64,000 nt of DNA, taken from positions 1,580 to 65,579 of the forward strand of contig NZ_JAVJUY010000051.1 in assembly GCF_040220315.1 (NCBI RefSeq). The letters run 5' to 3'. Positions 1 through 64,000 of the stretch are shown one piece after another. Positions within the stretch are counted from its first letter, which is position 1. Every line of letters begins with the position of its first letter. The notes under the pieces are model-generated. The model did not search any database and had not been told where the DNA came from. It worked only from the letters and a program-made list of their open reading frames with translations. Both the position numbers and the translations under genes were made by a program. This DNA comes from Fulvivirga sp. (lineage in GTDB: Bacteria > Bacteroidota > Bacteroidia > Cytophagales > Cyclobacteriaceae).

Positions 1-3000
1 ATTGGGTCGTACCTGAATGTTCAGATTACCATCTGTTAGAATATCGTTTTCATCTATTCTTCTTTGAATGGTTTTTGAATTTCGGATGGTAAAGTTAAAC
101 CTAAAAGTAAGGTCATTTTTAAGTGTAACTACTCTGCCTTGCGCCTTCCATGGCATTTTCATACCAGCCTTTGTAAAACCGAGTTCAAGTACAATATCAT
201 TACTTTTCTGTTCAGTAACCTGGGCATTACTAATGTTTAATGCTAGGTCGCGCTTAGTACGGTATTCTATTTTTCCGGTGAGCCTACTCTTAGTTCTGAT
301 GTTCACACCAATTAATGGGGCAAACTGCTCACTAATCATTACCTGACTAATTACATAAACCGGAACAAGCTCTCCATTCCGAACTTCTGCAAATCTGCTA
401 TTATTATAACTTTCCACATCATTGCCTAATTCAAGGTTGTTATTGTATTCCAGGGAATTAGAATAATTAACTACATTATAATTGGATTGATATGAATGAT
501 TTAAGGTGATGGACTGAAATTTTTCTTGAATGGCAGGTATTTTATTTAATCCGGTATAATCAATACGCCAGTTAGGAATTGGGTTTTTAGGGAAAGGACT
601 TAGACTTACATCACCTGCTCCTTTTCCAGTATAAGCAGCAATAAAGGCGGGGATTAATACATCTTGTGCATTCGTATCATATCGCACCCCTGTTTTTTGT
701 TCGAACCGATCGATAATCTCCAGCCTATTATTTTCAAAGTCCTGGAAAACAGGCGAACTGTTATCTGAATTATCTCTTGTAAAAGCTGTGCCAATAGTTA
801 AGAATGATACTGCATAACTTCCTGATCTACTGGGGCTTAAGCTCTCAAAAACAGGTTCTAATGATTGATCTTCCTGAGTATTGCGATAGATTTCTTCATA
901 TGAAGCACTTGTTAACTTCTTGGCATTTAGCTGAATATTAATACTTGGCGAAATACTCACATCAGCCCGTATATTTATATCTACAGATTTTGATTGGGTA
1001 AATGGGGCTGTGAGGTTAGGATTTGATGTAATAAAGCCACCTTCAGCAAGTTTATATCGTATTGACGATTTTTGTGATCCCAGTAAGAATGGCACTCCAG
1101 GTTGATTAAAACTACTGTCAAGCCCGAATAAATAGGCTCTTTTCGTAAATCCAGGAACAATGGTACCCTCTCTTAAGGCAACTGTAGCATTGATTGACCT
1201 TACCGACATAAGAAGTCTCAAGAAGCTATTTATTCCCTTATTTCCTTCAGGGGCTTCATCCTGGGCTTTTGGATTATTACTCAAAGAGCTTCGTCTTCTG
1301 GATGTTGGAGGTGAGTTGATATTTTTAAGGTAATTAATTTTGTTATAAAGCTTTACCAAGTCTAGTTTACCGGTGATGGAGTTATCACGGCTGTTTTGAA
1401 TCGTATTTCCATAATCGAGAGAATCTCTTTGACCCTGATCGGCATAAAACGGTCCTGCCCTCCAGGAATATGAAGCGCCATAGCGATATTCAGCGCTTAC
1501 CCAATCGGTTGCAGGTAGTTTATCAAGTGGCAATTTGTAATTGGCACTCAGGGTCTGATCGAAATTTTTCATTCGGCCAAAGTTTTCGAGGTTGGTGCGT
1601 ATGGAGTCTTTTTCTTCTTTTGTATTGATTTCGCCTTCAGGTTCGTCAATGATGGCGTTAGCTCGTGCATTGTAATCAACAGTAAGATTTCTTGTAAAGC
1701 TCCAGCCGGCATTATAGGTTCTATCCAGCGTGAAAAATTTTTGAAAGTTCTCAGTATCACTATTGCCTTCATTATTTCTAAAAACAGTTTGAATGATTTC
1801 CCTTCGTAAATCAGCCCTAAAACCTAGTTTCGTTGGAACAGGGTTAAAATTGAAGTCTTTAATTGGCTTCAAATACTTTTTATCCAATGCGGTAGAATTA
1901 CTAAATGGTTCAAAAGGCTCAACATTTGGGCTGAAGTTCCATGCGATTGTAGCATCATAATTTCGTTTTGTATATCGCTGAAGATTAAAATTGGTACGTT
2001 CGGTTTCGCTGTAGCCATACGTGAATGCGAAGTTTTCAATATCCCAAATATGGTTTTTGGGGTTTTCTTTGGTCTTTACTTTTTTAACATTGGTGAAATT
2101 AATACTGCGCCTTGTAGTAATGTCCTGAACAGTTTTTTTATACTCCTCCCGTTCTTCTTCGGTTTCAAATGAAAGCAAAGCCGCATCTAGTCGTATATCT
2201 GGGTTGGCCGGATCGAACCTCGGTGTTTGTGTCGTTTTCTCATAACTTACATACATAGGAATTTGTAAGCCGAGTTGTTCCGGTAAAAGTTTATCTACAT
2301 TCACATTGGCGGAAACATCGTAGGCCGTTGTTTCCTCCCGGGTTCTTTCTGCAATTCTTGATTGTATACCCCCGAAGCCAAATGTGGTATGTTGTAGCGT
2401 TGCAGTAACATTGGCAAAGTCGGCCAGTTTGGTATTTAGGGTGGCATTGGCAGCCCAACCTTTAGTTCGATCGAAATCAGAAACACGAAGTTCATTAGCC
2501 CAAATACAGGCCGAATGTGGCCTTCCATCTGGTGTGGCGGGGTTTCGAATACCTATTGAAAGCCATTTGGCGGAGCTTAAATCAGGATTACCTCTTAATC
2601 TAATTTGATTGTTCCCAACAACTTTGGGCCCTTCAAGAGGGAAAAGGGCTCTTTTTGAAATATTTAACCGATCTCTTTCTGATTTTAGTGCATAGAGCTG
2701 ATCCAATGCTATGTCAATTTCATTTTCCTTTGGCCATATTTCATTCGGGTCGAAAGAACCTTGAGGTGTAATTTTAAGAGGCACTTCTATTTCATAGTAG
2801 TTAGAGTCTACATCATCACCTAACCTTAAAAATGCTGTAAGTTCATTATCACTAGCTTCGCTATCTGCGTGCAAGAACATCTTAATTCGGCCATAATTGA
2901 TTAAGTCTAATTGAACCTGCTTTGTAACGGCCCTCGCATCGCCATCTTTTAGGTCATCCACACAAACCTGTAACGATTGCTCATTGAGCCTGATATTTAA

Positions 3001-6000
3001 TGTAGACGTATTGTCCTGATCACGGTCAAAGCCTGGTGGGAGTACATAAGGCGATTGAGTTGATGTACCGCCTCCGTTTTCTTCTATGTTAACAACTGAA
3101 ACAGTAAAATTATCAATATCATCACTGTCGTTTATAATGTCTAAATTTGCTTCCTCCAGGGTGTTGAGGTAACGTCTCCATCTGCTTGAAACAAAACGGA
3201 AATTCACCATTCTAAGCACTACAGGCTCTTCAAAATTGGTTAGGTAGGTTCGAAGATACCTGATCGATTTAAATCCATTGATGTTTCCAACGCTTCGATC
3301 AAATTGTCTGATAGGAATTCGAAATAAGTACCATGTTACATTATCTCCTGTTTCAGTTTCTGTTATTTGATCAACAATGTATTCATTTAACTCAATACCG
3401 CCATCAGAAGCTGGTCTTATTGGCACTCTGTATTCATAGTACTCTTCTAACTCACTTAGAGTATTATCTGCATTTAGATCTTCATTATCCGGGATAGTTG
3501 TTCCAGAAGGGGTAAATGATGTGTTACCTGTAACAACTGGCGAATTATTTTCCATGCCATTGAAATTTTTATATCGTTCTAGTAATGTGGCATCCCTGGC
3601 ATCTAATTCACCGCCAAGAAAATAACTAAAATTATCCGCTGAAGGGTCTTGCTCAACAATTACCCGGGCACCACCAGGCACTGCATTTACAAAGTCTGAA
3701 AAAATCTGATTTTCTTCGTTAGAATTAGCTCCGTCTAAACCAACATCTTGATTGGCTCGGGATGCTTCTGAATTATCGAATGCATTGGTGAGAAAAGGCT
3801 GAGTAGTTACATAACCCCATTCTGGATCAAGGACAACATCACCACCAGATTTATCACCATTAGGAGGTAGCCCGTTTTCAAATGCATGTCTTCCATCAGG
3901 AATAACATCTTCCGAGATACTTCCCAGGTTGAAGAACAAATCTCCACCGGTGGTATTGGATGAAGGATTTGGCCTACCATCATCAATCACTCCGCGAGGT
4001 CCCTGAATGAAGGGATCCATCAACCAAAACTCGATATACTCTACGTTGGCACGATCAAAATCAACTTCGGAACGTATAGCATTGGTAATTCCACCCCAAC
4101 TTCTACGAGGGTCAAAATTGAGGTTACCCTGATTATCAAGGTTGGGGTTATAGTTATACTGACCCCTTTCATTTGGGTAAAATGCCAGATCAAATACCTG
4201 TTGAAAGTTGATGATATTTAGATCTCTGTTGGAAAAAATTTCCTGTTGTTCAACTGCCCTAACATAGTGATTTTCAAGCTCTTCGTCAGAAATCCCATCA
4301 GGTCTTCTGCTATCACTTCTATAGAAAAGGTTATCGATATTATACCATGCTAATTTGGCCCTAAAATCGTTTTCAGGTCTTGTACTAGTCCCAAAGAATC
4401 TACGTTCTGGGGTTTGAGGATAAGCTGCCAATCTCCAGCTATTAGGGTTGCTTAAGGAGAATGGTGTGGCTGAGTTTTCAAAATCATCGATATATGAAGT
4501 GCCTTCGCCATCCACAATATTGGATGTGCCAGGAATCAACTGAGCAAATTCAGCACTGAAGGAAACTGAAGATGGTTCCTTTGTTGAGATCAATGGTAGC
4601 TTATCAAGCATTTTTGTTAAAAACCTTGAGTCTTTCCTGATGTTTACATCAAAGCCATATTTAGTATTTCGAATCGGTTCATTACCTACACTATTCCTTG
4701 AAATTAATGGTCGTTCGTTCAGATGAAGAAGCGTTGCTCCAAAGTTCACATCATCGTTAAGTTTGTAGTCGAAACGAGTACCTAAAAGGGTGCGCGACTG
4801 AAAATTGAAAAGATCTGCCTTTTCATAAGAGATAGAAAGTGTTTTCCCTGATAATAATACCCCTTCATTGATAATATTTACTTTGCCAAATGTATAATCA
4901 ACTGTGTAGTCTACACCCTCCTGTAAGGGAGAGCCACCAGCAAAAACCCTAACTGAACCCTCTGCAATGTTAAAACCTGGAATAACAATTTCATTGGAAG
5001 AACCAGATTGGAAAGAGCCTGTGATTACGTATTTGTTCTTATTAGAGACTAACTCCGCATCTATCTTGGTTTGGTTGTAAAGCTCCTCATACACAAACTT
5101 TTCTTTGAATTGGTCTTCTGTATCTAAAAAGGCATTGTCGAGAGGTGTGTTAAAGGGCTCAAGAAAAGGAAAAATAATCAGACCATTTTCAGTACTGATG
5201 GTAATGTCTTCCACAAAATCAAAATTACCATCTGGTTGAGGGTCATTATTAGGGTTCAACCTGTCAAGGCCCAGCAGCCTGATCAACGGTATTGTACTCG
5301 CAACTGCTCCAAACTGTAACTGGGGGTTGTCAATACCAGATAAATCATCCCGATAAATTACTCGAAGCTCAAACCCATCCTGGCTTACATTGGTGGCATT
5401 TAATGAGTAGATATTTTTCATCATTAATTCCCAAGTTGGAATTCGATTACCCTCTGTATCATCAATGCTTATTTTTCGTGGACGAAGTAATTTTAGGAAA
5501 ATAACCTCATCGTCCTTGAGATTTGAGTTATTATCAGATAGCTCGCCTACTTGATACGCTCTTCCTTGATAGGAATATTCATAAGCTACCGCTAATGCTT
5601 CATCATTTTGCAGTTTTCTAAATAGTGAAATATAACCTAATTTTTTGTTTATGGAGAATTCATTAGGGTCTAATTTTCTTGCAGTGGTAATAAGTTCGAA
5701 ATCTGTTCCGTTGGCAAATCCATCACCTGTAAGTTGATCAGTAATACTTGAAGCTTCTCTATTTGTTAAATAGTTAAATATATTATTAGCTTCATTTCTA
5801 GTTGGATTACCATTAACTATAGCTTCGGGTTGGACAAGGATGTCATTATAAATATTGCGTTGCCGCGATTCTCCCATGTCCATCATTCCAAGAATGTTTC
5901 TAGTAGTTTGCGTATCGTTGTTTCTATTCACCACATATACTTCAACCCTGGTAATATTCACACCTGAATTAATATTTGGTATTGAACTCAACCAACTCTC

Positions 6001-7005
6001 GTAGTTTTCCCTAAAGAATTGCGATAGGAAGAAATGCCGGTTTTCATCGTAATTTGAAGCTTGAAGCTCAAACTGGCGCCCTTGAACTCCACCACCATCG
6101 ATGGTTATTGTTTCTGACTTACCGCGTTGCGTTGAAGCAACTGTTGTAACATACAAGTCGCCAAATTGCAGTTGTGCTTTAACACCAAATAGGTTTTGAG
6201 CCCCGGTTATTAGACTGTTATTAAGAGGTAGACTTACATTACCTATCTCTAGCTTTTGAAGCATATCTTCTTCATAACCGGTATATTCTACTTTCAGGTT
6301 ATTCTCAAAATCAAAGGAGTTATTGTTATCAAAATTGGCCGTTACTTGTAGTTTCTCGCCAATCTTACCCACAATATTCATGCTTATCTGCTGATCGAAC
6401 TCAAACCCGCCATTACGCTGCTGCCTGATTGGGATACTGGGGTTGTTAATTCTCTGCCATCTTCCACCAAAATCGAGCGTAACAAAACCTCGTGGAATGA
6501 TTTCAACATACGTACCTCCAAATATTCTGTCGAATATTGGACTTATATATATGGGTGGTATTAAATTTCTGCCGCTTACCGCACTTTCACCATCGAGACC
6601 AGATGACCGGTTTTTCCAATAGTCCTTTAGCTGATTCCGTTCCTGGTACTGTTTGAACTCCGTAAATGACATAGATGAAGTCGGGCGATAATTCAGGTCA
6701 CCAATTTTTTCGTAGATGGTGTAATTCATACCGGTATCAATTTCAACATCTAGTTGAAGGCTCGAAGGGTCATCGAGCAGCAATGGTGAATTGCTAGGTC
6801 TACTACTAAAGGGGTCACCAAAGCGGTCTTTTGGGCGATAAGTTGGCCTGCGAGATGGTGAATAGGGTACATTTGATACACTATCTTTTTTAGTTGAATC
6901 AGCCTGTATAGTTTGAAAAACACGTTTGGTTTTTGAAACTGCATTAATGGGATATGCGCATAGAATCACGAGTGTTATAAAAACACCCACGCACGTGTTT
7001 ACCAA
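1..7005 (-). CDS. sprA: T9SS outer-membrane translocon SprA/Sov (3'-partial; stop lies beyond window start)
   Basis: Spot translation of the minus strand gives one consistent frame at 1-60, 601-660, 1441-1500, 3241-3300, 4021-4080, 6361-6420 and 6781-7020. SprA-like motifs: DRFGDPF, FDQQISMNIVGKI, ANVEYIEFWL, FKSIRYLRTYL, VLIPAFIAAY. Directly downstream of ruvA. Start uncertain (TTG 7005; alternatives TTG 7029, GTG 6990); in-frame TAA at 7035-7033. Confidence 0.95.
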   Translation of the reverse strand, partial: MVNTCVGVFITLVILCAYPINAVSKTKRVFQTIQADSTKKDSVSNVPYSPSRRPTYRPKDRFGDPFSSRPSNSPLLLDDPSSLQLDVEIDTGMNYTIYEKIGDLNYRPTSSMSFTEFKQYQERNQLKDYWKNRSSGLDGESAVSGRNLIPPIYISPIFDRIFGGTYVEIIPRGFVTLDFGGRWQRINNPSIPIRQQRNGGFEFDQQISMNIVGKIGEKLQVTANFDNNNSFDFENNLKVEYTGYEEDMLQKLEIGNVSLPLNNSLITGAQNLFGVKAQLQFGDLYVTTVASTQRGKSETITIDGGGVQGRQFELQASNYDENRHFFLSQFFRENYESWLSSIPNINSGVNITRVEVYVVNRNNDTQTTRNILGMMDMGESRQRNIYNDILVQPEAIVNGNPTRNEANNIFNYLTNREASSITDQLTGDGFANGTDFELITTARKLDPNEFSINKKLGYISLFRKLQNDEALAVAYEYSYQGRAYQVGELSDNNSNLKDDEVIFLKLLRPRKISIDDTEGNRIPTWELMMKNIYSLNATNVSQDGFELRVIYRDDLSGIDNPQLQFGAVASTIPLIRLLGLDRLNPNNDPQPDGNFDFVEDITISTENGLIIFPFLEPFNTPLDNAFLDTEDQFKEKFVYEELYNQTKIDAELVSNKNKYVITGSFQSGSSNEIVIPGFNIAEGSVRVFAGGSPLQEGVDYTVDYTFGKVNIINEGVLLSGKTLSISYEKADLFNFQSRTLLGTRFDYKLNDDVNFGATLLHLNERPLISRNSVGNEPIRNTKYGFDVNIRKDSRFLTKMLDKLPLISTKEPSSVSFSAEFAQLIPGTSNIVDGEGTSYIDDFENSATPFSLSNPNSWRLAAYPQTPERRFFGTSTRPENDFRAKLAWYNIDNLFYRSDSRRPDGISDEELENHYVRAVEQQEIFSNRDLNIINFQQVFDLAFYPNERGQYNYNPNLDNQGNLNFDPRRSWGGITNAIRSEVDFDRANVEYIEFWLMDPFIQGPRGVIDDGRPNPSSNTTGGDLFFNLGSISEDVIPDGRHAFENGLPPNGDKSGGDVVLDPEWGYVTTQPFLTNAFDNSEASRANQDVGLDGANSNEENQIFSDFVNAVPGGARVIVEQDPSADNFSYFLGGELDARDATLLERYKNFNGMENNSPVVTGNTSFTPSGTTIPDNEDLNADNTLSELEEYYEYRVPIRPASDGGIELNEYIVDQITETETGDNVTWYLFRIPIRQFDRSVGNINGFKSIRYLRTYLTNFEEPVVLRMVNFRFVSSRWRRYLNTLEEANLDIINDSDDIDNFTVSVVNIEENGGGTSTQSPYVLPPGFDRDQDNTSTLNIRLNEQSLQVCVDDLKDGDARAVTKQVQLDLINYGRIKMFLHADSEASDNELTAFLRLGDDVDSNYYEIEVPLKITPQGSFDPNEIWPKENEIDIALDQLYALKSERDRLNISKRALFPLEGPKVVGNNQIRLRGNPDLSSAKWLSIGIRNPATPDGRPHSACIWANELRVSDFDRTKGWAANATLNTKLADFANVTATLQHTTFGFGGIQSRIAERTREETTAYDVSANVNVDKLLPEQLGLQIPMYVSYEKTTQTPRFDPANPDIRLDAALLSFETEEEREEYKKTVQDITTRRSINFTNVKKVKTKENPKNHIWDIENFAFTYGYSETERTNFNLQRYTKRNYDATIAWNFSPNVEPFEPFSNSTALDKKYLKPIKDFNFNPVPTKLGFRADLRREIIQTVFRNNEGNSDTENFQKFFTLDRTYNAGWSFTRNLTVDYNARANAIIDEPEGEINTKEEKDSIRTNLENFGRMKNFDQTLSANYKLPLDKLPATDWVSAEYRYGASYSWRAGPFYADQGQRDSLDYGNTIQNSRDNSITGKLDLVKLYNKINYLKNINSPPTSRRRSSLSNNPKAQDEAPEGNKGINSFLRLLMSVRSINATVALREGTIVPGFTKRAYLFGLDSSFNQPGVPFLLGSQKSSIRYKLAEGGFITSNPNLTAPFTQSKSVDINIRADVSISPSINIQLNAKKLTSASYEEIYRNTQEDQSLEPVFESLSPSRSGSYAVSFLTIGTAFTRDNSDNSSPVFQDFENNRLEIIDRFEQKTGVRYDTNAQDVLIPAFIAAYTGKGAGDVSLSPFPKNPIPNWRIDYTGLNKIPAIQEKFQSITLNHSYQSNYNVVNYSNSLEYNNNLELGNDVESYNNSRFAEVRNGELVPVYVISQVMISEQFAPLIGVNIRTKSRLTGKIEYRTKRDLALNISNAQVTEQKSNDIVLELGFTKAGMKMPWKAQGRVVTLKNDLTFRFNFTIRNSKTIQRRIDENDILTDGNLNIQVRPN

Positions 7006-7041
7006 TGTGTTGAAAATCCCAAAAATCAAAACTTAAATATC

Positions 7042-7635
7042 TCAGGCGTTTTTTAATGAGAGCTTGATTAATTCCTCCAAAGTAATCGTATTTCCCGAAT
7101 TTTTAAGGATGCTATCAATACTTTTTTCGGCTGCATTTTTATTTATTCCTAGCGTCATTAAGGCAGATAACGCCTCTTTCTTCAATGTATTGTGGCCTCC
7201 TGAAGTTATCTTTTCACCCTCTTCGTAAAGTCCTTCTTTCTTCAGTTTATCTTTTAGTTCCAGAATAATTCTTTGTGCAGTTTTACCACCTACTCCTTTT
7301 ACACTTTGAATGGTTTTTACATCTTCCTCTACAATGGCTTGTTTTAATTCTCCGGCAGACAATGACGATTGAATCATTAAAGCAGTATTGGGACCAACGC
7401 CTGAAATAGAAAGTAAACTAAGAAACATTCTTTTTTCTGATTCGTCACTAAACCCAAAAAGCGTATGACTGTCTTCTTTAACATGTAGATAGGTATGAAT
7501 AAAAATATCCTCTTTATCTTTTACGGAAGAAAATGTATTTAATGAGATGTGTACCTGGTAACCTATGCCATTTACATCAATTATTAAATGTGTGGGCTCT
7601 TTTAAAGCTAGTTTACCTTTCAGGTATGCTATCAT
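7042..7635 (-). CDS. ruvA: Holliday junction branch migration protein RuvA
   Basis: [10 protein letters not shown]-terminus, HhH motifs SGVGP and KGVGGKTAQRIILELKDK, C-terminal ALSALMTLG domain. Confidence 0.97.
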   Translation of the reverse strand: MIAYLKGKLALKEPTHLIIDVNGIGYQVHISLNTFSSVKDKEDIFIHTYLHVKEDSHTLFGFSDESEKRMFLSLLSISGVGPNTALMIQSSLSAGELKQAIVEEDVKTIQSVKGVGGKTAQRIILELKDKLKKEGLYEEGEKITSGGHNTLKKEALSALMTLGINKNAAEKSIDSILKNSGNTITLEELIKLSLKNA

Positions 7636-9911
7636 TGTTTATTATTTTGATCGTACAATTGTGCATCCACCACTGTGATTGCCACCATATTTACAATATC
7701 TCTAACCGAAGAACCAAGTTGTAGTACATGTACGGGTTTCTTCATTCCTAATAGGATAGGGCCAATTGTTTCAGCACCACCTATTTCCATTAAGAGTTTG
7801 TATGCAATATTTCCAGCTGCTAGATTAGGGAAAATAAGCGTATTTGCTCCTTTATCTGCCAATTCACTGAATGGGTAAGCTTCTTGTTGAATTTTTGTGT
7901 CTAACGCGATATTGGCCTGAATATCACCATCAATAATTAGGTTTGGATATTTCTCCTTTGCCAAACGAACAGCTTCTCTGGTTTTATCTGGTATTTCACC
8001 TTTACTCGATCCAAAATTGGAATAAGATAAAACTGCAATACGTGGTTCCATGTCAAAAAACTCTACGCCCTTAGCCGTCATACCTATAATATCTACTAAT
8101 TCCTCCGCAGTTGGATTGACATTAACGGTAGTATCAGAAAAACAAAAAGTGCCTTTCTTAGAAAGTATAATATACATTCCAGCAACTCTTTTTACATCTT
8201 TTTCCATTCCTATAATTTGTAGGGCTGGTAGAATGGTTTTCGGATAATCTTTTGTGAGACCAGAGACCATACCATCGGCCTCACCTTTTTCTACCATCAT
8301 TGCGCCAAATACGTTACGATCCCGCATTTGTTTGTTGGCATCATAGAGTGTTACGCCCTTACGCTTTCTTTTTTCGTAGTAATGCTTGGCATATTCCTGT
8401 ACTTTTTCCTCTTCCTCATACGTGTCAAATATGGGACAGTCCTCTAAATCAAGCGTATTTTCCTTAATTAGCTCAGTTACTATTGACCTTTTACCAAGTA
8501 AAATAGGGAAACCAATACCTTCATCACGCACTGTCTGAGCCGCTTTAAGAATACGTAGATCATGTGCTTCTGCAAATACTACTCTTTTCGGGTCTTTCCG
8601 TGCCCTGCTTATTATACGTGACATTAATTTTTGATCAATGCCAATTCTGCGTTGTAATTCAAGTTTGTACTCTTCCCAGTTCTCAATATTCACCCTGGCT
8701 ACACCTGATTCCATAGCAGCTTTTGCTACTGCCGGTGAAATTGTTGTAATCAGGCGAGGATCGAGCGGTTTAGGAATTAAATATTCCTTGCCAAATTGAA
8801 TTTTGGTATTGCCATAGGCCTTACTAACCATATCAGGCACACTTTCTTTAGCTAGTGTGGCCAATGCCCTTACGGCAGCCAGCTTCATTTCTTCATTTAT
8901 TGCTGTGGCTCTAACGTCCAATGCGCCTCTGAAAATGTATGGAAAACCAAGGACGTTATTCACCTGGTTCGGATGGTCAGACCTGCCTGTTGCCATAATA
9001 AGATCATCCCTTGTCTCAACGGCTAAATCATACGCTATTTCCGGATTTGGATTGGCCAAGGCAAAAACAATTGGGTTTTCGGCCATTGACTTGATGTGCT
9101 CTGGCGTGAGTATATCTGCGACAGAGAGGCCTATGAAGAAATCGGCACCTTTTACTGCCTCCTCCAAGGTTTCTAAGTTCTTGTCAGTGGCAAATTCTGC
9201 TTTAGATTCATCAAGATTTTCTCTTGATTTATTAATGACACCTTTGCTATCGCACATGATAATGTTTTTGTGCTTTGCACCCAGAGAGGCGTATATTTTG
9301 GTGCACGCAATAGCTGCCGCACCGGCACCATTAACTACAATAGTTATGTCTTCAATTTTTTTGTTTACAAGCTCAAGCGCGTTAATCAACGCAGCTGCAG
9401 AGATAATGGCCGTACCATGCTGATCGTCATGCATGATGGGAATGTTCATCTCTTCCTTAAGTGCTCTTTCTATTTTAAAACTCTCAGGGGCTTTGATGTC
9501 TTCCAGGTTTATACCGCCAAATGTTGGTTCTAAAGACTTTACTATCTGAATAAATTTGTCGGGGTCTTCTTCGTCTATTTCAATATCGAATACATCGATA
9601 CCTGCAAATTTTTTGAATAATACACCTTTGCCTTCCATCACTGGTTTGGACGCCTCCGGGCCGATATTTCCTAGACCTAAAACAGCCGTTCCGTTAGATA
9701 TTACACCTACTAAATTTCCTTTTGCAGTGTATTTATAAACATCTTCTTTATTTGCGGCAATTTCTTTACAAGGCTCTGCCACACCTGGTGAGTAAGCCAG
9801 TGCCAGATCCATCTGTGAACCTAACGGTTTGGTGGGTACTACTTCTATTTTGCCCGGTTGACCCTGCGTATGATAATTAAGGGCATCCTCTTTTCTTATC
9901 TTGATGGCCAT
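7632..9911 (-). CDS. maeB: NADP-dependent malic enzyme with phosphotransacetylase-like C-terminal domain
   Basis: SLAYSPGVA-like motif, [32 protein letters not shown]; 759 aa with PTA-like C-terminal half. Confidence 0.96.
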
Positions 9912-9946
9912 AGCGTAAAGATGTTAGATGAATATAAGTGACGAAA

Positions 9947-11035
9947 TTACTTGTTTTCGATCTCGGATGAAACTTTAAACGTATTCAATATTACCTGAAG
10001 CTCCCGAATAAATTCTCGCTGACTTTTGCCTGGGGAATAAACAAATCCCTCTATGTAATAAAGCCTGTTGAGTTCTTCATCAACAACAGTATAACCAATA
10101 AATGGTCCTCCCATTGATAGGTTATTTGTTTTCCATAACCCACGCGTTTCAATAGCGAATTTGTTGTTGAAGTTATACTCACGTGACGTTACGGGTATGT
10201 AGGGCACGGCAGTTTCTGTTTTAATGTATGTATCTGGCTCTGCGGGGTCTTCAAATAATTGTTGTTTGGCAACAGAATCCCTCAAATTAATAATTGCTTC
10301 TTGTGTGAACGCCTTATCCGAATTATAATTTCTGTAGGTAATAAAAATGTCTTTATCACTTTCATCATTAATCTGTCTGAACCAGATAAACCCTTTTTGA
10401 TTTACAACCATCTTATACCCAAATGGAATTCGCATAGAAAAATTATGCTCTTCCTTTAATATTCTGGTAAATCCTTCTTTTTCTTCTGCCTTGAAAAGTC
10501 CTTCAAAAAGCCGTTCATTTTCTGCGTTGTTAAAATAGCCCTGAAGCCGCTCCCTGTTTTCTTCTATTTTTTTAACTAAGTTTTCTGATGAGTTTCCAAA
10601 GAGATACATAATGTTCTGACCCCTGGCAAACTCATCTTCTGCGGTGAATACAAACAAATCATCATTGTTTCTTATTTGATCCAAAGAACTCTTTGTAAAA
10701 TAGTTTTTTACCACCCTGGATGCTGAAGATTTGCTATCCAAAGTAACTACGAATAGTAAATTCTTAACGGTTTTGAGTACACTGTTAAATTTAGTAGGTT
10801 CAACCCTATTTAACTTAAAAAGGTATTCTTGCCTTGGTAGCCCCTTTACTTCTGCTTGAAACGTTGCCTTAACAGCGTCACCTAAAGTGCCTTTCCATTG
10901 AGCCGAGTCAATTACTACAATCATTTCACCTGGTTTTCCGCTGGCTTTTGGGAGTAGTGCTACTTCCTTTTTACCGTCACAGCAAGAAAATAGAATAATA
11001 GATATAAAGAATGTTAATGCCTTATTAAGGTTCAT
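9947..11035 (-). CDS. DUF4837-family lipoprotein
   Basis: Lipobox-like FSCC; LLPKASGKPGEMIVV, RGLWK and MGGPF motifs typical of this Bacteroidota family. Confidence 0.8.
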   Translation of the reverse strand: MNLNKALTFFISIILFSCCDGKKEVALLPKASGKPGEMIVVIDSAQWKGTLGDAVKATFQAEVKGLPRQEYLFKLNRVEPTKFNSVLKTVKNLLFVVTLDSKSSASRVVKNYFTKSSLDQIRNNDDLFVFTAEDEFARGQNIMYLFGNSSENLVKKIEENRERLQGYFNNAENERLFEGLFKAEEKEGFTRILKEEHNFSMRIPFGYKMVVNQKGFIWFRQINDESDKDIFITYRNYNSDKAFTQEAIINLRDSVAKQQLFEDPAEPDTYIKTETAVPYIPVTSREYNFNNKFAIETRGLWKTNNLSMGGPFIGYTVVDEELNRLYYIEGFVYSPGKSQREFIRELQVILNTFKVSSEIENK

Positions 11036-11130
11036 AAACTATTTATTTTAAATCTTAAAGATAAGTTTCTTAATGCATCTACATAAAATAAGCCGCATTA
11101 AGTTTTAAAGTCACGGGTTGCGTGTTGGAA

Positions 11131-12489
11131 TTAACTTCCGATAATTAATTTTTGCCCTGCTTTGATAGTATTACTACTAAGCTCATTTAAGGATTTTAGT
11201 CGTTCAATGCTCAATCCATTGAATTTTCTTGAAATATCCCATAGTGTATCCCCAGGCTGTACTATATAGGTTTTTGTTCCATCTGGTAGTTTATCAAACG
11301 CAGGTTCAGTACGCCTCGCCACATAGCCAGGTTTTTGCCAGATAGTTAAATTTTGTCCAACACGAATGAGGTTTCCGTGAATATTGTTCCACGTTCTTAG
11401 ATCTGAAACCCGCACATTATATCTTTCAGCGATTCTTCCCAAAACATCGCCACTACGGACTTTATAAACGATCTTGTCCCTTCCATATGTGCTTCCTGGA
11501 GTATTTCGTGACAGATATTCTATTTGACTTTTACCTACTTTAGATGCGCTATCGAGTATATCTTTTCTCATTAAATAAAACCTCTCCTTTTCATGAGCAG
11601 GAATATTAATAGCGTATAATTTTGTCCCCTCAGGAACTACTCCTCTTCGTAGGCTCGGGTTTAGGTCTATCATCTCATTTTCGCAAAGGTTTAGCTGAGC
11701 GGCAATCGTTGTGAGGTGTGCATAACCACTTACCATGATCGTATCTGTCTCCTGATAGTATTCAAGATCATCTACAGTAAAATTATGTTCTTCGGTATAA
11801 TTAAGTGTATAGATCATGGCAGTAAACTGAGGCAGGTAGCTTCGTGTTTCTCGTAATAAATGAGGGTATATTTCCCAAAATGTACGTTTATAGCCTGATC
11901 TACGAATAGCTTTCCTGATATTCCCCGGGCCACTGTTATAGGCGGCAATGGCCAACTCCCAATCTCCAAACATACCATATAACTGCTTGAGATACTGACA
12001 AGCAGCTTCTGTAGATTTTTCAGGATCCATTCGTTCATCAATGTACCAATCATTGTGCAAGCCAAAATATCTGCCTGTTGCTGACATGAATTGCCATAAG
12101 CCAACCGCACTTGCTACTGAAGTAGCTTCTGGGTTCAACCCTGATTCTATTATTGATAAATATTTTAATTCATCGGGCAAACCATACTTTGCCAGGTATT
12201 TTTCAAATAGAGGAAAATAGACATCTTTTTTTTTGATGATGCCTCTAGTGTAATTTCTGTCTTTAACGGTAAAGTAGTTGACAAATGCGTGAACTCTTGT
12301 ATTATATTCTAGTGGGATGGTTTTTTCAATGCATTTAAGCCTGTCTTTAATCAGGTCATAATCCGCTTCACCCGGAATAAACTCATACAAATAAGTATCA
12401 TTTGGCTCGTTTGTATTACTATTCTGAGCAGTAGTAAAAACTGAACAAAAAACCAGTATAAAGCAAAAAATCGTGGCTTTGATAAACAT
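11131..12489 (-). CDS. mltD: MltD-like lytic transglycosylase with two LysM domains
   Basis: SLT motifs IIESGL, AVGLWQFM, AAYNSG; C-terminal LysM repeats YKVRSGDVLGRIA and YIVQPGDTLWDIS. Confidence 0.92.
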   Translation of the reverse strand: MFIKATIFCFILVFCSVFTTAQNSNTNEPNDTYLYEFIPGEADYDLIKDRLKCIEKTIPLEYNTRVHAFVNYFTVKDRNYTRGIIKKKDVYFPLFEKYLAKYGLPDELKYLSIIESGLNPEATSVASAVGLWQFMSATGRYFGLHNDWYIDERMDPEKSTEAACQYLKQLYGMFGDWELAIAAYNSGPGNIRKAIRRSGYKRTFWEIYPHLLRETRSYLPQFTAMIYTLNYTEEHNFTVDDLEYYQETDTIMVSGYAHLTTIAAQLNLCENEMIDLNPSLRRGVVPEGTKLYAINIPAHEKERFYLMRKDILDSASKVGKSQIEYLSRNTPGSTYGRDKIVYKVRSGDVLGRIAERYNVRVSDLRTWNNIHGNLIRVGQNLTIWQKPGYVARRTEPAFDKLPDGTKTYIVQPGDTLWDISRKFNGLSIERLKSLNELSSNTIKAGQKLIIGS

Positions 12490-12492
12490 ATA

Positions 12493-13920
12493 TTACCCTA
12501 AAGTCATCAAATAATTTGAGAATGACAATAATTTTACTTCTTCAAAATCATCAGCAATTACTTGAATACCAACGGGTAAACCCAAATTATCGTGTCCTGA
12601 AGGAACTGAAATTGCTGGCAAACCTGCTAATGATGCCTGCACGGTATATAAATCTGCCAGGTACATTGCCAGCGGGTCAGCATCGTGTTCACCGATTTTG
12701 AATGCAGTTGTTGGAGTTGTAGGCATAAGAATGAAATCATAAGCCGCAAGCAGCTCTTTTGTAGCGTCTCTAATTAATCGCCTTACTTTTTGTGCCTTGT
12801 TATAATACGCATCGTAATAACTTGCACTAAGCACAAATGTACCAAGCATAATCCGTCTTTTAACTTCAACACCTAAGCCCTCTGAACGAGTGTTTTTATA
12901 CATAGCTTCCAAAGAGGTTGTATTTTTGGATCTGTATCCGTATCGAACCCCATCGAAACGGGATAAGTTGGAGCTTGCCTCTGCCGTTGTAAGTATATAA
13001 TAAGTCGGAAGCATGTAGTCTAACAATGGAAAATCAACGGCCTCAACGGTATGACCGTCTGATTTTAGTTTACTTATCAAGGTGTTAAAATTCTGTTTAA
13101 TGTCATTATTTAAACCTTGTGCATTTAACGTTTCTTTGATATATGCTATTTTTCTTTTTTTCGGATGAGTACCTATTTCGTGTGAATAATTAGGAACATC
13201 GGTAGTTGATACGGTGCTATCATATTCATCCTTGCCTGAAATTACTTCAAGGGTTATTGCTACATCTGAAATATTTTTGGCAAATATTCCGATACAATCA
13301 AATGAAGAGGCATACGCTATTAAGCCATGTCTTGATATGCGTGAATAAGTGGGTTTCATACCAACTATTCCACAAAAGGCGGCTGGCTGGCGCACTGAAC
13401 CACCAGTATCAGAGCCGAGCGACACCAAACACATGCCTGCTTGTACTGCTACCGCGGAGCCACCTGATGACCCACCTGGTACGCGTGTAGTATCGGCAGC
13501 ATTGAGTACCTTACCAAAAGCAGAATTTTCATTGGAAGAGCCCATTGCAAATTCATCACAATTATTTCTTCCAATGATAATGGCATCTTCATCTAAAAGT
13601 TTTTGAATGGCTGTTCCATTGAATTGAGCCTCAAAGCCTTCAAGAATTGAACTAGCGGCACTTAGTTTATGATCTTTATGACAGATCACATCTTTTATTG
13701 TTACTACCATGCCAGCCAATCTGCCTGCATTACCTTGAGTCAATTTTCGATCAATTAATTGCGCTTTGGCGATTGCTTCATCTGCATAGGTTTCTATCAA
13801 AGCATTTAAATGCTTTGTGGATTCTATTTTTTCTAGGTAATGGTTGACAAGCTCAGAACATGAAGTTAAGCCATTTTTTAAATCTTCTCGGATAAGATTT
13901 AAAGAAGAGTATTCCTTCAA
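12493..13920 (-). CDS. gatA: Asp-tRNA(Asn)/Glu-tRNA(Gln) amidotransferase subunit A
   Basis: Amidase signature GGSSGGS and GSDTGGSVRQPA, plus GatA-type DEFAMGSS and RRIMLGTFVLS. Confidence 0.93.
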   Translation of the reverse strand: MKEYSSLNLIREDLKNGLTSCSELVNHYLEKIESTKHLNALIETYADEAIAKAQLIDRKLTQGNAGRLAGMVVTIKDVICHKDHKLSAASSILEGFEAQFNGTAIQKLLDEDAIIIGRNNCDEFAMGSSNENSAFGKVLNAADTTRVPGGSSGGSAVAVQAGMCLVSLGSDTGGSVRQPAAFCGIVGMKPTYSRISRHGLIAYASSFDCIGIFAKNISDVAITLEVISGKDEYDSTVSTTDVPNYSHEIGTHPKKRKIAYIKETLNAQGLNNDIKQNFNTLISKLKSDGHTVEAVDFPLLDYMLPTYYILTTAEASSNLSRFDGVRYGYRSKNTTSLEAMYKNTRSEGLGVEVKRRIMLGTFVLSASYYDAYYNKAQKVRRLIRDATKELLAAYDFILMPTTPTTAFKIGEHDADPLAMYLADLYTVQASLAGLPAISVPSGHDNLGLPVGIQVIADDFEEVKLLSFSNYLMTLG

Positions 13921-13921
13921 T

Positions 13922-14128
13922 TTAGCTCTTTTTTTCTTCTTCTACTTTGCTGGAATCTTCGATATCTTTTTTAATTTCTTTGGTAGCATCTTTGAATTCT
14001 CTGATACCTTTACCTAAACCACGAGCTAATTCAGGTATTTTCTTAGCTCCAAAAAATATCAATACCACCAAAATGATGATAATCCACTCCCAACCACCAG
14101 GCATTCCAATCAAAAATATGCTGTTCAT
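13922..14128 (-). CDS. tatA: Twin-arginine translocase TatA/TatE subunit
   Basis: GGWEWIIIILVVLIFFGAKKIPELARGLGKGIREFK. Confidence 0.96.
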   Translation of the reverse strand: MNSIFLIGMPGGWEWIIIILVVLIFFGAKKIPELARGLGKGIREFKDATKEIKKDIEDSSKVEEEKKS

Positions 14129-14215
14129 AACTGTGTTTTTATTAAGATACTGTAAAGATAGGTATTAATTATGAACGTGTGAAAGCACTAATTGACAAAC
14201 GGTTTAATATTTAAA

Positions 14216-15406
14216 TTATTTTCTAACCAGCCACTGCTGCGGGTCCAAAGCGGCCGCACTTTTTCTGACCTCAAATTTAAGTTCCGATACCCCATCTTTA
14301 TTGGTAAGAATTGAGCCTAATTCCTCACCAATATTAACAACCTGGCCAGTTTTTACGAACACATCCTTTAAACCGGCATAAACTGTAAAATAATCACCAT
14401 GGCTTATAAGAACCGTGTTGCCAACCAGTGGAACAAAAGCCACTGTTCTCACTTCTCCCCCAAAAATAGCCTTCACTTTTTCGTTTTGCTTGGTTTGTAT
14501 ATTAATGCCTGTATTGTTCATAACTATGCCTTTTAATACAGGATGGTTTTGTTTCCCAAACTTTTGAGATACAAATCCGGATACCGGCCAGGGGAGTTTA
14601 GTTTTATTCTCAGCAAACTCATTAGAAAGTTTGTTACTTGCATCAATAGCGGAACGTTCAGCTAAACGGGCTTTCTCAATTTCGGCTTTAATAATGTCGT
14701 TAATGAGTTTGTCTAGCTTGGCCACTGCGTCTTTTCGCTGTTCCAGGTCTTTTTTGATTTGGTTCTCTTGTTTTTGAAGATTAGTGACCAAGTTATTTTG
14801 ATTCAGTTTTAACCGTTCTAAGCTTTTATTTTCCTGCATATTTTCAGCTAACAGTATATTTTTTTCGGAAACCTTGCTTTGAATAACTGTCACCTGATCT
14901 GATAAAATATTTTGGACTTTAGTAATCTGTTCTGCCTGTTTAATTCTGGCTTCGCTGTACTGGTCCATATATTTAAGCCTTCTTAAAAATTGATTGAACG
15001 ATTTAGCTGTAAATAAAAAAGTGAGTTTATTTACGCCTTTATTCGCTTTGTAAGCGGAATATACCATGGCAGCATATTCTTTCTTTAGGTTTTTAAGATC
15101 ATCAGCTAAGGCGTCTATAATTTCATTTGTTTCTTCAATTTCATCGTTTAGAAGATACATTTCATTTTTGATAGAGCTAATTAAATCTTCCTGTGTCTTA
15201 ATTCGTTGGTTTAATGCGTTGAGCTGACCCACAGTATTTTGTTTTTTTCCGCGCGTTTCATTCAGAATCTTCTCAGCCTCGGCTATTTTGGCGAGATTTT
15301 CTTGTTTTTCCTTCTGTAATTGAGCTTTTGATTTTTGGGCAAGTAGGGTTCCTGCAGAGATGCAAACCAGGCAAACAACAAGACTTGCGAACTTACTTGC
15401 GCTCAT
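14216..15406 (-). CDS. envC: EnvC-like murein hydrolase activator (coiled coil plus degenerate M23)
   Basis: Signal peptide, long coiled coil, LPWPV and M23-like C-terminus lacking the Zn-ligand motifs. Confidence 0.85.
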   Translation of the reverse strand: MSASKFASLVVCLVCISAGTLLAQKSKAQLQKEKQENLAKIAEAEKILNETRGKKQNTVGQLNALNQRIKTQEDLISSIKNEMYLLNDEIEETNEIIDALADDLKNLKKEYAAMVYSAYKANKGVNKLTFLFTAKSFNQFLRRLKYMDQYSEARIKQAEQITKVQNILSDQVTVIQSKVSEKNILLAENMQENKSLERLKLNQNNLVTNLQKQENQIKKDLEQRKDAVAKLDKLINDIIKAEIEKARLAERSAIDASNKLSNEFAENKTKLPWPVSGFVSQKFGKQNHPVLKGIVMNNTGINIQTKQNEKVKAIFGGEVRTVAFVPLVGNTVLISHGDYFTVYAGLKDVFVKTGQVVNIGEELGSILTNKDGVSELKFEVRKSAAALDPQQWLVRK

Positions 15407-16154
15407 ATTTTTTAGGTATGCTGAAAGGGAATTTTAAGGGCTTTTGTTCTATTTCAGCTTTGTTGTATTCAAACTCAATCACTGTATTTAGTGTGCCTGT
15501 ATTGGCTTTGTAAAATAAAGAAATAATGGCTGAATAAGGAAATGCATGTTCTTCCACCAATTGAAAGTCATAGTACCTAATAACAGCAGTGTTTTTAGAA
15601 CTAGGTTCCAACATTTCTACGCGTTCAATTTTCATGGTTTCGGCACTTACAAAGTTGGTCATTTCAACTTTGCCTGATTTTTGTCTTAGTTGGTAAAAAT
15701 CATCTATACGTTCCGAATGGTCACCTTTCTCATAAGGTTTGATGAGGTTGCCTAACGCTACAGATTGAATAGCATCATAATTAACATCAAAATTGAATTG
15801 TTTACTTAATGAGTCGTAATTAAAAACATAGTACTCTTTTTTCACGAGATTTAAAATGGTGATCGAATCCTGACTTATCATACAACGAGCACCTTGAATA
15901 CCTACTGCAGAGAATGCAATCCAGATAGCACTATCTTTTTTGATTCGTACATTCGCCCTCGCTTTAATATCTAAATCTTCATCTTTGTAATTGATTTTAG
16001 CCTTACCAGAAAAGTATTCAAAGTCAATTTCACGGACGTCCAATTTATTTTTGTCCAACAAATTCCAGGTAACACCTTGAAATTTGTTACTACATCCAGT
16101 TCCTAAAATTACAGCGATTAACAAGCAGGGTAGTACTGCTATTTTATTTTTCAT
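15393..16154 (-). CDS. DUF4292-family lipoprotein
   Basis: Start moved to ATG 16154 (MKNKIAV...LGTGC lipobox); RIKKDSAIWI motif; conserved position between TPR gene and envC. Confidence 0.82.
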   Translation of the reverse strand: MKNKIAVLPCLLIAVILGTGCSNKFQGVTWNLLDKNKLDVREIDFEYFSGKAKINYKDEDLDIKARANVRIKKDSAIWIAFSAVGIQGARCMISQDSITILNLVKKEYYVFNYDSLSKQFNFDVNYDAIQSVALGNLIKPYEKGDHSERIDDFYQLRQKSGKVEMTNFVSAETMKIERVEMLEPSSKNTAVIRYYDFQLVEEHAFPYSAIISLFYKANTGTLNTVIEFEYNKAEIEQKPLKFPFSIPKKYERK

Positions 16155-17862
16155 AGAGCTTTCTATCGGCAATTTTTTTATCAATGAATTCTGCATTTGG
16201 ATCCATTCCTTTAGCAATTTTCCATTGTTCTACAGCTTCATTTATTTTGCCTAATTTATATAAAATATCCCCGTAATGTTCATAATGTATGGCCTCAACT
16301 CCACCAATTTCAATCGCCTTTTCCATTACCTTTTTTGCTTCTTTATATTTTCCTTTGGTATATAAAACCCAGGCGTACGTATCCAGGTAAGTAACATTAG
16401 TGGGGTTTCTCTCAATAACCAATCTTGACATTTGCTCGGCTTTATCTAAATCTTGATTTCTTATAGCCAGGAAATAACTATAGTTGTTAAGTACGAGATC
16501 ATTATTTGGATCAAAATCTAACGCTGCTTCATATGCGTCATCCGATTTCTCATATTCTTGGATATTGTTATAGGCATCACCCAGCAAGGCATTAAATCCA
16601 CTAAGCAGGCTTAAGTTGCTTGATGATAGCCGTTTTCCTTGCTCCAAAGAAAAAACAGCATCTTCATGATTACCTTGCTGTAGGTTGGCAGCCCCATTAA
16701 AATAATACAAAATTCCTTGGTTGGGAAACAGCTCAAGGGCAAGGTCAGAGTGATAAATAACACTATCTATCTCGTTTAATTCAAAATGCAATTGAATAAT
16801 ATTTTGCCATACAGCAATTTTGGACGGGTCTAATTTAGTTGAGGCAACATATTGGTTTTTAGCACTCTCTGTTTCTCCAATTTGCTGAAGCAAGTCTGCG
16901 TATATAATATGGGCGTCAGCCACATCCGGGTGAGTTTCAACAACTAGTTTGCCTAACGGTAAGGCCAATTGTTTTAATTCGTTTTCAGTCAAGCTTGACC
17001 TGTATTGTGCCAACAGTTGAATTTTATTGTCGGCATTAAAGTTAGGGTTGCTAAAAGCTTTCCTTAATTCCTCCAATGCACTATCAACCTGACCAGCTCT
17101 TCTTTGCAACTCAGCCAATATCAATCGAGATTGGTTATTGCCACCAGGGTGGTTTTTTAAAAAATTTTCTAGTAATGACTTTGCCTCGCTTTCTCGATTA
17201 TTTGACATTAAAATTTCTGCCTGTTTAATCGCAAACCTTTCTTCATCAGGATAGGCCTCCATTAATTTTCTGCCTTCTTGAAGTGCAAGCTCTAACTGAT
17301 TTGTCTGGAAGTAAATTTTCTGTTTTTGAAAAATTATTTCTTCTGAGATTCCATATGAATATTCTACCTTGTTGTATGTGGCAATAGCATCGTCATATCG
17401 TTGTTGGTAAAGGTATAGTGCTGCTAATTCAAATAGGTAGATCTCAGTATTATCTACCCGTTCAATCAACTCTTCATAAGTGTCAGCGGCTTTAGGGAAG
17501 TTGCCTAATTGAGTATATATATCAGCTACCAGAATGTAAAAATACTTGTTGCTATCATTCAACTCCAGTGCGCGCAATGCATTTTCAAGCGCCTTTTGTA
17601 ATTCATTTCCTTTGGCATAAATCTGCCCGATTTTATAATAAACGGTTGCGTTTTCATCATTAATATCCAATGACTTTTGGAAAAGAACCAAAGCCTTGGA
17701 ATAGTCTTCAAGAATATAATATTTCTCACCTTCAGTGAAGTAAAATTCAGCCTCTCGAAGTTTTGTTTCCCAATTCTTTCCTTTCTTTTGCCCTATAACC
17801 TGGATACTACTTAATAGAAGAAAAGTGGCTATACAAAAGTGATATAATAACTGTTTTGCCAT
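16144..17862 (-). CDS. Exported tetratricopeptide-repeat protein
   Basis: Signal peptide, many TPR helices, C-terminal LNNYSYFLA / YLDTYAWVLY / EHYGDILY motifs. Confidence 0.9.
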   Translation of the reverse strand: MAKQLLYHFCIATFLLLSSIQVIGQKKGKNWETKLREAEFYFTEGEKYYILEDYSKALVLFQKSLDINDENATVYYKIGQIYAKGNELQKALENALRALELNDSNKYFYILVADIYTQLGNFPKAADTYEELIERVDNTEIYLFELAALYLYQQRYDDAIATYNKVEYSYGISEEIIFQKQKIYFQTNQLELALQEGRKLMEAYPDEERFAIKQAEILMSNNRESEAKSLLENFLKNHPGGNNQSRLILAELQRRAGQVDSALEELRKAFSNPNFNADNKIQLLAQYRSSLTENELKQLALPLGKLVVETHPDVADAHIIYADLLQQIGETESAKNQYVASTKLDPSKIAVWQNIIQLHFELNEIDSVIYHSDLALELFPNQGILYYFNGAANLQQGNHEDAVFSLEQGKRLSSSNLSLLSGFNALLGDAYNNIQEYEKSDDAYEAALDFDPNNDLVLNNYSYFLAIRNQDLDKAEQMSRLVIERNPTNVTYLDTYAWVLYTKGKYKEAKKVMEKAIEIGGVEAIHYEHYGDILYKLGKINEAVEQWKIAKGMDPNAEFIDKKIADRKLYEK

Positions 17863-17870
17863 TAAATGAT

Positions 17871-18872
17871 TTAAGAAATAGTGTTGTAGTCGCCAACACT
17901 TAGATCGTCCGATTTACCTTCAAGGGTAACGTGATTACCCAACATTGAGTTTTTTAAATTCGAATTATTTATGGTTGTATAGGTTTGAATAATACTATTC
18001 TGAACAATCGAATTCTTGATAGATGATTTATTTCCTAAAGAAACGTGCGGGCCAACAATCGAATTTTCGACAACGGCCTTTTCTCCAATATAAACTGGTG
18101 GTATAATTACTGAATTTTTTATAGAGGCTGATTTTGCAATTAAATCTTTATCTTTTATAAATTCCAAATATCTCTTATTTGTATATACTGTTGCATTTTT
18201 ATTGCCACAATCAAGCCATTCGCTCACTTGCCCTGGCACAAAGTTTGAACCTTTGTTTTTCATATTTTCTAGGGCGTTGGTGAGTTGATATTCACCCTTC
18301 TCACTAATTTCATTATCAATTAAATATTGAAGTTCGGATCTTAAAAACGCTCCATTTTTAAAATAATAGATTCCGATAATTGCCAGGTCTGAAACGAAAT
18401 CTGTCGGTTTTTCAACAAATCCGGTAATGATGCCTTCGTCTGTTTGAACTACACCAAAAGCTGAGGGGTCATCCACTTGCTGAACCCAAATGATTCCATC
18501 TTTGCTTGAATCAAGCTTAAAATCAGCCTTAAATAATGTATCAGCAAATGCAACAATTACATTGCCTTCAAGTAAATCCTGAGCGCAAAGAATGGCATGT
18601 GCTGTTCCCAGTTTTTCATCCTGATAAAATATATGACCTTCTGCACCTACTGATTTTGCAATAGATTTTAAATCAGCTTCTACTTCTTTTCCAAAGTCGC
18701 GGCCAATGACAAATCCAATACGTTGAATAGTTTCTGAACAAACCTCTACTATATCTTCAACCAAACGATGCACAATTGACTTGCCTGCAATAGGAATTAA
18801 AGGTTTTGGAGTTGTTAAGGTATGTGGTCTAAGCCGAGTACCCCGACCGGCCATAGGTATGATTATATTCAT
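17871..18872 (-). CDS. Sugar-phosphate nucleotidyltransferase with C-terminal hexapeptide repeats
   Basis: IIPMAGRGTRLRPHTLTTPKPL, FVEKP, WLDCG; left-handed beta-helix repeats at C-terminus. Confidence 0.9.
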   Translation of the reverse strand: MNIIIPMAGRGTRLRPHTLTTPKPLIPIAGKSIVHRLVEDIVEVCSETIQRIGFVIGRDFGKEVEADLKSIAKSVGAEGHIFYQDEKLGTAHAILCAQDLLEGNVIVAFADTLFKADFKLDSSKDGIIWVQQVDDPSAFGVVQTDEGIITGFVEKPTDFVSDLAIIGIYYFKNGAFLRSELQYLIDNEISEKGEYQLTNALENMKNKGSNFVPGQVSEWLDCGNKNATVYTNKRYLEFIKDKDLIAKSASIKNSVIIPPVYIGEKAVVENSIVGPHVSLGNKSSIKNSIVQNSIIQTYTTINNSNLKNSMLGNHVTLEGKSDDLSVGDYNTIS

Positions 18873-18900
18873 TGCAGAATTTATTTCAGTTATCGAGCCT

Positions 18901-18908
18901 CAAAACTA
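18901..18908 (-). promoter_or_regulatory. Bacteroidota -7 promoter element upstream of the nucleotidyltransferase
   Basis: Reverse complement TAGTTTTG matches TAnnTTTG, about 30 bp before the start. Confidence 0.6.
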
Positions 18909-18915
18909 AGAAAAT

Positions 18916-20364
18916 TTAGACCTTTCGTGCTGACAATTGTTTTTTTTCAATTACCCAAAGAGCAACGGTAACAATAGCTGAGATAATGAGGTTGATGATA
19001 GTATCTACTGTAAAATTCGGATGCCGGAATAATTGTCCTAAATAAACCAACAATACGGCTGAAATGACATAAGGAAGAAGTTTGACAAATTTATACGGAA
19101 TAGGAAAGTGCTTTTGTCCAATAATAAAGCATACAATGCACATGGCGCTGTAGCAGCAAATTATACTTATAGCACAGCCTAAAAGACCTATTTTGGGCAA
19201 TAAAAGTATATTTCCTAAAAGAGTTACGATTAGTCCGACTATGCTAAAATACAAACCATATTTTGTTTTATCAGTAATCTTAAACCATATACTTAGGTTC
19301 AAATAAACTCCGTATATAAGTTTTCCAAAAAGAATTAATGGAACAAGGTAGAGCGCCACACGATACTCAGGTTGTCTTAAAAAGATTGAGGCAATGAAAT
19401 CTACATTTAAGCTTACGACCACAAATAACAAGAGGCCAAAAAGCACAAAATAGTGCATAACACGAGCGAAAAGCTCAGGGGCTTTTTTATCGTCTGCCTG
19501 TGAAAAAAAGAAAGGCTCACCAGCATAACGGAATGCTTGAACGGCAAGCATCATTAGCACGCCTAATTTAAAGGTTTGACTATAGACACCTGTGGCGGCA
19601 GTGCTATCCATAGTTGTGTAATATGAATCTGGAAGAAAATGCTCGATAAGAATTTTGTCAAGTTGTTCATTCATCATACCAGCTAAACCCATTAAAAAAA
19701 TAGGTGTAGAGTAGGTCAGAATGGTGCGCATCACATGTTTGTCCCAGTTAAACCTGATTTTTAAAACTTCTTTATAAAGCATTAAAATCATTAAGGCATT
19801 AGCTACAAGGTTAGCCAGAAAAATGGATCCAATAGAAATTTCGAAGGTAGGATCAATGGCAGGAATAACTAGTAAAAATGCAAATTGAAGCCCTATATTA
19901 ATGAGTATATTGGCAATTTTAACAGATGCAAATTTTTTAGCCTTATTCTCAAATCTCAATCTGCCAAAAGGTATGGCCAGTATACTATCAATCCATAGTA
20001 TGATGGCCAACCATTCGATGTATTCTGCTGCTGAAGGGTATCCGATAAGAGGAGCAAGAAATCCTGAGTTAAAATAAATGAGCGATGATAGTAAAGTACT
20101 TACTACAATTACAACGGTACATGTTGAGGCATAGGCATTTTCTAGGTTATCTTTTGCATACCTGAAAAATGTTGTCTCCATTCCAAAAGTATAGATCACT
20201 AAAAAAATGGCCGTATAGGCAAAAAGACTAGCAACAATACCCAATTGCTCAGGAAGAAAAATAGCAGTGTGAAGTCCTACAAGTAGATAGTTAATGATTC
20301 TGCCCAGAATGCTACTAACACCGTAAATGGCTGTTTGTCCAGCTAGACTTCTAAGTTGGCCCAT
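18916..20364 (-). CDS. Oligosaccharide flippase (Wzx/MOP family)
   Basis: About 12-14 hydrophobic segments; LAGQTAIYGVSSILGR and GMETTFFR motifs. Confidence 0.88.
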   Translation of the reverse strand: MGQLRSLAGQTAIYGVSSILGRIINYLLVGLHTAIFLPEQLGIVASLFAYTAIFLVIYTFGMETTFFRYAKDNLENAYASTCTVVIVVSTLLSSLIYFNSGFLAPLIGYPSAAEYIEWLAIILWIDSILAIPFGRLRFENKAKKFASVKIANILINIGLQFAFLLVIPAIDPTFEISIGSIFLANLVANALMILMLYKEVLKIRFNWDKHVMRTILTYSTPIFLMGLAGMMNEQLDKILIEHFLPDSYYTTMDSTAATGVYSQTFKLGVLMMLAVQAFRYAGEPFFFSQADDKKAPELFARVMHYFVLFGLLLFVVVSLNVDFIASIFLRQPEYRVALYLVPLILFGKLIYGVYLNLSIWFKITDKTKYGLYFSIVGLIVTLLGNILLLPKIGLLGCAISIICCYSAMCIVCFIIGQKHFPIPYKFVKLLPYVISAVLLVYLGQLFRHPNFTVDTIINLIISAIVTVALWVIEKKQLSARKV

Positions 20365-20379
20365 TATTGAGTTGTAGAA

Positions 20380-21162
20380 TTATTCACCTTTAAATTCAGG
20401 CTTTCTTTTTTCATGAAAAGCACTGGTGCCTTCGGCAAAATCCTCAGTTTTTGTACAATGTGAAAAGGCGTTGGCTTCGGTTTGAAAGCCATCTTCATCC
20501 GAGAAAACAGCATTGATACAGTCAATTACCATACCTACAGCCAATGGAGCTTTTGAAAGGATTTTTGAAAGGATTTTATTACATAATTCCAGAAGCTCTT
20601 CGTTGGATTGTACTACATGATTTACCAATCCTAAAGATTTGGCTTCTTCGGCAGAAATCATGTCTCCCGTCATCATTAGCTCAAAAGCTTTCCCCTTGCC
20701 AATTAGTTGCGTTAGCCTTTGTGTGCCCCCATAACCAGGTATAATACCAAGATTAACTTCAGGTTGACCGAATTTTGCATTATTGGTTGCAATTCTCATG
20801 TGGCATGCCATTGCCAATTCGCAACCACCACCTAGAGCAAAACCGTTTACGGCTGCAATAACCGGTTTAGGACAGTTTTCATAAAGTGCGAATACCTCCT
20901 GTCCATTTTCAGCAAAATTACGTGCATTCATCTCATCTAAATCTGCTATTTCAGTAATGTCTGCTCCAGCAACAAATGCTTTTTCACCCGCACCTGTAAG
21001 AATTAATGCCTTTACCTCTTCATTATCATACACTTCAGTTATTAAAGTTTTTAAGTCATCAATTGTTGCGATATTCAAAGCATTTAGACTTGTAGGTCTA
21101 TTAATAGTTGCAAGTAAAATGCCTTCATTAAATTCGGTAATTATGTTTTGATATGTTGCCAT
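20380..21162 (-). CDS. Enoyl-CoA hydratase/isomerase (crotonase family)
   Basis: FVAGADI, AVNGFALGGGCELAMACH, FGQPEVNLGIIPGYGGTQRL. Confidence 0.95.
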   Translation of the reverse strand: MATYQNIITEFNEGILLATINRPTSLNALNIATIDDLKTLITEVYDNEEVKALILTGAGEKAFVAGADITEIADLDEMNARNFAENGQEVFALYENCPKPVIAAVNGFALGGGCELAMACHMRIATNNAKFGQPEVNLGIIPGYGGTQRLTQLIGKGKAFELMMTGDMISAEEAKSLGLVNHVVQSNEELLELCNKILSKILSKAPLAVGMVIDCINAVFSDEDGFQTEANAFSHCTKTEDFAEGTSAFHEKRKPEFKGE

Positions 21163-21387
21163 GATTCAATTTTGATATTCGATTTAAAGTTACTTTTCGA
21201 AATAGTATTTGCAAACACTTAATCAAAATAAGGCACCAATTCCCAAATCGGGATTAATTAAATGGTAAATGTAGCTTTAAGCCCATAAACTAAGGTCTTT
21301 TTACTGTGGTACATTAATTGTTTCTTTGCTGATTATTGGATGAATTATTCGAGTTACTTTAAAGTAATTCAAAGTATTTAGTTAGAT

Positions 21388-22524
21388 ATGAAAAAGACCT
21401 TATTAGTAATCATACTGTCAATATTTGTGGAGTCAATGAAGGCGCAAGTAACAGCTACTTGTACACCTGTTGATATTACCTGCGGTTTCTCACAAGGCGG
21501 AACAAGAACAGGTCAGTTTTCAAACGAATGTTTAGGTGATTTCTCATTAAATGCCGATGTTTATGAAACTACTGGCTGTGTTTCAACAGTAATAGGTAAT
21601 AGTGATACATTCCAGATAGATGAAAATGTTAAGATAAATGGAGACTTAATTTTAAATTTAAATGCTCCAGGTAGCATTTTTGAAATCATTTCAGGAGTAA
21701 CATTTGAAATAACAGGCAATTTAGTAATAGTTGGTAACTCTAATCAAGAACGACAACTGAGCATAGAAGGAAATCTAATAGTCGGTGGAATCCTTGATTT
21801 TGGTGAACGAGGAGGTGGAACTGATCAAGATGTAGAAATAGATGGGAATGGTTCAATATCAGCAGGAAGTATTAATAATGGTGGAAATACAACTTGCGAT
21901 GCTAGTGGTACCTGTCCTTCATTTAATGTTGATGGAAGTTGTGAACCTGCAGGTTCTGGGCTCTGTACAGAAAGTGCTCTACCCATTGAATTGGCTTACT
22001 TTTATGCACAACCGTCAGTTCAAATTATTGAACTAAATTGGTCAACCTACACAGAAATTAACAATGATTATTTCAGTATTGAAAAATCAATTGATGGTAT
22101 TAATTATTCACTACTAACAACTGTTAATGGTGCCGGCAACAGCATAGATCAATTAGAATATTCTTACACTGACAAAAAACCATCATTCGGTCGTTCTTAC
22201 TATCGCTTGAAACAAACAGATTTTGATGGTACTTCAGAAACGTTTTCACCTGTTGCAGTTGATTTCACTTCTTTGGAAGAGGGTAAATTAGTTTTTACAA
22301 ATCCGGCAAAACCAGGTGGAATAGTAACCATTTTAACCACTGCTGAAGATTCTGAAGTACTTACACTGCTTTTGGTGAATATCTTGGGAGAAACTATAAT
22401 ATCTAAAACATTCGCAGGCTCACAATTCGACTTCACCTTAAATGATAATGTGAAACCAGGGCTCTATTTTGTAAAGGTTTTCTCTGCGACTACTGAAAGA
22501 TCAGGTCGTTTGATTGTTCAATAA
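21388..22524 (+). CDS. T9SS type-A CTD cargo protein with Cys-rich passenger
   Basis: Signal peptide; LPIELAYF linker, Ig-like domain (YYRLKQTDFDG); CTD with PGLYFVKV and terminal RLIVQ. Confidence 0.88.
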   Translation: MKKTLLVIILSIFVESMKAQVTATCTPVDITCGFSQGGTRTGQFSNECLGDFSLNADVYETTGCVSTVIGNSDTFQIDENVKINGDLILNLNAPGSIFEIISGVTFEITGNLVIVGNSNQERQLSIEGNLIVGGILDFGERGGGTDQDVEIDGNGSISAGSINNGGNTTCDASGTCPSFNVDGSCEPAGSGLCTESALPIELAYFYAQPSVQIIELNWSTYTEINNDYFSIEKSIDGINYSLLTTVNGAGNSIDQLEYSYTDKKPSFGRSYYRLKQTDFDGTSETFSPVAVDFTSLEEGKLVFTNPAKPGGIVTILTTAEDSEVLTLLLVNILGETIISKTFAGSQFDFTLNDNVKPGLYFVKVFSATTERSGRLIVQ

Positions 22525-23457
22525 TTCTTTTAAACCTGATAGAATTTCAGCCGTCATTTTATCTAAGTCAAATTGGTGAGACCAACCCCAATCACTTCTG
22601 GCGCTACTATCGTCAATTGAATTAGGCCATGAATCAGCAATTTTTTGTCTGAAATCCGGTGAGTAAGAAATTTCAAACTCAGGCATTTCTTTTTTAATGG
22701 ATTCAGCTATTTCTTTAGGGGAAAAACTAATGGCACTTATATTATAGCTGGATCTTACTTTAACATCGCTTTCCTCCGCCTGCATCAAATCAATAGTAGC
22801 CTTCACAGCATCATCCATATACATCATGGGTAAATAGGTATTTTCTGATAAGAAGCACTCATATTTACCTTCTTCCAATGCTTTGTAATAAATGTCTACA
22901 GCATAATCAGTAGTTCCACCACCCGGCTTTGCTTTATAGCCAATTAATCCAGGGTATCTTAAGCTTCTAACATCTACACCATATTTATTGTGATAGTACT
23001 CACACCATCTCTCACCAGCCAGTTTACTTATTCCATAGATGGTGTTTGGGTCCATCACTGTATGTTGCGGTGTTTTATCAACTGGCGTTGAGGGCCCAAA
23101 TACTGCTATTGAGCTAGGCCAATAAACTCGCTTAAGATTTTTTTCTTTGGCAAGATCTAAAACATGGATAAGGCTATCCATATTTAACTGCCACGCGAAT
23201 TTTGGGTCAGATTCACCTTTTGCAGATAGAATGGCCGCCAAATGATATACTTGTGTTATTTGATGCTTATCTGCTAATTCGAAAAGTTTTTCCCGATCCA
23301 TAGCATTGAGAATTTCTGATGGCCCATCAGCCAACTTACCAGATGGTTCTTTGATATCGGTAATAATTACATTGTCTCTACCATAAATATCGCGAAGCGC
23401 TAAACTTAATTCAGACCCAAGTTGCCCCAAGGCACCAATCACAAGTATTCTATCCAT
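22501..23457 (-). CDS. tdh: L-threonine 3-dehydrogenase (SDR/epimerase type)
   Basis: GALGQLG NAD-binding motif, HLAAILSA, YGISK, PGGGTTDYAV; divergent from kbl. Confidence 0.88.
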   Translation of the reverse strand: MDRILVIGALGQLGSELSLALRDIYGRDNVIITDIKEPSGKLADGPSEILNAMDREKLFELADKHQITQVYHLAAILSAKGESDPKFAWQLNMDSLIHVLDLAKEKNLKRVYWPSSIAVFGPSTPVDKTPQHTVMDPNTIYGISKLAGERWCEYYHNKYGVDVRSLRYPGLIGYKAKPGGGTTDYAVDIYYKALEEGKYECFLSENTYLPMMYMDDAVKATIDLMQAEESDVKVRSSYNISAISFSPKEIAESIKKEMPEFEISYSPDFRQKIADSWPNSIDDSSARSDWGWSHQFDLDKMTAEILSGLKELLNNQTT

Positions 23458-23537
23458 AGTTAATTATTGCTCGGTGCGAATTTAGACATTTCATTCAAAC
23501 GATTGAAATTCTGTTCGCGCTTTGAGCAAGCAAGTCA

Positions 23538-23545
23538 TATATTTG
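23538..23545 (+). promoter_or_regulatory. -7 promoter element for the hypothetical-kbl operon
   Basis: TATATTTG, 6 bp before ATG 23552 (near-leaderless transcript). Confidence 0.65.
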
Positions 23546-23551
23546 CTATTC

Positions 23552-23869
23552 ATGGATTTTATCGAATACCTAAAGTCAAAAAAAATTGACCCTGTCTTAT
23601 ACAAAGCAGGTGATGAAGTACAGTTCACCAAGTTTCAGGAGGAATTCGCCCAAATGCATCCGAATAGTTTTACTTCACAAAAGTTATTTTTGATCAATAA
23701 CTTAAGGAGAAAGTATTTGTTGGAAGTGTCAGGCGATCTGATTGAAAGTGATAATAAACCAAAGAATATAAAAAGACCAATGGTTAAGCCAAAGGCACCT
23801 GGGGCCGTAAAACCCGTTATTAAAAAACAGGCTAAACCTGTAATTAAAAGACCTAAAACTGAAGATTAG
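23552..23869 (+). CDS. Small conserved hypothetical protein with Lys/Pro-rich tail
   Basis: Start moved to ATG 23552, just after a perfect TATATTTG element; KKIDP...[20 protein letters not shown] core; 1-bp gap to kbl. Confidence 0.75.
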
Positions 23870-23870
23870 A

Positions 23871-25064
23871 ATGTATACATTAAAAGAAAAACTAGTTAAA
23901 GAAATTGAAGGCATAAAGAAAGCCGGCCTCTATAAGTCGGAACGTATCATTGCTACCCCACAAGGCGCTGAGATTAAAACCACACAGGGCAAGGAGGTTA
24001 TTAATTTTTGTGCGAATAATTATTTAGGGTTGTCATCGCACCCTAAAGTGATAGAAGCAGCCAAAAAAGCCATTGATACGCATGGATACGGAATGTCTTC
24101 TGTACGATTTATTTGCGGCACGCAAGATATACATAAAGAATTGGAAAAGAAGATTTCTGAATTTCTTGGCACAGAAGATACCATACTTTATGCGGCAGCA
24201 TTCGATGCCAACGGGGGCGTATTTGAGCCGTTATTAGGCCCACAAGATGCTATTATTTCTGACGCATTGAACCATGCTTCTATTATTGATGGCGTGCGAT
24301 TGTGTAAGGCAATGCGCTATCGATACAATAATAATGACATGGATGATCTAGAGGCCAAATTGAAAGAAGCGAGGGAAGCCGGTGCAGAACAAATAATGAT
24401 AGTTACCGATGGTGTTTTTTCCATGGATGGAACCATTGCTCAATTAGACAAGATTTGTGATTTGGCGGAAAAATATAAGGCTATGGTTATGAGTGATGAA
24501 TGCCATTCTACCGGATTTATAGGTAAAACGGGCAGAGGCGTTCATGAACATTGTGGTGTAATGGGCAGAATGGATATTATCACAGGAACACTAGGAAAAG
24601 CTTTGGGTGGTGCTTCTGGTGGATTTACTTCAGGCAGAAAAGAGATAGTTGAATTGCTGCGACAAAGATCAAGACCGTATTTGTTCTCTAATACATTAGC
24701 ACCATCAATAACAGGCGCTTCTATTGCTGTCATTGACATGTTGAGCGAAACAACAGACTTGCGAGACAAGTTGGAGAGAAACACGAAGTACTTCAGGGAA
24801 AAAATGACTGCCGCTGGATTTGATATAAAGCCAGGAGTTCACCCGATCGTTCCAATCATGTTGTATGATGCGCCTCTTGCTCAAAAAATGGCAGATGCTT
24901 TGTTGGAGAAAGGAATTTATGTGATTGGCTTCTTCTATCCGGTAGTTCCAAAAGGGCAGGCCAGAATTAGGGTGCAGATTTCTGCTGCACATGAGCAGCA
25001 TCACTTAGATACAGCTATAACTGCATTTATAGAAGTAGGTAAGGAATTGGGTGTGATAAAATGA
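23871..25064 (+). CDS. kbl: Glycine C-acetyltransferase (2-amino-3-ketobutyrate CoA ligase)
   Basis: [34 protein letters not shown] (PLP Lys), [11 protein letters not shown]. Confidence 0.96.
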
Positions 25065-25065
25065 T

Positions 25066-25956
25066 TTAAGCCTTCGCTTCACTACGAATGGGGTTGTTGA
25101 CAGTTTTACTCTTACTTTCAGCAACCTCATTTTTTGTTTCTTCTTTTTCCTCGGGCCTGGCTGTAAGGTATTCCTGAATATGTTTTCGCAACTCCTGAGG
25201 AGAAAGGTTACTATGTAACTTACCATTTCTCGTAAGCGATAGTTGACCTGTTTCTTCAGAAACCACTAAAATGGCCGTATCTGTTACTTCCGACATACCC
25301 ATAGCTGCTCTGTGCCGTAAGCCAAATTGAGCAGGAAGGCTATCAGATTCTGATACCGGAAGCACACATCTGGCAGCTTTTATTTTGCCTTTGTGGATAA
25401 TGGCAGCACCGTCATGCAGTGGGCTGTACTTGTTGAATATAGAAAGTAACAATCTTTTTGATAAATGTGCATCAATGACATCACCCGATTCTGCATAAAA
25501 TTTTAGCTCAGAATCTCGTGAGAATACAATCAATGCTCCAGTGTTGGTTCCTCCTAAGGTTTTTGCTGCTTCAATGACAGGAGTAATATTAAACAGCTCA
25601 TCATGCTCTCGGCCTTTTCCCAAAAAAACGTTTTTAAAGAATGATGTGCTTTTATTGAAATCTGTTGTTTTGCCAATGAGAAGTAAAAACTTACGTATTT
25701 CTGGTTGAAAAAGGATTATAGCAGCCAGTACTCCGACTCCCATAAACTGGCCTAAAATCAAGCCTAGAAGTTCCATCTGTGCAGCACGTACAATAAGGTA
25801 TATGAGGTATAGCGCCAATACGCCTAAAAAGATGGTAACAGCCACACTACCCCGCATGAGTTTGTAGACCTGATACAACAACACACTCACTAATAGTATG
25901 TCGATAACATCTACCCAACTAACTTCAAGAAACCCTATGCTGAATGATAAAATCAA
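25066..25956 (-). CDS. dacA: Membrane-bound diadenylate cyclase (CdaA/DacA type)
   Basis: Three N-terminal TM segments; DAC motifs LHDGA and GLRHRAA, SEETG. Confidence 0.92.
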   Translation of the reverse strand: MILSFSIGFLEVSWVDVIDILLVSVLLYQVYKLMRGSVAVTIFLGVLALYLIYLIVRAAQMELLGLILGQFMGVGVLAAIILFQPEIRKFLLLIGKTTDFNKSTSFFKNVFLGKGREHDELFNITPVIEAAKTLGGTNTGALIVFSRDSELKFYAESGDVIDAHLSKRLLLSIFNKYSPLHDGAAIIHKGKIKAARCVLPVSESDSLPAQFGLRHRAAMGMSEVTDTAILVVSEETGQLSLTRNGKLHSNLSPQELRKHIQEYLTARPEEKEETKNEVAESKSKTVNNPIRSEAKA

Positions 25957-25971
25957 TTTTATATTTTTAGT

Positions 25972-26829
25972 CTATTTAATATACGTTAAATTAAACAATT
26001 TGACAGTTTCTGCTGCTTCTTTTGCATCATGCACACGCAAAATAGATGCCCCATTTCGCAAAGCTATCATATTTAAAGCAGTAGTTCCATTCAAAGCATT
26101 GTCTGCTGTAGTCCCTAACGACTTGTAAATCATGGACTTCCTAGATATACCAACGAGAACAGGCAGCTCTAAAGTTTTAAATTCGTTGAGTTTTTTTAGA
26201 AGCTCAAAATTTTGATCAACAGTTTTAGCAAAGCCAAATCCCAGATCAATGATAATATCTTTAATACCTCTGCTCCTTAATTCGGTAACTTTTTTCTGGA
26301 AATAGTCAATAATTTCTAAAATCAGGTTATCGTAATGGGTATGCTGGGTCATGGTTTGTGGCGTACCTCGCATGTGCATTAAAACATAAGGTACATTAAT
26401 ATGCGCAAGAAGATCAAACATTCCGGAATCCATTTCGCCTCCTGATACGTCATTAATAATATCAGCCCCAGCGTCAAAAGCAGCTTTTGCCACTTCTGGC
26501 CTAAATGTATCAATAGAAATATAGACATTTGGCAACTCCTTTCTGATGCTTTCAATGGCAGGCACAACCCTGTTAATTTCATCGTGTAGTGGTATTTCTG
26601 CAGCGCCCGGCCTGGTAGAATAACCCCCGACATCTAAAATAGAAGCACCATCATGGACCATTGTTGTTGCTTTGGCAATGATATTTTTTTCAATTCCTAC
26701 TCTGCTTCCCGCATAGAATGAGTCAGGTGTCACATTGAGTATTCCCATTACAATCGGAGAATCTAATGTAATCGCATTTCCGCGGATGTTGAGTGTCTTT
26801 TTACTTGAAAAAAATGTATCTTGCGCCAC
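25972..26829 (-). CDS. folP: Dihydropteroate synthase
   Basis: VMGILNVTPDSFY, DVGGYSTRPGA, SIDTF, GISRKS, ILRVHD; start probably GTG 26829 (track gives 26850). Confidence 0.96.
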   Translation of the reverse strand: MAQDTFFSSKKTLNIRGNAITLDSPIVMGILNVTPDSFYAGSRVGIEKNIIAKATTMVHDGASILDVGGYSTRPGAAEIPLHDEINRVVPAIESIRKELPNVYISIDTFRPEVAKAAFDAGADIINDVSGGEMDSGMFDLLAHINVPYVLMHMRGTPQTMTQHTHYDNLILEIIDYFQKKVTELRSRGIKDIIIDLGFGFAKTVDQNFELLKKLNEFKTLELPVLVGISRKSMIYKSLGTTADNALNGTTALNMIALRNGASILRVHDAKEAAETVKLFNLTYIK

Positions 26830-26865
26830 CTTAAAAATGGGTTTTAACAACTAAAATTTATTGTT

Positions 26866-27408
26866 TTGATAGACCAAACTGTCAGCGAATATACGCAGGT
26901 AATTAAGGAGTGTAAAGCGCTTTTTGAAAAGAAAACAAAAGATTATGGTACAGCCTGGAGAATTCTCAGGTTAAGCTCTATTACCGATCAAATTTTCATA
27001 AAAGCACAAAGAATTAGGTCTATTCAGGAAAAGGGAATTCAAAAAATTGAAGAAGATAGTACCAACGAATTTGTAGGCATAATCAACTACTGCATTATTG
27101 CGATTTTGCAGTTACGATTAGAAGGTGACAAAAGAACTGAAATTCCGTATAAGGATTTGGAACCCTTATATGACCAGGTTGTTAATGATACATTGGACTT
27201 GTTAAAAAATAAAAACCATGATTATGGCGAAGCCTGGCGAGATATGCGGGTGAGTTCAATTACCGATATTATATTAATGAAATTATACCGAGTAAAGCAA
27301 ATTGAGGATAATGCAGGCAAAACCTTAGTTTCTGAAGGGGTGGAAGCCAACTATCAAGATATGCTTAATTACTCTGTATTTGCGTTAATCAAATCAAACT
27401 TTATTTAA
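26866..27408 (+). CDS. DUF1599-family protein with two tandem domains
   Basis: Repeated K-x-x-DYG-x-AWR...SSITD-x-I-x-x-K motif in both halves. Confidence 0.85.
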   Translation: MIDQTVSEYTQVIKECKALFEKKTKDYGTAWRILRLSSITDQIFIKAQRIRSIQEKGIQKIEEDSTNEFVGIINYCIIAILQLRLEGDKRTEIPYKDLEPLYDQVVNDTLDLLKNKNHDYGEAWRDMRVSSITDIILMKLYRVKQIEDNAGKTLVSEGVEANYQDMLNYSVFALIKSNFI

Positions 27409-27409
27409 T

Positions 27410-28513
27410 ATGTTCAAAAAGGCGATTGATCTATTTTCAAGAATTTTTGTAGGCGGACTGTTCATATTTTCTGGGTTGATCAAGTTGAATGACCCTGTGG
27501 GTACCAAAATTAAGCTTCAGGAATACTTCGAAGTTTTCTCTTCCGATTTCGGATCTTTCTTTGAAATATTTATTCCATTTGCACTTCCTATAGGAATGAT
27601 CTTAATCATTTTAGAAGTTGTTTTAGGGGTTGCTGTTCTAATTAATTATAAAATGAAATGGTCGATGAGTGTGATGATGGCGCTCATGGTCTTCTTTACA
27701 TTTCTTACCTTTTATTCTGCCTACTTTAATAAAGTGACGGACTGTGGTTGTTTTGGCGATGCCATACCACTTACTCCATGGCAATCATTTTATAAAGATT
27801 TGATATTAATCGTGTTTGTTGCACATCTGTTCTGGTACCGAAATGGTTATGAATCAGTTCTTCGTACAAGGCCAGCGAATGCTATAATTATAGCAACAAC
27901 CGTTGTAAGTTTCATTCTTGGAATTACCGCCATTCGTCACTTACCTTTTATTGATTTCAGGCCTTATAAAATTGGAAATAGTATTCCTGAAAAGATGATT
28001 GCAGAGGAAGCTCCAATTTTGGAATACACTTTTAAGAAAGATGGTGAAACCGTAAAATCAACTAAATATCTGCTGCCAAAAGATGGGTATGAGTATGTAA
28101 GTGCCGAATTGCTAAATGAAAAGGCTTCTACACCCAAAATAACCGATTACCAAGTGGTTGGTACAGATGGAAATGACTACACAGAAGAAACTTTTTCTGG
28201 CGCCAAACTATTACTGGTTTTCTATGATGCATCGTTTAATGATCAGGATAAAATGAATGCCATTAATAAGTTGGTTGAAGGGTTAGACGGTATTGACCCG
28301 ATGGTTCTTACTTCTTCATCAGAAGCAGACTTTGAGGTTTTCAGACATGAATATCAATTAGCGGTTCCTTATTACTTTACGGATGCCACTGTGCTAAAAG
28401 CGATGATTCGATCGAATCCAGGTATCATGCTGCTGCAAGATGGGGTAGTGTTGGGGAAATGGCATCATAATGATGTTCCATCGGCTGAAATGGCAAATGA
28501 ACTTACCAGATAA
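27410..28513 (+). CDS. DoxX/MauE-like membrane domain fused to thioredoxin-like domain (BT_3928-like family)
   Basis: GGLFIFSGLIKLNDP, four to five TM segments with DCGCFGD, soluble C-terminal domain ending IRSNPG...GKW. Confidence 0.8.
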   Translation: MFKKAIDLFSRIFVGGLFIFSGLIKLNDPVGTKIKLQEYFEVFSSDFGSFFEIFIPFALPIGMILIILEVVLGVAVLINYKMKWSMSVMMALMVFFTFLTFYSAYFNKVTDCGCFGDAIPLTPWQSFYKDLILIVFVAHLFWYRNGYESVLRTRPANAIIIATTVVSFILGITAIRHLPFIDFRPYKIGNSIPEKMIAEEAPILEYTFKKDGETVKSTKYLLPKDGYEYVSAELLNEKASTPKITDYQVVGTDGNDYTEETFSGAKLLLVFYDASFNDQDKMNAINKLVEGLDGIDPMVLTSSSEADFEVFRHEYQLAVPYYFTDATVLKAMIRSNPGIMLLQDGVVLGKWHHNDVPSAEMANELTR

Positions 28514-29021
28514 AATTATACTTATTGGTATGCCCGGGTCGGGCAAGACAACCTTGGGAAAAGAGGTTGCTGATTACTTGAATTTACCTTTTTATGATTT
28601 AGACCAAGTGATTGAACTGGCTTCAGGAATGACTATTCTTCAGATTTTTGAAACGGAAGGTGAAGAGTCTTTTAGAAATTTGGAGGCTGAAACATTGAAG
28701 AAATTCTGTCAGACTCAAGATAAATATGTGCTGGCAGCAGGGGGCGGAACTCCATGTTTTTTTAATAACATGGAAATAATGAACCAGGCTGCAATCACAG
28801 TTTTTCTAGATATTTCGATTGCAGCTCTTGCTAAAAGAATGAATCAGTCTGCGATTGAAAAAAGGCCTTTATTTCAAAAAGAGGATATTAACACAACACT
28901 TGAATCGCTTTTATCTCAAAGAAGAGCCAATTACGAGCAAGCCCGTTTTCATTTGGTTTCAGATGAATTATTTGCAGAAGATATTAGAGATGTTCTAAAA
29001 AAAGAACCCAACCGTAAATGA
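28497..29021 (+). CDS. aroK: Shikimate kinase
   Basis: LIGMPGSGKTT Walker A, DLD, GEESFR, GGGTPC, RPL; start moved to ATG 28497. Confidence 0.92.
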   Translation: MNLPDKIILIGMPGSGKTTLGKEVADYLNLPFYDLDQVIELASGMTILQIFETEGEESFRNLEAETLKKFCQTQDKYVLAAGGGTPCFFNNMEIMNQAAITVFLDISIAALAKRMNQSAIEKRPLFQKEDINTTLESLLSQRRANYEQARFHLVSDELFAEDIRDVLKKEPNRK

Positions 29022-30575
29022 TACTGCGGTATTCTTATTTTCTACTGTAGCCACTTGTCCAGGATATGGTGAAACGGTTGAATTTCTTCCATTTGAAGTT
29101 GAAACGGCCATGTCAACAAAATAGTCTTCCGTTCTTATTCCACCTCCAAACGTTATCCGATTCTCACTTTCGTCAATGTCGTTCTTTACAGGGTCGTCCA
29201 TTCTGGCAAAGCCCGCTCTAAGCCTGAACATTTCATATCTAAATTCAGCACCTAATCGATAGTTGATTACCGATTCCAGCTGATTGATGTCTGAATTGGC
29301 TTGGGAAAATGAAACGCCTGATTCTGAATTAGAAAGGTTAGCTCCTGCATAATTTATTCTTTCTATATCCCCGGTAATAAAACCTGATTTTCCTAAAAAG
29401 TAGGTAGCACCAGCCCTAAGTTTAGATGGAGTAGTTATTGTGAAATTGAATGCCTCGTAATCGAAACCGAAAGACTCAGTTTGTTCCCTGAAATTGGTTG
29501 CAAATAAATAGTTTGCAGTGAGTGTTACACTTCTGATTTGTTCAATAGATATAATACTGGGCGTTGTATAAGAGGCACCTAAAAGTACTTGTGGCATTGG
29601 TCTTCCAATCACTCCAAATGTGGCATTGACACCAGTACCATTTTGCTCATAATTATCTTCTAATACAAGGCTACTTAATTCTGCATTCGTTGGAATTTCA
29701 ATATATTCTCTATTCACTTCCCTTGTCATTGTAATTAGTCCTATACCACCTCCGAAATATATTCTATCGTCAAAGTTAGCGCCATAACTGAATGATGTTT
29801 GGTACATTGCTCCAGTAGATCTAATATTCTCCGTCTGAAATGTTGGGAAGTCAGGCTCAGTATAGGCAGGAATGAAAATGTCATTCCCGTTATTATCTTG
29901 AGGGAAGCTTCCATCATCTTCTACTGCGTAATAATCCCTATCAACAAAGTTATTGCCATCGATACTGAAAGGACTTATAAGAAATGTTTCAAATGCCAGC
30001 TCTGCAAAATCATTGTCAAAGCTTATATCGGACCCGTTGCTTGTAAATGCATTTAATGCGGCATATTCAACAATATCAGCAGGTCTGTTTGGGTCAAAAA
30101 TAATCTCACCATTGCTATCTAATTGGTTAAAACTATTGCCCTCGTAAGTGATCTGATTTTGAAAATCTGCAATTCTATTAATGCTAATTCCAAATGATCC
30201 GCCTTTAAATGAACCTGATCCAGAGCCATATTTAATCACAGCACCTAAATTGCTAAAGTTAAAATTCAGGCGAGCATCAGAAGTGCTTGAGCCAAGGTAT
30301 TCGCTGGTTGTATTTAAGTAATTAAAGGCAGGGGTAAATGAAAACTCAGACTTATTGAAAAACCCCAAACCTGCCGGATTAGAAGACGCTGAACTGATAT
30401 CACCTCCCAGGGAAGTTTGAGCTTCACCAATTCCTAACATCCTTGCACTACCACCTGGTGTTGTCCGGCTCAAATCAAGTGCTGTTCCAACAAAATTACC
30501 TGCATCTTGAGCTTGCACGTTGTTTAGACAAAACATTCCCATGCTTATACCAATAAGCGCAATTACTTTTTTCAT
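28995..30575 (-). CDS. FadL/OmpP1-family outer-membrane beta-barrel
   Basis: Signal peptide, GGSARMLGIG...GGDISSASSNPAGLGFF N-terminal hatch, amphipathic strands, terminal Phe. Confidence 0.85.
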   Translation of the reverse strand: MKKVIALIGISMGMFCLNNVQAQDAGNFVGTALDLSRTTPGGSARMLGIGEAQTSLGGDISSASSNPAGLGFFNKSEFSFTPAFNYLNTTSEYLGSSTSDARLNFNFSNLGAVIKYGSGSGSFKGGSFGISINRIADFQNQITYEGNSFNQLDSNGEIIFDPNRPADIVEYAALNAFTSNGSDISFDNDFAELAFETFLISPFSIDGNNFVDRDYYAVEDDGSFPQDNNGNDIFIPAYTEPDFPTFQTENIRSTGAMYQTSFSYGANFDDRIYFGGGIGLITMTREVNREYIEIPTNAELSSLVLEDNYEQNGTGVNATFGVIGRPMPQVLLGASYTTPSIISIEQIRSVTLTANYLFATNFREQTESFGFDYEAFNFTITTPSKLRAGATYFLGKSGFITGDIERINYAGANLSNSESGVSFSQANSDINQLESVINYRLGAEFRYEMFRLRAGFARMDDPVKNDIDESENRITFGGGIRTEDYFVDMAVSTSNGRNSTVSPYPGQVATVENKNTAVSFTVGFFF

Positions 30576-30608
30576 GACCTAGCGTTTTCTTTGCTTAATA
30601 ATTTCAGA

Positions 30609-31910
30609 TTAGTTACCTCTCCTTGAACCTCCTGAAGAACGCGATCCGCCAGATGATCTGGAGCCACCACTACTTCTGCTGCCTGAAGAGCCTGATGACA
30701 TTCGGCTACCCCCAGAAGATCTGGAACCTGAACTTGGTCGTGAGTAACTCCCAGATCTACTTCCAGAGCTCGGTCTGGAATAGCTTCCTGATCTGCTTCC
30801 AGAGCTAGGCGTGCTCCAACCTGACGATCTTCTCTGTGGAGAATTACCATAGCTACCTGATGATCTTGTTCTGGAATTAGGATAAGAACCATAACTGCCA
30901 CTTCTTGAACCGTTCGAAGGCCTGCTATATGTCGAATTCGATCTTGAACCAGATGAATTTGATCTGTCGTAAGAAGACCTGCTGTATGAAGATCTTGAAT
31001 TAGTAGCCTCAGAATTTACTTCAGAAGATGGTTGAGACCTTCTGTAGTAAGATGATCTACTTGCAGCATTTCTGGTATATCTGTTATCAACCCTACTGTT
31101 TGAGTTATCAACTCTGCCGGTAGTTCTACCATTAGATACACCATCATTTGAAGCAACTCGTGACCTTGTTGAACGGCTTGAGTTAACAGTACCTGTACTT
31201 CTGGAAGAACCAACACCTCTTCTAAAACTTCTGTTACTTCTCGTTTCAACGTTATTAATAACAATTACATTATTTCTGTAAGGGTTAAAGAAAGGGTCAT
31301 TCCAGCCCCAGCCACCACCGTAAAACCATGGGTCGTACCATCCGCCTCCCCAGCCGTAACCTATACCCACATTCCAGCCAGATCTCCAGCCCCAACGATT
31401 TCTCCATCTCCAATCATTCCAGCCCCAGCCCCAGCCAGTACCAAAACCAACTGAAACGGACCATCCCGGACGACCAATAATTCCTGGACCATACCATGGA
31501 TCGTAAAATCCACCCCAATTATTGCCATAAAATCCATTGTTAAAACCTGGGTTAGAATAGTAATAATTATTAACCACAGGTGGGTTTTGACCATTATTTT
31601 CAGGGTTATCCACGTAATAATCATCCTCATAGTATCCATTATCCTCTTGATAAGATTCAGCGGAATATTTAGCTACATATTCTGGGTTTACATTTTTTTG
31701 TGAATAGCTGGTCTCAGGAGCCACATCGTTAAAATTGGTTTTAACATCTTCTACCTGAGGCTGAGCACTAATTTCCTTGCGTGCCTTCTTTTTTGCTTCC
31801 CGGTCTTTTGGTGTGAAATACAGATCGTCATTTTCTTGTGCAATACTTACACTCGAAATTACGATTCCAACTAAGAACAGAATTGAAGTAAATTTAATTG
31901 TCGTTTTCAT
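30609..31910 (-). CDS. Secreted low-complexity protein (Gly/Trp/Tyr-rich middle, Arg/Ser/Gly-rich tail)
   Basis: 433-aa ORF with signal peptide and DDLYF motif, upstream of the FadL-like gene and divergent from proS. Confidence 0.8.
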   Translation of the reverse strand: MKTTIKFTSILFLVGIVISSVSIAQENDDLYFTPKDREAKKKARKEISAQPQVEDVKTNFNDVAPETSYSQKNVNPEYVAKYSAESYQEDNGYYEDDYYVDNPENNGQNPPVVNNYYYSNPGFNNGFYGNNWGGFYDPWYGPGIIGRPGWSVSVGFGTGWGWGWNDWRWRNRWGWRSGWNVGIGYGWGGGWYDPWFYGGGWGWNDPFFNPYRNNVIVINNVETRSNRSFRRGVGSSRSTGTVNSSRSTRSRVASNDGVSNGRTTGRVDNSNSRVDNRYTRNAASRSSYYRRSQPSSEVNSEATNSRSSYSRSSYDRSNSSGSRSNSTYSRPSNGSRSGSYGSYPNSRTRSSGSYGNSPQRRSSGWSTPSSGSRSGSYSRPSSGSRSGSYSRPSSGSRSSGGSRMSSGSSGSRSSGGSRSSGGSRSSGGSRRGN

Positions 31911-31979
31911 GGCACTTTCCTTTTGTTTCTAAACGTAATTTATTGCTTAGTAATTCCAATATAAGGCTTTTTATATCCT

Positions 31980-31987
31980 TATATTTG
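31980..31987 (+). promoter_or_regulatory. -7 promoter element for proS
   Basis: TATATTTG followed by an A-rich leader and ATG 32042. Confidence 0.7.
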
Positions 31988-32041
31988 CCAGCAACAAATT
32001 AATTACTTCAAAATAAACAAAAAACATACCAAACCTTAATT

Positions 32042-33520
32042 ATGGCGAAAGGATTACCAAAAAGAAGTGAAGATTATTCTCAATGGTATAATGAATTGGT
32101 TAAAAAAGCTGATTTAGCTGAGCATTCAGCAGTTAGAGGTTGTATGGTTATTAAGCCATATGGTTTTAGTATTTGGGAAAAAATGCAGGCTGCATTGGAC
32201 AAAATGTTTAAGGAAACAGGTCATTCAAATGCGTATTTTCCATTGTTTGTACCTAAGAGCCTCTTTGAAGCGGAAGAAAAAAATGCCGAAGGCTTCGCCA
32301 AAGAATGTGCTGTAGTAACACATTACAGACTAAAAAATGATCCTGACAATAAGGGAAAACTAATTGTTGACCCTGATGCGAGATTAGAGGAGGAATTAGT
32401 TGTAAGACCAACGAGTGAAGCTGTGATTTGGAGTACATATAAAAACTGGATTCAGTCATATAGGGATTTACCGTTGCTTATTAACCAATGGGCTAACGTA
32501 GTGCGATGGGAAATGAGAACGAGGTTGTTTTTAAGAACGGCTGAGTTTTTATGGCAGGAAGGCCACACAGCACATAGCACAAAAGAGGAGGCAATTGCAG
32601 AAACCAAACAAATGTTGGAAGTATATGCCGAGTTTGCTGAGAAGTTTATGGCTATGCCTGTTCTGAAAGGGGTGAAATCTGAATCAGAAAGATTTGCAGG
32701 AGCATTAGATACCTATTGCATTGAAGCGTTAATGCAGGATGGTAAGGCATTGCAGGCAGGTACTTCGCACTTTCTAGGTCAGAATTTTGCCAAAGCATTT
32801 GATGTGAAGTTTGCCGGAAAAGACGGGAAAGAAGACTATGTATGGGGTACATCCTGGGGTGTGAGCACTCGCTTAATGGGCGCATTAATTATGGCACACT
32901 CAGATGACGAGGGGTTGGTATTGCCACCAAAATTGGCACCAATACAAACGGTGATTGTACCAATTTTTAAAGGGGATGAGCAACTTGCACAAATAGCCGA
33001 AGTGGCAAATCAATTGAAAGTGGAGCTTAGTGCAGATAACATTTCTGTGAAGTTTGATGACAGGGACACGAGTTCTCCGGGCTGGAAGTTTGCCGAATAT
33101 GAATTGAAGGGTGTACCAGTGAGAGTGGCTATTGGCCCAAGAGACCTTGAAAATGGCACAGTAGAAATTGCGCGCAGAGATACAAAAGAGAAAAAAGTTA
33201 TTCCTCTGGCAGAGGCTGCCGCCTACATTAAAAATCTAATGACAGAAATTCAGGAAAATATCTATAAGCGAGCATTTGATTTCAGGGCAAATAATACCAG
33301 CGAAGTAGATACATACGATGAGTTTAAGAAAGTACTTGATGAGAAGGCCGGGTTTGTAATGGCTCACTGGGATGGCACATCTGAAACTGAAGAGAGGATC
33401 AAGGAAGAAACTAAAGCTACCATTAGATGTATCCCTTTAGATTTTAAGGAAGAAGCAGGTAAGTGCATCTACAGCGGAAGACCATCAAAAGGCAAGGTAG
33501 TGTTCGCCAGAGCATACTAA
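32042..33520 (+). CDS. proS: Proline--tRNA ligase (archaeal/eukaryotic type)
   Basis: [44 protein letters not shown]-terminal ATIRCIP and FARAY. Confidence 0.97.
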
Positions 33521-33541
33521 TTGAGTTTATGCTTACAAATG

Positions 33542-33573
33542 AAAGCAACCTGACATATTGGGTTGCTTTTTTT
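33542..33573 (+). terminator. Intrinsic terminator after proS
   Basis: AAAGCAACC / GGTTGCTTT stem followed by T run. Confidence 0.85.
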
Positions 33574-33620
33574 ATGTTCTGTCGGTTGTAAGACTTATTT
33601 CGCTCAACTAGACCCTTTAA

Positions 33621-35129
33621 ATGGCGTTTAAGAACGACATGTCTAGATTGGTAAAAAAGTTGAGGCGAAGAAACCGATTCATTCTAGTAGTGCTATCAGC
33701 AATTGGTATTTTACTAGTCTATTTGATTTCATCTACTCATTTACTTCAGAGAGAAAAAACAAAACAACTGATCCTACAAAAACTGAGAGCCATTTCAATC
33801 ACTGCAAGTGAACAAATTGATGGTGATGCACATGAGTATGTTGTTAATACTTTCAATAGTAAAAATGATGTACGTTCATCCAAAGACGATTCTGTTTACC
33901 ATAAGCTGCACGCTCAGCTCAAAAGAATTAAAAGAATTAATGAAATCGCCAGCCCTATCTATACCATGGTTTTTAATGCCGATCATAATGAATATGAATT
34001 TATAGTCACTTCTTCAGATGAACCGTATTACAGACACATGTTTGTGAATTATCCTACGGAGCTAAGAATGAATTATAATATTGGTGGTGTAATTGATGAG
34101 TATAAAACAGAAAATGGTACCTGGTTAAGTGCTTTTGCTCCAATAAAAAATTCGAAGGGTGAAGTGGTAGCAATATTACAAGTAGATCAGGAGTTTGATT
34201 CATTTCTGGAAGAAGCCCACTCAGATCTTATAAAAAATATACTGGTGGCATCTGTGTTATTCGTTCCTTTTATGATTTTATTGTTTTCTTATATGAGAAA
34301 TGTTTTGACCAAAGAGGAACAGAATCAGCTGCTTTTGGAAGAACGCAATGAAGAAATTGAAATTCAGAATGAGATGATTAAAGAGGCGAACTTAAAACTT
34401 GAAAAAGCTAACTTAATTATACAAGCACGAAATGACACGTTGGATAAACAAGTAAAAAAACGCACTAAAGAGCTCCTGGAGGCCAATCAGGATTTAGAAA
34501 CATTTCTATATAGATCATCGCACGACATTCAAGGGCCCATTGCTTCATTGAAGGGCGTAGTGAATTTAGCGCAAGCAGACATTACTAATGGAATAGATTA
34601 CTACAACTTTATTCATGCAAGTGTCAATCAACTGGAGACGAGAGTACGGGGGATTAATGCTGTATTTGAAATTAAAAAGCAAGAGTTGGACTGGGTACAG
34701 TTGAGTATTCGTGAGGTATTTGATGAAGTTGTGGCAGACCAATGTAAAAAGCTAGATTTTAGTGATGTTGACCTAATTTTTGGAGATAATGCACTCATTA
34801 AAAGTGACAGAACGATACTGAATGTGCTTTTCTCTGAGCTAGTAAAAAATTCAATCATGTATCGTGATGGTGAAAATGTCAAGATTCATTTAACAACCGA
34901 ACTTGTAGGGCAAAAACACATTAGAATTACTTACAAGGACAATGGACTAGGAATAGATGCAGATCAACAAAATACCATTTTTGATATGTTTAAAAGAGGG
35001 AATGAGAAATCTCAAGGTTCCGGCCTTGGGCTGTATGCAGTAAAACTTGCTCTTGAAAAGCTGCATGGCAATATATCCCTTCTGAATGCCCGCAATGGCG
35101 TGACTTTTCAAATTAATTTACCTAGATAA
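33621..35129 (+). CDS. Membrane sensor histidine kinase (Cache/PDC-like sensor, HisKA, HATPase)
   Basis: Two TM segments around WLSAFAPIKNSKGEVVAILQVD; H-box SHDIQGP; N/G boxes ELVKNS, DNGLGI, GSGLGL. Confidence 0.9.
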   Translation: MAFKNDMSRLVKKLRRRNRFILVVLSAIGILLVYLISSTHLLQREKTKQLILQKLRAISITASEQIDGDAHEYVVNTFNSKNDVRSSKDDSVYHKLHAQLKRIKRINEIASPIYTMVFNADHNEYEFIVTSSDEPYYRHMFVNYPTELRMNYNIGGVIDEYKTENGTWLSAFAPIKNSKGEVVAILQVDQEFDSFLEEAHSDLIKNILVASVLFVPFMILLFSYMRNVLTKEEQNQLLLEERNEEIEIQNEMIKEANLKLEKANLIIQARNDTLDKQVKKRTKELLEANQDLETFLYRSSHDIQGPIASLKGVVNLAQADITNGIDYYNFIHASVNQLETRVRGINAVFEIKKQELDWVQLSIREVFDEVVADQCKKLDFSDVDLIFGDNALIKSDRTILNVLFSELVKNSIMYRDGENVKIHLTTELVGQKHIRITYKDNGLGIDADQQNTIFDMFKRGNEKSQGSGLGLYAVKLALEKLHGNISLLNARNGVTFQINLPR

Positions 35130-35188
35130 CTATCTGTCATTGATATGACTTTGCACATAGTTAGGATTGGCTTACTTTGCAACCTTGT

Positions 35189-35878
35189 ATGAAGCAACTT
35201 GTTAAGGTAATTATACCAGCCTTTAATGAAGAAAACGGAGTGGGTTCTGTTATAGCAGAGATACCCAATGATATTGTAGATGAAGTAATTGTAGTCAATA
35301 ATGCTTCTACTGATGATACTGAAAAAGCAGCAGCTAAGGCTGGGGCAACTGTTCTGAGGGAAGAAGTTAAAGGATATGGCAGGGCTTGCCTGAAGGGTAT
35401 TGAGTATATCAAAAAACAAGAAAACAAACCTGATATTATTGTATTTTTAGATGCAGATTACTCTGACTATCCTGAGGAAATGAGGGATTTAATAAAACCT
35501 ATCATTGAACAGGACATGGATTTGGTGATTGGGTCGAGAGCATTGGGCAACAAAGAGAAAGGAGCAATGACACCGCAGCAAGTTTTTGGAAACTGGTTGG
35601 CTACAGGATTATTAAAGTTGTTTTATAATGTAAATTTTACTGATTTGGGTCCATTCAGGGCTATTAAATATGAAAGTTTAATAGCATTGAATATGAAAGA
35701 CAAAACATATGGCTGGACTGTAGAGATGCAATTGAAGGCAGCTAAAATGAAAATGAAATGTACAGAAGTACCAGTGAATTATAGAAAAAGAATAGGATTT
35801 TCAAAAGTTTCCGGAACGGTTAAGGGAACTGTCATGGCAGGATATAAAATAATTTGGACCATTTTTAAGTACTTGTAA
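35189..35878 (+). CDS. GT2 glycosyltransferase, polyprenol-phosphate-sugar synthase-like
   Basis: IIPAFNEE, VVNNASTD, GYGRAC, FLDAD, IGSR; about 229 aa with no TM; start moved to ATG 35189. Confidence 0.88.
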   Translation: MKQLVKVIIPAFNEENGVGSVIAEIPNDIVDEVIVVNNASTDDTEKAAAKAGATVLREEVKGYGRACLKGIEYIKKQENKPDIIVFLDADYSDYPEEMRDLIKPIIEQDMDLVIGSRALGNKEKGAMTPQQVFGNWLATGLLKLFYNVNFTDLGPFRAIKYESLIALNMKDKTYGWTVEMQLKAAKMKMKCTEVPVNYRKRIGFSKVSGTVKGTVMAGYKIIWTIFKYL

Positions 35879-35879
35879 T

Positions 35880-37346
35880 ATGGAGTGGTTAGTTATTGTA
35901 CCCTATAGTCTTGCGCTGCTGTTTATATTCATTTTCAGCCTGAGCCAACTTAATCTGACCTGGCATTATCTAAGATCGAAAAAGGCGCTGAGTAAACCTT
36001 CTTTTGAGTTAAAAGAATTTCCCAAGGTAACGGTACAGCTACCCATTTATAACGAAAAATATGTTGTTGAGCGGTTGCTCATTAAAGTATCCCAATTCAT
36101 TTACCCAAAAGATAAGTTAGAAATTCAAGTACTAGACGATTCCACAGATGAAACAATCGAACTTACTTCTGCATTGGTTGACAAATTGAAAAAAACCGGC
36201 CTGGATATTAAGCATATTAGAAGGCCTAAACGAGAGGGCTTTAAAGCAGGCGCACTCCAGTACGGAATGCAAATCTGTAAAGGAGACTTCATTGCTATTT
36301 TCGATTCTGATTTTTTACCCGAACCGGATTTCCTACTTAAAACTATAGCACAGTTTGAGCAAAATACCGGTGTGGTTCAAACTCGCTGGGGGCACTTAAA
36401 TAGAGATTATTCTTTATTAACTGAGCTACAGGCTTTCGGTTTGGATGCCCATTTTTCTGTGGAACAATCCGGCAGAAGCCATGCCAATAGTTTTATTAAT
36501 TTTAACGGAACAGGAGGGGTGTGGAGGAAAGAGTGCGTTATTGATGCTGGTGGCTGGTCTGCTGATACGTTGACTGAAGACTTGGATCTTAGCTATCGGG
36601 CGCAACTAAAAGGCTGGAAATTCAAATACCTGGAAGATTGTGTAGCTCCCGCAGAACTACCTGTTATTATGTCTGCTGTAAAATCTCAGCAGTATAGATG
36701 GAATAAAGGAGCGGCTGAAACTGCCCGTAAAAATTTGGGTAAGGTTTTACGCTCAAGAATGGGGTTTGGGAATAAAATGCATGCCATCTTTCATTTATTT
36801 AACAGCTCAGTTTTCGTTTGTTTGTTAATTGCCGCTCTTTTAAGCATCCCTATGCTTTATATTAAGGATGCCAACCCGAGGTTAGAATTGCTTTTTGACA
36901 TTGGTAGCATTTTTCTGCTAGGGTTTTTCTCAATTACTATTTTCTATTGGGTAGCTACAAAAAGGATGGTTCCAGATGGTACTTCCAAGTACTTTTTTAA
37001 AATATATCCTATGTTTTTAACAGTTTCAATGGGGCTTTCGCTTCATAATGGGCTAGCTGTTTTAGAGGGTTTGTTTGGGTTTAAAAGTGAGTTTATTAGA
37101 ACACCCAAATTTGGGATTAAGAGTAAGTTGGATTCCTGGGAGAATAATAGCTACATTAAGCCAAAAATTAACTTTCTTATTATCATGGAAGCATTTCTAA
37201 GCTTCTACTTTTTCTTTGGTGTAAGTAGTGGTATTTTCTTAAAAGACTGGGGGTTAGTGATTTTCCACCTCATGTTGGCTATAGGTTTTGCGATGGTATT
37301 TATACATTCCATAAAGAGTATTCCAGGTGCTGTTTCTGCAAAGTAA
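35880..37346 (+). CDS. Membrane GT2 of cellulose-synthase-like (CslA/CslC-like) type
   Basis: QLPIYNE, DDSTD, GFKAGAL, DSD, FNGTGGVWR, TEDLDL, QQYRW (D,D,D,QxxRW), FIRTPK; N- and C-terminal TMs. Confidence 0.88.
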   Translation: MEWLVIVPYSLALLFIFIFSLSQLNLTWHYLRSKKALSKPSFELKEFPKVTVQLPIYNEKYVVERLLIKVSQFIYPKDKLEIQVLDDSTDETIELTSALVDKLKKTGLDIKHIRRPKREGFKAGALQYGMQICKGDFIAIFDSDFLPEPDFLLKTIAQFEQNTGVVQTRWGHLNRDYSLLTELQAFGLDAHFSVEQSGRSHANSFINFNGTGGVWRKECVIDAGGWSADTLTEDLDLSYRAQLKGWKFKYLEDCVAPAELPVIMSAVKSQQYRWNKGAAETARKNLGKVLRSRMGFGNKMHAIFHLFNSSVFVCLLIAALLSIPMLYIKDANPRLELLFDIGSIFLLGFFSITIFYWVATKRMVPDGTSKYFFKIYPMFLTVSMGLSLHNGLAVLEGLFGFKSEFIRTPKFGIKSKLDSWENNSYIKPKINFLIIMEAFLSFYFFFGVSSGIFLKDWGLVIFHLMLAIGFAMVFIHSIKSIPGAVSAK

Positions 37347-38670
37347 GAATAAGCTGCTGTGGTTATTAATGGCCTCAAGCATTTTGCTCTATGTCCAAAT
37401 AGCATTTAACACCCACAGATTTGAAAGCTTCACGCTTATTTCTTCGTATAGTCTGGTGTTCATTTTCTATTTAATACTGGTTAGAAAGTATTCTTATTCT
37501 GCAATAACTATTAATTACCTGTTGGGTTTGGCAATAGTTATCAGGTTGATATTGGTTGGTGCCTTTCCTTCGCTATCAGATGATATATATAGATTTATTT
37601 GGGATGGAAGATTATTAAATGCGGGTATTCATCCGTTCACTGAAGTGCCGTCATTTTATATGATTAAAGGGAATGAAGTTGCGGGGTTAGATCAGCCACT
37701 TTATTCAAAATTGAATTCACCAGAGTATTTTACGATTTACCCGCCTTTTGCACAATTCGTTTATTGGGTATCAACATACGTTACTGATTCAATTTATCTA
37801 AGCTGTATAATTATTAAATCATTGATCGTTTTGGCGGAAGTTGGCTCTATTTTCATTGGAATCAAATTGCTGCAGCGTTATAACCTGCCCAAAAGAAATA
37901 TTTTACTTTATGCTTTAAACCCATTAGTAATCCTGGAGCTAACGGGAAACCTTCATTTTGAGGCATTTATGATTTTCTTCTTACTATTATCTGTTTATCT
38001 GATCCATGAGTATTCAATGATCAGATCAGGATTTTTTATGGCTGCTAGTATTGCCAGTAAGTTAATTCCAATCATGTTTTTACCTCTTTTATTAAGGCGA
38101 TTGAAAGCTAAACCCTTATTAAAATGGTATTTGGCAATATTGATTTTTTCGTCATTATTCTTTTTTCCGTTGTTCCGTCCTGAGTTTATTACAGGAATGA
38201 GCGAAAGCCTTGGTCTTTATTTTCAAAAATTTGAGTTTAACGCCAGTATATATTATATCGTCAGAGAAGTAGGATTTTGGATAAAAGGTTATAATATCAT
38301 CGGTTTTGCAGGCAAGTTATTGGCACTATTCTCCTTTTTAAGTATTGTGGCCCTTAGTATTTTTTATCGAAAAAGTGTCAATATATTCGAGTTGATGATG
38401 TTAGCACTTACTACGTATTTACTGTTATCAACAATCGTTCATCCCTGGTACATTACCACAATTATTTTTCTATCTGTCTTCACTAAATACAGATATTCAA
38501 TAGTATGGTCACTGTTGATATTTTTTACTTATTTAGGGTATACCAAAACAGGTTTTCAGGAAAACATGTTAGTAGTTGTAGTAGAATATATAGTGGTGAT
38601 AGCAGTTTTAATTTATGAGATTTATGCAGTTTCTAAGAAAAGAACTCCCTGGTTGGCAAAAGGTGCCTAG
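37327..38670 (+). CDS. GT-C fold polytopic glycosyltransferase (GT87/DUF2029-like)
   Basis: About 11 TM segments; first-loop LSDDIYRFIWDG, TIYPP, NPL, HFE, VHPWY motifs. Confidence 0.78.
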   Translation: MLFLQSKNKLLWLLMASSILLYVQIAFNTHRFESFTLISSYSLVFIFYLILVRKYSYSAITINYLLGLAIVIRLILVGAFPSLSDDIYRFIWDGRLLNAGIHPFTEVPSFYMIKGNEVAGLDQPLYSKLNSPEYFTIYPPFAQFVYWVSTYVTDSIYLSCIIIKSLIVLAEVGSIFIGIKLLQRYNLPKRNILLYALNPLVILELTGNLHFEAFMIFFLLLSVYLIHEYSMIRSGFFMAASIASKLIPIMFLPLLLRRLKAKPLLKWYLAILIFSSLFFFPLFRPEFITGMSESLGLYFQKFEFNASIYYIVREVGFWIKGYNIIGFAGKLLALFSFLSIVALSIFYRKSVNIFELMMLALTTYLLLSTIVHPWYITTIIFLSVFTKYRYSIVWSLLIFFTYLGYTKTGFQENMLVVVVEYIVVIAVLIYEIYAVSKKRTPWLAKGA

Positions 38671-39163
38671 TTACATTTTTTTAGTATTTACCCTTGTAGC
38701 CTGTAATAGTATGTACGCACAAGAAGATTTTAATAAAAAAGTATCATCACTTTTAAAGAATACAGTGCCATTGGTGACCAGTGCTGAATTAGACACCTTA
38801 TTACAGAAAAATCCTAATCTAATTCTGCTGGATACAAGATCCTCCAAAGAATATGAAGTTAGTAAGATTGCGGCCGCAAAATTTATTGACTATGATGATT
38901 TTAAACCCGAAATGGTTCGGGGGATACCTAAAGAGGAGCAGATTGTAGTTTATTGTTCTGTTGGGTATCGTAGTGAAAAAATTGGCGAGAAGTTGCAGGA
39001 GTTAGGTTATAATAACGTGCTCAATTTATATGGCGGCATTTTCGATTGGAAAAATACTGATCACACTGTTATCAATGAAAAAAACCAACCTACTGACAGT
39101 GTGCATACATATAATAAGAATTGGTCCAAATACTTACACAAAGGTGTAAAAGTATATGACTAA
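38615..39163 (+). CDS. Exported single-domain rhodanese-like protein
   Basis: LLDTRSSKEYEVSKI, active-site loop YCSVGYRS, NLYGGIFDW; hydrophobic leader with LVAC; true start may be GTG 38663. Confidence 0.85.
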   Translation: MRFMQFLRKELPGWQKVPSYIFLVFTLVACNSMYAQEDFNKKVSSLLKNTVPLVTSAELDTLLQKNPNLILLDTRSSKEYEVSKIAAAKFIDYDDFKPEMVRGIPKEEQIVVYCSVGYRSEKIGEKLQELGYNNVLNLYGGIFDWKNTDHTVINEKNQPTDSVHTYNKNWSKYLHKGVKVYD

Positions 39164-39764
39164 TCATCTGATTATTTTTGCTAAAAACCCGGAATTAGGT
39201 AGCACTAAGACTCGTATTGGCACTAAACTAGGAGACGATGTCGCGCTGGCTATTTATTATAGTTTAATTCATCGAGCACAACGGGTTACCGCCAACATAA
39301 AAGCCCGTAAGATAGTATATTATTCTTCATTTGTAGATCGTGAAGATTCATGGGATAATAACACCTTTGAAAAGAGGCGACAGGTAAAAAAAGAACTCGG
39401 TGTTCGAATGGCAACAGCCATCAATGAGTCATTCAATGAAAATGCAAAAAAGGTTGTGCTTATTGGTACTGATATTTATGATCTAACACCTCAAATTATA
39501 AATGATGCCTTTGATCAGCTTTCAAATCATGATGTGGTTATTGGCCCAGCAAAAGATGGAGGTTATTATCTTATTGGTTTATCTCAACCGGCAGATTCAC
39601 TATTTAAATTAAGTGCCTGGAGTCATTCAGAAGTGTTTAACCAAACCAAAGAACTAATCGGTCGTGCTGGATTAACATTTTCTTTGCTACCTGAACTTAA
39701 TGATATTGATGAGCCTGACGATTTAAAGGGAACCAATCTGGAGCAATTCCTGATAGAAAAATAA
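39156..39764 (+). CDS. DUF2064 / TIGR04282-like CofC-fold transferase
   Basis: LIIFAKNPELGSTKTRI, VLIGTD, VVIGPAKDGGYYLIG, LNDID..DDL. Confidence 0.87.
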   Translation: MTNHLIIFAKNPELGSTKTRIGTKLGDDVALAIYYSLIHRAQRVTANIKARKIVYYSSFVDREDSWDNNTFEKRRQVKKELGVRMATAINESFNENAKKVVLIGTDIYDLTPQIINDAFDQLSNHDVVIGPAKDGGYYLIGLSQPADSLFKLSAWSHSEVFNQTKELIGRAGLTFSLLPELNDIDEPDDLKGTNLEQFLIEK

Positions 39765-39770
39765 CACCCA

Positions 39771-40343
39771 TTATTTAAGAGGTTTAAAAAAGATGAGTAA
39801 TTGAATTATAATTCCTATTAAAATTAATGTCCAAATTTCTAATGTAGAAATGAGATTACTACTTTCTACAAGCCTATTCGATTTATCAAGCTCTCTTTTT
39901 GCTTCCAGCATTTGTATTTCGGCTAATTTATCCAACTCACTTAATACTTCTGCAATTTGTAAGGCTCTCCCAGAGTTATCACCTAAGCTCTCTATTTCAT
40001 AAAGTTTAGTAAGCTTTTTCTTGAGTAAATTCATTGATTTTTCTTCACGGGAAGTTAAACGTGTATTTGAATACTTATTAACAACCGTATTGATAGAGTC
40101 ATTTATGTTAAAATTGATCTTCGATATTTCTCCAGTGATTAAATCATTCTTCTTGATATCTAAAAGCCTGGAGATTTTAAAGATATAATCTTTAGCCACC
40201 AGCCGGTCTTCATATACCGAAGAGAACGACTTTTGAATCATTTTAAAATGATTCTTATCCATTTTATTAGTCGCAAAAACCAACAGAAATACAATTACTA
40301 AAGCACCCAACGCTTTTATTTTAGACCAAAATTTTGATGACAT
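39771..40343 (-). CDS. Membrane protein with chemoreceptor-type four-helix-bundle sensor and no signalling domain
   Basis: TM1, then SFSSVYEDRLVAKDYI (4HB_MCP-like), helical periplasmic region, TM2, then immediate stop. Confidence 0.72.
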   Translation of the reverse strand: MSSKFWSKIKALGALVIVFLLVFATNKMDKNHFKMIQKSFSSVYEDRLVAKDYIFKISRLLDIKKNDLITGEISKINFNINDSINTVVNKYSNTRLTSREEKSMNLLKKKLTKLYEIESLGDNSGRALQIAEVLSELDKLAEIQMLEAKRELDKSNRLVESSNLISTLEIWTLILIGIIIQLLIFFKPLK

Positions 40344-40362
40344 ATGAGTGGATTTGATTTAA

Positions 40363-40370
40363 CAAAATTA
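40363..40370 (-). promoter_or_regulatory. -7 promoter element for the four-helix-bundle gene
   Basis: Reverse complement TAATTTTG, about 20 bp before ATG 40343. Confidence 0.62.
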
Positions 40371-40400
40371 ACGTACTATATAGCTAATTGTTCTATAACT

Positions 40401-40435
40401 AAAAACAACAAACCCTCAAATAATGAGGGTTTGTT
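40401..40435 (-). terminator. Intrinsic terminator after the cupredoxin gene
   Basis: Perfect 12-bp stem AACAAACCCTCA / TGAGGGTTTGTT, T run on minus strand. Confidence 0.85.
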
Positions 40436-40457
40436 AGTAGAAAGATAGTAAGTTAAT

Positions 40458-40829
40458 TTAATTCACCACAATCTTATATTGAGGAGTTGGGTTTAAAGGG
40501 CAGAAATAAACATATTCTCCTTTTTCCAAGGTTACCGTTTTTGATTCGGCCTTCTCACCATCATTAATGGTTTTCTTTAAATACGCTTCAGGAATATGAT
40601 TTTTCTGATCTGTCATTCCTTTTGGGGCGATTACAAAACCCAGCTCATGATTAACACCTTCATTTGATACTTCGAAAATGTATTGTTTACCTGCTTCAAG
40701 GGTTAACTCTGTTTGTGTGAACTTGCCGGGCGTTTGAGATAGTTTCACCCTTTCAGGAGTTTGAGCTAGAACTATTGAACTGAAGCTTAGCGCTACTACC
40801 ACAAGTATTGATTTTATTAAGTTTTCCAT
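40458..40829 (-). CDS. Exported cupredoxin-fold protein
   Basis: Signal peptide; beta-sandwich pattern with NHELGF and GEYVYFCP. Confidence 0.75.
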   Translation of the reverse strand: MENLIKSILVVVALSFSSIVLAQTPERVKLSQTPGKFTQTELTLEAGKQYIFEVSNEGVNHELGFVIAPKGMTDQKNHIPEAYLKKTINDGEKAESKTVTLEKGEYVYFCPLNPTPQYKIVVN

Positions 40830-40856
40830 TTTATAATAGTTTAAGGGTTAATTCAA

Positions 40857-41408
40857 TTATGCGTTAATAGTCTCTAATTCAGGTGCAGCTGGGAAGTCTA
40901 CAGGAATTTGAGTAGCACCATGTATAAAGTTGCTGATGATTTTATCACCTATTACCATGATAATATCCACCAAGTTGGCTTTTGTATAGCCAGCGTTGAA
41001 TAAATTATCAACGGCATCAGAGCTTGGTTTACTTCTGTTTTCAGTAATATTTTTTACAAAAGCTGCGAGAGCATTTAATTTCTCATTGAATGAAACATTA
41101 CCAATTCTAATCTCCAAAATTTGCTCATCGGTAAAACCGTTCATTTTACCAATGGCTGTATGAGCTGCTAAACAATATTCACACTCATTCACTTGAGAAA
41201 CTACCAGGTTAATAACTTCTCTTTCTTTAGCTGTTAATGTACTTTTTCTGTTTTGAAGTGCAAGGTAGTCGGCTAGGGCCGTGTCGTTGTGAGCATACGT
41301 AGCGTAAAGGTTAGGTACAAAACCTAGTCCTTTTTCGAGCTGATCAAATATTGCCTGATTGTTGGCACTTACTTCATTTTTTGTTGGAACATTTATTTGC
41401 GTTGCCAT
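40857..41408 (-). CDS. Carboxymuconolactone decarboxylase / AhpD-like peroxidase family protein
   Basis: GFVPNLY, REVINLVVSQVNECEYCLAAH (CxxC-x3-H). Confidence 0.88.
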   Translation of the reverse strand: MATQINVPTKNEVSANNQAIFDQLEKGLGFVPNLYATYAHNDTALADYLALQNRKSTLTAKEREVINLVVSQVNECEYCLAAHTAIGKMNGFTDEQILEIRIGNVSFNEKLNALAAFVKNITENRSKPSSDAVDNLFNAGYTKANLVDIIMVIGDKIISNFIHGATQIPVDFPAAPELETINA

Positions 41409-41487
41409 AATCGTTTGTTTAATGTTTAAATTGTTTGTATTGATAACACCACAATTTTACGGCAACAACTAAGGCTGGTGAGAGGCT

Positions 41488-41520
41488 ACTTTTCCCAATA
41501 GAGTGTCAATACTTCCTATT
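41488..41520 (-). promoter_or_regulatory. Putative AraC half-site direct repeat upstream of the AhpD-like gene
   Basis: Minus strand AATAGGAAGTA...ATTGGGAAAAGTA with GGAA cores 21 bp apart; TAAAATTG -7-like element at 41452-41459. Confidence 0.45.
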
Positions 41521-41534
41521 ATTTGTCATTTGTT

Positions 41535-42392
41535 TTAAATGATGGGTTTGGATACCCTCATTTCCTGTTTAAATTCCAGAGGAGTTTGCTTTAATATTCG
41601 CTTGAAAAGTCTGTGAAAGCCACCGGCATCTTCAAAGCCAAGTTCATAGGCAATTTCCTTCACGGACTTATCGGTGTAAAGTAAAAGGCGTTTTCCTTCT
41701 AAAATAATCCGTTCTTGGATAATCTGAAGAGGAGTGCTATTGCTGTACTTAGAAAATAAATTGGATAATGTCTTAGGTGATTTAAAGAGTAGTTCTGCAT
41801 AGTCTGAAACCTGGTGTTTTAGTTTATAATTCTGCTCAACAAGTACATTAAATTTGCGAATTAGGTCTACTTGGTTGTCATCCATTGCTGTTTGTATAAC
41901 CTGCTTCTTTGCCAGCCTGGTTATCTTTATGATCATTCTTTTTAAGAGCATTCGTAACATCTCTTCCTGTATGGTATCGCATGTGCTAAATTCATCAATA
42001 AACACACTAAAGAGCATTTCAAATTTATCAGCTTCCTCTGCTTCCAGATTAATAATATGTTGATTGGAGCTTCCGAAAAATAAAATTCCATTACAGGAAA
42101 CCTCTTGATCATGGTCGATGATGCAATAGAACTCCCGATTAAAATTAAATGACGTTAGTTCAGGTGTGTCTTCAGGGAATTCAAGAATATGCAGATACGT
42201 ATACGTGGTAATTTGATTTGGCAACAGCGTAGTTTCAGCTCCATCCACAAAAAAGGTAACTGGTCGCTCACATCTATTCCATAGTATACTTATCAGGTTA
42301 TTATGCCTCCGTAATTCATGAAGCTCCTTTGCGTGATTGGTTAGTAACGCCAAAAGTGATTTTAATCCAGTGCCTTCAAATACTTTTACCAT
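41535..42392 (-). CDS. AraC-family transcriptional regulator
   Basis: C-terminal double HTH (VSDYAELL, KSVKEIAYELGFED...FHRLFKR...TPLEFK). Confidence 0.93.
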   Translation of the reverse strand: MVKVFEGTGLKSLLALLTNHAKELHELRRHNNLISILWNRCERPVTFFVDGAETTLLPNQITTYTYLHILEFPEDTPELTSFNFNREFYCIIDHDQEVSCNGILFFGSSNQHIINLEAEEADKFEMLFSVFIDEFSTCDTIQEEMLRMLLKRMIIKITRLAKKQVIQTAMDDNQVDLIRKFNVLVEQNYKLKHQVSDYAELLFKSPKTLSNLFSKYSNSTPLQIIQERIILEGKRLLLYTDKSVKEIAYELGFEDAGGFHRLFKRILKQTPLEFKQEMRVSKPII

Positions 42393-42604
42393 CGGGTTTA
42401 AAATTAATTTAAAGCTCAGGATTAATTTTAAATTGGAAAGTCATGATACAGACGAATTCATCAATTGAATTTGTTATTTTGAAAGATAAATGGGTTTGAT
42501 AGACTATGTGCATGTTTAATTAATATTGAACAACGAATATTATTAAGCATTTTGAAATAAAGAAGCTTGGAAAAAACTATTACTCAAACAAATAGGTAGA
42601 CACA

Positions 42605-42943
42605 TTGGCACGACAATTTAAATTCAAAGCATGGAACAAGGATACAAAACTTCTGATGCGATTAAATCAAATTGATTGCGTGAAGGGTGTTTTAGTAAAG
42701 GAAGACCACGTGTTATTACAATTTACCGGGCTGCATGATAAAAGCGGGAGCGAAATATATGAAGGTGATATACTGCTTTTTGGTACAGATAAGGCCATTG
42801 TAAAGTGGAATGAAGAGTCATTTTCGTGGACTTTAGTTAATGAAATTGGGGGTAGTCATCGACCTTTTACTTCTATTGAAATGGAAAAAGGAGTTAAGCT
42901 CTGTAACGTTTTTGAGTCACCAGAATCTTTTTCTTCAGAATAG
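42605..42943 (+). CDS. YopX-family protein
   Basis: FKFKAWNK N-terminus and QFTGLHDKSGSEIYEGDIL signature; TTG start. Confidence 0.85.
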   Translation: MARQFKFKAWNKDTKLLMRLNQIDCVKGVLVKEDHVLLQFTGLHDKSGSEIYEGDILLFGTDKAIVKWNEESFSWTLVNEIGGSHRPFTSIEMEKGVKLCNVFESPESFSSE

Positions 42944-42947
42944 TGGT

Positions 42948-42955
42948 TACCTTTG
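42948..42955 (+). promoter_or_regulatory. -7 promoter element for the CxxC mini-protein
   Basis: TACCTTTG. Confidence 0.6.
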
Positions 42956-43006
42956 TGGCGCCAAACGTTTTTATTAGCACACATTAATTCATATTTTACC
43001 AACTAA

Positions 43007-43249
43007 ATGAAAGTATCACTCAGTATTGATCAATTGAACATTACCCCAAGAGAGGCTCAGGTGGTGGACATGCTTTGTGAATCGTTGAGGCAAGATGTTG
43101 AGCTTCTTAAATGCCCTAATTGTGGCAAAGAAGGTAAAATTATCCTCCATGTAAATAACACGAAAATTTCGGCTATTAGAACAGAAATTAAGGTTTGTTG
43201 CCCGGAATACTACGCCAAAACGGAAGAGACGTTGGCGTTGAGCGTCTAA
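43007..43249 (+). CDS. Small hypothetical protein with CxxC...CC motif
   Basis: 80-aa ORF (CPNC, VCCP) with its own perfect TACCTTTG element at 42948-42955. Confidence 0.62.
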   Translation: MKVSLSIDQLNITPREAQVVDMLCESLRQDVELLKCPNCGKEGKIILHVNNTKISAIRTEIKVCCPEYYAKTEETLALSV

Positions 43250-43482
43250 GATTTCATTTTTTTGTCAATATAAGCTACCGCCTGATTGATTGTCTGTAAT
43301 TGTTCAGCATCTTCATCAGGAATCCTGATATTAAAAGTCTGCTCAAACTCCATCACCAATTCTGCATAGTCAAGTGAGTCTATTCCTAAATCTTTGATGA
43401 AGTTGGCATCAGGAGTTACCTCTGTTTCTGCTATACCTAACTTATCCACTAATATTTTGGTGATTGTATTATTTATATCCAT
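43246..43482 (-). CDS. acpP: Acyl carrier protein (orphan paralog)
   Basis: DLGIDSLDYAELVMEFE (phosphopantetheine Ser), IPDEDAE; 78 aa and acidic. Confidence 0.92.
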   Translation of the reverse strand: MDINNTITKILVDKLGIAETEVTPDANFIKDLGIDSLDYAELVMEFEQTFNIRIPDEDAEQLQTINQAVAYIDKKMKS

Positions 43483-43525
43483 TGGTTGAATCTATAAAAA
43501 GCAATCCGTAAATCTATGAAAATTA

Positions 43526-44887
43526 TTAAAATCGCAAAAAGAACTGTGTACCCTCATCTATTTGTGATTTAACACTTAAACTACCCTGGTGTTTCCTCAT
43601 AATCTGCCTTGAGAGGCTTAAACCAATACCTGAACCATCTTTTTTGGTTGTAAAAAAGGGTATAAATATTTTTTCCAGTGCCTCTTCTTCAATTCCGTTA
43701 CCATTATCTGCTATGATGATCACCGGCCTGTTTTTTTCATCTAGCTCTGCAGTAACTTGTATTAATTTATTCGATTGCTCATCAAACGCCTGCGTAGCAT
43801 TTTTTAGTAAGTTGATAAGCACTTGTTCAATCATGTGCCTGTCTGCCTTAATTTTTATATCAGGGGTTATATTTTTATGAACTTCAATCTGATTGTTTTC
43901 AATTTCTTTTTTAAGAAGTAACAAAATATCAGTTATCAATTCTTCAATGTCAATTTCCTTTAAACTGGGAGTAGCCACTTGTGTGAGGTTCCTAAAATCC
44001 CTTACAAATTTAATTAGTCCTTCACTTCTTTTTTTAATGGTTTGTAAAGCCAAATGTAGGTCTTCAACATCTTCATTACTCATCTGATTAATCTCCTGGC
44101 CATTAGCCAGTTGAGATTGCAATTCCTGGTCTACCGTGTTGGCCAATGAGCTGATTGGGGTTACGGAGTTCATTATTTCGTGCGTTAAAACACGAACTAG
44201 ATTCTGCCAAGCCTCCATTTCTTTTTCCTCCAATTCACTTTGTATATTTTGAAGTGAGATAAGTTTATAAACTTCACCTCTAAGGGTTAATTCTATGGCA
44301 TAAATGGCCAATTGGAAGATCTCTCCGTTCAGTTCAATCTTCACAAGATCTCGTCCGCCAGTTCTCAAGCGAATAATGGTATCTACCAATACCGGATTAA
44401 TAGATTTGAGGTCATGGATATTTTTGAGGTTCTCTGTGCGCAATAATTTTTTGGCAGCGGAATTACAGATTTGCACTGCACCACTCTTTTTAAAAGTGAT
44501 GATGCCGATACCAATATGTTGAACAATATTTTTTAAGTACTGAAAATCGGCTTCTTTTTCTTTTTTGTTTGATGAATTATTGGTTATAAACTTGTTGAGT
44601 GCGGCATGAAGCGCATTCAAATTGCTGTTCTCGGTATTGATCGGGTATTTTTTCTTTATTTCTTCATCTGATAAGGTTTTAAGAAATAAGTGGATGTCCT
44701 CATTATCGTTACTTTTCGAACTGAGGAATTTGATCATAGAAACGACCTGAAGGCCGGCTAAAGCAATTAATATAATTTGAGTAATTATGAAGCCATCATT
44801 AAAAAGAGTGTAGCAAAAAATAAATAGTGTGAGTGTTAGCAACCCCACTCTTACTAGTGCATTCTTTTTTAAATCACTAAAGTCCAT
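43526..44887 (-). CDS. Sensor histidine kinase (NtrY/NtrB-like, PAS)
   Basis: Two TMs, PAS-like region, RVLTHEIMNS H-box, QVLINLLKNA, DNGNG, GSGIGLSL. Confidence 0.92.
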   Translation of the reverse strand: MDFSDLKKNALVRVGLLTLTLFIFCYTLFNDGFIITQIILIALAGLQVVSMIKFLSSKSNDNEDIHLFLKTLSDEEIKKKYPINTENSNLNALHAALNKFITNNSSNKKEKEADFQYLKNIVQHIGIGIITFKKSGAVQICNSAAKKLLRTENLKNIHDLKSINPVLVDTIIRLRTGGRDLVKIELNGEIFQLAIYAIELTLRGEVYKLISLQNIQSELEEKEMEAWQNLVRVLTHEIMNSVTPISSLANTVDQELQSQLANGQEINQMSNEDVEDLHLALQTIKKRSEGLIKFVRDFRNLTQVATPSLKEIDIEELITDILLLLKKEIENNQIEVHKNITPDIKIKADRHMIEQVLINLLKNATQAFDEQSNKLIQVTAELDEKNRPVIIIADNGNGIEEEALEKIFIPFFTTKKDGSGIGLSLSRQIMRKHQGSLSVKSQIDEGTQFFLRF

Positions 44888-46253
44888 GCTTTTCCAGCCT
44901 TCTGTAAAGTGATGCTCTGGTTAAGCCAAGCTCATCTGCAGCTTTAGATATGTTGCCCGAATGAATACTGATGGCCTTCTTAATCGCATTTTTTTCTACA
45001 GTATCCAGGTTGAGATCACCAGATAAAATATCATCGCTCGCACTATTAGAATTGCTTAAAAAAGAGAAGTTTGCGGCTTCAATAACTTCTGAATCATTCA
45101 TAATTATTGCCCTTTCAATAGCATGTTCCAGCTCTCTGATATTTCCCGGCCAGTCATAGCGTTTAAGGTAATCCAGCGCCTCACCAGAAATCTTATTTAC
45201 GCTCTTCCTATATTTTTTAGCGTACTTGTCTAAAAAATGGTTCGCCAGAAGAGGAATATCTTCAGGTCTATCTCTTAGAGCAGGTATTTTTATTTCAACT
45301 GTATTGAGCCTGTAAAGTAAATCTTGTCTGAATGTTCCTGAACTAACCATTTCATTTAAATCCATATTGGTGGCGCTCACCAGAGGCATATCAATTTCTT
45401 TGCTTTCATTGCTGCCTAATGGTGTAATTTCTTTGTTCTGGAGGCTCGACAGTATTTTTGATTGTAGTGATGTGTTGAGATTGCCAATTTCATCTAAAAA
45501 CAGTGTGCCTTCATGAGCCAATTCAAATTTGCCAGTTTTATCTTCTTTGGCATCAGTAAAGGCACCTTTCTTATGCCCGAAGAGCTCACTCTCAAATAAA
45601 CTATTGGAAATTGCCCCCATATCTACACTAATAAATGAGTTGGCTTTTCGTTTAGAACGCTGATGAATGGCCCTTGCCACTAACTCTTTACCAGTTCCAT
45701 TTTCACCGAGTATCAGAACGTTGGCATCTGTCTCAGCTACTTTGTCTATAAGAGAAAAAACTTCACGTATGGCCCTGCTCTTTCCTATAATACTTTTAAA
45801 AGGCTGATTGATTTCTGCTTCTAGCAATTCTTTGGCCTTTTTTAACTTATCAACCTCTTTGTATGATTCTTTCAACTTAATGGCCGTAGAAATGGTGGCT
45901 ATAAGTTTTTCGTTTTGCCAAGGTTTGAGCACAAAGTCGGTAGCACCTTCTTTTAGTGCCTTAACGGCCATTTCAACATCACCATAGGCTGTAATTAATA
46001 TCACAACAGCAGATGGATCTTTTTGTAATATTTGATTCAACCAATAAAAACCCTCTTTACCGCTGGTAATGTCTTTGCTAAAATTCATGTCAAGCAAAAT
46101 CACATCATACGTATCATTATTTAGTAAGAAAGGAATCTTCTTTGGATTTTTTTCGATGATCACGTGATGTGAATGTTTTTTAAGTAGAAGCTTAGCGGCT
46201 AATAGCACATCTTCATCATCATCGATCATTAATATTTTACCGGATTTTTCCAC
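44877..46253 (-). CDS. Sigma54-dependent response regulator (REC-AAA+-Fis HTH)
   Basis: DDDED, LLDMN, GENGTGKE, GAFTDA, LFLDEIG, RQDLLYRL, WPGNIREL, AADELGLTRASLYRRL. Confidence 0.95.
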   Translation of the reverse strand: MEKSGKILMIDDDEDVLLAAKLLLKKHSHHVIIEKNPKKIPFLLNNDTYDVILLDMNFSKDITSGKEGFYWLNQILQKDPSAVVILITAYGDVEMAVKALKEGATDFVLKPWQNEKLIATISTAIKLKESYKEVDKLKKAKELLEAEINQPFKSIIGKSRAIREVFSLIDKVAETDANVLILGENGTGKELVARAIHQRSKRKANSFISVDMGAISNSLFESELFGHKKGAFTDAKEDKTGKFELAHEGTLFLDEIGNLNTSLQSKILSSLQNKEITPLGSNESKEIDMPLVSATNMDLNEMVSSGTFRQDLLYRLNTVEIKIPALRDRPEDIPLLANHFLDKYAKKYRKSVNKISGEALDYLKRYDWPGNIRELEHAIERAIIMNDSEVIEAANFSFLSNSNSASDDILSGDLNLDTVEKNAIKKAISIHSGNISKAADELGLTRASLYRRLEKHGL

Positions 46254-46282
46254 GTGGTTATTTTTTGGCTCAGAGTACTATA

Positions 46283-46297
46283 CTAAATATGGTGCCA
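46283..46297 (-). promoter_or_regulatory. Putative sigma54 -24/-12 promoter of the response regulator operon
   Basis: Minus strand TGGCAC-CATAT-TTAG; -24 box is perfect, -12 box is non-canonical (TTAG instead of TTGC). Confidence 0.5.
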
Positions 46298-46338
46298 AAT
46301 GCCTGAAAGCGTTTAAACACTGATAATAATTAAACGGA

Positions 46339-46374
46339 TGTTCAGTAATGTACTAAATTGTTCGATAATGAACA
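46339..46374. promoter_or_regulatory. Tandem palindromic enhancer-like boxes TGTTC-N6-GAACA
   Basis: TGTTC-AGTAAT-GTACT (46339-46354) and perfect TGTTC-GATAAT-GAACA (46359-46374), 20 bp apart. Confidence 0.6.
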
Positions 46375-46436
46375 CTTAATTACGCTTTTTTTTCTGCTTT
46401 AGGTTTGGTACATTCCCTCCAACCAAATCATTAACT

Positions 46437-47102
46437 ATGAGAACACTATTAACACTTTGTCTATGCTTGCTTTTTGAATTTTCTTATGCTCAGTGCAATC
46501 CCTTCTATAATTTTAAAGAGGGATCTACCTGGGAGATTACTAATTATACTGATAAGGAGAAGGTTACTTCGCGTCAGGTAAATACTGTCAAATCACTTAC
46601 GGAAACATCAAGCGGTTGGGAAGCAACATTGGCGTTTAAGAGCTACGATAAAAAAGATAAGCTGGAGTTGGAAAATGAAATTGAAATGACGTGCGATGAT
46701 GGAACTATTTCTATGGATATGTCGAGGTTTTTTCCTCAGGAAATGATGGAGTCTTTTGAGGATATGGACTTACAGATTGACACAGAAAACATGGTGATAC
46801 CAGAAAACCTGAACGTGGGGGATGAATTACCTGATGCGTCTATCACTATCTCAGGGCAAATTCCATTTACAATGGAGACAAAAATTACTGACAGGAAGGT
46901 GGAGGGTAAGGAAAGTATTACTACGCCTGCAGGCACGTTTGAATGTTATAAAGTGTCTTATAAAATCATCTCTAAAACTATGATGTCCATTGAAATGAAA
47001 GGAACTGATTGGATTGCCAAAGATGTAGGTATGGTAAAGGCTGAGAGTTATAAACAGAACGGAAAGCTTCAGGGAGTTAGCCTTTTAACTTCTTTTGAAT
47101 AA
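46437..47102 (+). CDS. Exported beta-rich protein (DUF3108-like)
   Basis: Signal peptide, then C-terminal ESITTPAGTFECYK...W-x-A-x-x-VGMVK motif. Confidence 0.7.
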   Translation: MRTLLTLCLCLLFEFSYAQCNPFYNFKEGSTWEITNYTDKEKVTSRQVNTVKSLTETSSGWEATLAFKSYDKKDKLELENEIEMTCDDGTISMDMSRFFPQEMMESFEDMDLQIDTENMVIPENLNVGDELPDASITISGQIPFTMETKITDRKVEGKESITTPAGTFECYKVSYKIISKTMMSIEMKGTDWIAKDVGMVKAESYKQNGKLQGVSLLTSFE

Positions 47103-47205
47103 AAAGCTTACATGCTCAAATCATTTTAGCTAATTCTTTGTTATATTAGCAGTGTTGTTATTGGGATAAAAATATTTATCCTATTATTTTGAGTTTTTGA
47201 CCTTG

Positions 47206-47237
47206 GAAGTGCTCTTGACCGGAGCACTTCTTTTTTT
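47206..47237 (+). terminator. Intrinsic terminator
   Basis: GAAGTGCTC / GAGCACTTC 9-bp stem followed by T7. Confidence 0.85.
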
Positions 47238-47245
47238 GCCCAATT

Positions 47246-48160
47246 TTAAAAAATAGAGGAGGCTGTTTTACTGGTAAATAGCTCAAGTGCTTTCATGCCT
47301 GCATAAGAATTCCCTTTTTTATTGAGTCCGGGGCTCCAAACCACAATGCTATATTCATTGGGCAGAATAGCGGCAATACCGCCACCTACGCCACTTTTTC
47401 CTGGCAAGCCTACGCGAAATGCAAACTCACCGGCCTCATCATAGAATCCGCAGGTAAGCATTATTGCTGCTATTCTTTTAAACTGGCTTTTTGTTAAATA
47501 TCGGTGCGAGTCAATAACACCCTTTCCATGATTCGCAAATACTCGGAATGCTTTAGCTAGTTCATGGCATGTCATTTCAATAGAGCAGAAATCGAAATAT
47601 AAATCGAGGACATCTTCAATGTCATTATGAATGTTGCCATAAGATTTAATGAGGTTAACCATGGCTGCATTTTTAAAGCCATGAAGTTTCTCACTTGCTG
47701 CCACCTTCTCGTTGTATTTGATGTCATCTTGGCCGGTTAGGTTGTTCACATACTCTAAAAACTCACCTCTTGGGTCATCAAGGTTAGAAATGAGCATGTC
47801 TGTTACCACCAATGCGCCTGAATTTATAAAAGGATTACGAGGAATACCTTCTTCGTACTCTAATTGAACCAATGAATTGAATGGGTCGCCAGAAGGCTCA
47901 ACATCAACTCTTCGGTACACTTTTTCTTTGCACTTGCCAACGGCCATGGCAAGCATAAAAACTTTTGAGATACTTTGGATAGAGAATTTTTCGTCATAAT
48001 CGCCAACAGCATAAGTCTCCTGGTCGAGCGTTAGCAAGTACATGCCAAATTTATCTTGAGGTACTTTGGCGAGTTCAGGAATATAATTCGCCACTATCCC
48101 GTTTTTTAGAATCGGTTTTACTTCATCAGCAATTTCCTCCAGTATTCGTTGATAATCCAT
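47246..48160 (-). CDS. glsA: Glutaminase
   Basis: YIPELA, FSIQSISK (SxxK), GIPRNPFINSGA, GLPGKSGVGGG. Confidence 0.95.
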   Translation of the reverse strand: MDYQRILEEIADEVKPILKNGIVANYIPELAKVPQDKFGMYLLTLDQETYAVGDYDEKFSIQSISKVFMLAMAVGKCKEKVYRRVDVEPSGDPFNSLVQLEYEEGIPRNPFINSGALVVTDMLISNLDDPRGEFLEYVNNLTGQDDIKYNEKVAASEKLHGFKNAAMVNLIKSYGNIHNDIEDVLDLYFDFCSIEMTCHELAKAFRVFANHGKGVIDSHRYLTKSQFKRIAAIMLTCGFYDEAGEFAFRVGLPGKSGVGGGIAAILPNEYSIVVWSPGLNKKGNSYAGMKALELFTSKTASSIF

Positions 48161-48173
48161 TAGATGAAAGTAA

Positions 48174-48203
48174 CAAAAAAGCCCTTGCTTTTGGCAAGGG
48201 CTT
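48174..48203 (-). terminator. Intrinsic terminator after the VPS10-like gene
   Basis: AAGCCCTTGC / GCAAGGGCTT 10-bp stem, T run on minus strand. Confidence 0.82.
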
Positions 48204-48221
48204 CGAAGTAATTCATTCTAA

Positions 48222-51200
48222 TTATTTATTCAAAGGCTCATATTCTTTAAAAGGCGAGAGGTCAACTTTTTCTAATTCCGTTTTTAAACTACTCCATGTA
48301 GTAGCAAAGAAGTTATCTACTTTTTCGATCTCGGGTTTCATCATCTCAATAGCCTGATTTAATAATCGCTCTTCAGTTGCTCCCGGTTTGTGTAAAGTGG
48401 TAGCTAAATAGAAGTATACACTCTGAAATCGGTCATCCACAGTGGGAAACTCTGTCGCTATTATACCTTGTTTGGTGGAATTGTCCTCACCTATGAGTGG
48501 AATAAATAATTGACCAATGCTATCCTTAGCGGCTTGAGTTTTGTCAATCAGTTCTTTAAATCCTTTCTCATCTTTTTCTTTCATTCTTTTTAGATAGTCA
48601 TCCAAAATACTTTTAGACTCCGCCAATCGGTGAGTAGCCTTGGCCACAATACTGTAGTTGCTTTCAATTTTCTTGTTGAAATCATGCAAAGCCTGAAGGG
48701 TAGCATTAGCAACATCTTTTCGTGGATCGAAGACTACTTTTATAAAAGTAGAATCCTTTTTATCGCCATAGTTAAACACAGCTTTGTAAGTGCCAGGCAC
48801 CACCTGCACGCCACCTGGCTCGGAAGCATTATCTGCCGGAGCTGTTCTCGATGGTGAGTGAAGGCCTTTCTCATTCATGTACCAGTACGTTCTATGAATA
48901 CCATTTTTATCAGGTGCACTGAACTTCAATGTTCGGATCAATGAATTCTCGGCATTATAAATATCAATTCTTACAGAATCATATTTAATTTCCTCTTTTT
49001 CAGTTTTCTCTACAGGCTCTTCAGTTTTACCTTTTTTCTTTTTTGAAGTTTCCTCGGCTTCCTTCTTTTCCTTTTCAGGCTTGTTTATCAAATAGGTAAG
49101 CATTGCAGCCTGTCTTCGGTTCTCACCATTGAATATGGCATCAGCAACAAAGCGGGTTCCTGAGGCTTCCTGACTTATTGATTGATAAGCAGTAGGCGCT
49201 TCAAATACTTTCAATGTACTTTTCAAAATACTTGATTGACTGGCAATGCTTCTCAATGGTCTGATATCATCTAAAACATAGGCAGCTCTACCATAAGTAC
49301 CAATAACAAGATCATGCTCTCTTGGATGAATGACCAAATCCATGGTAGGCACGCTAGGATAATCATTCGTCCATTTTTGCCAGTTCGCACCACCATTAAT
49401 ACTTACATATAATCCACCTTCTGACCCAAGGAACATAAGATTAGGCTCAACAGGGTCTTGAATGAAAGAAAGAGTGTAGTTCCAAACTTCAGATTCATTG
49501 ACCATATTCTTCCAGGTGGCACCATAGTCAGTTGTTCTGAATAAATACGGCTTAAAATCGAAGTTTCTATAGTTGTTAACCACTACAAATGCTTCACCGG
49601 CATTGTAGGTAGATGGCTTTACCTGAGCTACCCAAGATTCTTTTGGCATTCCTGTAATATTCTGGGTAACATTTTGCCATGACTTGCCTCCATCGCGAGT
49701 TACCTGCACATATCCGTCATCAGTTCCAACCCATATGATGCCTTCTTTCACTGGAGATGGAGAAATAGCCAAAATGGTGGTGTTATTTTCAGCACCTGTG
49801 GCATCCATAGTTAAACCACCGCTCAAATACTGCTTTTGCTTATCAGGGTTATTAGTGGTTAAATCTGGAGAAATGATTTCCCACGTAACACCTTTGTCAG
49901 TGCTTTTATGTACAAACTGGCTGCCATAGTATATAGTTGATTTATTAAAAGGATCTTGTGCTAATGCGGCATTCCAGTTAAATCTCAATCGCTGTTTTGG
50001 ATCAGGATGCGTTGGTTGCATATAACGAAAGTGACCTGTAACCCGATCATATCGTAACAACGAACCTTCCTGCCACATAGAGTAACCATATCTGTTGTCG
50101 TCCGGATCCGGCATAACATCAAACCCATCACCAAATGAAATCTCGTGCCAATAAGCATTTCTTATTCCCTGAGATTTCCAAACATAGGCTGGCCCGATCC
50201 AGGAGCCATTGTCTTGCATTCCTCCATACACATTGTATGGATAGTCGTTATCAACATTAATATGATAAAACTGTGCCAGAGGTAGGTTTTCTACAAATCG
50301 CCACGATTTTCCTCTATCCCTGGAGATATTCAGACCGCCATCATTTCCTTCGATAATATACTCCGGGTCTTCAGGGTGAATCCAAAATGCATGATGGTCT
50401 GGATGAACTCCGTGTGTGGTGTTGTAAGCATCCATTAGTTGCGTGAATGTTTTACCACCATCTTCGCTTACGTTCACATAAGTAAAAACAGTATATAGTC
50501 TATTCTCATTAATAGGATCAACATATATTTCAGAGTAGTAAAATGGTCTGTCGCCAATCTCGTTTGTCTTGTCCGAAACCATTGTCCATTTATAACCACC
50601 ATCATCAGATTTGTAAAGGGCGTTTTTCTTTGATTCAATCAATGCATATAATCTGTTTGGATTGCTTTGAGAGATGGCTAGACCTATTCTACCCAAATCA
50701 CCATCGGGGATGCCATCATCTTTCGTGAGTTTTTTCCAATTTTCACCGCCATCTACGGTCATATAAAGTCCAGAACCCGGCCCACCAGATGAGAATGTCC
50801 ATGGTTTTCTTCTATGCTCCCACATAGAAGCAATTAGCTTATTGGGGTTGGTAGGATCCATCACCAATTCGGCACACCCAGTTTTATTATCTACAAATAA
50901 TATTTTGTTCCATGTTTTGCCACCATCAGTTGTTTTGTAAACGCCTCTTTCAGGATGTTCGCCCCACGGGCTACCGATTGCCCCAACATAAACGGTGTTT
51001 GGGTTTAAGGGATCAATTTTGATTCGGTAAATGTTCCTGGTTTTTTCTAAGCCCATCAGCTTCCAACTTTTTCCACCATCTAAACTTTTATAAAGTCCGA
51101 ATCCACCGTTTAAGCTATTTCGAGGGTTTCCTTCACCAGTGCCTGCCCATACTACATTTGGGTTGTTTTGTTGTATGGCCACAGCACCGATGCTCATTAC

Positions 51201-51449
51201 TTTTTCGTCATCAAATACGGGTTCCCAGTTGATACCGCCATTCACTGACTTCCACAATCCACCTGAGGCTGTACCGGCATAAATAATGTCTTTATTTGAA
51301 TGAACTGCATCTATGGCCGTAACACGACCACTCATTCCTGCAGGGCCAATGCTCCTGGGCTGCAGGTCGTTCATAAAGTCCATGTCAAGCTTTTGGCCTG
51401 TTGCCAATGACAGAGCGAAAGCTAGCGCTACAGTAATAATGTATTTCAT
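48222..51449 (-). CDS. VPS10/sortilin-like BNR (Asp-box) beta-propeller protein, putative glycosyl hydrolase
   Basis: IGPAGMSGRV N-terminus, many S/T-x-D-G-G-x-x-W repeats, GGMQDNGSW; start moved to ATG 51449 (signal peptide). Confidence 0.85.
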   Translation of the reverse strand: MKYIITVALAFALSLATGQKLDMDFMNDLQPRSIGPAGMSGRVTAIDAVHSNKDIIYAGTASGGLWKSVNGGINWEPVFDDEKVMSIGAVAIQQNNPNVVWAGTGEGNPRNSLNGGFGLYKSLDGGKSWKLMGLEKTRNIYRIKIDPLNPNTVYVGAIGSPWGEHPERGVYKTTDGGKTWNKILFVDNKTGCAELVMDPTNPNKLIASMWEHRRKPWTFSSGGPGSGLYMTVDGGENWKKLTKDDGIPDGDLGRIGLAISQSNPNRLYALIESKKNALYKSDDGGYKWTMVSDKTNEIGDRPFYYSEIYVDPINENRLYTVFTYVNVSEDGGKTFTQLMDAYNTTHGVHPDHHAFWIHPEDPEYIIEGNDGGLNISRDRGKSWRFVENLPLAQFYHINVDNDYPYNVYGGMQDNGSWIGPAYVWKSQGIRNAYWHEISFGDGFDVMPDPDDNRYGYSMWQEGSLLRYDRVTGHFRYMQPTHPDPKQRLRFNWNAALAQDPFNKSTIYYGSQFVHKSTDKGVTWEIISPDLTTNNPDKQKQYLSGGLTMDATGAENNTTILAISPSPVKEGIIWVGTDDGYVQVTRDGGKSWQNVTQNITGMPKESWVAQVKPSTYNAGEAFVVVNNYRNFDFKPYLFRTTDYGATWKNMVNESEVWNYTLSFIQDPVEPNLMFLGSEGGLYVSINGGANWQKWTNDYPSVPTMDLVIHPREHDLVIGTYGRAAYVLDDIRPLRSIASQSSILKSTLKVFEAPTAYQSISQEASGTRFVADAIFNGENRRQAAMLTYLINKPEKEKKEAEETSKKKKGKTEEPVEKTEKEEIKYDSVRIDIYNAENSLIRTLKFSAPDKNGIHRTYWYMNEKGLHSPSRTAPADNASEPGGVQVVPGTYKAVFNYGDKKDSTFIKVVFDPRKDVANATLQALHDFNKKIESNYSIVAKATHRLAESKSILDDYLKRMKEKDEKGFKELIDKTQAAKDSIGQLFIPLIGEDNSTKQGIIATEFPTVDDRFQSVYFYLATTLHKPGATEERLLNQAIEMMKPEIEKVDNFFATTWSSLKTELEKVDLSPFKEYEPLNK

Positions 51450-51550
51450 AGTTTTAAGATTATCCAAAAGCATAAAATTGCTTTTAAAGGGACACAAATT
51501 CAATAGATTTAGATATGATCTTATGAAATATTACACGAACGGAGACAGGG

Positions 51551-52300
51551 CTATAAAAAGCTCACTTCTTTAAAGTTGAATTCTTTTAATCCGGTAAAAG
51601 TTTCAATCTGCAATTTCCCGTCTTTAGATATGCCAATGATCCTTCCTCTAAATTCAGAGTCAGACTTAAACAGCCGCTCTTCTTCATAGCCTAAAAGGTT
51701 ACTTAGATATTGTTCTTTTAAATTAGCTACATTGTTGGCTCTAAGCTTGAAAATGTTGTTTTCCAGGCTTTGAATTAAATCTGCAAGAACATTCTGAAGG
51801 TTGAACTCAATACCTGTTTCTTTGAAAATAGATGTGGCCGATTCTAGTTCGAACTGTTGTTGATTGATGTTTAATCCAATACCCAAAACGCTATCCTCTA
51901 TACGGTTTGATTTTATGGTGTTTTGAATGAGGATGCCTGCAATTTTCTTGGACTTAACATAAATGTCATTAGGCCATTTCACTTTCACGTGATTTACATA
52001 TTTGCTTAGTACATCGTATATAGCTAGTGATGCTACAATGTTCAGGTAAAACTGATCGGTAGCCGTTAAATACCTGGGATGCAATATAATCGAGAAAGTC
52101 AGGTTTTTTTTGGGCTCAGAATACCAAGAATTACCCCTTTGACCTTTACCCGCTGTTTGATGGTCTGTTATCACGACTGTACCCTCTTGAGGTGAGCCAT
52201 TTCTGATAAGGTCGGACGCCACGTCATTAGTTGAGTGACAAGATGGCAGGTAAATTACCTTTTTGCCCATAAATAAAGTTTTGGCAAGAATTTTATACAA
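51551..52300 (-). CDS. birA: Biotin--protein ligase (no N-terminal HTH)
   Basis: STND, QTAGKGQRGNSW, KWPND, KIAGILIQN; start moved to TTG 52300 (MYKILAKTLF). Confidence 0.93.
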   Translation of the reverse strand: MYKILAKTLFMGKKVIYLPSCHSTNDVASDLIRNGSPQEGTVVITDHQTAGKGQRGNSWYSEPKKNLTFSIILHPRYLTATDQFYLNIVASLAIYDVLSKYVNHVKVKWPNDIYVKSKKIAGILIQNTIKSNRIEDSVLGIGLNINQQQFELESATSIFKETGIEFNLQNVLADLIQSLENNIFKLRANNVANLKEQYLSNLLGYEEERLFKSDSEFRGRIIGISKDGKLQIETFTGLKEFNFKEVSFL

Positions 52301-52309
52301 GTATTTTTG

Positions 52310-52336
52310 TAGTTTTGATACGTATAACCAAAGATA
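52310..52336. promoter_or_regulatory. Face-to-face -7 elements for rsfS-ftsH (+) and birA (-)
   Basis: TAGTTTTG at 52310-52317 (+) and TATCTTTG at 52336-52329 (-), both perfect TAnnTTTG. Confidence 0.65.
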
Positions 52337-52340
52337 CTGA

Positions 52341-52712
52341 ATGGATGTAAATAAGGGTCTAGCTCCTTCCGAATTGTTAAGTGAGGTTGTGGTGAGGGGT
52401 ATGCAGGAGAAGAAAGCTTCTGACATCGTTGTTCTTGATCTTAGAAATGTAAAAAATGCAGTTGCGGACTATTTCGTAATATGTTCTGGTAACTCCGATA
52501 CACAGATTGATGCTATTGCTGATTCCGTAGATGAGCAAGTACACAAAGAATTAAAACAAAACCCATGGCATCAAGAAGGAAAATCTAATAAAGAATGGCT
52601 TCTGTTAGATTATGTTGATGTAGTTGCTCACATCTTTAAAAAAGAGAAAAGAGAATATTACTCACTCGAGAATTTATGGGGTGATGCCAAAATTATTTCC
52701 ATAGAAGCCTAA
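52341..52712 (+). CDS. rsfS: Ribosome silencing factor
   Basis: KKASDIVVLDL, DYFVICSG, WLLLDYVDVVAHIF, YYSLENLWGDA. Confidence 0.95.
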   Translation: MDVNKGLAPSELLSEVVVRGMQEKKASDIVVLDLRNVKNAVADYFVICSGNSDTQIDAIADSVDEQVHKELKQNPWHQEGKSNKEWLLLDYVDVVAHIFKKEKREYYSLENLWGDAKIISIEA

Positions 52713-52757
52713 ACAATAAGTATTTATAATCGTTGCAAACGAGAAACAATTTAAGTA

Positions 52758-54818
52758 ATGCCAGATAAGAAAAAACTTGTACCTAAACCGCAAAGACCAA
52801 ACTATCAGGTTTGGATCATTGCTGCATTAATAGCCTTAATATTTGGGATAACATATTTTAACGGAGCCAGTAACCTGATTCCGATTACCATGACCAAGTT
52901 TGAGAATATGATGCTTAGCAACGATGTTGAGCGCGTGGTTTTGGTGAGAAATCAGAATTATGTGGAGGTAACCCTGAAACCAGAGGCTCTGCAAAATGCG
53001 AAATATAAAGCCGAATTAGAAAAGAATAATACGTTTGGTGTGAATACCGGGCCGCATTACAAACTCAAAGTAGGCACCATTGATAGTTTCCTTGATAGCT
53101 ATGACGAGCTAAGCAAAAAACTTCCTAGGGACCAGCAGGTAGATGTAGAATATGACGACAAGTCTGACTTCGTTAACATGATGTGGAATTGGGGCTTTTT
53201 ACTATTTATATTGTTAGGCTTCTGGTTCTTGATGCGTAGAATGACAGGTGGCGGTGGCCCAGGAGGACAAATTTTCAATATTGGTAAATCTAAAGCTGCT
53301 TTATTCGATGCTGAGAACAAGGTAAAAATCACCTTTGATAATGTTGCCGGTCTTGATGAGGCCAAAGAAGAGGTAAAAGAAATTGTAGACTTCCTAAAAA
53401 CGCCAAGTAAATTCACAAAACTAGGTGGTAAAATACCTAAAGGCGCATTGCTTGTAGGCCCTCCGGGAACAGGTAAAACATTGTTGGCAAAAGCAGTAGC
53501 TGGGGAAGCAGGCGTACCCTTCTTCACATTATCAGGTTCTGATTTCGTGGAGATGTTTGTGGGTGTGGGTGCTGCCAGGGTAAGGGATTTATTTAAGCAA
53601 GCCAAAGAAAAAGCACCTTGTATTGTATTTATAGATGAAATTGACGCAATCGGTAGATCTAGAGGTAGAGGACAAATGCCTGGCTCTAATGATGAGCGTG
53701 AAAATACATTGAACTCGTTACTCGTAGAGATGGATGGTTTCTCAACGGATTCGGGGGTAATCATTCTTGCTGCCACAAACAGACCAGATGTGCTAGACTC
53801 TGCCTTGATGAGACCTGGCCGTTTTGACAGACAAATAAGTATTGATAAACCGGATATCGTGGGCCGTGAGGCAATCTTTAAAGTGCATTTGAAGCCGTTG
53901 AAAATGGCTAAGGATGTTGATCCAAAAAAATTAGCTGCTCAGACTCCTGGTTTTGCAGGTGCAGAAATTGCCAATGTGTGTAATGAAGCAGCACTAATCG
54001 CAGCCAGAAGAGATAAAGAAGCAGTTCATCTTCAAGACTTTCATGATGCCATTGATCGTGTGATTGGAGGGTTGGAGAAAAAGAATAAAATAATATCTCC
54101 TGAAGAAAAGAAAATTGTTGCTTACCATGAGGCAGGCCATGCAGTAGCTGGTTGGTTCTTAGAGCATGCTGACCCGTTGGTTAAAGTGAGTATCGTTCCA
54201 AGAGGTGTAGCTGCATTAGGTTATGCTCAATATTTGCCGAAAGAGCAGTTCTTATATCAAACCGAACAGCTAATGGATGAAATGTGCATGGCATTGGGCG
54301 GTAGAGCTGCAGAGGAACTAACCTTTGGGAAAATTTCTACAGGAGCGCTAAGCGATTTGGAGAGGGTTACTAAGCTAGCCTACAGTATTGTAACTGTCTA
54401 TGGTATGAATGATAAAATCGGAAACGTTTCATTCTACGACTCCAAGCAAAGTGATTATAATTTCACAAAGCCATATTCTGATACTACTGCTGAGACAATA
54501 GACTCTGAAGTAAGAAACTTAATTGAAGGAGCGTATAAAAGAACACTCGATTTGTTAAAAGACAAAAGAGATAAGCTTGAGATTCTCGCTAAGGAACTGT
54601 TAGAGAAAGAAATTATTTTCCAGACAGATTTGGAGAGATTGATTGGAAAAAGGCCTTTTGAGCACCAAACTTCTTATGAAGCATTTACCAACAACACTAA
54701 TGGGAAGGCGAATAAAGAAGAGGATAAAGCTACTGATCAAGAAGAAAAGCCTGAGGATCAAACGAGTGAAGAAGTAACCGCTAATGATGTTGATAAAAAC
54801 GTTAGTGGCGAAGATTAA
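52758..54818 (+). CDS. ftsH: ATP-dependent zinc metalloprotease FtsH
   Basis: Two TMs, GPPGTGKT, FIDEID, SRH motif ATNRPDVLD..LMRPGRFDR, HEAGH. Confidence 0.98.
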   Translation: MPDKKKLVPKPQRPNYQVWIIAALIALIFGITYFNGASNLIPITMTKFENMMLSNDVERVVLVRNQNYVEVTLKPEALQNAKYKAELEKNNTFGVNTGPHYKLKVGTIDSFLDSYDELSKKLPRDQQVDVEYDDKSDFVNMMWNWGFLLFILLGFWFLMRRMTGGGGPGGQIFNIGKSKAALFDAENKVKITFDNVAGLDEAKEEVKEIVDFLKTPSKFTKLGGKIPKGALLVGPPGTGKTLLAKAVAGEAGVPFFTLSGSDFVEMFVGVGAARVRDLFKQAKEKAPCIVFIDEIDAIGRSRGRGQMPGSNDERENTLNSLLVEMDGFSTDSGVIILAATNRPDVLDSALMRPGRFDRQISIDKPDIVGREAIFKVHLKPLKMAKDVDPKKLAAQTPGFAGAEIANVCNEAALIAARRDKEAVHLQDFHDAIDRVIGGLEKKNKIISPEEKKIVAYHEAGHAVAGWFLEHADPLVKVSIVPRGVAALGYAQYLPKEQFLYQTEQLMDEMCMALGGRAAEELTFGKISTGALSDLERVTKLAYSIVTVYGMNDKIGNVSFYDSKQSDYNFTKPYSDTTAETIDSEVRNLIEGAYKRTLDLLKDKRDKLEILAKELLEKEIIFQTDLERLIGKRPFEHQTSYEAFTNNTNGKANKEEDKATDQEEKPEDQTSEEVTANDVDKNVSGED

Positions 54819-54845
54819 TCATTTAAAGAAATAACTATATAAAGG

Positions 54846-54879
54846 AATCAGGCGTGTAAGCGCTTGATTTTTTATTTTT
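54846..54879 (+). terminator. Probable intrinsic terminator after ftsH
   Basis: AATCAGGCG / CGCTTGATT stem (one G-U pair) followed by T-rich tract. Confidence 0.7.
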
Positions 54880-54885
54880 GGAGCG

Positions 54886-55668
54886 ATGCAATTTAAAGTT
54901 CACGATAACATCCAAAGCCTTAATGGCAAGAAGGTATACTTCGCTTCAGATTTCCACCTGGGCGCACCAAATAAGGCAACCAGCTTGGAAAGAGAAAAGA
55001 AGATCGTTCGTTGGCTCGATCAGGTGAAAGGAGATGCCCATTCCATTTATTTAGTAGGTGATATTTTTGATTTTTGGTTTGAGTATAAGCATGCTGTGCC
55101 CAAGGGCTATATTCGTTTACTTGGAAAAATAGCAGAAATTAAAGACTCCGGTATTCCTATCGTGTTTTTTACAGGCAACCATGATATGTGGATGTTTGAT
55201 TACTTTCCAACAGAATTGGGCATTCCTGTGTATCGCGATCCGCAGCAGCTGATTGTGGGTAATCAAAAATTACTTATTGGCCATGGAGATGGCTTGGGAC
55301 CGGGCGACCATATGTATAAGTTTTTGAAGCGAATTTTTGAGTCTAAAATAAGCCAGTGGTTGTTTGCAAGATTCCATCCAAACTTTGGAATTGGATTTGC
55401 AACCCGTTGGTCCCATAGCAGCCGCGTTAGTAACACTAAGAAAGAGGAAGATAAGTTTTTGGGCGATAGAGAGTACTTGTGGCAATACTGTAAGGATGTT
55501 GAAAAGAAAGAGCATCACGATTATTACATATTTGGGCATAGGCACTTGCCATTAAATTTAGAAGTAGGAGAGAACTCTAAATATATTAACCTTGGCGAAT
55601 GGGTCAATTATTGTACCTATGGTGTTTACGATGGTGAAGATTATCAATTACTTACCTTTGAAGATTAA
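54886..55668 (+). CDS. lpxH: UDP-2,3-diacylglucosamine diphosphatase (LpxH-like metallophosphoesterase)
   Basis: SDFHLG, GDIFD, GNHD, HGD, GHRH motifs. Confidence 0.85.
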   Translation: MQFKVHDNIQSLNGKKVYFASDFHLGAPNKATSLEREKKIVRWLDQVKGDAHSIYLVGDIFDFWFEYKHAVPKGYIRLLGKIAEIKDSGIPIVFFTGNHDMWMFDYFPTELGIPVYRDPQQLIVGNQKLLIGHGDGLGPGDHMYKFLKRIFESKISQWLFARFHPNFGIGFATRWSHSSRVSNTKKEEDKFLGDREYLWQYCKDVEKKEHHDYYIFGHRHLPLNLEVGENSKYINLGEWVNYCTYGVYDGEDYQLLTFED

Positions 55669-56443
55669 TATTACACTCTGTTGTCTGTTTGTTATTTCAA
55701 ATGCATTTGGACAATTGATTTATACGGATAGTATCCAAGTTGATAATATTGATAAAATTTCGGTTGACAGGCTTGGCAATGTCTATCTTGGCGATGAGCT
55801 GGGCAATGTTTTTCAATATAACCAGTCGCTTAAGCTTGAAGCGGAATATTCACCATCGAGAAAAGGGAACATTGCGGTATTGGAAGCATGGAATCCGCTA
55901 AAGTTGTTCGTTAGTTATTCAGATCTTCAGGAGGTGGTTTATCTTGACCGGTTTCTTGTCAGCGAAAACAGATTTAATTTAAATATAGCTTCTTCTTTTG
56001 TTGGAATGGCAGCACCATCGTTGGATAATAACTTGTGGTTGGTAGATTATTCGAAATTTAGTTTGATTAAATACAATCAATCATTTGATCAAGTAGAAAT
56101 TGAACGTCCATTTGATCTATTACTTGATCCGGATAATTATGAAATCACTCATATTAGAGAGCATCAGAACCTTTTATTTATTAGCGATAAGAAAAGTGGG
56201 GTTTTAGTATTCGATAATTTAGGCAATTATCTATACACTATCAATGCCCTTGGTGTAGAGAGTTTTAATTTTTTCGGCAATTCTATTGTGTTTATAAGTA
56301 AAGGTTTTGTTTATGAAAAGGATATTTACACCAATATAGAAAACAAATGGAAAGTGGGGAATGAGTTTATTGCGCTTGTTAAAAGTAAAGAATATTACTA
56401 TTTATTGGGTAAAAAAGCACTATTTAAAGGCTATAAACGATGA
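55658..56443 (+). CDS. Conserved exported hypothetical protein (beta-propeller-like)
   Basis: Start moved to TTG 55658 giving a signal peptide; SVDRLGNVY, LDRFL, DNNLWLVD, VFDNLGNY repeats. Confidence 0.7.
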   Translation: MKINITLCCLFVISNAFGQLIYTDSIQVDNIDKISVDRLGNVYLGDELGNVFQYNQSLKLEAEYSPSRKGNIAVLEAWNPLKLFVSYSDLQEVVYLDRFLVSENRFNLNIASSFVGMAAPSLDNNLWLVDYSKFSLIKYNQSFDQVEIERPFDLLLDPDNYEITHIREHQNLLFISDKKSGVLVFDNLGNYLYTINALGVESFNFFGNSIVFISKGFVYEKDIYTNIENKWKVGNEFIALVKSKEYYYLLGKKALFKGYKR

Positions 56444-56521
56444 TTTTTGAAAAATCCCACTCTTTGGGGGATTTACTTTTATCAGAAAAGGGTGACCTTA
56501 GATATCAAGTTCTGATTGATT

Positions 56522-56577
56522 CGAAAAAGACCTCCCCCGATTAACCAAAAGTGGATTAAGAAAGGGAGGTTTTTTCG
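56522..56577. terminator. Long bulged hairpin, possible bidirectional terminator
   Basis: CGAAAAAGACCTCCC ... GGGAGGTTTTTTCG arms with inner TTAACC/GGATTAA pairing. Confidence 0.55.
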
Positions 56578-56621
56578 TATAGCCCTTCAAACATTTTTCC
56601 TGGTGCCCGTGTTACTTCATT

Positions 56622-56894
56622 GTGATATTAACAGAGCAAACAATCGACAGAATTATTGAAATGGCCTGGGAAGATAGAACTCCCTTTAATGCCATTGAAG
56701 ATCAATTTGGCGTATCCGAGAAAGAAGTAATCAAGCTCATGCGCTTAAACATGAAACCCTCCAGTTTTAGAATGTGGCGCAAGAGGGTTCAGGGAAGATC
56801 AACAAAACATGCCCAAAAGCACACCGAAGTTGGTACTCGATTTAAAAGTTCTAGGCAAAAATCAATCTCCCACAACCATATTTCAAAGCGTTAA
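56622..56894 (+). CDS. TIGR03643/DUF2805-family protein
   Basis: IDRIIEMAWEDRTPF, SSFRMWRKRVQGR.TKH; GTG start. Confidence 0.88.
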   Translation: MILTEQTIDRIIEMAWEDRTPFNAIEDQFGVSEKEVIKLMRLNMKPSSFRMWRKRVQGRSTKHAQKHTEVGTRFKSSRQKSISHNHISKR

Positions 56895-58370
56895 CTACCT
56901 AAGATAAAAAGAATAGTAACCGGACCTTCCTTTACTGTTCACACCTTCGATAATAACCCTACCACGAATTTTCTCCAGTATATTAACGAGCCTTTCAGGG
57001 TCTTTTATGGCATTTCTATTTATGTCTGTAATGATAAAATCTTCTGTAATACCTATTCTTTTAATCAATCCATTTTGAATATTAAATACTTTAACACCAT
57101 ATTCGATACCTAGCAGATCGCGCTCTACTTTTGGCACAGTTTCGAAATTAGCCCCTAGCGACTCTGAAGTAAAAATCTCGCGCTTGAGTATCGATGTTGT
57201 TCCTTCTCTATTAGTTAAAACTAATGAGGCTGTTTTGATTTCACCTTTTCGTTTATAGGTTAAGCTGATTTTATCCCCTGGTGAGTGATAACTCAATTCT
57301 TCTTCAAACTCACTACGGCTATTGATTGATCGTTCATCAAACTTCACGATGATATCTCCTTCTTTTAGACCTGCCTTGTAAGATGAGCCATCTTCTTGAA
57401 CATACGTTAACAGCACGCCTTCAATATTGTCAGAATCAATATCAATATCTAATCTTTCAGCTACTGAAGAATCGAAATCGCGAACCTCGCCACCGAAGAA
57501 GGCCTTTTGAACTTCGCCATACTCAATGATGTCGCCTACTATTTTCTTTACAATATCTACAGGTACGGCAAAGCCATAGCCATTATAAGTGCCTGTTCGT
57601 GTTAAAATAGCGGTATTAATTCCCACCAATTCGCCTTTCTTATTTACCAAAGCGCCACCACTATTCCCAGGGTTAATAGCTGCATCCGTTTGGATGAAAG
57701 ATTCAATAGGAAATTTACCTTCTAAAATATTTATTTCCCGGCCTTTGGCACTTACAATTCCGGCAGTTACTGTAGAAGTTAAGTTAAATGGGTTACCAAC
57801 GGCAATTACCCATTCACCTACTTGTAAACTTTTGGCTGTTCCGATCTGGATATTCGGCAAATTCTTTCCTTCAATTTTTAGAACAGCTAAGTCTGTGGAT
57901 GGGTCGGTACCCACAAGTTTAGCGTCATAAACCTTTTTGTTGAAAACTACTTCCAACCTGTCGGCACCATTTACAACGTGATTATTCGAAACTATGTAGC
58001 CATCTTTTGAAAAAATAACGCCTGAACCACTACTCACTTGCTGCGTTTTGCTCGGCTCCCGGTCAAAGAACCAATCCAGGTAGCTTCTTGAATAGGTGTA
58101 TTCCGAAATATTTTTGATATATACCACACTCGAAGTACTTAGCTTGCTTGCTGTAATAAAGTCATCATTTATATCTGTTGGTAATGCATCGCGCAGCGAT
58201 GAAGCTGATTTTGGGGATTCTTCAAAAGTATTGCGAGCAAATTTATTCAGTGAATCTGCTTCATATGTTGCTAATTCTGGTAAATTTTTTTGTGCCAGCT
58301 CATGAAAGGTATAAGCGCCAGCTAGCCCTGCTAAAAATGAAATTGTTAGTATAGATAAAGTCTTTCGCAT
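56895..58370 (-). CDS. htrA: DegP/DegQ (HtrA) serine protease with PDZ domains
   Basis: SSGSGVI, NNHVV, TDLAVLK, TDAAINPGNSGG; two PDZ-like regions; start moved to ATG 58370. Confidence 0.93.
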   Translation of the reverse strand: MRKTLSILTISFLAGLAGAYTFHELAQKNLPELATYEADSLNKFARNTFEESPKSASSLRDALPTDINDDFITASKLSTSSVVYIKNISEYTYSRSYLDWFFDREPSKTQQVSSGSGVIFSKDGYIVSNNHVVNGADRLEVVFNKKVYDAKLVGTDPSTDLAVLKIEGKNLPNIQIGTAKSLQVGEWVIAVGNPFNLTSTVTAGIVSAKGREINILEGKFPIESFIQTDAAINPGNSGGALVNKKGELVGINTAILTRTGTYNGYGFAVPVDIVKKIVGDIIEYGEVQKAFFGGEVRDFDSSVAERLDIDIDSDNIEGVLLTYVQEDGSSYKAGLKEGDIIVKFDERSINSRSEFEEELSYHSPGDKISLTYKRKGEIKTASLVLTNREGTTSILKREIFTSESLGANFETVPKVERDLLGIEYGVKVFNIQNGLIKRIGITEDFIITDINRNAIKDPERLVNILEKIRGRVIIEGVNSKGRSGYYSFYLR

Positions 58371-58483
58371 GGTATATTTTGGTTTGCCATCAAATATCAA
58401 AAATTGTGCTGTTTTCTAAAACGTGACAAAATGTAAGGTGTTGCATTAGTAAGAGTTAAGATTTGTTAAGTAATTTAAAAGGT

Positions 58484-59551
58484 ATGAGATTATGTATTCT
58501 TTTAATATTGATGTGTATGTCATTTTCGGTTTATTCTCAGATAAGCAGTTGGGAATCATCGTTACACTATGGTAAAATTATCCCGCATTCTTCTGAGCTT
58601 AAACCAGTTACTGAAGAGCCATTATGGGGATTGCAGTTAGATTATAGTAGACTTAAATTAAGTCAAAAAGCCTGGGATCAATGCAATTGCTACACAAAAA
58701 TTGGCGCTTCATTCACCTATTTCAACTATCAAAACCCAGAACAGCTCGGAAGCTCAACTAATCTAATTTTTTTTGCTGAGCCGTACCTTTCTTATAAATC
58801 CAGACTGAAATTAACGATGCGTAGTGGTGTTGGATTCACTTACGTTAATAGGCTCTATGATGAAAACAGCAACCCTGAAAACCTATTCTTTAGCTCCCAC
58901 TTGAGTTTTATTATCCATTTAGGATTATATGGTGTTTATGCGATTAACGAAAAGTATGAGTTGAAGGCAGGGTTCAATTATAATCACATTTCAAATGGCG
59001 GTTTAAATCAACCGAATAAGGGAATGAATTTCCCTACAATTAGTATGGGTGTTATCTACAATACGAATACTTTCCAATTTGAAAATCGAGAAAAGAACGA
59101 ATACTTAAAAAAGAAGCTTTTCTATTATGTACGACTATTTGGCACGATGCCTGAGGTGAGCAATGAAGATGTATCTGTTAATGAACGTAAATTTCTATTG
59201 GGATTGTCATCGGGTGTTTTATTTCATTTAACACAAACGAATGCGTTTAATATGGGAGTGGAATTAGTTAACGATGAATCGTACAAACGAAGTGCAGAGC
59301 TAATGGGTAAAGATTACGATCACAGAGTAGTAGGGATAGTTCTTGGACATAATTTTGTATTTGGCAATATTCTATTCAATCAACAAATGGGTTGGTACGC
59401 TTATAGGCCTTTTCCTTCTACTAGCAACAGTTTTTATCAGCGCTATGAGTTGCTCTACAAGCTGGGGAATAAGTTTCAGGTAGGCGTTGGCTTGAAGGCG
59501 CACGGACATGTAGCTGAAAATATGGATTTAAGGTTTGGCGTTGTTTTTTAA
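58484..59551 (+). CDS. Acyloxyacyl-hydrolase / PagL-like outer-membrane barrel (putative lipid A deacylase)
   Basis: Signal peptide, amphipathic strands, YNHISNGG...PNKGMN motif, terminal Phe; start ATG 58484 (track TTG 58463). Confidence 0.75.
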   Translation: MRLCILLILMCMSFSVYSQISSWESSLHYGKIIPHSSELKPVTEEPLWGLQLDYSRLKLSQKAWDQCNCYTKIGASFTYFNYQNPEQLGSSTNLIFFAEPYLSYKSRLKLTMRSGVGFTYVNRLYDENSNPENLFFSSHLSFIIHLGLYGVYAINEKYELKAGFNYNHISNGGLNQPNKGMNFPTISMGVIYNTNTFQFENREKNEYLKKKLFYYVRLFGTMPEVSNEDVSVNERKFLLGLSSGVLFHLTQTNAFNMGVELVNDESYKRSAELMGKDYDHRVVGIVLGHNFVFGNILFNQQMGWYAYRPFPSTSNSFYQRYELLYKLGNKFQVGVGLKAHGHVAENMDLRFGVVF

Positions 59552-59615
59552 CCTTTGGTTTAGAGGTTGATTATGTTAATAATCTTCATCTTTGAAGCTA
59601 GTAAATTATTAAAAT

Positions 59616-61112
59616 ATGGGATTCAGATCGTTTTTAGGTAAACCATTTGCAAAATACATTGCGGCCCAGACGAAAAAATGGGCGTCACAACCCAGGCAGT
59701 CGCAGGAAAAAGTATTTAAGAACCTTTTAGCAAATGGATTGAAAACGAAATTTGGCAGGGACCATCATTTTGATCAAATAAATACTTACGAAGACTTTAA
59801 AAAGCGTGTGCCCGTTAGAGATTATGAGCAGTTAAAACCATATATCGAAGAAATGGTGGAAGGCAAGCCTGATATACTATGGCCGGGTAAACCAATTTAT
59901 TTATCAAAAACTTCAGGTACTACATCAGGTGTAAAGTATATTCCCATTACTAAAGATTCAATACCTAATCATTTTGTGAGTGCAAGAAATGCTGTGTTGG
60001 CGTATGTTGCTGAAACAGGAAAAGCTGATTTTTTAGATGGTAAATTGATATTCCTTTCAGGAAGTCCGGAGCTAGCTAAGAAGAATGGAATTCATGTAGG
60101 CAGATTATCTGGTATAGTAAACCACCATGTGCCAGGTTATTTACGGACTAACCAGATGCCTAGCTATGAAACCAATTGTATTGATGATTGGGAGACAAAA
60201 CTTGAGAAGATTATTGATGAGACCATTGATAAGAATATGACGCTAATATCCGGTATCCCGCCATGGGTACAAATGTATTTTGATCGTATTCAGGCCAGAG
60301 TGGATGGCAAAAAAATAAAAGATGTCTTCCCTAATTTCTCCATGTTTGTTTATGGTGGTGTAAATTTTGAGCCATATAGAGCTAAGTTGGAAGAGTCAAT
60401 AGGAAAGAAAATTGATTCGGTAGAAACCTACCCAGCGTCTGAAGGATTTATCGCTTATCAGGACTCACAAACAGAACCCGGGCTTTTGATTTTGCTCAAT
60501 AGCGGAATATTCTTTGAATTTATCCCAACAGAAGAATATTTTGACGAGAATCCAACCAGATTGATGATTCATGAAGTAGAACTGAATAAAAATTATGCGT
60601 TAATCATTAATAGTAATGCGGGCTTGTGGGGTTATTCTATTGGCGATACCGTGAAGTTTGTTTCGAAAGAACCTTACAGGTTGTTGGTGACTGGCAGGAT
60701 AAAACATTTTATTTCTGCCTTTGGCGAGCACGTAATTGGCGAGGAGGTGGAAAAGGCGATGAAAAATACGTGTGAGAAGTTCCCTGAAACCGAATTAATC
60801 GAATTTACTGTTGCCCCGAATGTAGCTCCCAAAGAAGGGTTACCTTTGCACGAATGGTATATAGAATTTGCTCAAAAACCAAATGATTTGGCTGCCTTTG
60901 AAAAAGAGTTAAATTTGCAGCTGCAAAAGCAAAACACCTATTATGACGACCTGATTACTGGTAATATTTTGAGAGGTTTAAAAATCATGGAATTAAGAAA
61001 GAATGCGTTTATTGATTACATGAAATCTCAGGGGAAATTAGGTGGTCAGAATAAGGTTCCTAGATTATCAAATGATAGGAAGATTGCAGATTGGTTTGAA
61101 AAAATGGATTGA
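59616..61112 (+). CDS. GH3-family acyl-acid amido synthetase-like protein
   Basis: SKTSGTTSGVKYIP, ETYPASEGF, YSIGDTV.F, GRIKH, GGQNKVPRL. Confidence 0.9.
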   Translation: MGFRSFLGKPFAKYIAAQTKKWASQPRQSQEKVFKNLLANGLKTKFGRDHHFDQINTYEDFKKRVPVRDYEQLKPYIEEMVEGKPDILWPGKPIYLSKTSGTTSGVKYIPITKDSIPNHFVSARNAVLAYVAETGKADFLDGKLIFLSGSPELAKKNGIHVGRLSGIVNHHVPGYLRTNQMPSYETNCIDDWETKLEKIIDETIDKNMTLISGIPPWVQMYFDRIQARVDGKKIKDVFPNFSMFVYGGVNFEPYRAKLEESIGKKIDSVETYPASEGFIAYQDSQTEPGLLILLNSGIFFEFIPTEEYFDENPTRLMIHEVELNKNYALIINSNAGLWGYSIGDTVKFVSKEPYRLLVTGRIKHFISAFGEHVIGEEVEKAMKNTCEKFPETELIEFTVAPNVAPKEGLPLHEWYIEFAQKPNDLAAFEKELNLQLQKQNTYYDDLITGNILRGLKIMELRKNAFIDYMKSQGKLGGQNKVPRLSNDRKIADWFEKMD

Positions 61113-61115
61113 GTA

Positions 61116-61394
61116 ATGGTGAGCCAAGATCAAATATCGATAATAAGGTCTAAGATGTCTAAATATAAGATAAGTAAGATAGGTGTTTTTGGATCTTACG
61201 CCAGAAATAATGAGCGTGCCGATAGTGATCTTGATATTCTTGTTCAGTTTGATCAAAGAATATCACTATTTGAGCTTATTGATTTAGAGCTTCAGCTATC
61301 AGAGGCACTTGGAATAAAAGTTGATTTAGTGACTGAAAACTCTCTAAGTAAACATATTAAGCCATTTATTGAATCAGAATTGGTTTCTATTTAA
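61116..61394 (+). CDS. mntA: Minimal nucleotidyltransferase (MNT) antitoxin
   Basis: GS-x10-DxD (GSYARNNERADSDLD), KVDLV; 92 aa; TAATG overlap with next gene. Confidence 0.92.
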   Translation: MVSQDQISIIRSKMSKYKISKIGVFGSYARNNERADSDLDILVQFDQRISLFELIDLELQLSEALGIKVDLVTENSLSKHIKPFIESELVSI

Positions 61395-61738
61395 TGAAGG
61401 TTAACAGTGTTTATATAGCCCATATTACAGAGGCCATAAATTCTATTCTTGAGTATACATCTGATTTAGATGAGCAAGAATTTCTAAAAAATAAACTTGT
61501 TCAAGATGCAGTAATACGTAATCTGCAAATTATAGGAGAGGCAACTAAAAAGATAAATGAACAGATACGTACAAAGTACAGCGTTATTCCTTGGAAACAA
61601 ATGGCGGGAATGCGAGACAAATTAATTCATGATTATATGGGAGTTGATTTATGGGCGGTATGGGCTGTTGTGGAAATCGAATTGCCCAAGATAAAGCCAT
61701 TGCTTGATAAAATTCTGGGGGAGTTAGAAGGTGAATAA
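61394..61738 (+). CDS. hepT: HEPN (DUF86) RNase toxin
   Basis: DAVIRNLQIIGEA, IPWKQMAGMRDKLIHDY (R-x4-H followed by Tyr). Confidence 0.92.
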   Translation: MKVNSVYIAHITEAINSILEYTSDLDEQEFLKNKLVQDAVIRNLQIIGEATKKINEQIRTKYSVIPWKQMAGMRDKLIHDYMGVDLWAVWAVVEIELPKIKPLLDKILGELEGE

Positions 61739-62888
61739 AAAAAACATAGCCATACTCGGCTCTACAGGATCGATAGGGACACAAGCACTAGATGTAGTAA
61801 GGCTGCATGAGGATAAATTTCAAATTGAAGTTCTTACAGCACAGAATAATGCTAAACTATTAATTGAACAGGCTGCTGAGTTTAAACCCAATACGGTTGT
61901 TATTGGTAATGAAGACATGTACGACCAGGTGCAATCGGCACTAGATCCATTGGATATTAAAGTGTATTGTGGTGAAAAGGCATTAGCATCTGTTGCTGAA
62001 ATGGAAACCGTTGACTTGGTTCTTACTGCACTAGTAGGCTATGCCGGGTTAACACCAACAATCAAAGCGATTGAGGCCGGTAAAAACATTGCTTTGGCCA
62101 ATAAAGAAACCCTGGTTGTTGCAGGAGAATTAATTACCGAGCTAGCAAGAAATAAGGGCGTAAACATTTACCCTGTTGATTCTGAACATTCGGCAATTTT
62201 CCAATGTATAGTAGGAGAATTTCATAATCCAATAGAGAAAATAATTCTAACGGCTTCTGGTGGGCCATTTAGAGGGAAGTCTAAGGAAGAATTGCTTTCA
62301 GTTACAAAAGCCCAGGCATTAAAGCACCCGAATTGGGATATGGGTGCTAAAATTACCATTGATTCCGCTTCCTTAATGAATAAAGGCCTCGAAGTGATTG
62401 AAGCTAAATGGTTATTTGGTCTGAAAGCCGATCAGGTGGACGTAATAGTACATCCACAGTCGATTATACATTCAATGGTGCAATTTGAAGATGGTTCTAT
62501 TAAGGCTCAGATGGGCTTACCAGACATGAAATTACCGATACAATATGCAATGGGTTATCCTGAGCGATTAAAGTCTGATTTTCCGCGATTTGATTTCACA
62601 AACTATCCGGCACTCACATTTGAACAACCTGACATAAAGACATTCCGTAACCTACAATTGGCCTTTGATGCCTTAAAAGCAGGTGGTAATGTGCCATGTG
62701 TGCTGAATGCAGCTAATGAAGTGGCCGTGGCAGCATTTTTGAAAGATGAAATTGGTTTCTTACAAATGTCGGAAGTAGTAGAACAATGTATGGCAGAAAT
62801 TGATTTTATAAAAAAGCCTACGTATGAAGATTATGTAAGCACAGACAAACAAACAAGAGTTAAAGCAATAGAGATTATAAACAAATAG
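61731..62888 (+). CDS. dxr: 1-deoxy-D-xylulose-5-phosphate reductoisomerase
   Basis: ILGSTGSIG, LANKE, PVDSEH, HPNWDMGAKITIDSA..MNKGLEVIEA; GTG start overlaps hepT stop. Confidence 0.98.
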   Translation: MNKKNIAILGSTGSIGTQALDVVRLHEDKFQIEVLTAQNNAKLLIEQAAEFKPNTVVIGNEDMYDQVQSALDPLDIKVYCGEKALASVAEMETVDLVLTALVGYAGLTPTIKAIEAGKNIALANKETLVVAGELITELARNKGVNIYPVDSEHSAIFQCIVGEFHNPIEKIILTASGGPFRGKSKEELLSVTKAQALKHPNWDMGAKITIDSASLMNKGLEVIEAKWLFGLKADQVDVIVHPQSIIHSMVQFEDGSIKAQMGLPDMKLPIQYAMGYPERLKSDFPRFDFTNYPALTFEQPDIKTFRNLQLAFDALKAGGNVPCVLNAANEVAVAAFLKDEIGFLQMSEVVEQCMAEIDFIKKPTYEDYVSTDKQTRVKAIEIINK

Positions 62889-64000
62889 ATGGAAGGATTA
62901 GTAATGACGGCTCAGATACTTCTGAGCTTATCAATTTTAGTTGGGTTGCACGAAATGGGCCACCTGTTAGCAGCGAAATTTTTTGGGATGCGTGTGGAAC
63001 AATTTTCAATTGGCTTCCCGCCTAAAATATTCAGTTTTAAATACAAGGATACGGAGTATGCCTTAAGCGCAATTCCACTTGGAGGTTTTGTTAAAATCTC
63101 AGGAATGATCGATGAGTCTATGGACAAAGAGCAAATGAAACAGCCGCCACAGCCGTGGGAGTTTCGTTCTAAGCCAGCATGGCAGCGATTAATTGTAATG
63201 TTAGGAGGGATATTCATCAATGTTATTACGGGTATTGTAATATTCATTTTTCTGACATTTTTATTTGGTGATCAGATCATTTCTAAAGATCAGGTTAATG
63301 CCAATGGTGGTATTATTGCCAAAGAGTTAGCAGCTGAAATTGGACTAAAAACAGGAGATAAGATCGTTAAAATTAACGGAAAAGATTTCCAGGATTTTAA
63401 TGATGTAATGGATACCAAAGTTTTTCTTGGCACGGGTTCCTACTATACTGTTGAGCGCGATGGTGAGATGGTAAATGTGAGAATACCATCAGACTTCTTA
63501 GATAAGTTTAATGATAAAGAGGCATTTGGGAAATTTGTTTTGCCTGCTGTTCCGATAGCGGTTTCCCAACTGAACCCTAGCAGCTTAGGTGAAAGAATGG
63601 GCTTAAAAGAAGGTGATATTTTTGTGACGCTGGCTAGCCAACCAATAATTGAAGGCGGAGATGTACGAAAGATCATCACGTCTTTTGAAGGTGATACGGT
63701 TACGGCAAGTGTTAAAAGAGAGGGACAACTACTTAATTTAAGGGCAGCGGTTGAACAAGATACACTTTTAGGATTGTATGTAGGGCTGCCGGAGGGATTT
63801 TTAGTGACACGGGATTATGGTTTTGGTGAATCTATAGGCTTAGGAACTGAGCGCGCCTTTGGTGTTATTTTTACTCAAATTCAGGCCTTTGGCAAGATGT
63901 TTAGTGGCGATTTAAATGTTCAAAAGTCGCTTTCAGGGCCAATTGGTATTGCCCAAGCCTACGGTGGCGAATGGGACTGGCAGCGTTTCTGGAGATTAAC
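62889..64000 (+). CDS. rseP: RIP metalloprotease RseP (3'-partial)
   Basis: ATG at 62889 directly after dxr stop; MEGLVMTAQILLSLSILVGLHEMGH (HExxH), FSIGFPP, AIPLGGFVKISGM; continues off the window. Confidence 0.95.
   Translation, partial: MEGLVMTAQILLSLSILVGLHEMGHLLAAKFFGMRVEQFSIGFPPKIFSFKYKDTEYALSAIPLGGFVKISGMIDESMDKEQMKQPPQPWEFRSKPAWQRLIVMLGGIFINVITGIVIFIFLTFLFGDQIISKDQVNANGGIIAKELAAEIGLKTGDKIVKINGKDFQDFNDVMDTKVFLGTGSYYTVERDGEMVNVRIPSDFLDKFNDKEAFGKFVLPAVPIAVSQLNPSSLGERMGLKEGDIFVTLASQPIIEGGDVRKIITSFEGDTVTASVKREGQLLNLRAAVEQDTLLGLYVGLPEGFLVTRDYGFGESIGLGTERAFGVIFTQIQAFGKMFSGDLNVQKSLSGPIGIAQAYGGEWDWQRFWRL

Follow-up and report, generated by a model that had tools for sequence, protein, structure and literature searches.

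The 64-kb stretch of DNA from a marine, Fulvivirga-like organism analysed here as a whole (the window) carries, at positions 35189-39764, five tightly packed genes (g1-g5) that all lie on the plus strand of its ORF layout and that follow directly on the gene for a sensor histidine kinase:

33621-35129, plus strand: sensor histidine kinase with a HATPase_c domain, directly 5' of the five genes
35189-35878, plus strand: GT2s (g1), short soluble GT2 of about 229 aa
35880-37346, plus strand: GT2m (g2), membrane GT2 with a cellulose-synthase-like fold, 488 aa
37369-38670 (alternative start GTG 37327), plus strand: GT-C (g3), MptA_B/GT87-like
38615-39163, plus strand: rhodanese, Rhd (g4), exported single-domain protein of family NF045521
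39156-39764, plus strand: TIGR04282 protein (g5), DUF2064, CofC-like, with a nucleotidyltransferase fold

The original prediction described five same-strand genes joined by a 1-bp gap or by overlapping junctions, and the ORF layout bears this out. The GT2s start at ATG 35189 agrees with the 229-aa orthologue from F. lutea, and a TTG at 35177 is open too. GT2s and GT2m are separated by 1 bp; the junction between GT2m and GT-C is a 20-bp overlap from GTG 37327 or a 22-bp gap from ATG 37369; the rhodanese gene starts (38615) inside the end of the GT-C gene (38670) and overlaps the TIGR04282 gene by 8 bp, and a convergent gene begins 6 bp beyond the last of the five. A strong terminator-like hairpin lies upstream of the kinase gene (33541-33570), none was found in the interval between the kinase and GT2s genes, and a homologous kinase is encoded directly 5' of GT2s in F. 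lutea and in several Fulvivirga/Cyclobacteriaceae loci. We tentatively suggest that the kinase is co-transcribed with the five genes and is perhaps their regulator, and thus a putative member of the system. As had been predicted for arsS and TIGR04283, no such genes were found within the 64-kb window, nor were arsM or genes for a purine-nucleoside phosphorylase (PNP) or TIGR04169; the locus therefore falls outside the class of arsenosugar clusters, which have ArsS (TIGR04167) and ArsM together in the locus.

Profile and fold searches upheld the family assignments proposed earlier for the five proteins (GT2, membrane GT2, GT-C, exported rhodanese and DUF2064/TIGR04282). GT2s, for which no TM segment was predicted, matches PF00535 in Pfam (1.9e-21), and its best NCBIfam matches are AglJ (131 bits over residues 9-232, against a cutoff of 325), PpgS and a Dol-P-hexose transferase, all of them under their cutoffs; residues 8-213 align with the DPMS structure PDB 5MLZ (4.7e-7). 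Assignment to TIGR04283 was considered and rejected, as GT2s scores 38.1 bits over its N-terminal 100 residues only, against a cutoff of 182 and the 228-302 bits of bona fide members. From these likenesses we predict GT2s to act as a synthase of polyprenyl-phosphate sugars, analogous to mycobacterial MtxS.

GT2m has matches to the GT2 clan in Pfam and a sequence match to BcsA at 1.5e-17. Its AF2 model (pLDDT 89) has BcsA as the top Foldseek match (TMq 0.64-0.68 across some 510 aligned columns), with PcManGT, HAS and CesA next in rank, and the invariant motifs D86 D87, D142xD144, T232 E233 D234 and Q270 Q271 x R273 W274, together with a BcsA-like membrane channel domain, place it among the processive cellulose-synthase-like GT2 enzymes, as defined by D, DxD, TED and QxxRW plus that domain. 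It is not BcsA proper: the CelA profile gives 102 bits where the cutoff is 699, there is no PilZ match and the sequence stops after 488 residues. No bcsB-like neighbour was found at the window locus or at that of F. lutea, the GT2m proteins of which are 88% identical. We predict from the modelled fold that GT2m is a processive synthase of a beta-glycan or oligosaccharide, making or exporting the acceptor.

The third protein, GT-C, had no match in the Pfam copy used, while its orthologues carry PF26314/PF09594; about 10 TM segments are predicted, and the weak NCBIfam matches are to MptB and TIGR03459. As an MptB (NF038066, alpha-1,6-mannosyltransferase) it was rejected at 31.8 bits against a cutoff of 40; some orthologues nevertheless go under the name MptB in some sources. 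Foldseek searches with the AF2 model (pLDDT 88.8) returned PimE, GPI-MT-I, PIG-U and ALG3 at the top (PimE 9dm7, E 1.5e-4; 9wno, 3.7e-4; ALG3, TM 0.61-0.68). With a polytopic fold and, in its first loop outside the cytoplasm, an acidic motif (D71 D72) that is invariant among orthologues, the protein belongs to the GT-C enzymes of the PimE/ALG3/GPI-MT class. The model leads us to predict that it moves a sugar from a polyprenyl-phosphate donor on the periplasmic face, as an analogue of MtxT.

The rhodanese exceeds the cutoff for NF045521 (rhoda_near_glyco; 189.4 bits against 145) and also matches PF00581, and all 50 of the 50 orthologues have a signal peptide and the catalytic Cys loop CS[VI]G[YIV]R (CSVGYR). 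It is no novel addition: NF045521 is a recognised partner family within arsS clusters, and in canonical clusters (for example L155 and L158) it is encoded between ArsS and TIGR04282. Speculatively, we predict that this protein works on the arsenic centre in the periplasm, as a sulfurtransferase or reductant. The last protein matches TIGR04282 over model positions 1-189 of 189 (195.4 bits, cutoff 134), DUF2064 (PF09837; 7.8e-31, 106.8 bits), CofC (3e-7) and PDB 3CGX (1.2e-24), and from these matches we predict that it turns a 5-substituted pentose-1-phosphate into a nucleotide sugar. For TIGR04282 and TIGR04283 the named roles derive from gene context, and we found no experiments in the literature behind the names.

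The five-gene order is identical in F. lutea and many other genomes, so that the arrangement is not a chance one and the earlier expectation that the genes would co-occur as a unit elsewhere is confirmed. Across Bacteroidota, GT2s lies 5' of GT-C in 55 of 70 loci and GT2m directly 5' of it in 51 of 70; TIGR04282 is directly 3' of GT-C in 40 of 67 loci, about 40% of the loci with the three glycosyltransferase genes (the GT trio) having no TIGR04282 downstream. Rhodanese and TIGR04282 also belong, as a rule, to the ArsS/ArsM arsenosugar genes of Bacteroidota, whose arsS module reads AhpD-like-ArsS-(Rhd)-TIGR04282-(TIGR04283)-PNP-ArsM; the arsS clusters of Flavobacteriia have both of them, with no GT trio nearby. 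Elsewhere the trio and the ars genes come together. In L057 and L061 a single strand encodes GT2s-GT2m-GTC-AhpD-ArsS-Rhd-TIGR04282, with ArsS and the AhpD-like protein between GT-C and the rhodanese; in L082 the trio is followed by ArsS-TIGR04282; and the trio and the ars set adjoin in L247, L087 and L089. Three Fulvivirga genomes (F. lutea, F. imtechensis and a complete Fulvivirga MAG) have AhpD-ArsS-PNP-ArsM at a separate locus that has no rhodanese or TIGR04282, these two coming after the GT trio instead (arsS locus/trio locus L140/L018, L142/L010 and L162/L081). ArsS/ArsM are thus found in cis at L057, L061, L082 and the planctomycete locus L283, and in trans in the three Fulvivirga genomes.

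Outside Bacteroidota, TIGR04282 is joined to GT2s-type domains in Planctomycetota and Leptospirales. L283 encodes an ArsM-like protein and ArsS (415 bits), then a 914-aa fusion of GT-C, GT2s and TIGR04282; in L284-286 a GT-C gene precedes the gene for a GT2s+TIGR04282+TIGR04283 fusion; L289-293 have a TIGR04282+GT2s fusion; and at L288 there is a single GT2m+GT2s fusion. The Planctomycetota clusters also contain a VTT/DedA-DUF547 protein, which fits the handling of a lipid carrier. DUF2064 adjoins genes for GT2s-type GT2 and GT87 GT-C proteins in Alpha- and Deltaproteobacteria, Chloroflexota, Rokubacteria and Actinomycetota, and in BLASTP searches the window proteins match proteins of Catellatospora and Devosia.

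Conserved gene order and the fusion proteins suggest that the five genes are a functional unit. We propose, at about even confidence, that they (and possibly the kinase gene) form the membrane-proximal half of a split pathway, putting a 5-deoxy-5-substituted pentose, in all likelihood the dimethylarsinoyl-ribose that the ArsS product gives rise to, on an envelope glycan or glycolipid via a polyprenyl-phosphate carrier, the arsenic assignment for the window organism being drawn from the genomes of its relatives. ArsM and ArsS, encoded at another locus, would yield 5'-deoxy-5'-dimethylarsinoyl-adenosine, the ArsS step to this compound being established chemistry. The clustered PNP would then free the pentose-1-phosphate, and TIGR04282, to judge from its CofC-like fold and its fusions, would turn this into a nucleotide sugar. 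GT2s would put the sugar on polyprenyl phosphate, as its DPM/AglJ-like family and MtxS indicate, and, after flipping, GT-C would transfer it on the periplasmic face, as indicated by its fold and by MtxT. GT2m would make and translocate the acceptor, a beta-glycan or oligosaccharide, and the exported rhodanese might, speculatively, act on the product or on periplasmic arsenic, for example by thiolation or reduction. The ArnC/ArnT-type lipid-carrier logic of the original prediction is right in our judgement, and its guess that a nucleotide-activated decoration bearing arsenic or sulfur is attached extracytoplasmically agrees with the direction of the comparative evidence. Against this reading stand the DUF2064 loci outside Bacteroidota, most of which have no ArsS within 8 kb, the arsS clusters of Flavobacteriia with no trio near them, and the trio loci with no TIGR04282 downstream. 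Known arsenosugars are beta-ribosides, whereas GT2 followed by GT-C amounts to two inverting steps, from which an alpha linkage is predicted; and GT2s, 63-81% identical between loci and conserved nearly as well as ProS, could point to a housekeeping sugar.

The choice of donor is where the main alternative departs from this proposal. The machinery could be as proposed (TIGR04282, GT2s and GT-C, with GT2m for the acceptor) and its usual donor an arsenic-free 5-deoxy-pentose that stems from methylthioadenosine or 5'-deoxyadenosine, as for mycobacterial methylthioxylose (MTX), ArsS products being used only opportunistically. ArsS lies within 8 kb of DUF2064 in only 2 of 89 loci outside Bacteroidota, so TIGR04282 is not arsenic-specific; in Catellatospora a GT2s-type GT2, TIGR04282 and a true MTA phosphorylase (MTAP) are clustered; DUF2064 is linked to other radical SAM/SPASM enzymes in Devosia (L217) and an actinomycete (L233); and the GT trio is highly conserved. 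The partners in Bacteroidota and Planctomycetota are nevertheless specifically ArsS and an ArsM-type methyltransferase, the Fulvivirga arsS locus has no TIGR04282 of its own, and no MTAP gene was seen beside the trio in Bacteroidota loci, and we regard a usual non-arsenic donor as rather unlikely.

It is improbable, in our estimate, that two unrelated modules merely adjoin here, the trio serving housekeeping as a beta-glycan synthase plus a polyprenyl-phosphate mannose/glucose system, and Rhd/TIGR04282 the displaced tail of an arsenosugar locus that makes soluble arsenosugars only. Independent fusions of TIGR04282 with GT2s, GT-C and TIGR04283 in three phyla, an adjacency that recurs in several differing arrangements across families and phyla, and the overlapping stop/start codons in the window all speak against it, even though GT-C relatives are annotated as MptB-like mannosyltransferases, TIGR04282 is missing from some 40% of trio loci, the Flavobacteriia arsS clusters have no trio near them, and Rhd and TIGR04282 are much less conserved than GT2s and GT2m. 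The original prediction had held out a displaced arsenosugar tail as its own undoing; Rhd and TIGR04282 do belong to the arsS set, and gene order and fusions still mark the five genes as a functional unit. The reading originally favoured, of an orphan glycolipid system, undescribed throughout and with no need of arsS, arsM or TIGR04283, has on its side that none of the three was found in the 64-kb window; it is contradicted in relatives by the test set for it, the presence of arsS elsewhere, since ArsS, PNP and ArsM are encoded at another locus in the closest complete genome and the other Fulvivirga genomes, and again by L057 and L061, where ArsS and the AhpD-like protein sit within the same operon. 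We consider it very improbable.

On the proposed reading of a split arsenosugar pathway, the locus and its relatives give a testable enzyme series, PNP -> TIGR04282 -> short GT2 -> GT-C, together with a candidate acceptor synthase, and suggest that the mycobacterial MTX route is one case of a widespread type of pathway for 5-deoxy-5-substituted pentoses. The comparison also shows the database name of TIGR04282, "arsenosugar biosynthesis glycosyltransferase", to be too narrow for some lineages and incomplete for others. A broader generalisation, possible though on the doubtful side, is that many heterotrophic bacteria, among them Bacteroidota and Planctomycetota, make arsenosugars not mainly as soluble detoxification products: the sugars would become polyprenyl-phosphate donors and be joined, on the periplasmic side, to a beta-glycan or glycolipid dedicated to them, giving an arsenic-decorated envelope polymer, with TIGR04282 as the missing sugar-1-phosphate nucleotidyltransferase and the exported rhodanese tuning the arsenic centre, for example to a thio-arsenosugar. 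If the arsenic reading is true, common marine Bacteroidota would incorporate arsenic in polymers of their envelope, with a bearing on how arsenic cycles in the sea.

Parts of the locus resemble several known systems. GT2m has the overall fold of BcsA and PcManGT, membrane domain included, as well as their D, DxD, TED and QxxRW motifs; plant CslA, to which the original prediction likened it, is a putative further relative. It differs from BcsA in its short length (488 aa) and in having neither a PilZ domain nor a BcsB partner. In GtrA/GtrB/Gtr, ArnC/ArnT, GacI/GacL and CsbB/YfhO, a GT2 loads polyprenyl phosphate and a GT-C transfers the sugar outside to a pre-made glycan; unlike such three-component periplasmic systems, the window cluster has no GtrA-type flippase gene and its GT2s no TM helices, and it has a dedicated CofC-like activating enzyme and a link to radical-SAM sugar chemistry. 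To the arsenosugar set (ArsS TIGR04167, ArsM NF038099, TIGR04169, TIGR04282 and TIGR04283) it is tied by g5, a TIGR04282 member, by g4, an NF045521 member, and by ArsS, PNP and ArsM in trans in Fulvivirga; the window differs in having no ArsS, ArsM, PNP, TIGR04169 or TIGR04283, g1 not being a TIGR04283 protein, and GT-C and the cellulose-synthase-like GT2 lie outside the annotated set. On the steps that follow ArsS in the making of arsenosugars and arsenolipids, the literature consulted goes no further than to say that adenine may be cleaved off and the ribose derivatised.

The closest known system appears to be the MTX capping of mycobacteria, of which an arsenic analogue is, by analogy, the best reading of the locus. 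MTX derives from methylthioadenosine, with MTA phosphorylase as part of the system; in the 2017 account of Angala et al., the precursor is reportedly a 5'-substituted 5'-deoxyadenosine that is cleaved by a phosphorylase and then nucleotide-activated, and we take Rv0540 to be a DUF2064 protein. In M. tuberculosis the lipid-linked donor comes from MtxS (Rv0539), and MtxT (Rv0541c) carries out the transfer (PMC12088412; PMC8780516). Common to the capping of lipoarabinomannan (LAM) and the pathway proposed here are a short GT2 that loads a 5-deoxy-5-substituted pentose on polyprenyl phosphate and a GT-C that transfers it outside the cytoplasm, and the actinobacterial cluster of Catellatospora, with its GT2s-type GT2, TIGR04282 and MTAP, extends the likeness. 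The window cluster differs in that the predicted substituent is dimethylarsinoyl (ArsS/ArsM) rather than methylthio, in that no epimerase was seen in it and the acceptor is not LAM, and in its additional cellulose-synthase-like GT2 and exported rhodanese.

The five forward-strand ORFs of the cluster have junctions that overlap or leave a 1-bp gap, and a convergent gene begins 6 bp past its end. A terminator scan returned no terminator-like sites from the upstream histidine kinase through the last cluster gene, while a sigma-70 promoter scan of the cluster was uninformative, the sigma-70 model not covering Bacteroidota promoters. In Fulvivirga lutea CP070608.1, the closest complete genome, the kinase and the five genes occur in identical order, with identities to the window proteins of 88% for the membrane GT2 (GT2m) and 76% for the GT-C.

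Features of the window
30609-31910 (-), 433-aa protein whose N-terminus is signal-like; its middle is rich in W/G/N (GWGWGWNDWRWRNRWGW...) and its long tail is repetitive and Ser/Arg/Gly-rich (SGSRSGSYSRPSSGSRS...)
33541-33570, strong hairpin 3' of proS (terminator scan)
33621-35129, histidine kinase, upstream of the five-gene cluster
35189-39764 (+), five-gene cluster: soluble GT2 (GT2s), GT2m, GT-C, exported rhodanese, TIGR04282/DUF2064 protein
40857-41408 (-), 183-aa member of the CMD/AhpD family containing a CxxC motif, on the strand opposite the cluster and 1 kb downstream of it
42605-42943 (+), 112-aa ORF of the phage-type YopX family, sitting alone with an AraC regulator on one side and a two-component pair on the other

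The F. lutea orthologue of the 433-aa protein (445 aa) has no Pfam match, and the YopX-family ORF is conserved in that genome. A cupredoxin and an AraC regulator adjoin the CMD/AhpD gene; because its product matches the arsS-associated AhpD-like HMM weakly (29.5 bits), it is probably unrelated to that family, TIGR04169. No ArsS, ArsM, purine-nucleoside phosphorylase (PNP), TIGR04169 or TIGR04283 gene lies within the 64-kb window.

GT2s, a soluble GT2 of ~229 aa, has as its top family matches polyprenyl-phosphate hexose synthases of archaea and bacteria (AglJ at 131 bits, PpgS, Dol-P-hexose transferase), each under the respective cutoff, and its residues 8-213 align to Pyrococcus DPM synthase; assignment to TIGR04283 was ruled out (38 bits against a cutoff of 182). 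GT2m has a single TM helix at its N-terminus and several towards its C-terminus, together with invariant DD, DxD, TED and QQxRW motifs, and its AF2 model (pLDDT 89) matches BcsA with TM 0.64-0.68 over ~510 columns, followed in the fold search by PcManGT, hyaluronan synthases and plant CesA. We rejected a ceramide/diacylglycerol glucosyltransferase assignment (GT21, 35 bits), as BcsA, PcManGT and hyaluronan synthases rank far above it in that search. The GT-C has ~10 TM segments and an invariant DD in its first loop, and its AF2 model (pLDDT 88.8) resembles PimE, GPI mannosyltransferase I, PIG-U and ALG3; source databases name its orthologues MptB-like or GT87, but its own score for MptB (31.8 bits) falls below the cutoff of 40.

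The fourth protein belongs to the rhodanese family NF045521 (189 bits, cutoff 145), and the 50 orthologues examined all begin with a signal peptide and share the loop CS[VI]G[YIV]R. An LVAC lipobox raised the idea of a lipoprotein, which we dropped: the orthologues conserve a plain signal peptide but not the Cys. The fifth is a TIGR04282/DUF2064 protein (195 bits, cutoff 134) similar to PDB 3CGX, with CofC more distant; literature on DUF2064, TIGR04282/3, "selenodomain" and PF09837 yielded nothing functional.

The original prediction treated the five genes as a unit, and on comparative evidence they are one, since their adjacency recurs in varied arrangements, DUF2064-GT2s/GT-C loci span phyla, and fusion proteins join the parts. 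GT2s, GT2m and GT-C (the trio) are followed by TIGR04282, by rhodanese-TIGR04282 or by AhpD-ArsS-rhodanese-TIGR04282; at two loci (L057, L061) TIGR04169 (197 bits) and ArsS (TIGR04167, 453-456 bits) are inserted between GT-C and rhodanese. Cesiribacter places ArsS-TIGR04282 after the trio, and in Pontibacter and a Cytophagales MAG (L247) the two sets are convergent neighbours. Some loci have a GT2s-GT-C pair without GT2m, and a solitary GT-C paralogue also occurs.

Neighbours of GT-C (loci with enough flanking DNA among the best 80 of 502 GT-C relatives; the 80 are from Cytophagales, Saprospiraceae and Chitinophagales)
GT2s upstream: 55/70
GT2m directly upstream: 51/70
TIGR04282 downstream, same strand: 40/67
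Rhodanese downstream, same strand: 29/67

Partners within 6 kb of ArsS (80 ArsS loci)
AhpD-like: 71/80
TIGR04282: 35/80
ArsM: 27/80
PNP: 25/80
TIGR04283: 22/80
Rhodanese: 12/80
GT-C: 3/80

Several further genes accompany these loci. In two Cyclobacteriaceae MAGs (L031:11727-12746, L078:11713-12711) a ~335-aa gene with no family match lies between GT-C and rhodanese, the position taken by ArsS in L057 and L061. Directly upstream of the trio in many Cytophagales is a membrane 4Fe-4S protein of ~590-610 aa that may be a redox partner, and upstream of ArsM-ArsS in a planctomycete (L283:3054-5678) a NapH-like domain is fused to a YpdA-like reductase. Downstream of TIGR04282, many Cytophagales loci have genes for a regulator of the Crp family, for a protein with a MOSC domain and for a UPF0093 member, all of them absent from the window; in Cesiribacter a MOSC protein also follows ArsS-TIGR04282.

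Accessory genes at the compared loci
4Fe-4S protein (Fer4_5, NapH/MauN type): L037:5926-7713, with equivalents upstream of GT2s in L012, L029, L032, L039, L043, L046 and L071
Crp/MOSC/UPF0093 genes: L008:12432-14609, L082:11961-12842 and many loci with pattern '226< 272> 182>'

The canonical Bacteroidota arsS module recovered by the ArsS scan reads AhpD-like-ArsS-(rhodanese)-TIGR04282-(TIGR04283)-PNP-ArsM, as in Kordia (PNP 336 bits, AsSugarArsM 580 bits), and Fulvivirga splits it. F. imtechensis carries AhpD-ArsS-PNP-ArsM-AKR, without rhodanese or TIGR04282, on contig66, and the trio with TIGR04282 on contig69, where the rhodanese was found by similarity and not in the gene-order summary. A complete Fulvivirga MAG has its arsS and trio loci 0.45 Mb apart; in F. 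lutea the arsS locus, AhpD(CMD)-ArsS-PNP-methyltransferase-AKR, maps to 0.94 Mb and the five-gene cluster to 4.08 Mb. Annotations of four more species, F. marina, F. kasyanovii, F. ligni and F. maritima, likewise include ArsS. The original prediction had proposed an orphan system and had itself named an intact arsS/arsM cluster elsewhere as the finding that would count against it; such a cluster is present in each relative checked, and we now consider the orphan reading very improbable.

A GC-biased DUF2064 motif scan extended the comparison to 120 loci from many phyla, in 8-kb pieces, of which 89 carry DUF2064. Nearby were a TIGR04283-type GT2 at 21 of the 89, a GT2s-type GT2 at 11, a GT87 GT-C at 6 and ArsS at only 2. 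The orders include DUF2064-GT-C-radical SAM-GT2s in Devosia, DUF2064-GT-C in Xanthobacteraceae, all three of GT2s, GT-C and DUF2064 in a Thermoleophilia MAG, and DUF2064 with GT2s in Planctomycetota, Chloroflexota and Deltaproteobacteria. One locus labelled Mycobacteriaceae (L212) was left out as mis-binned because it contains the LPS genes WaaA and LpxK, and a 667-aa ORF at L215 arose from reading high-GC DNA in the wrong frame; its neighbour, a 717-aa protein with 12 TM segments, has no family match.

Fusions join the same parts. In a Phycisphaeraceae MAG an ArsM-like methyltransferase and ArsS (415 bits) precede a single 914-aa protein comprising a GT87 GT-C, an AglJ-like GT2 and TIGR04282 (200 bits); three further Planctomycetota MAGs have GT-C followed by a GT2s+TIGR04282+TIGR04283 fusion, genes for a VTT(DedA)-DUF547 protein and for an FAD oxidoreductase separating these from ArsS ~6 kb upstream. 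TIGR04282+GT2s fusions occur in five Leptospirales genomes and a GT2m+GT2s fusion in one Gemmatimonadota MAG.

DUF547, alone or VTT/DedA-fused, appears in ArsS/GT-C/GT2 clusters of Planctomycetota and Denitrobaculum (L285:3898-5580, L287:1685-2692); proteins of the DedA type have links to the handling of polyprenyl phosphate. A MerA-like FAD oxidoreductase (NF004991, <=793 bits; L131:12449-13885, L285:5586-7127) recurs beside TIGR04282 and TIGR04283 in arsS clusters of Pedobacter and Planctomycetota. An actinomycete MAG fuses DUF2064 to a non-ArsS radical SAM/SPASM enzyme (L233:675-3029, -), and the Devosia radical SAM gene between GT-C and GT2s (L217:2237-3304) is a separate SPASM/twitch gene. 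Both cases suggest that the route also serves other sugars made by radical SAM enzymes.

An arsenic-linked function for the five genes strikes us as an even call. What we observe is limited to the families and folds of the proteins, the order of their genes and the fusions, and every substrate we infer: ArsM and ArsS, encoded in trans, would make DDMAA (5'-deoxy-5'-dimethylarsinoyl-adenosine), which PNP would convert to a pentose-1-phosphate and TIGR04282 to a nucleotide sugar; GT2s would load this onto polyprenyl phosphate, GT-C would transfer the sugar in the periplasm to a GT2m-made glycan, and the exported rhodanese might act on arsenic or on the product. Against arsenic, TIGR04282 clearly lacks arsenic specificity when phyla are compared, arsS clusters of Flavobacteriia have no trio nearby, TIGR04282 is missing from ~40% of trio loci, and two inverting steps predict a stereochemistry unlike that of the known beta-arsenoribosides. 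The same route serving a non-arsenic 5-deoxy-pentose is rather unlikely, and mere adjacency of modules is improbable beside the fusion proteins.

NCBIfam names already record the individual families, as well as the placing of TIGR04282 and rhodanese near arsS. We found no paper in which arsenosugar genes are connected with a GT2/GT-C route via polyprenyl phosphate and with a cellulose-synthase-like GT2, none on the TIGR04282/GT2s/GT-C/GT2m fusion proteins and none noting the wide spread of DUF2064-GT2-GT-C modules. A published counterpart is methylthioxylose (MTX) capping, in which lipoarabinomannan of M. tuberculosis is capped with 5-deoxy-5-methylthio-xylofuranose, the GT2 MtxS (Rv0539) forming the lipid-linked donor and the GT-C MtxT (Rv0541c) transferring it (PMC12088412; PMC8780516). 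The ArsS product DDMAA is the arsenic counterpart of methylthioadenosine, an analogy supported by the actinomycete Catellatospora, whose cluster of a GT2s-type GT2 and TIGR04282 (145 bits) also includes a true MTA phosphorylase (425 bits). Angala et al. reportedly gave methylthioadenosine, in 2017, as the MTX precursor, which is said to pass through methylthioribose-1-phosphate, nucleotide activation and epimerisation before loading on decaprenyl phosphate; Rv0540 we take to be a DUF2064 protein. MTX capping is the closest known mechanism to the pathway proposed here.
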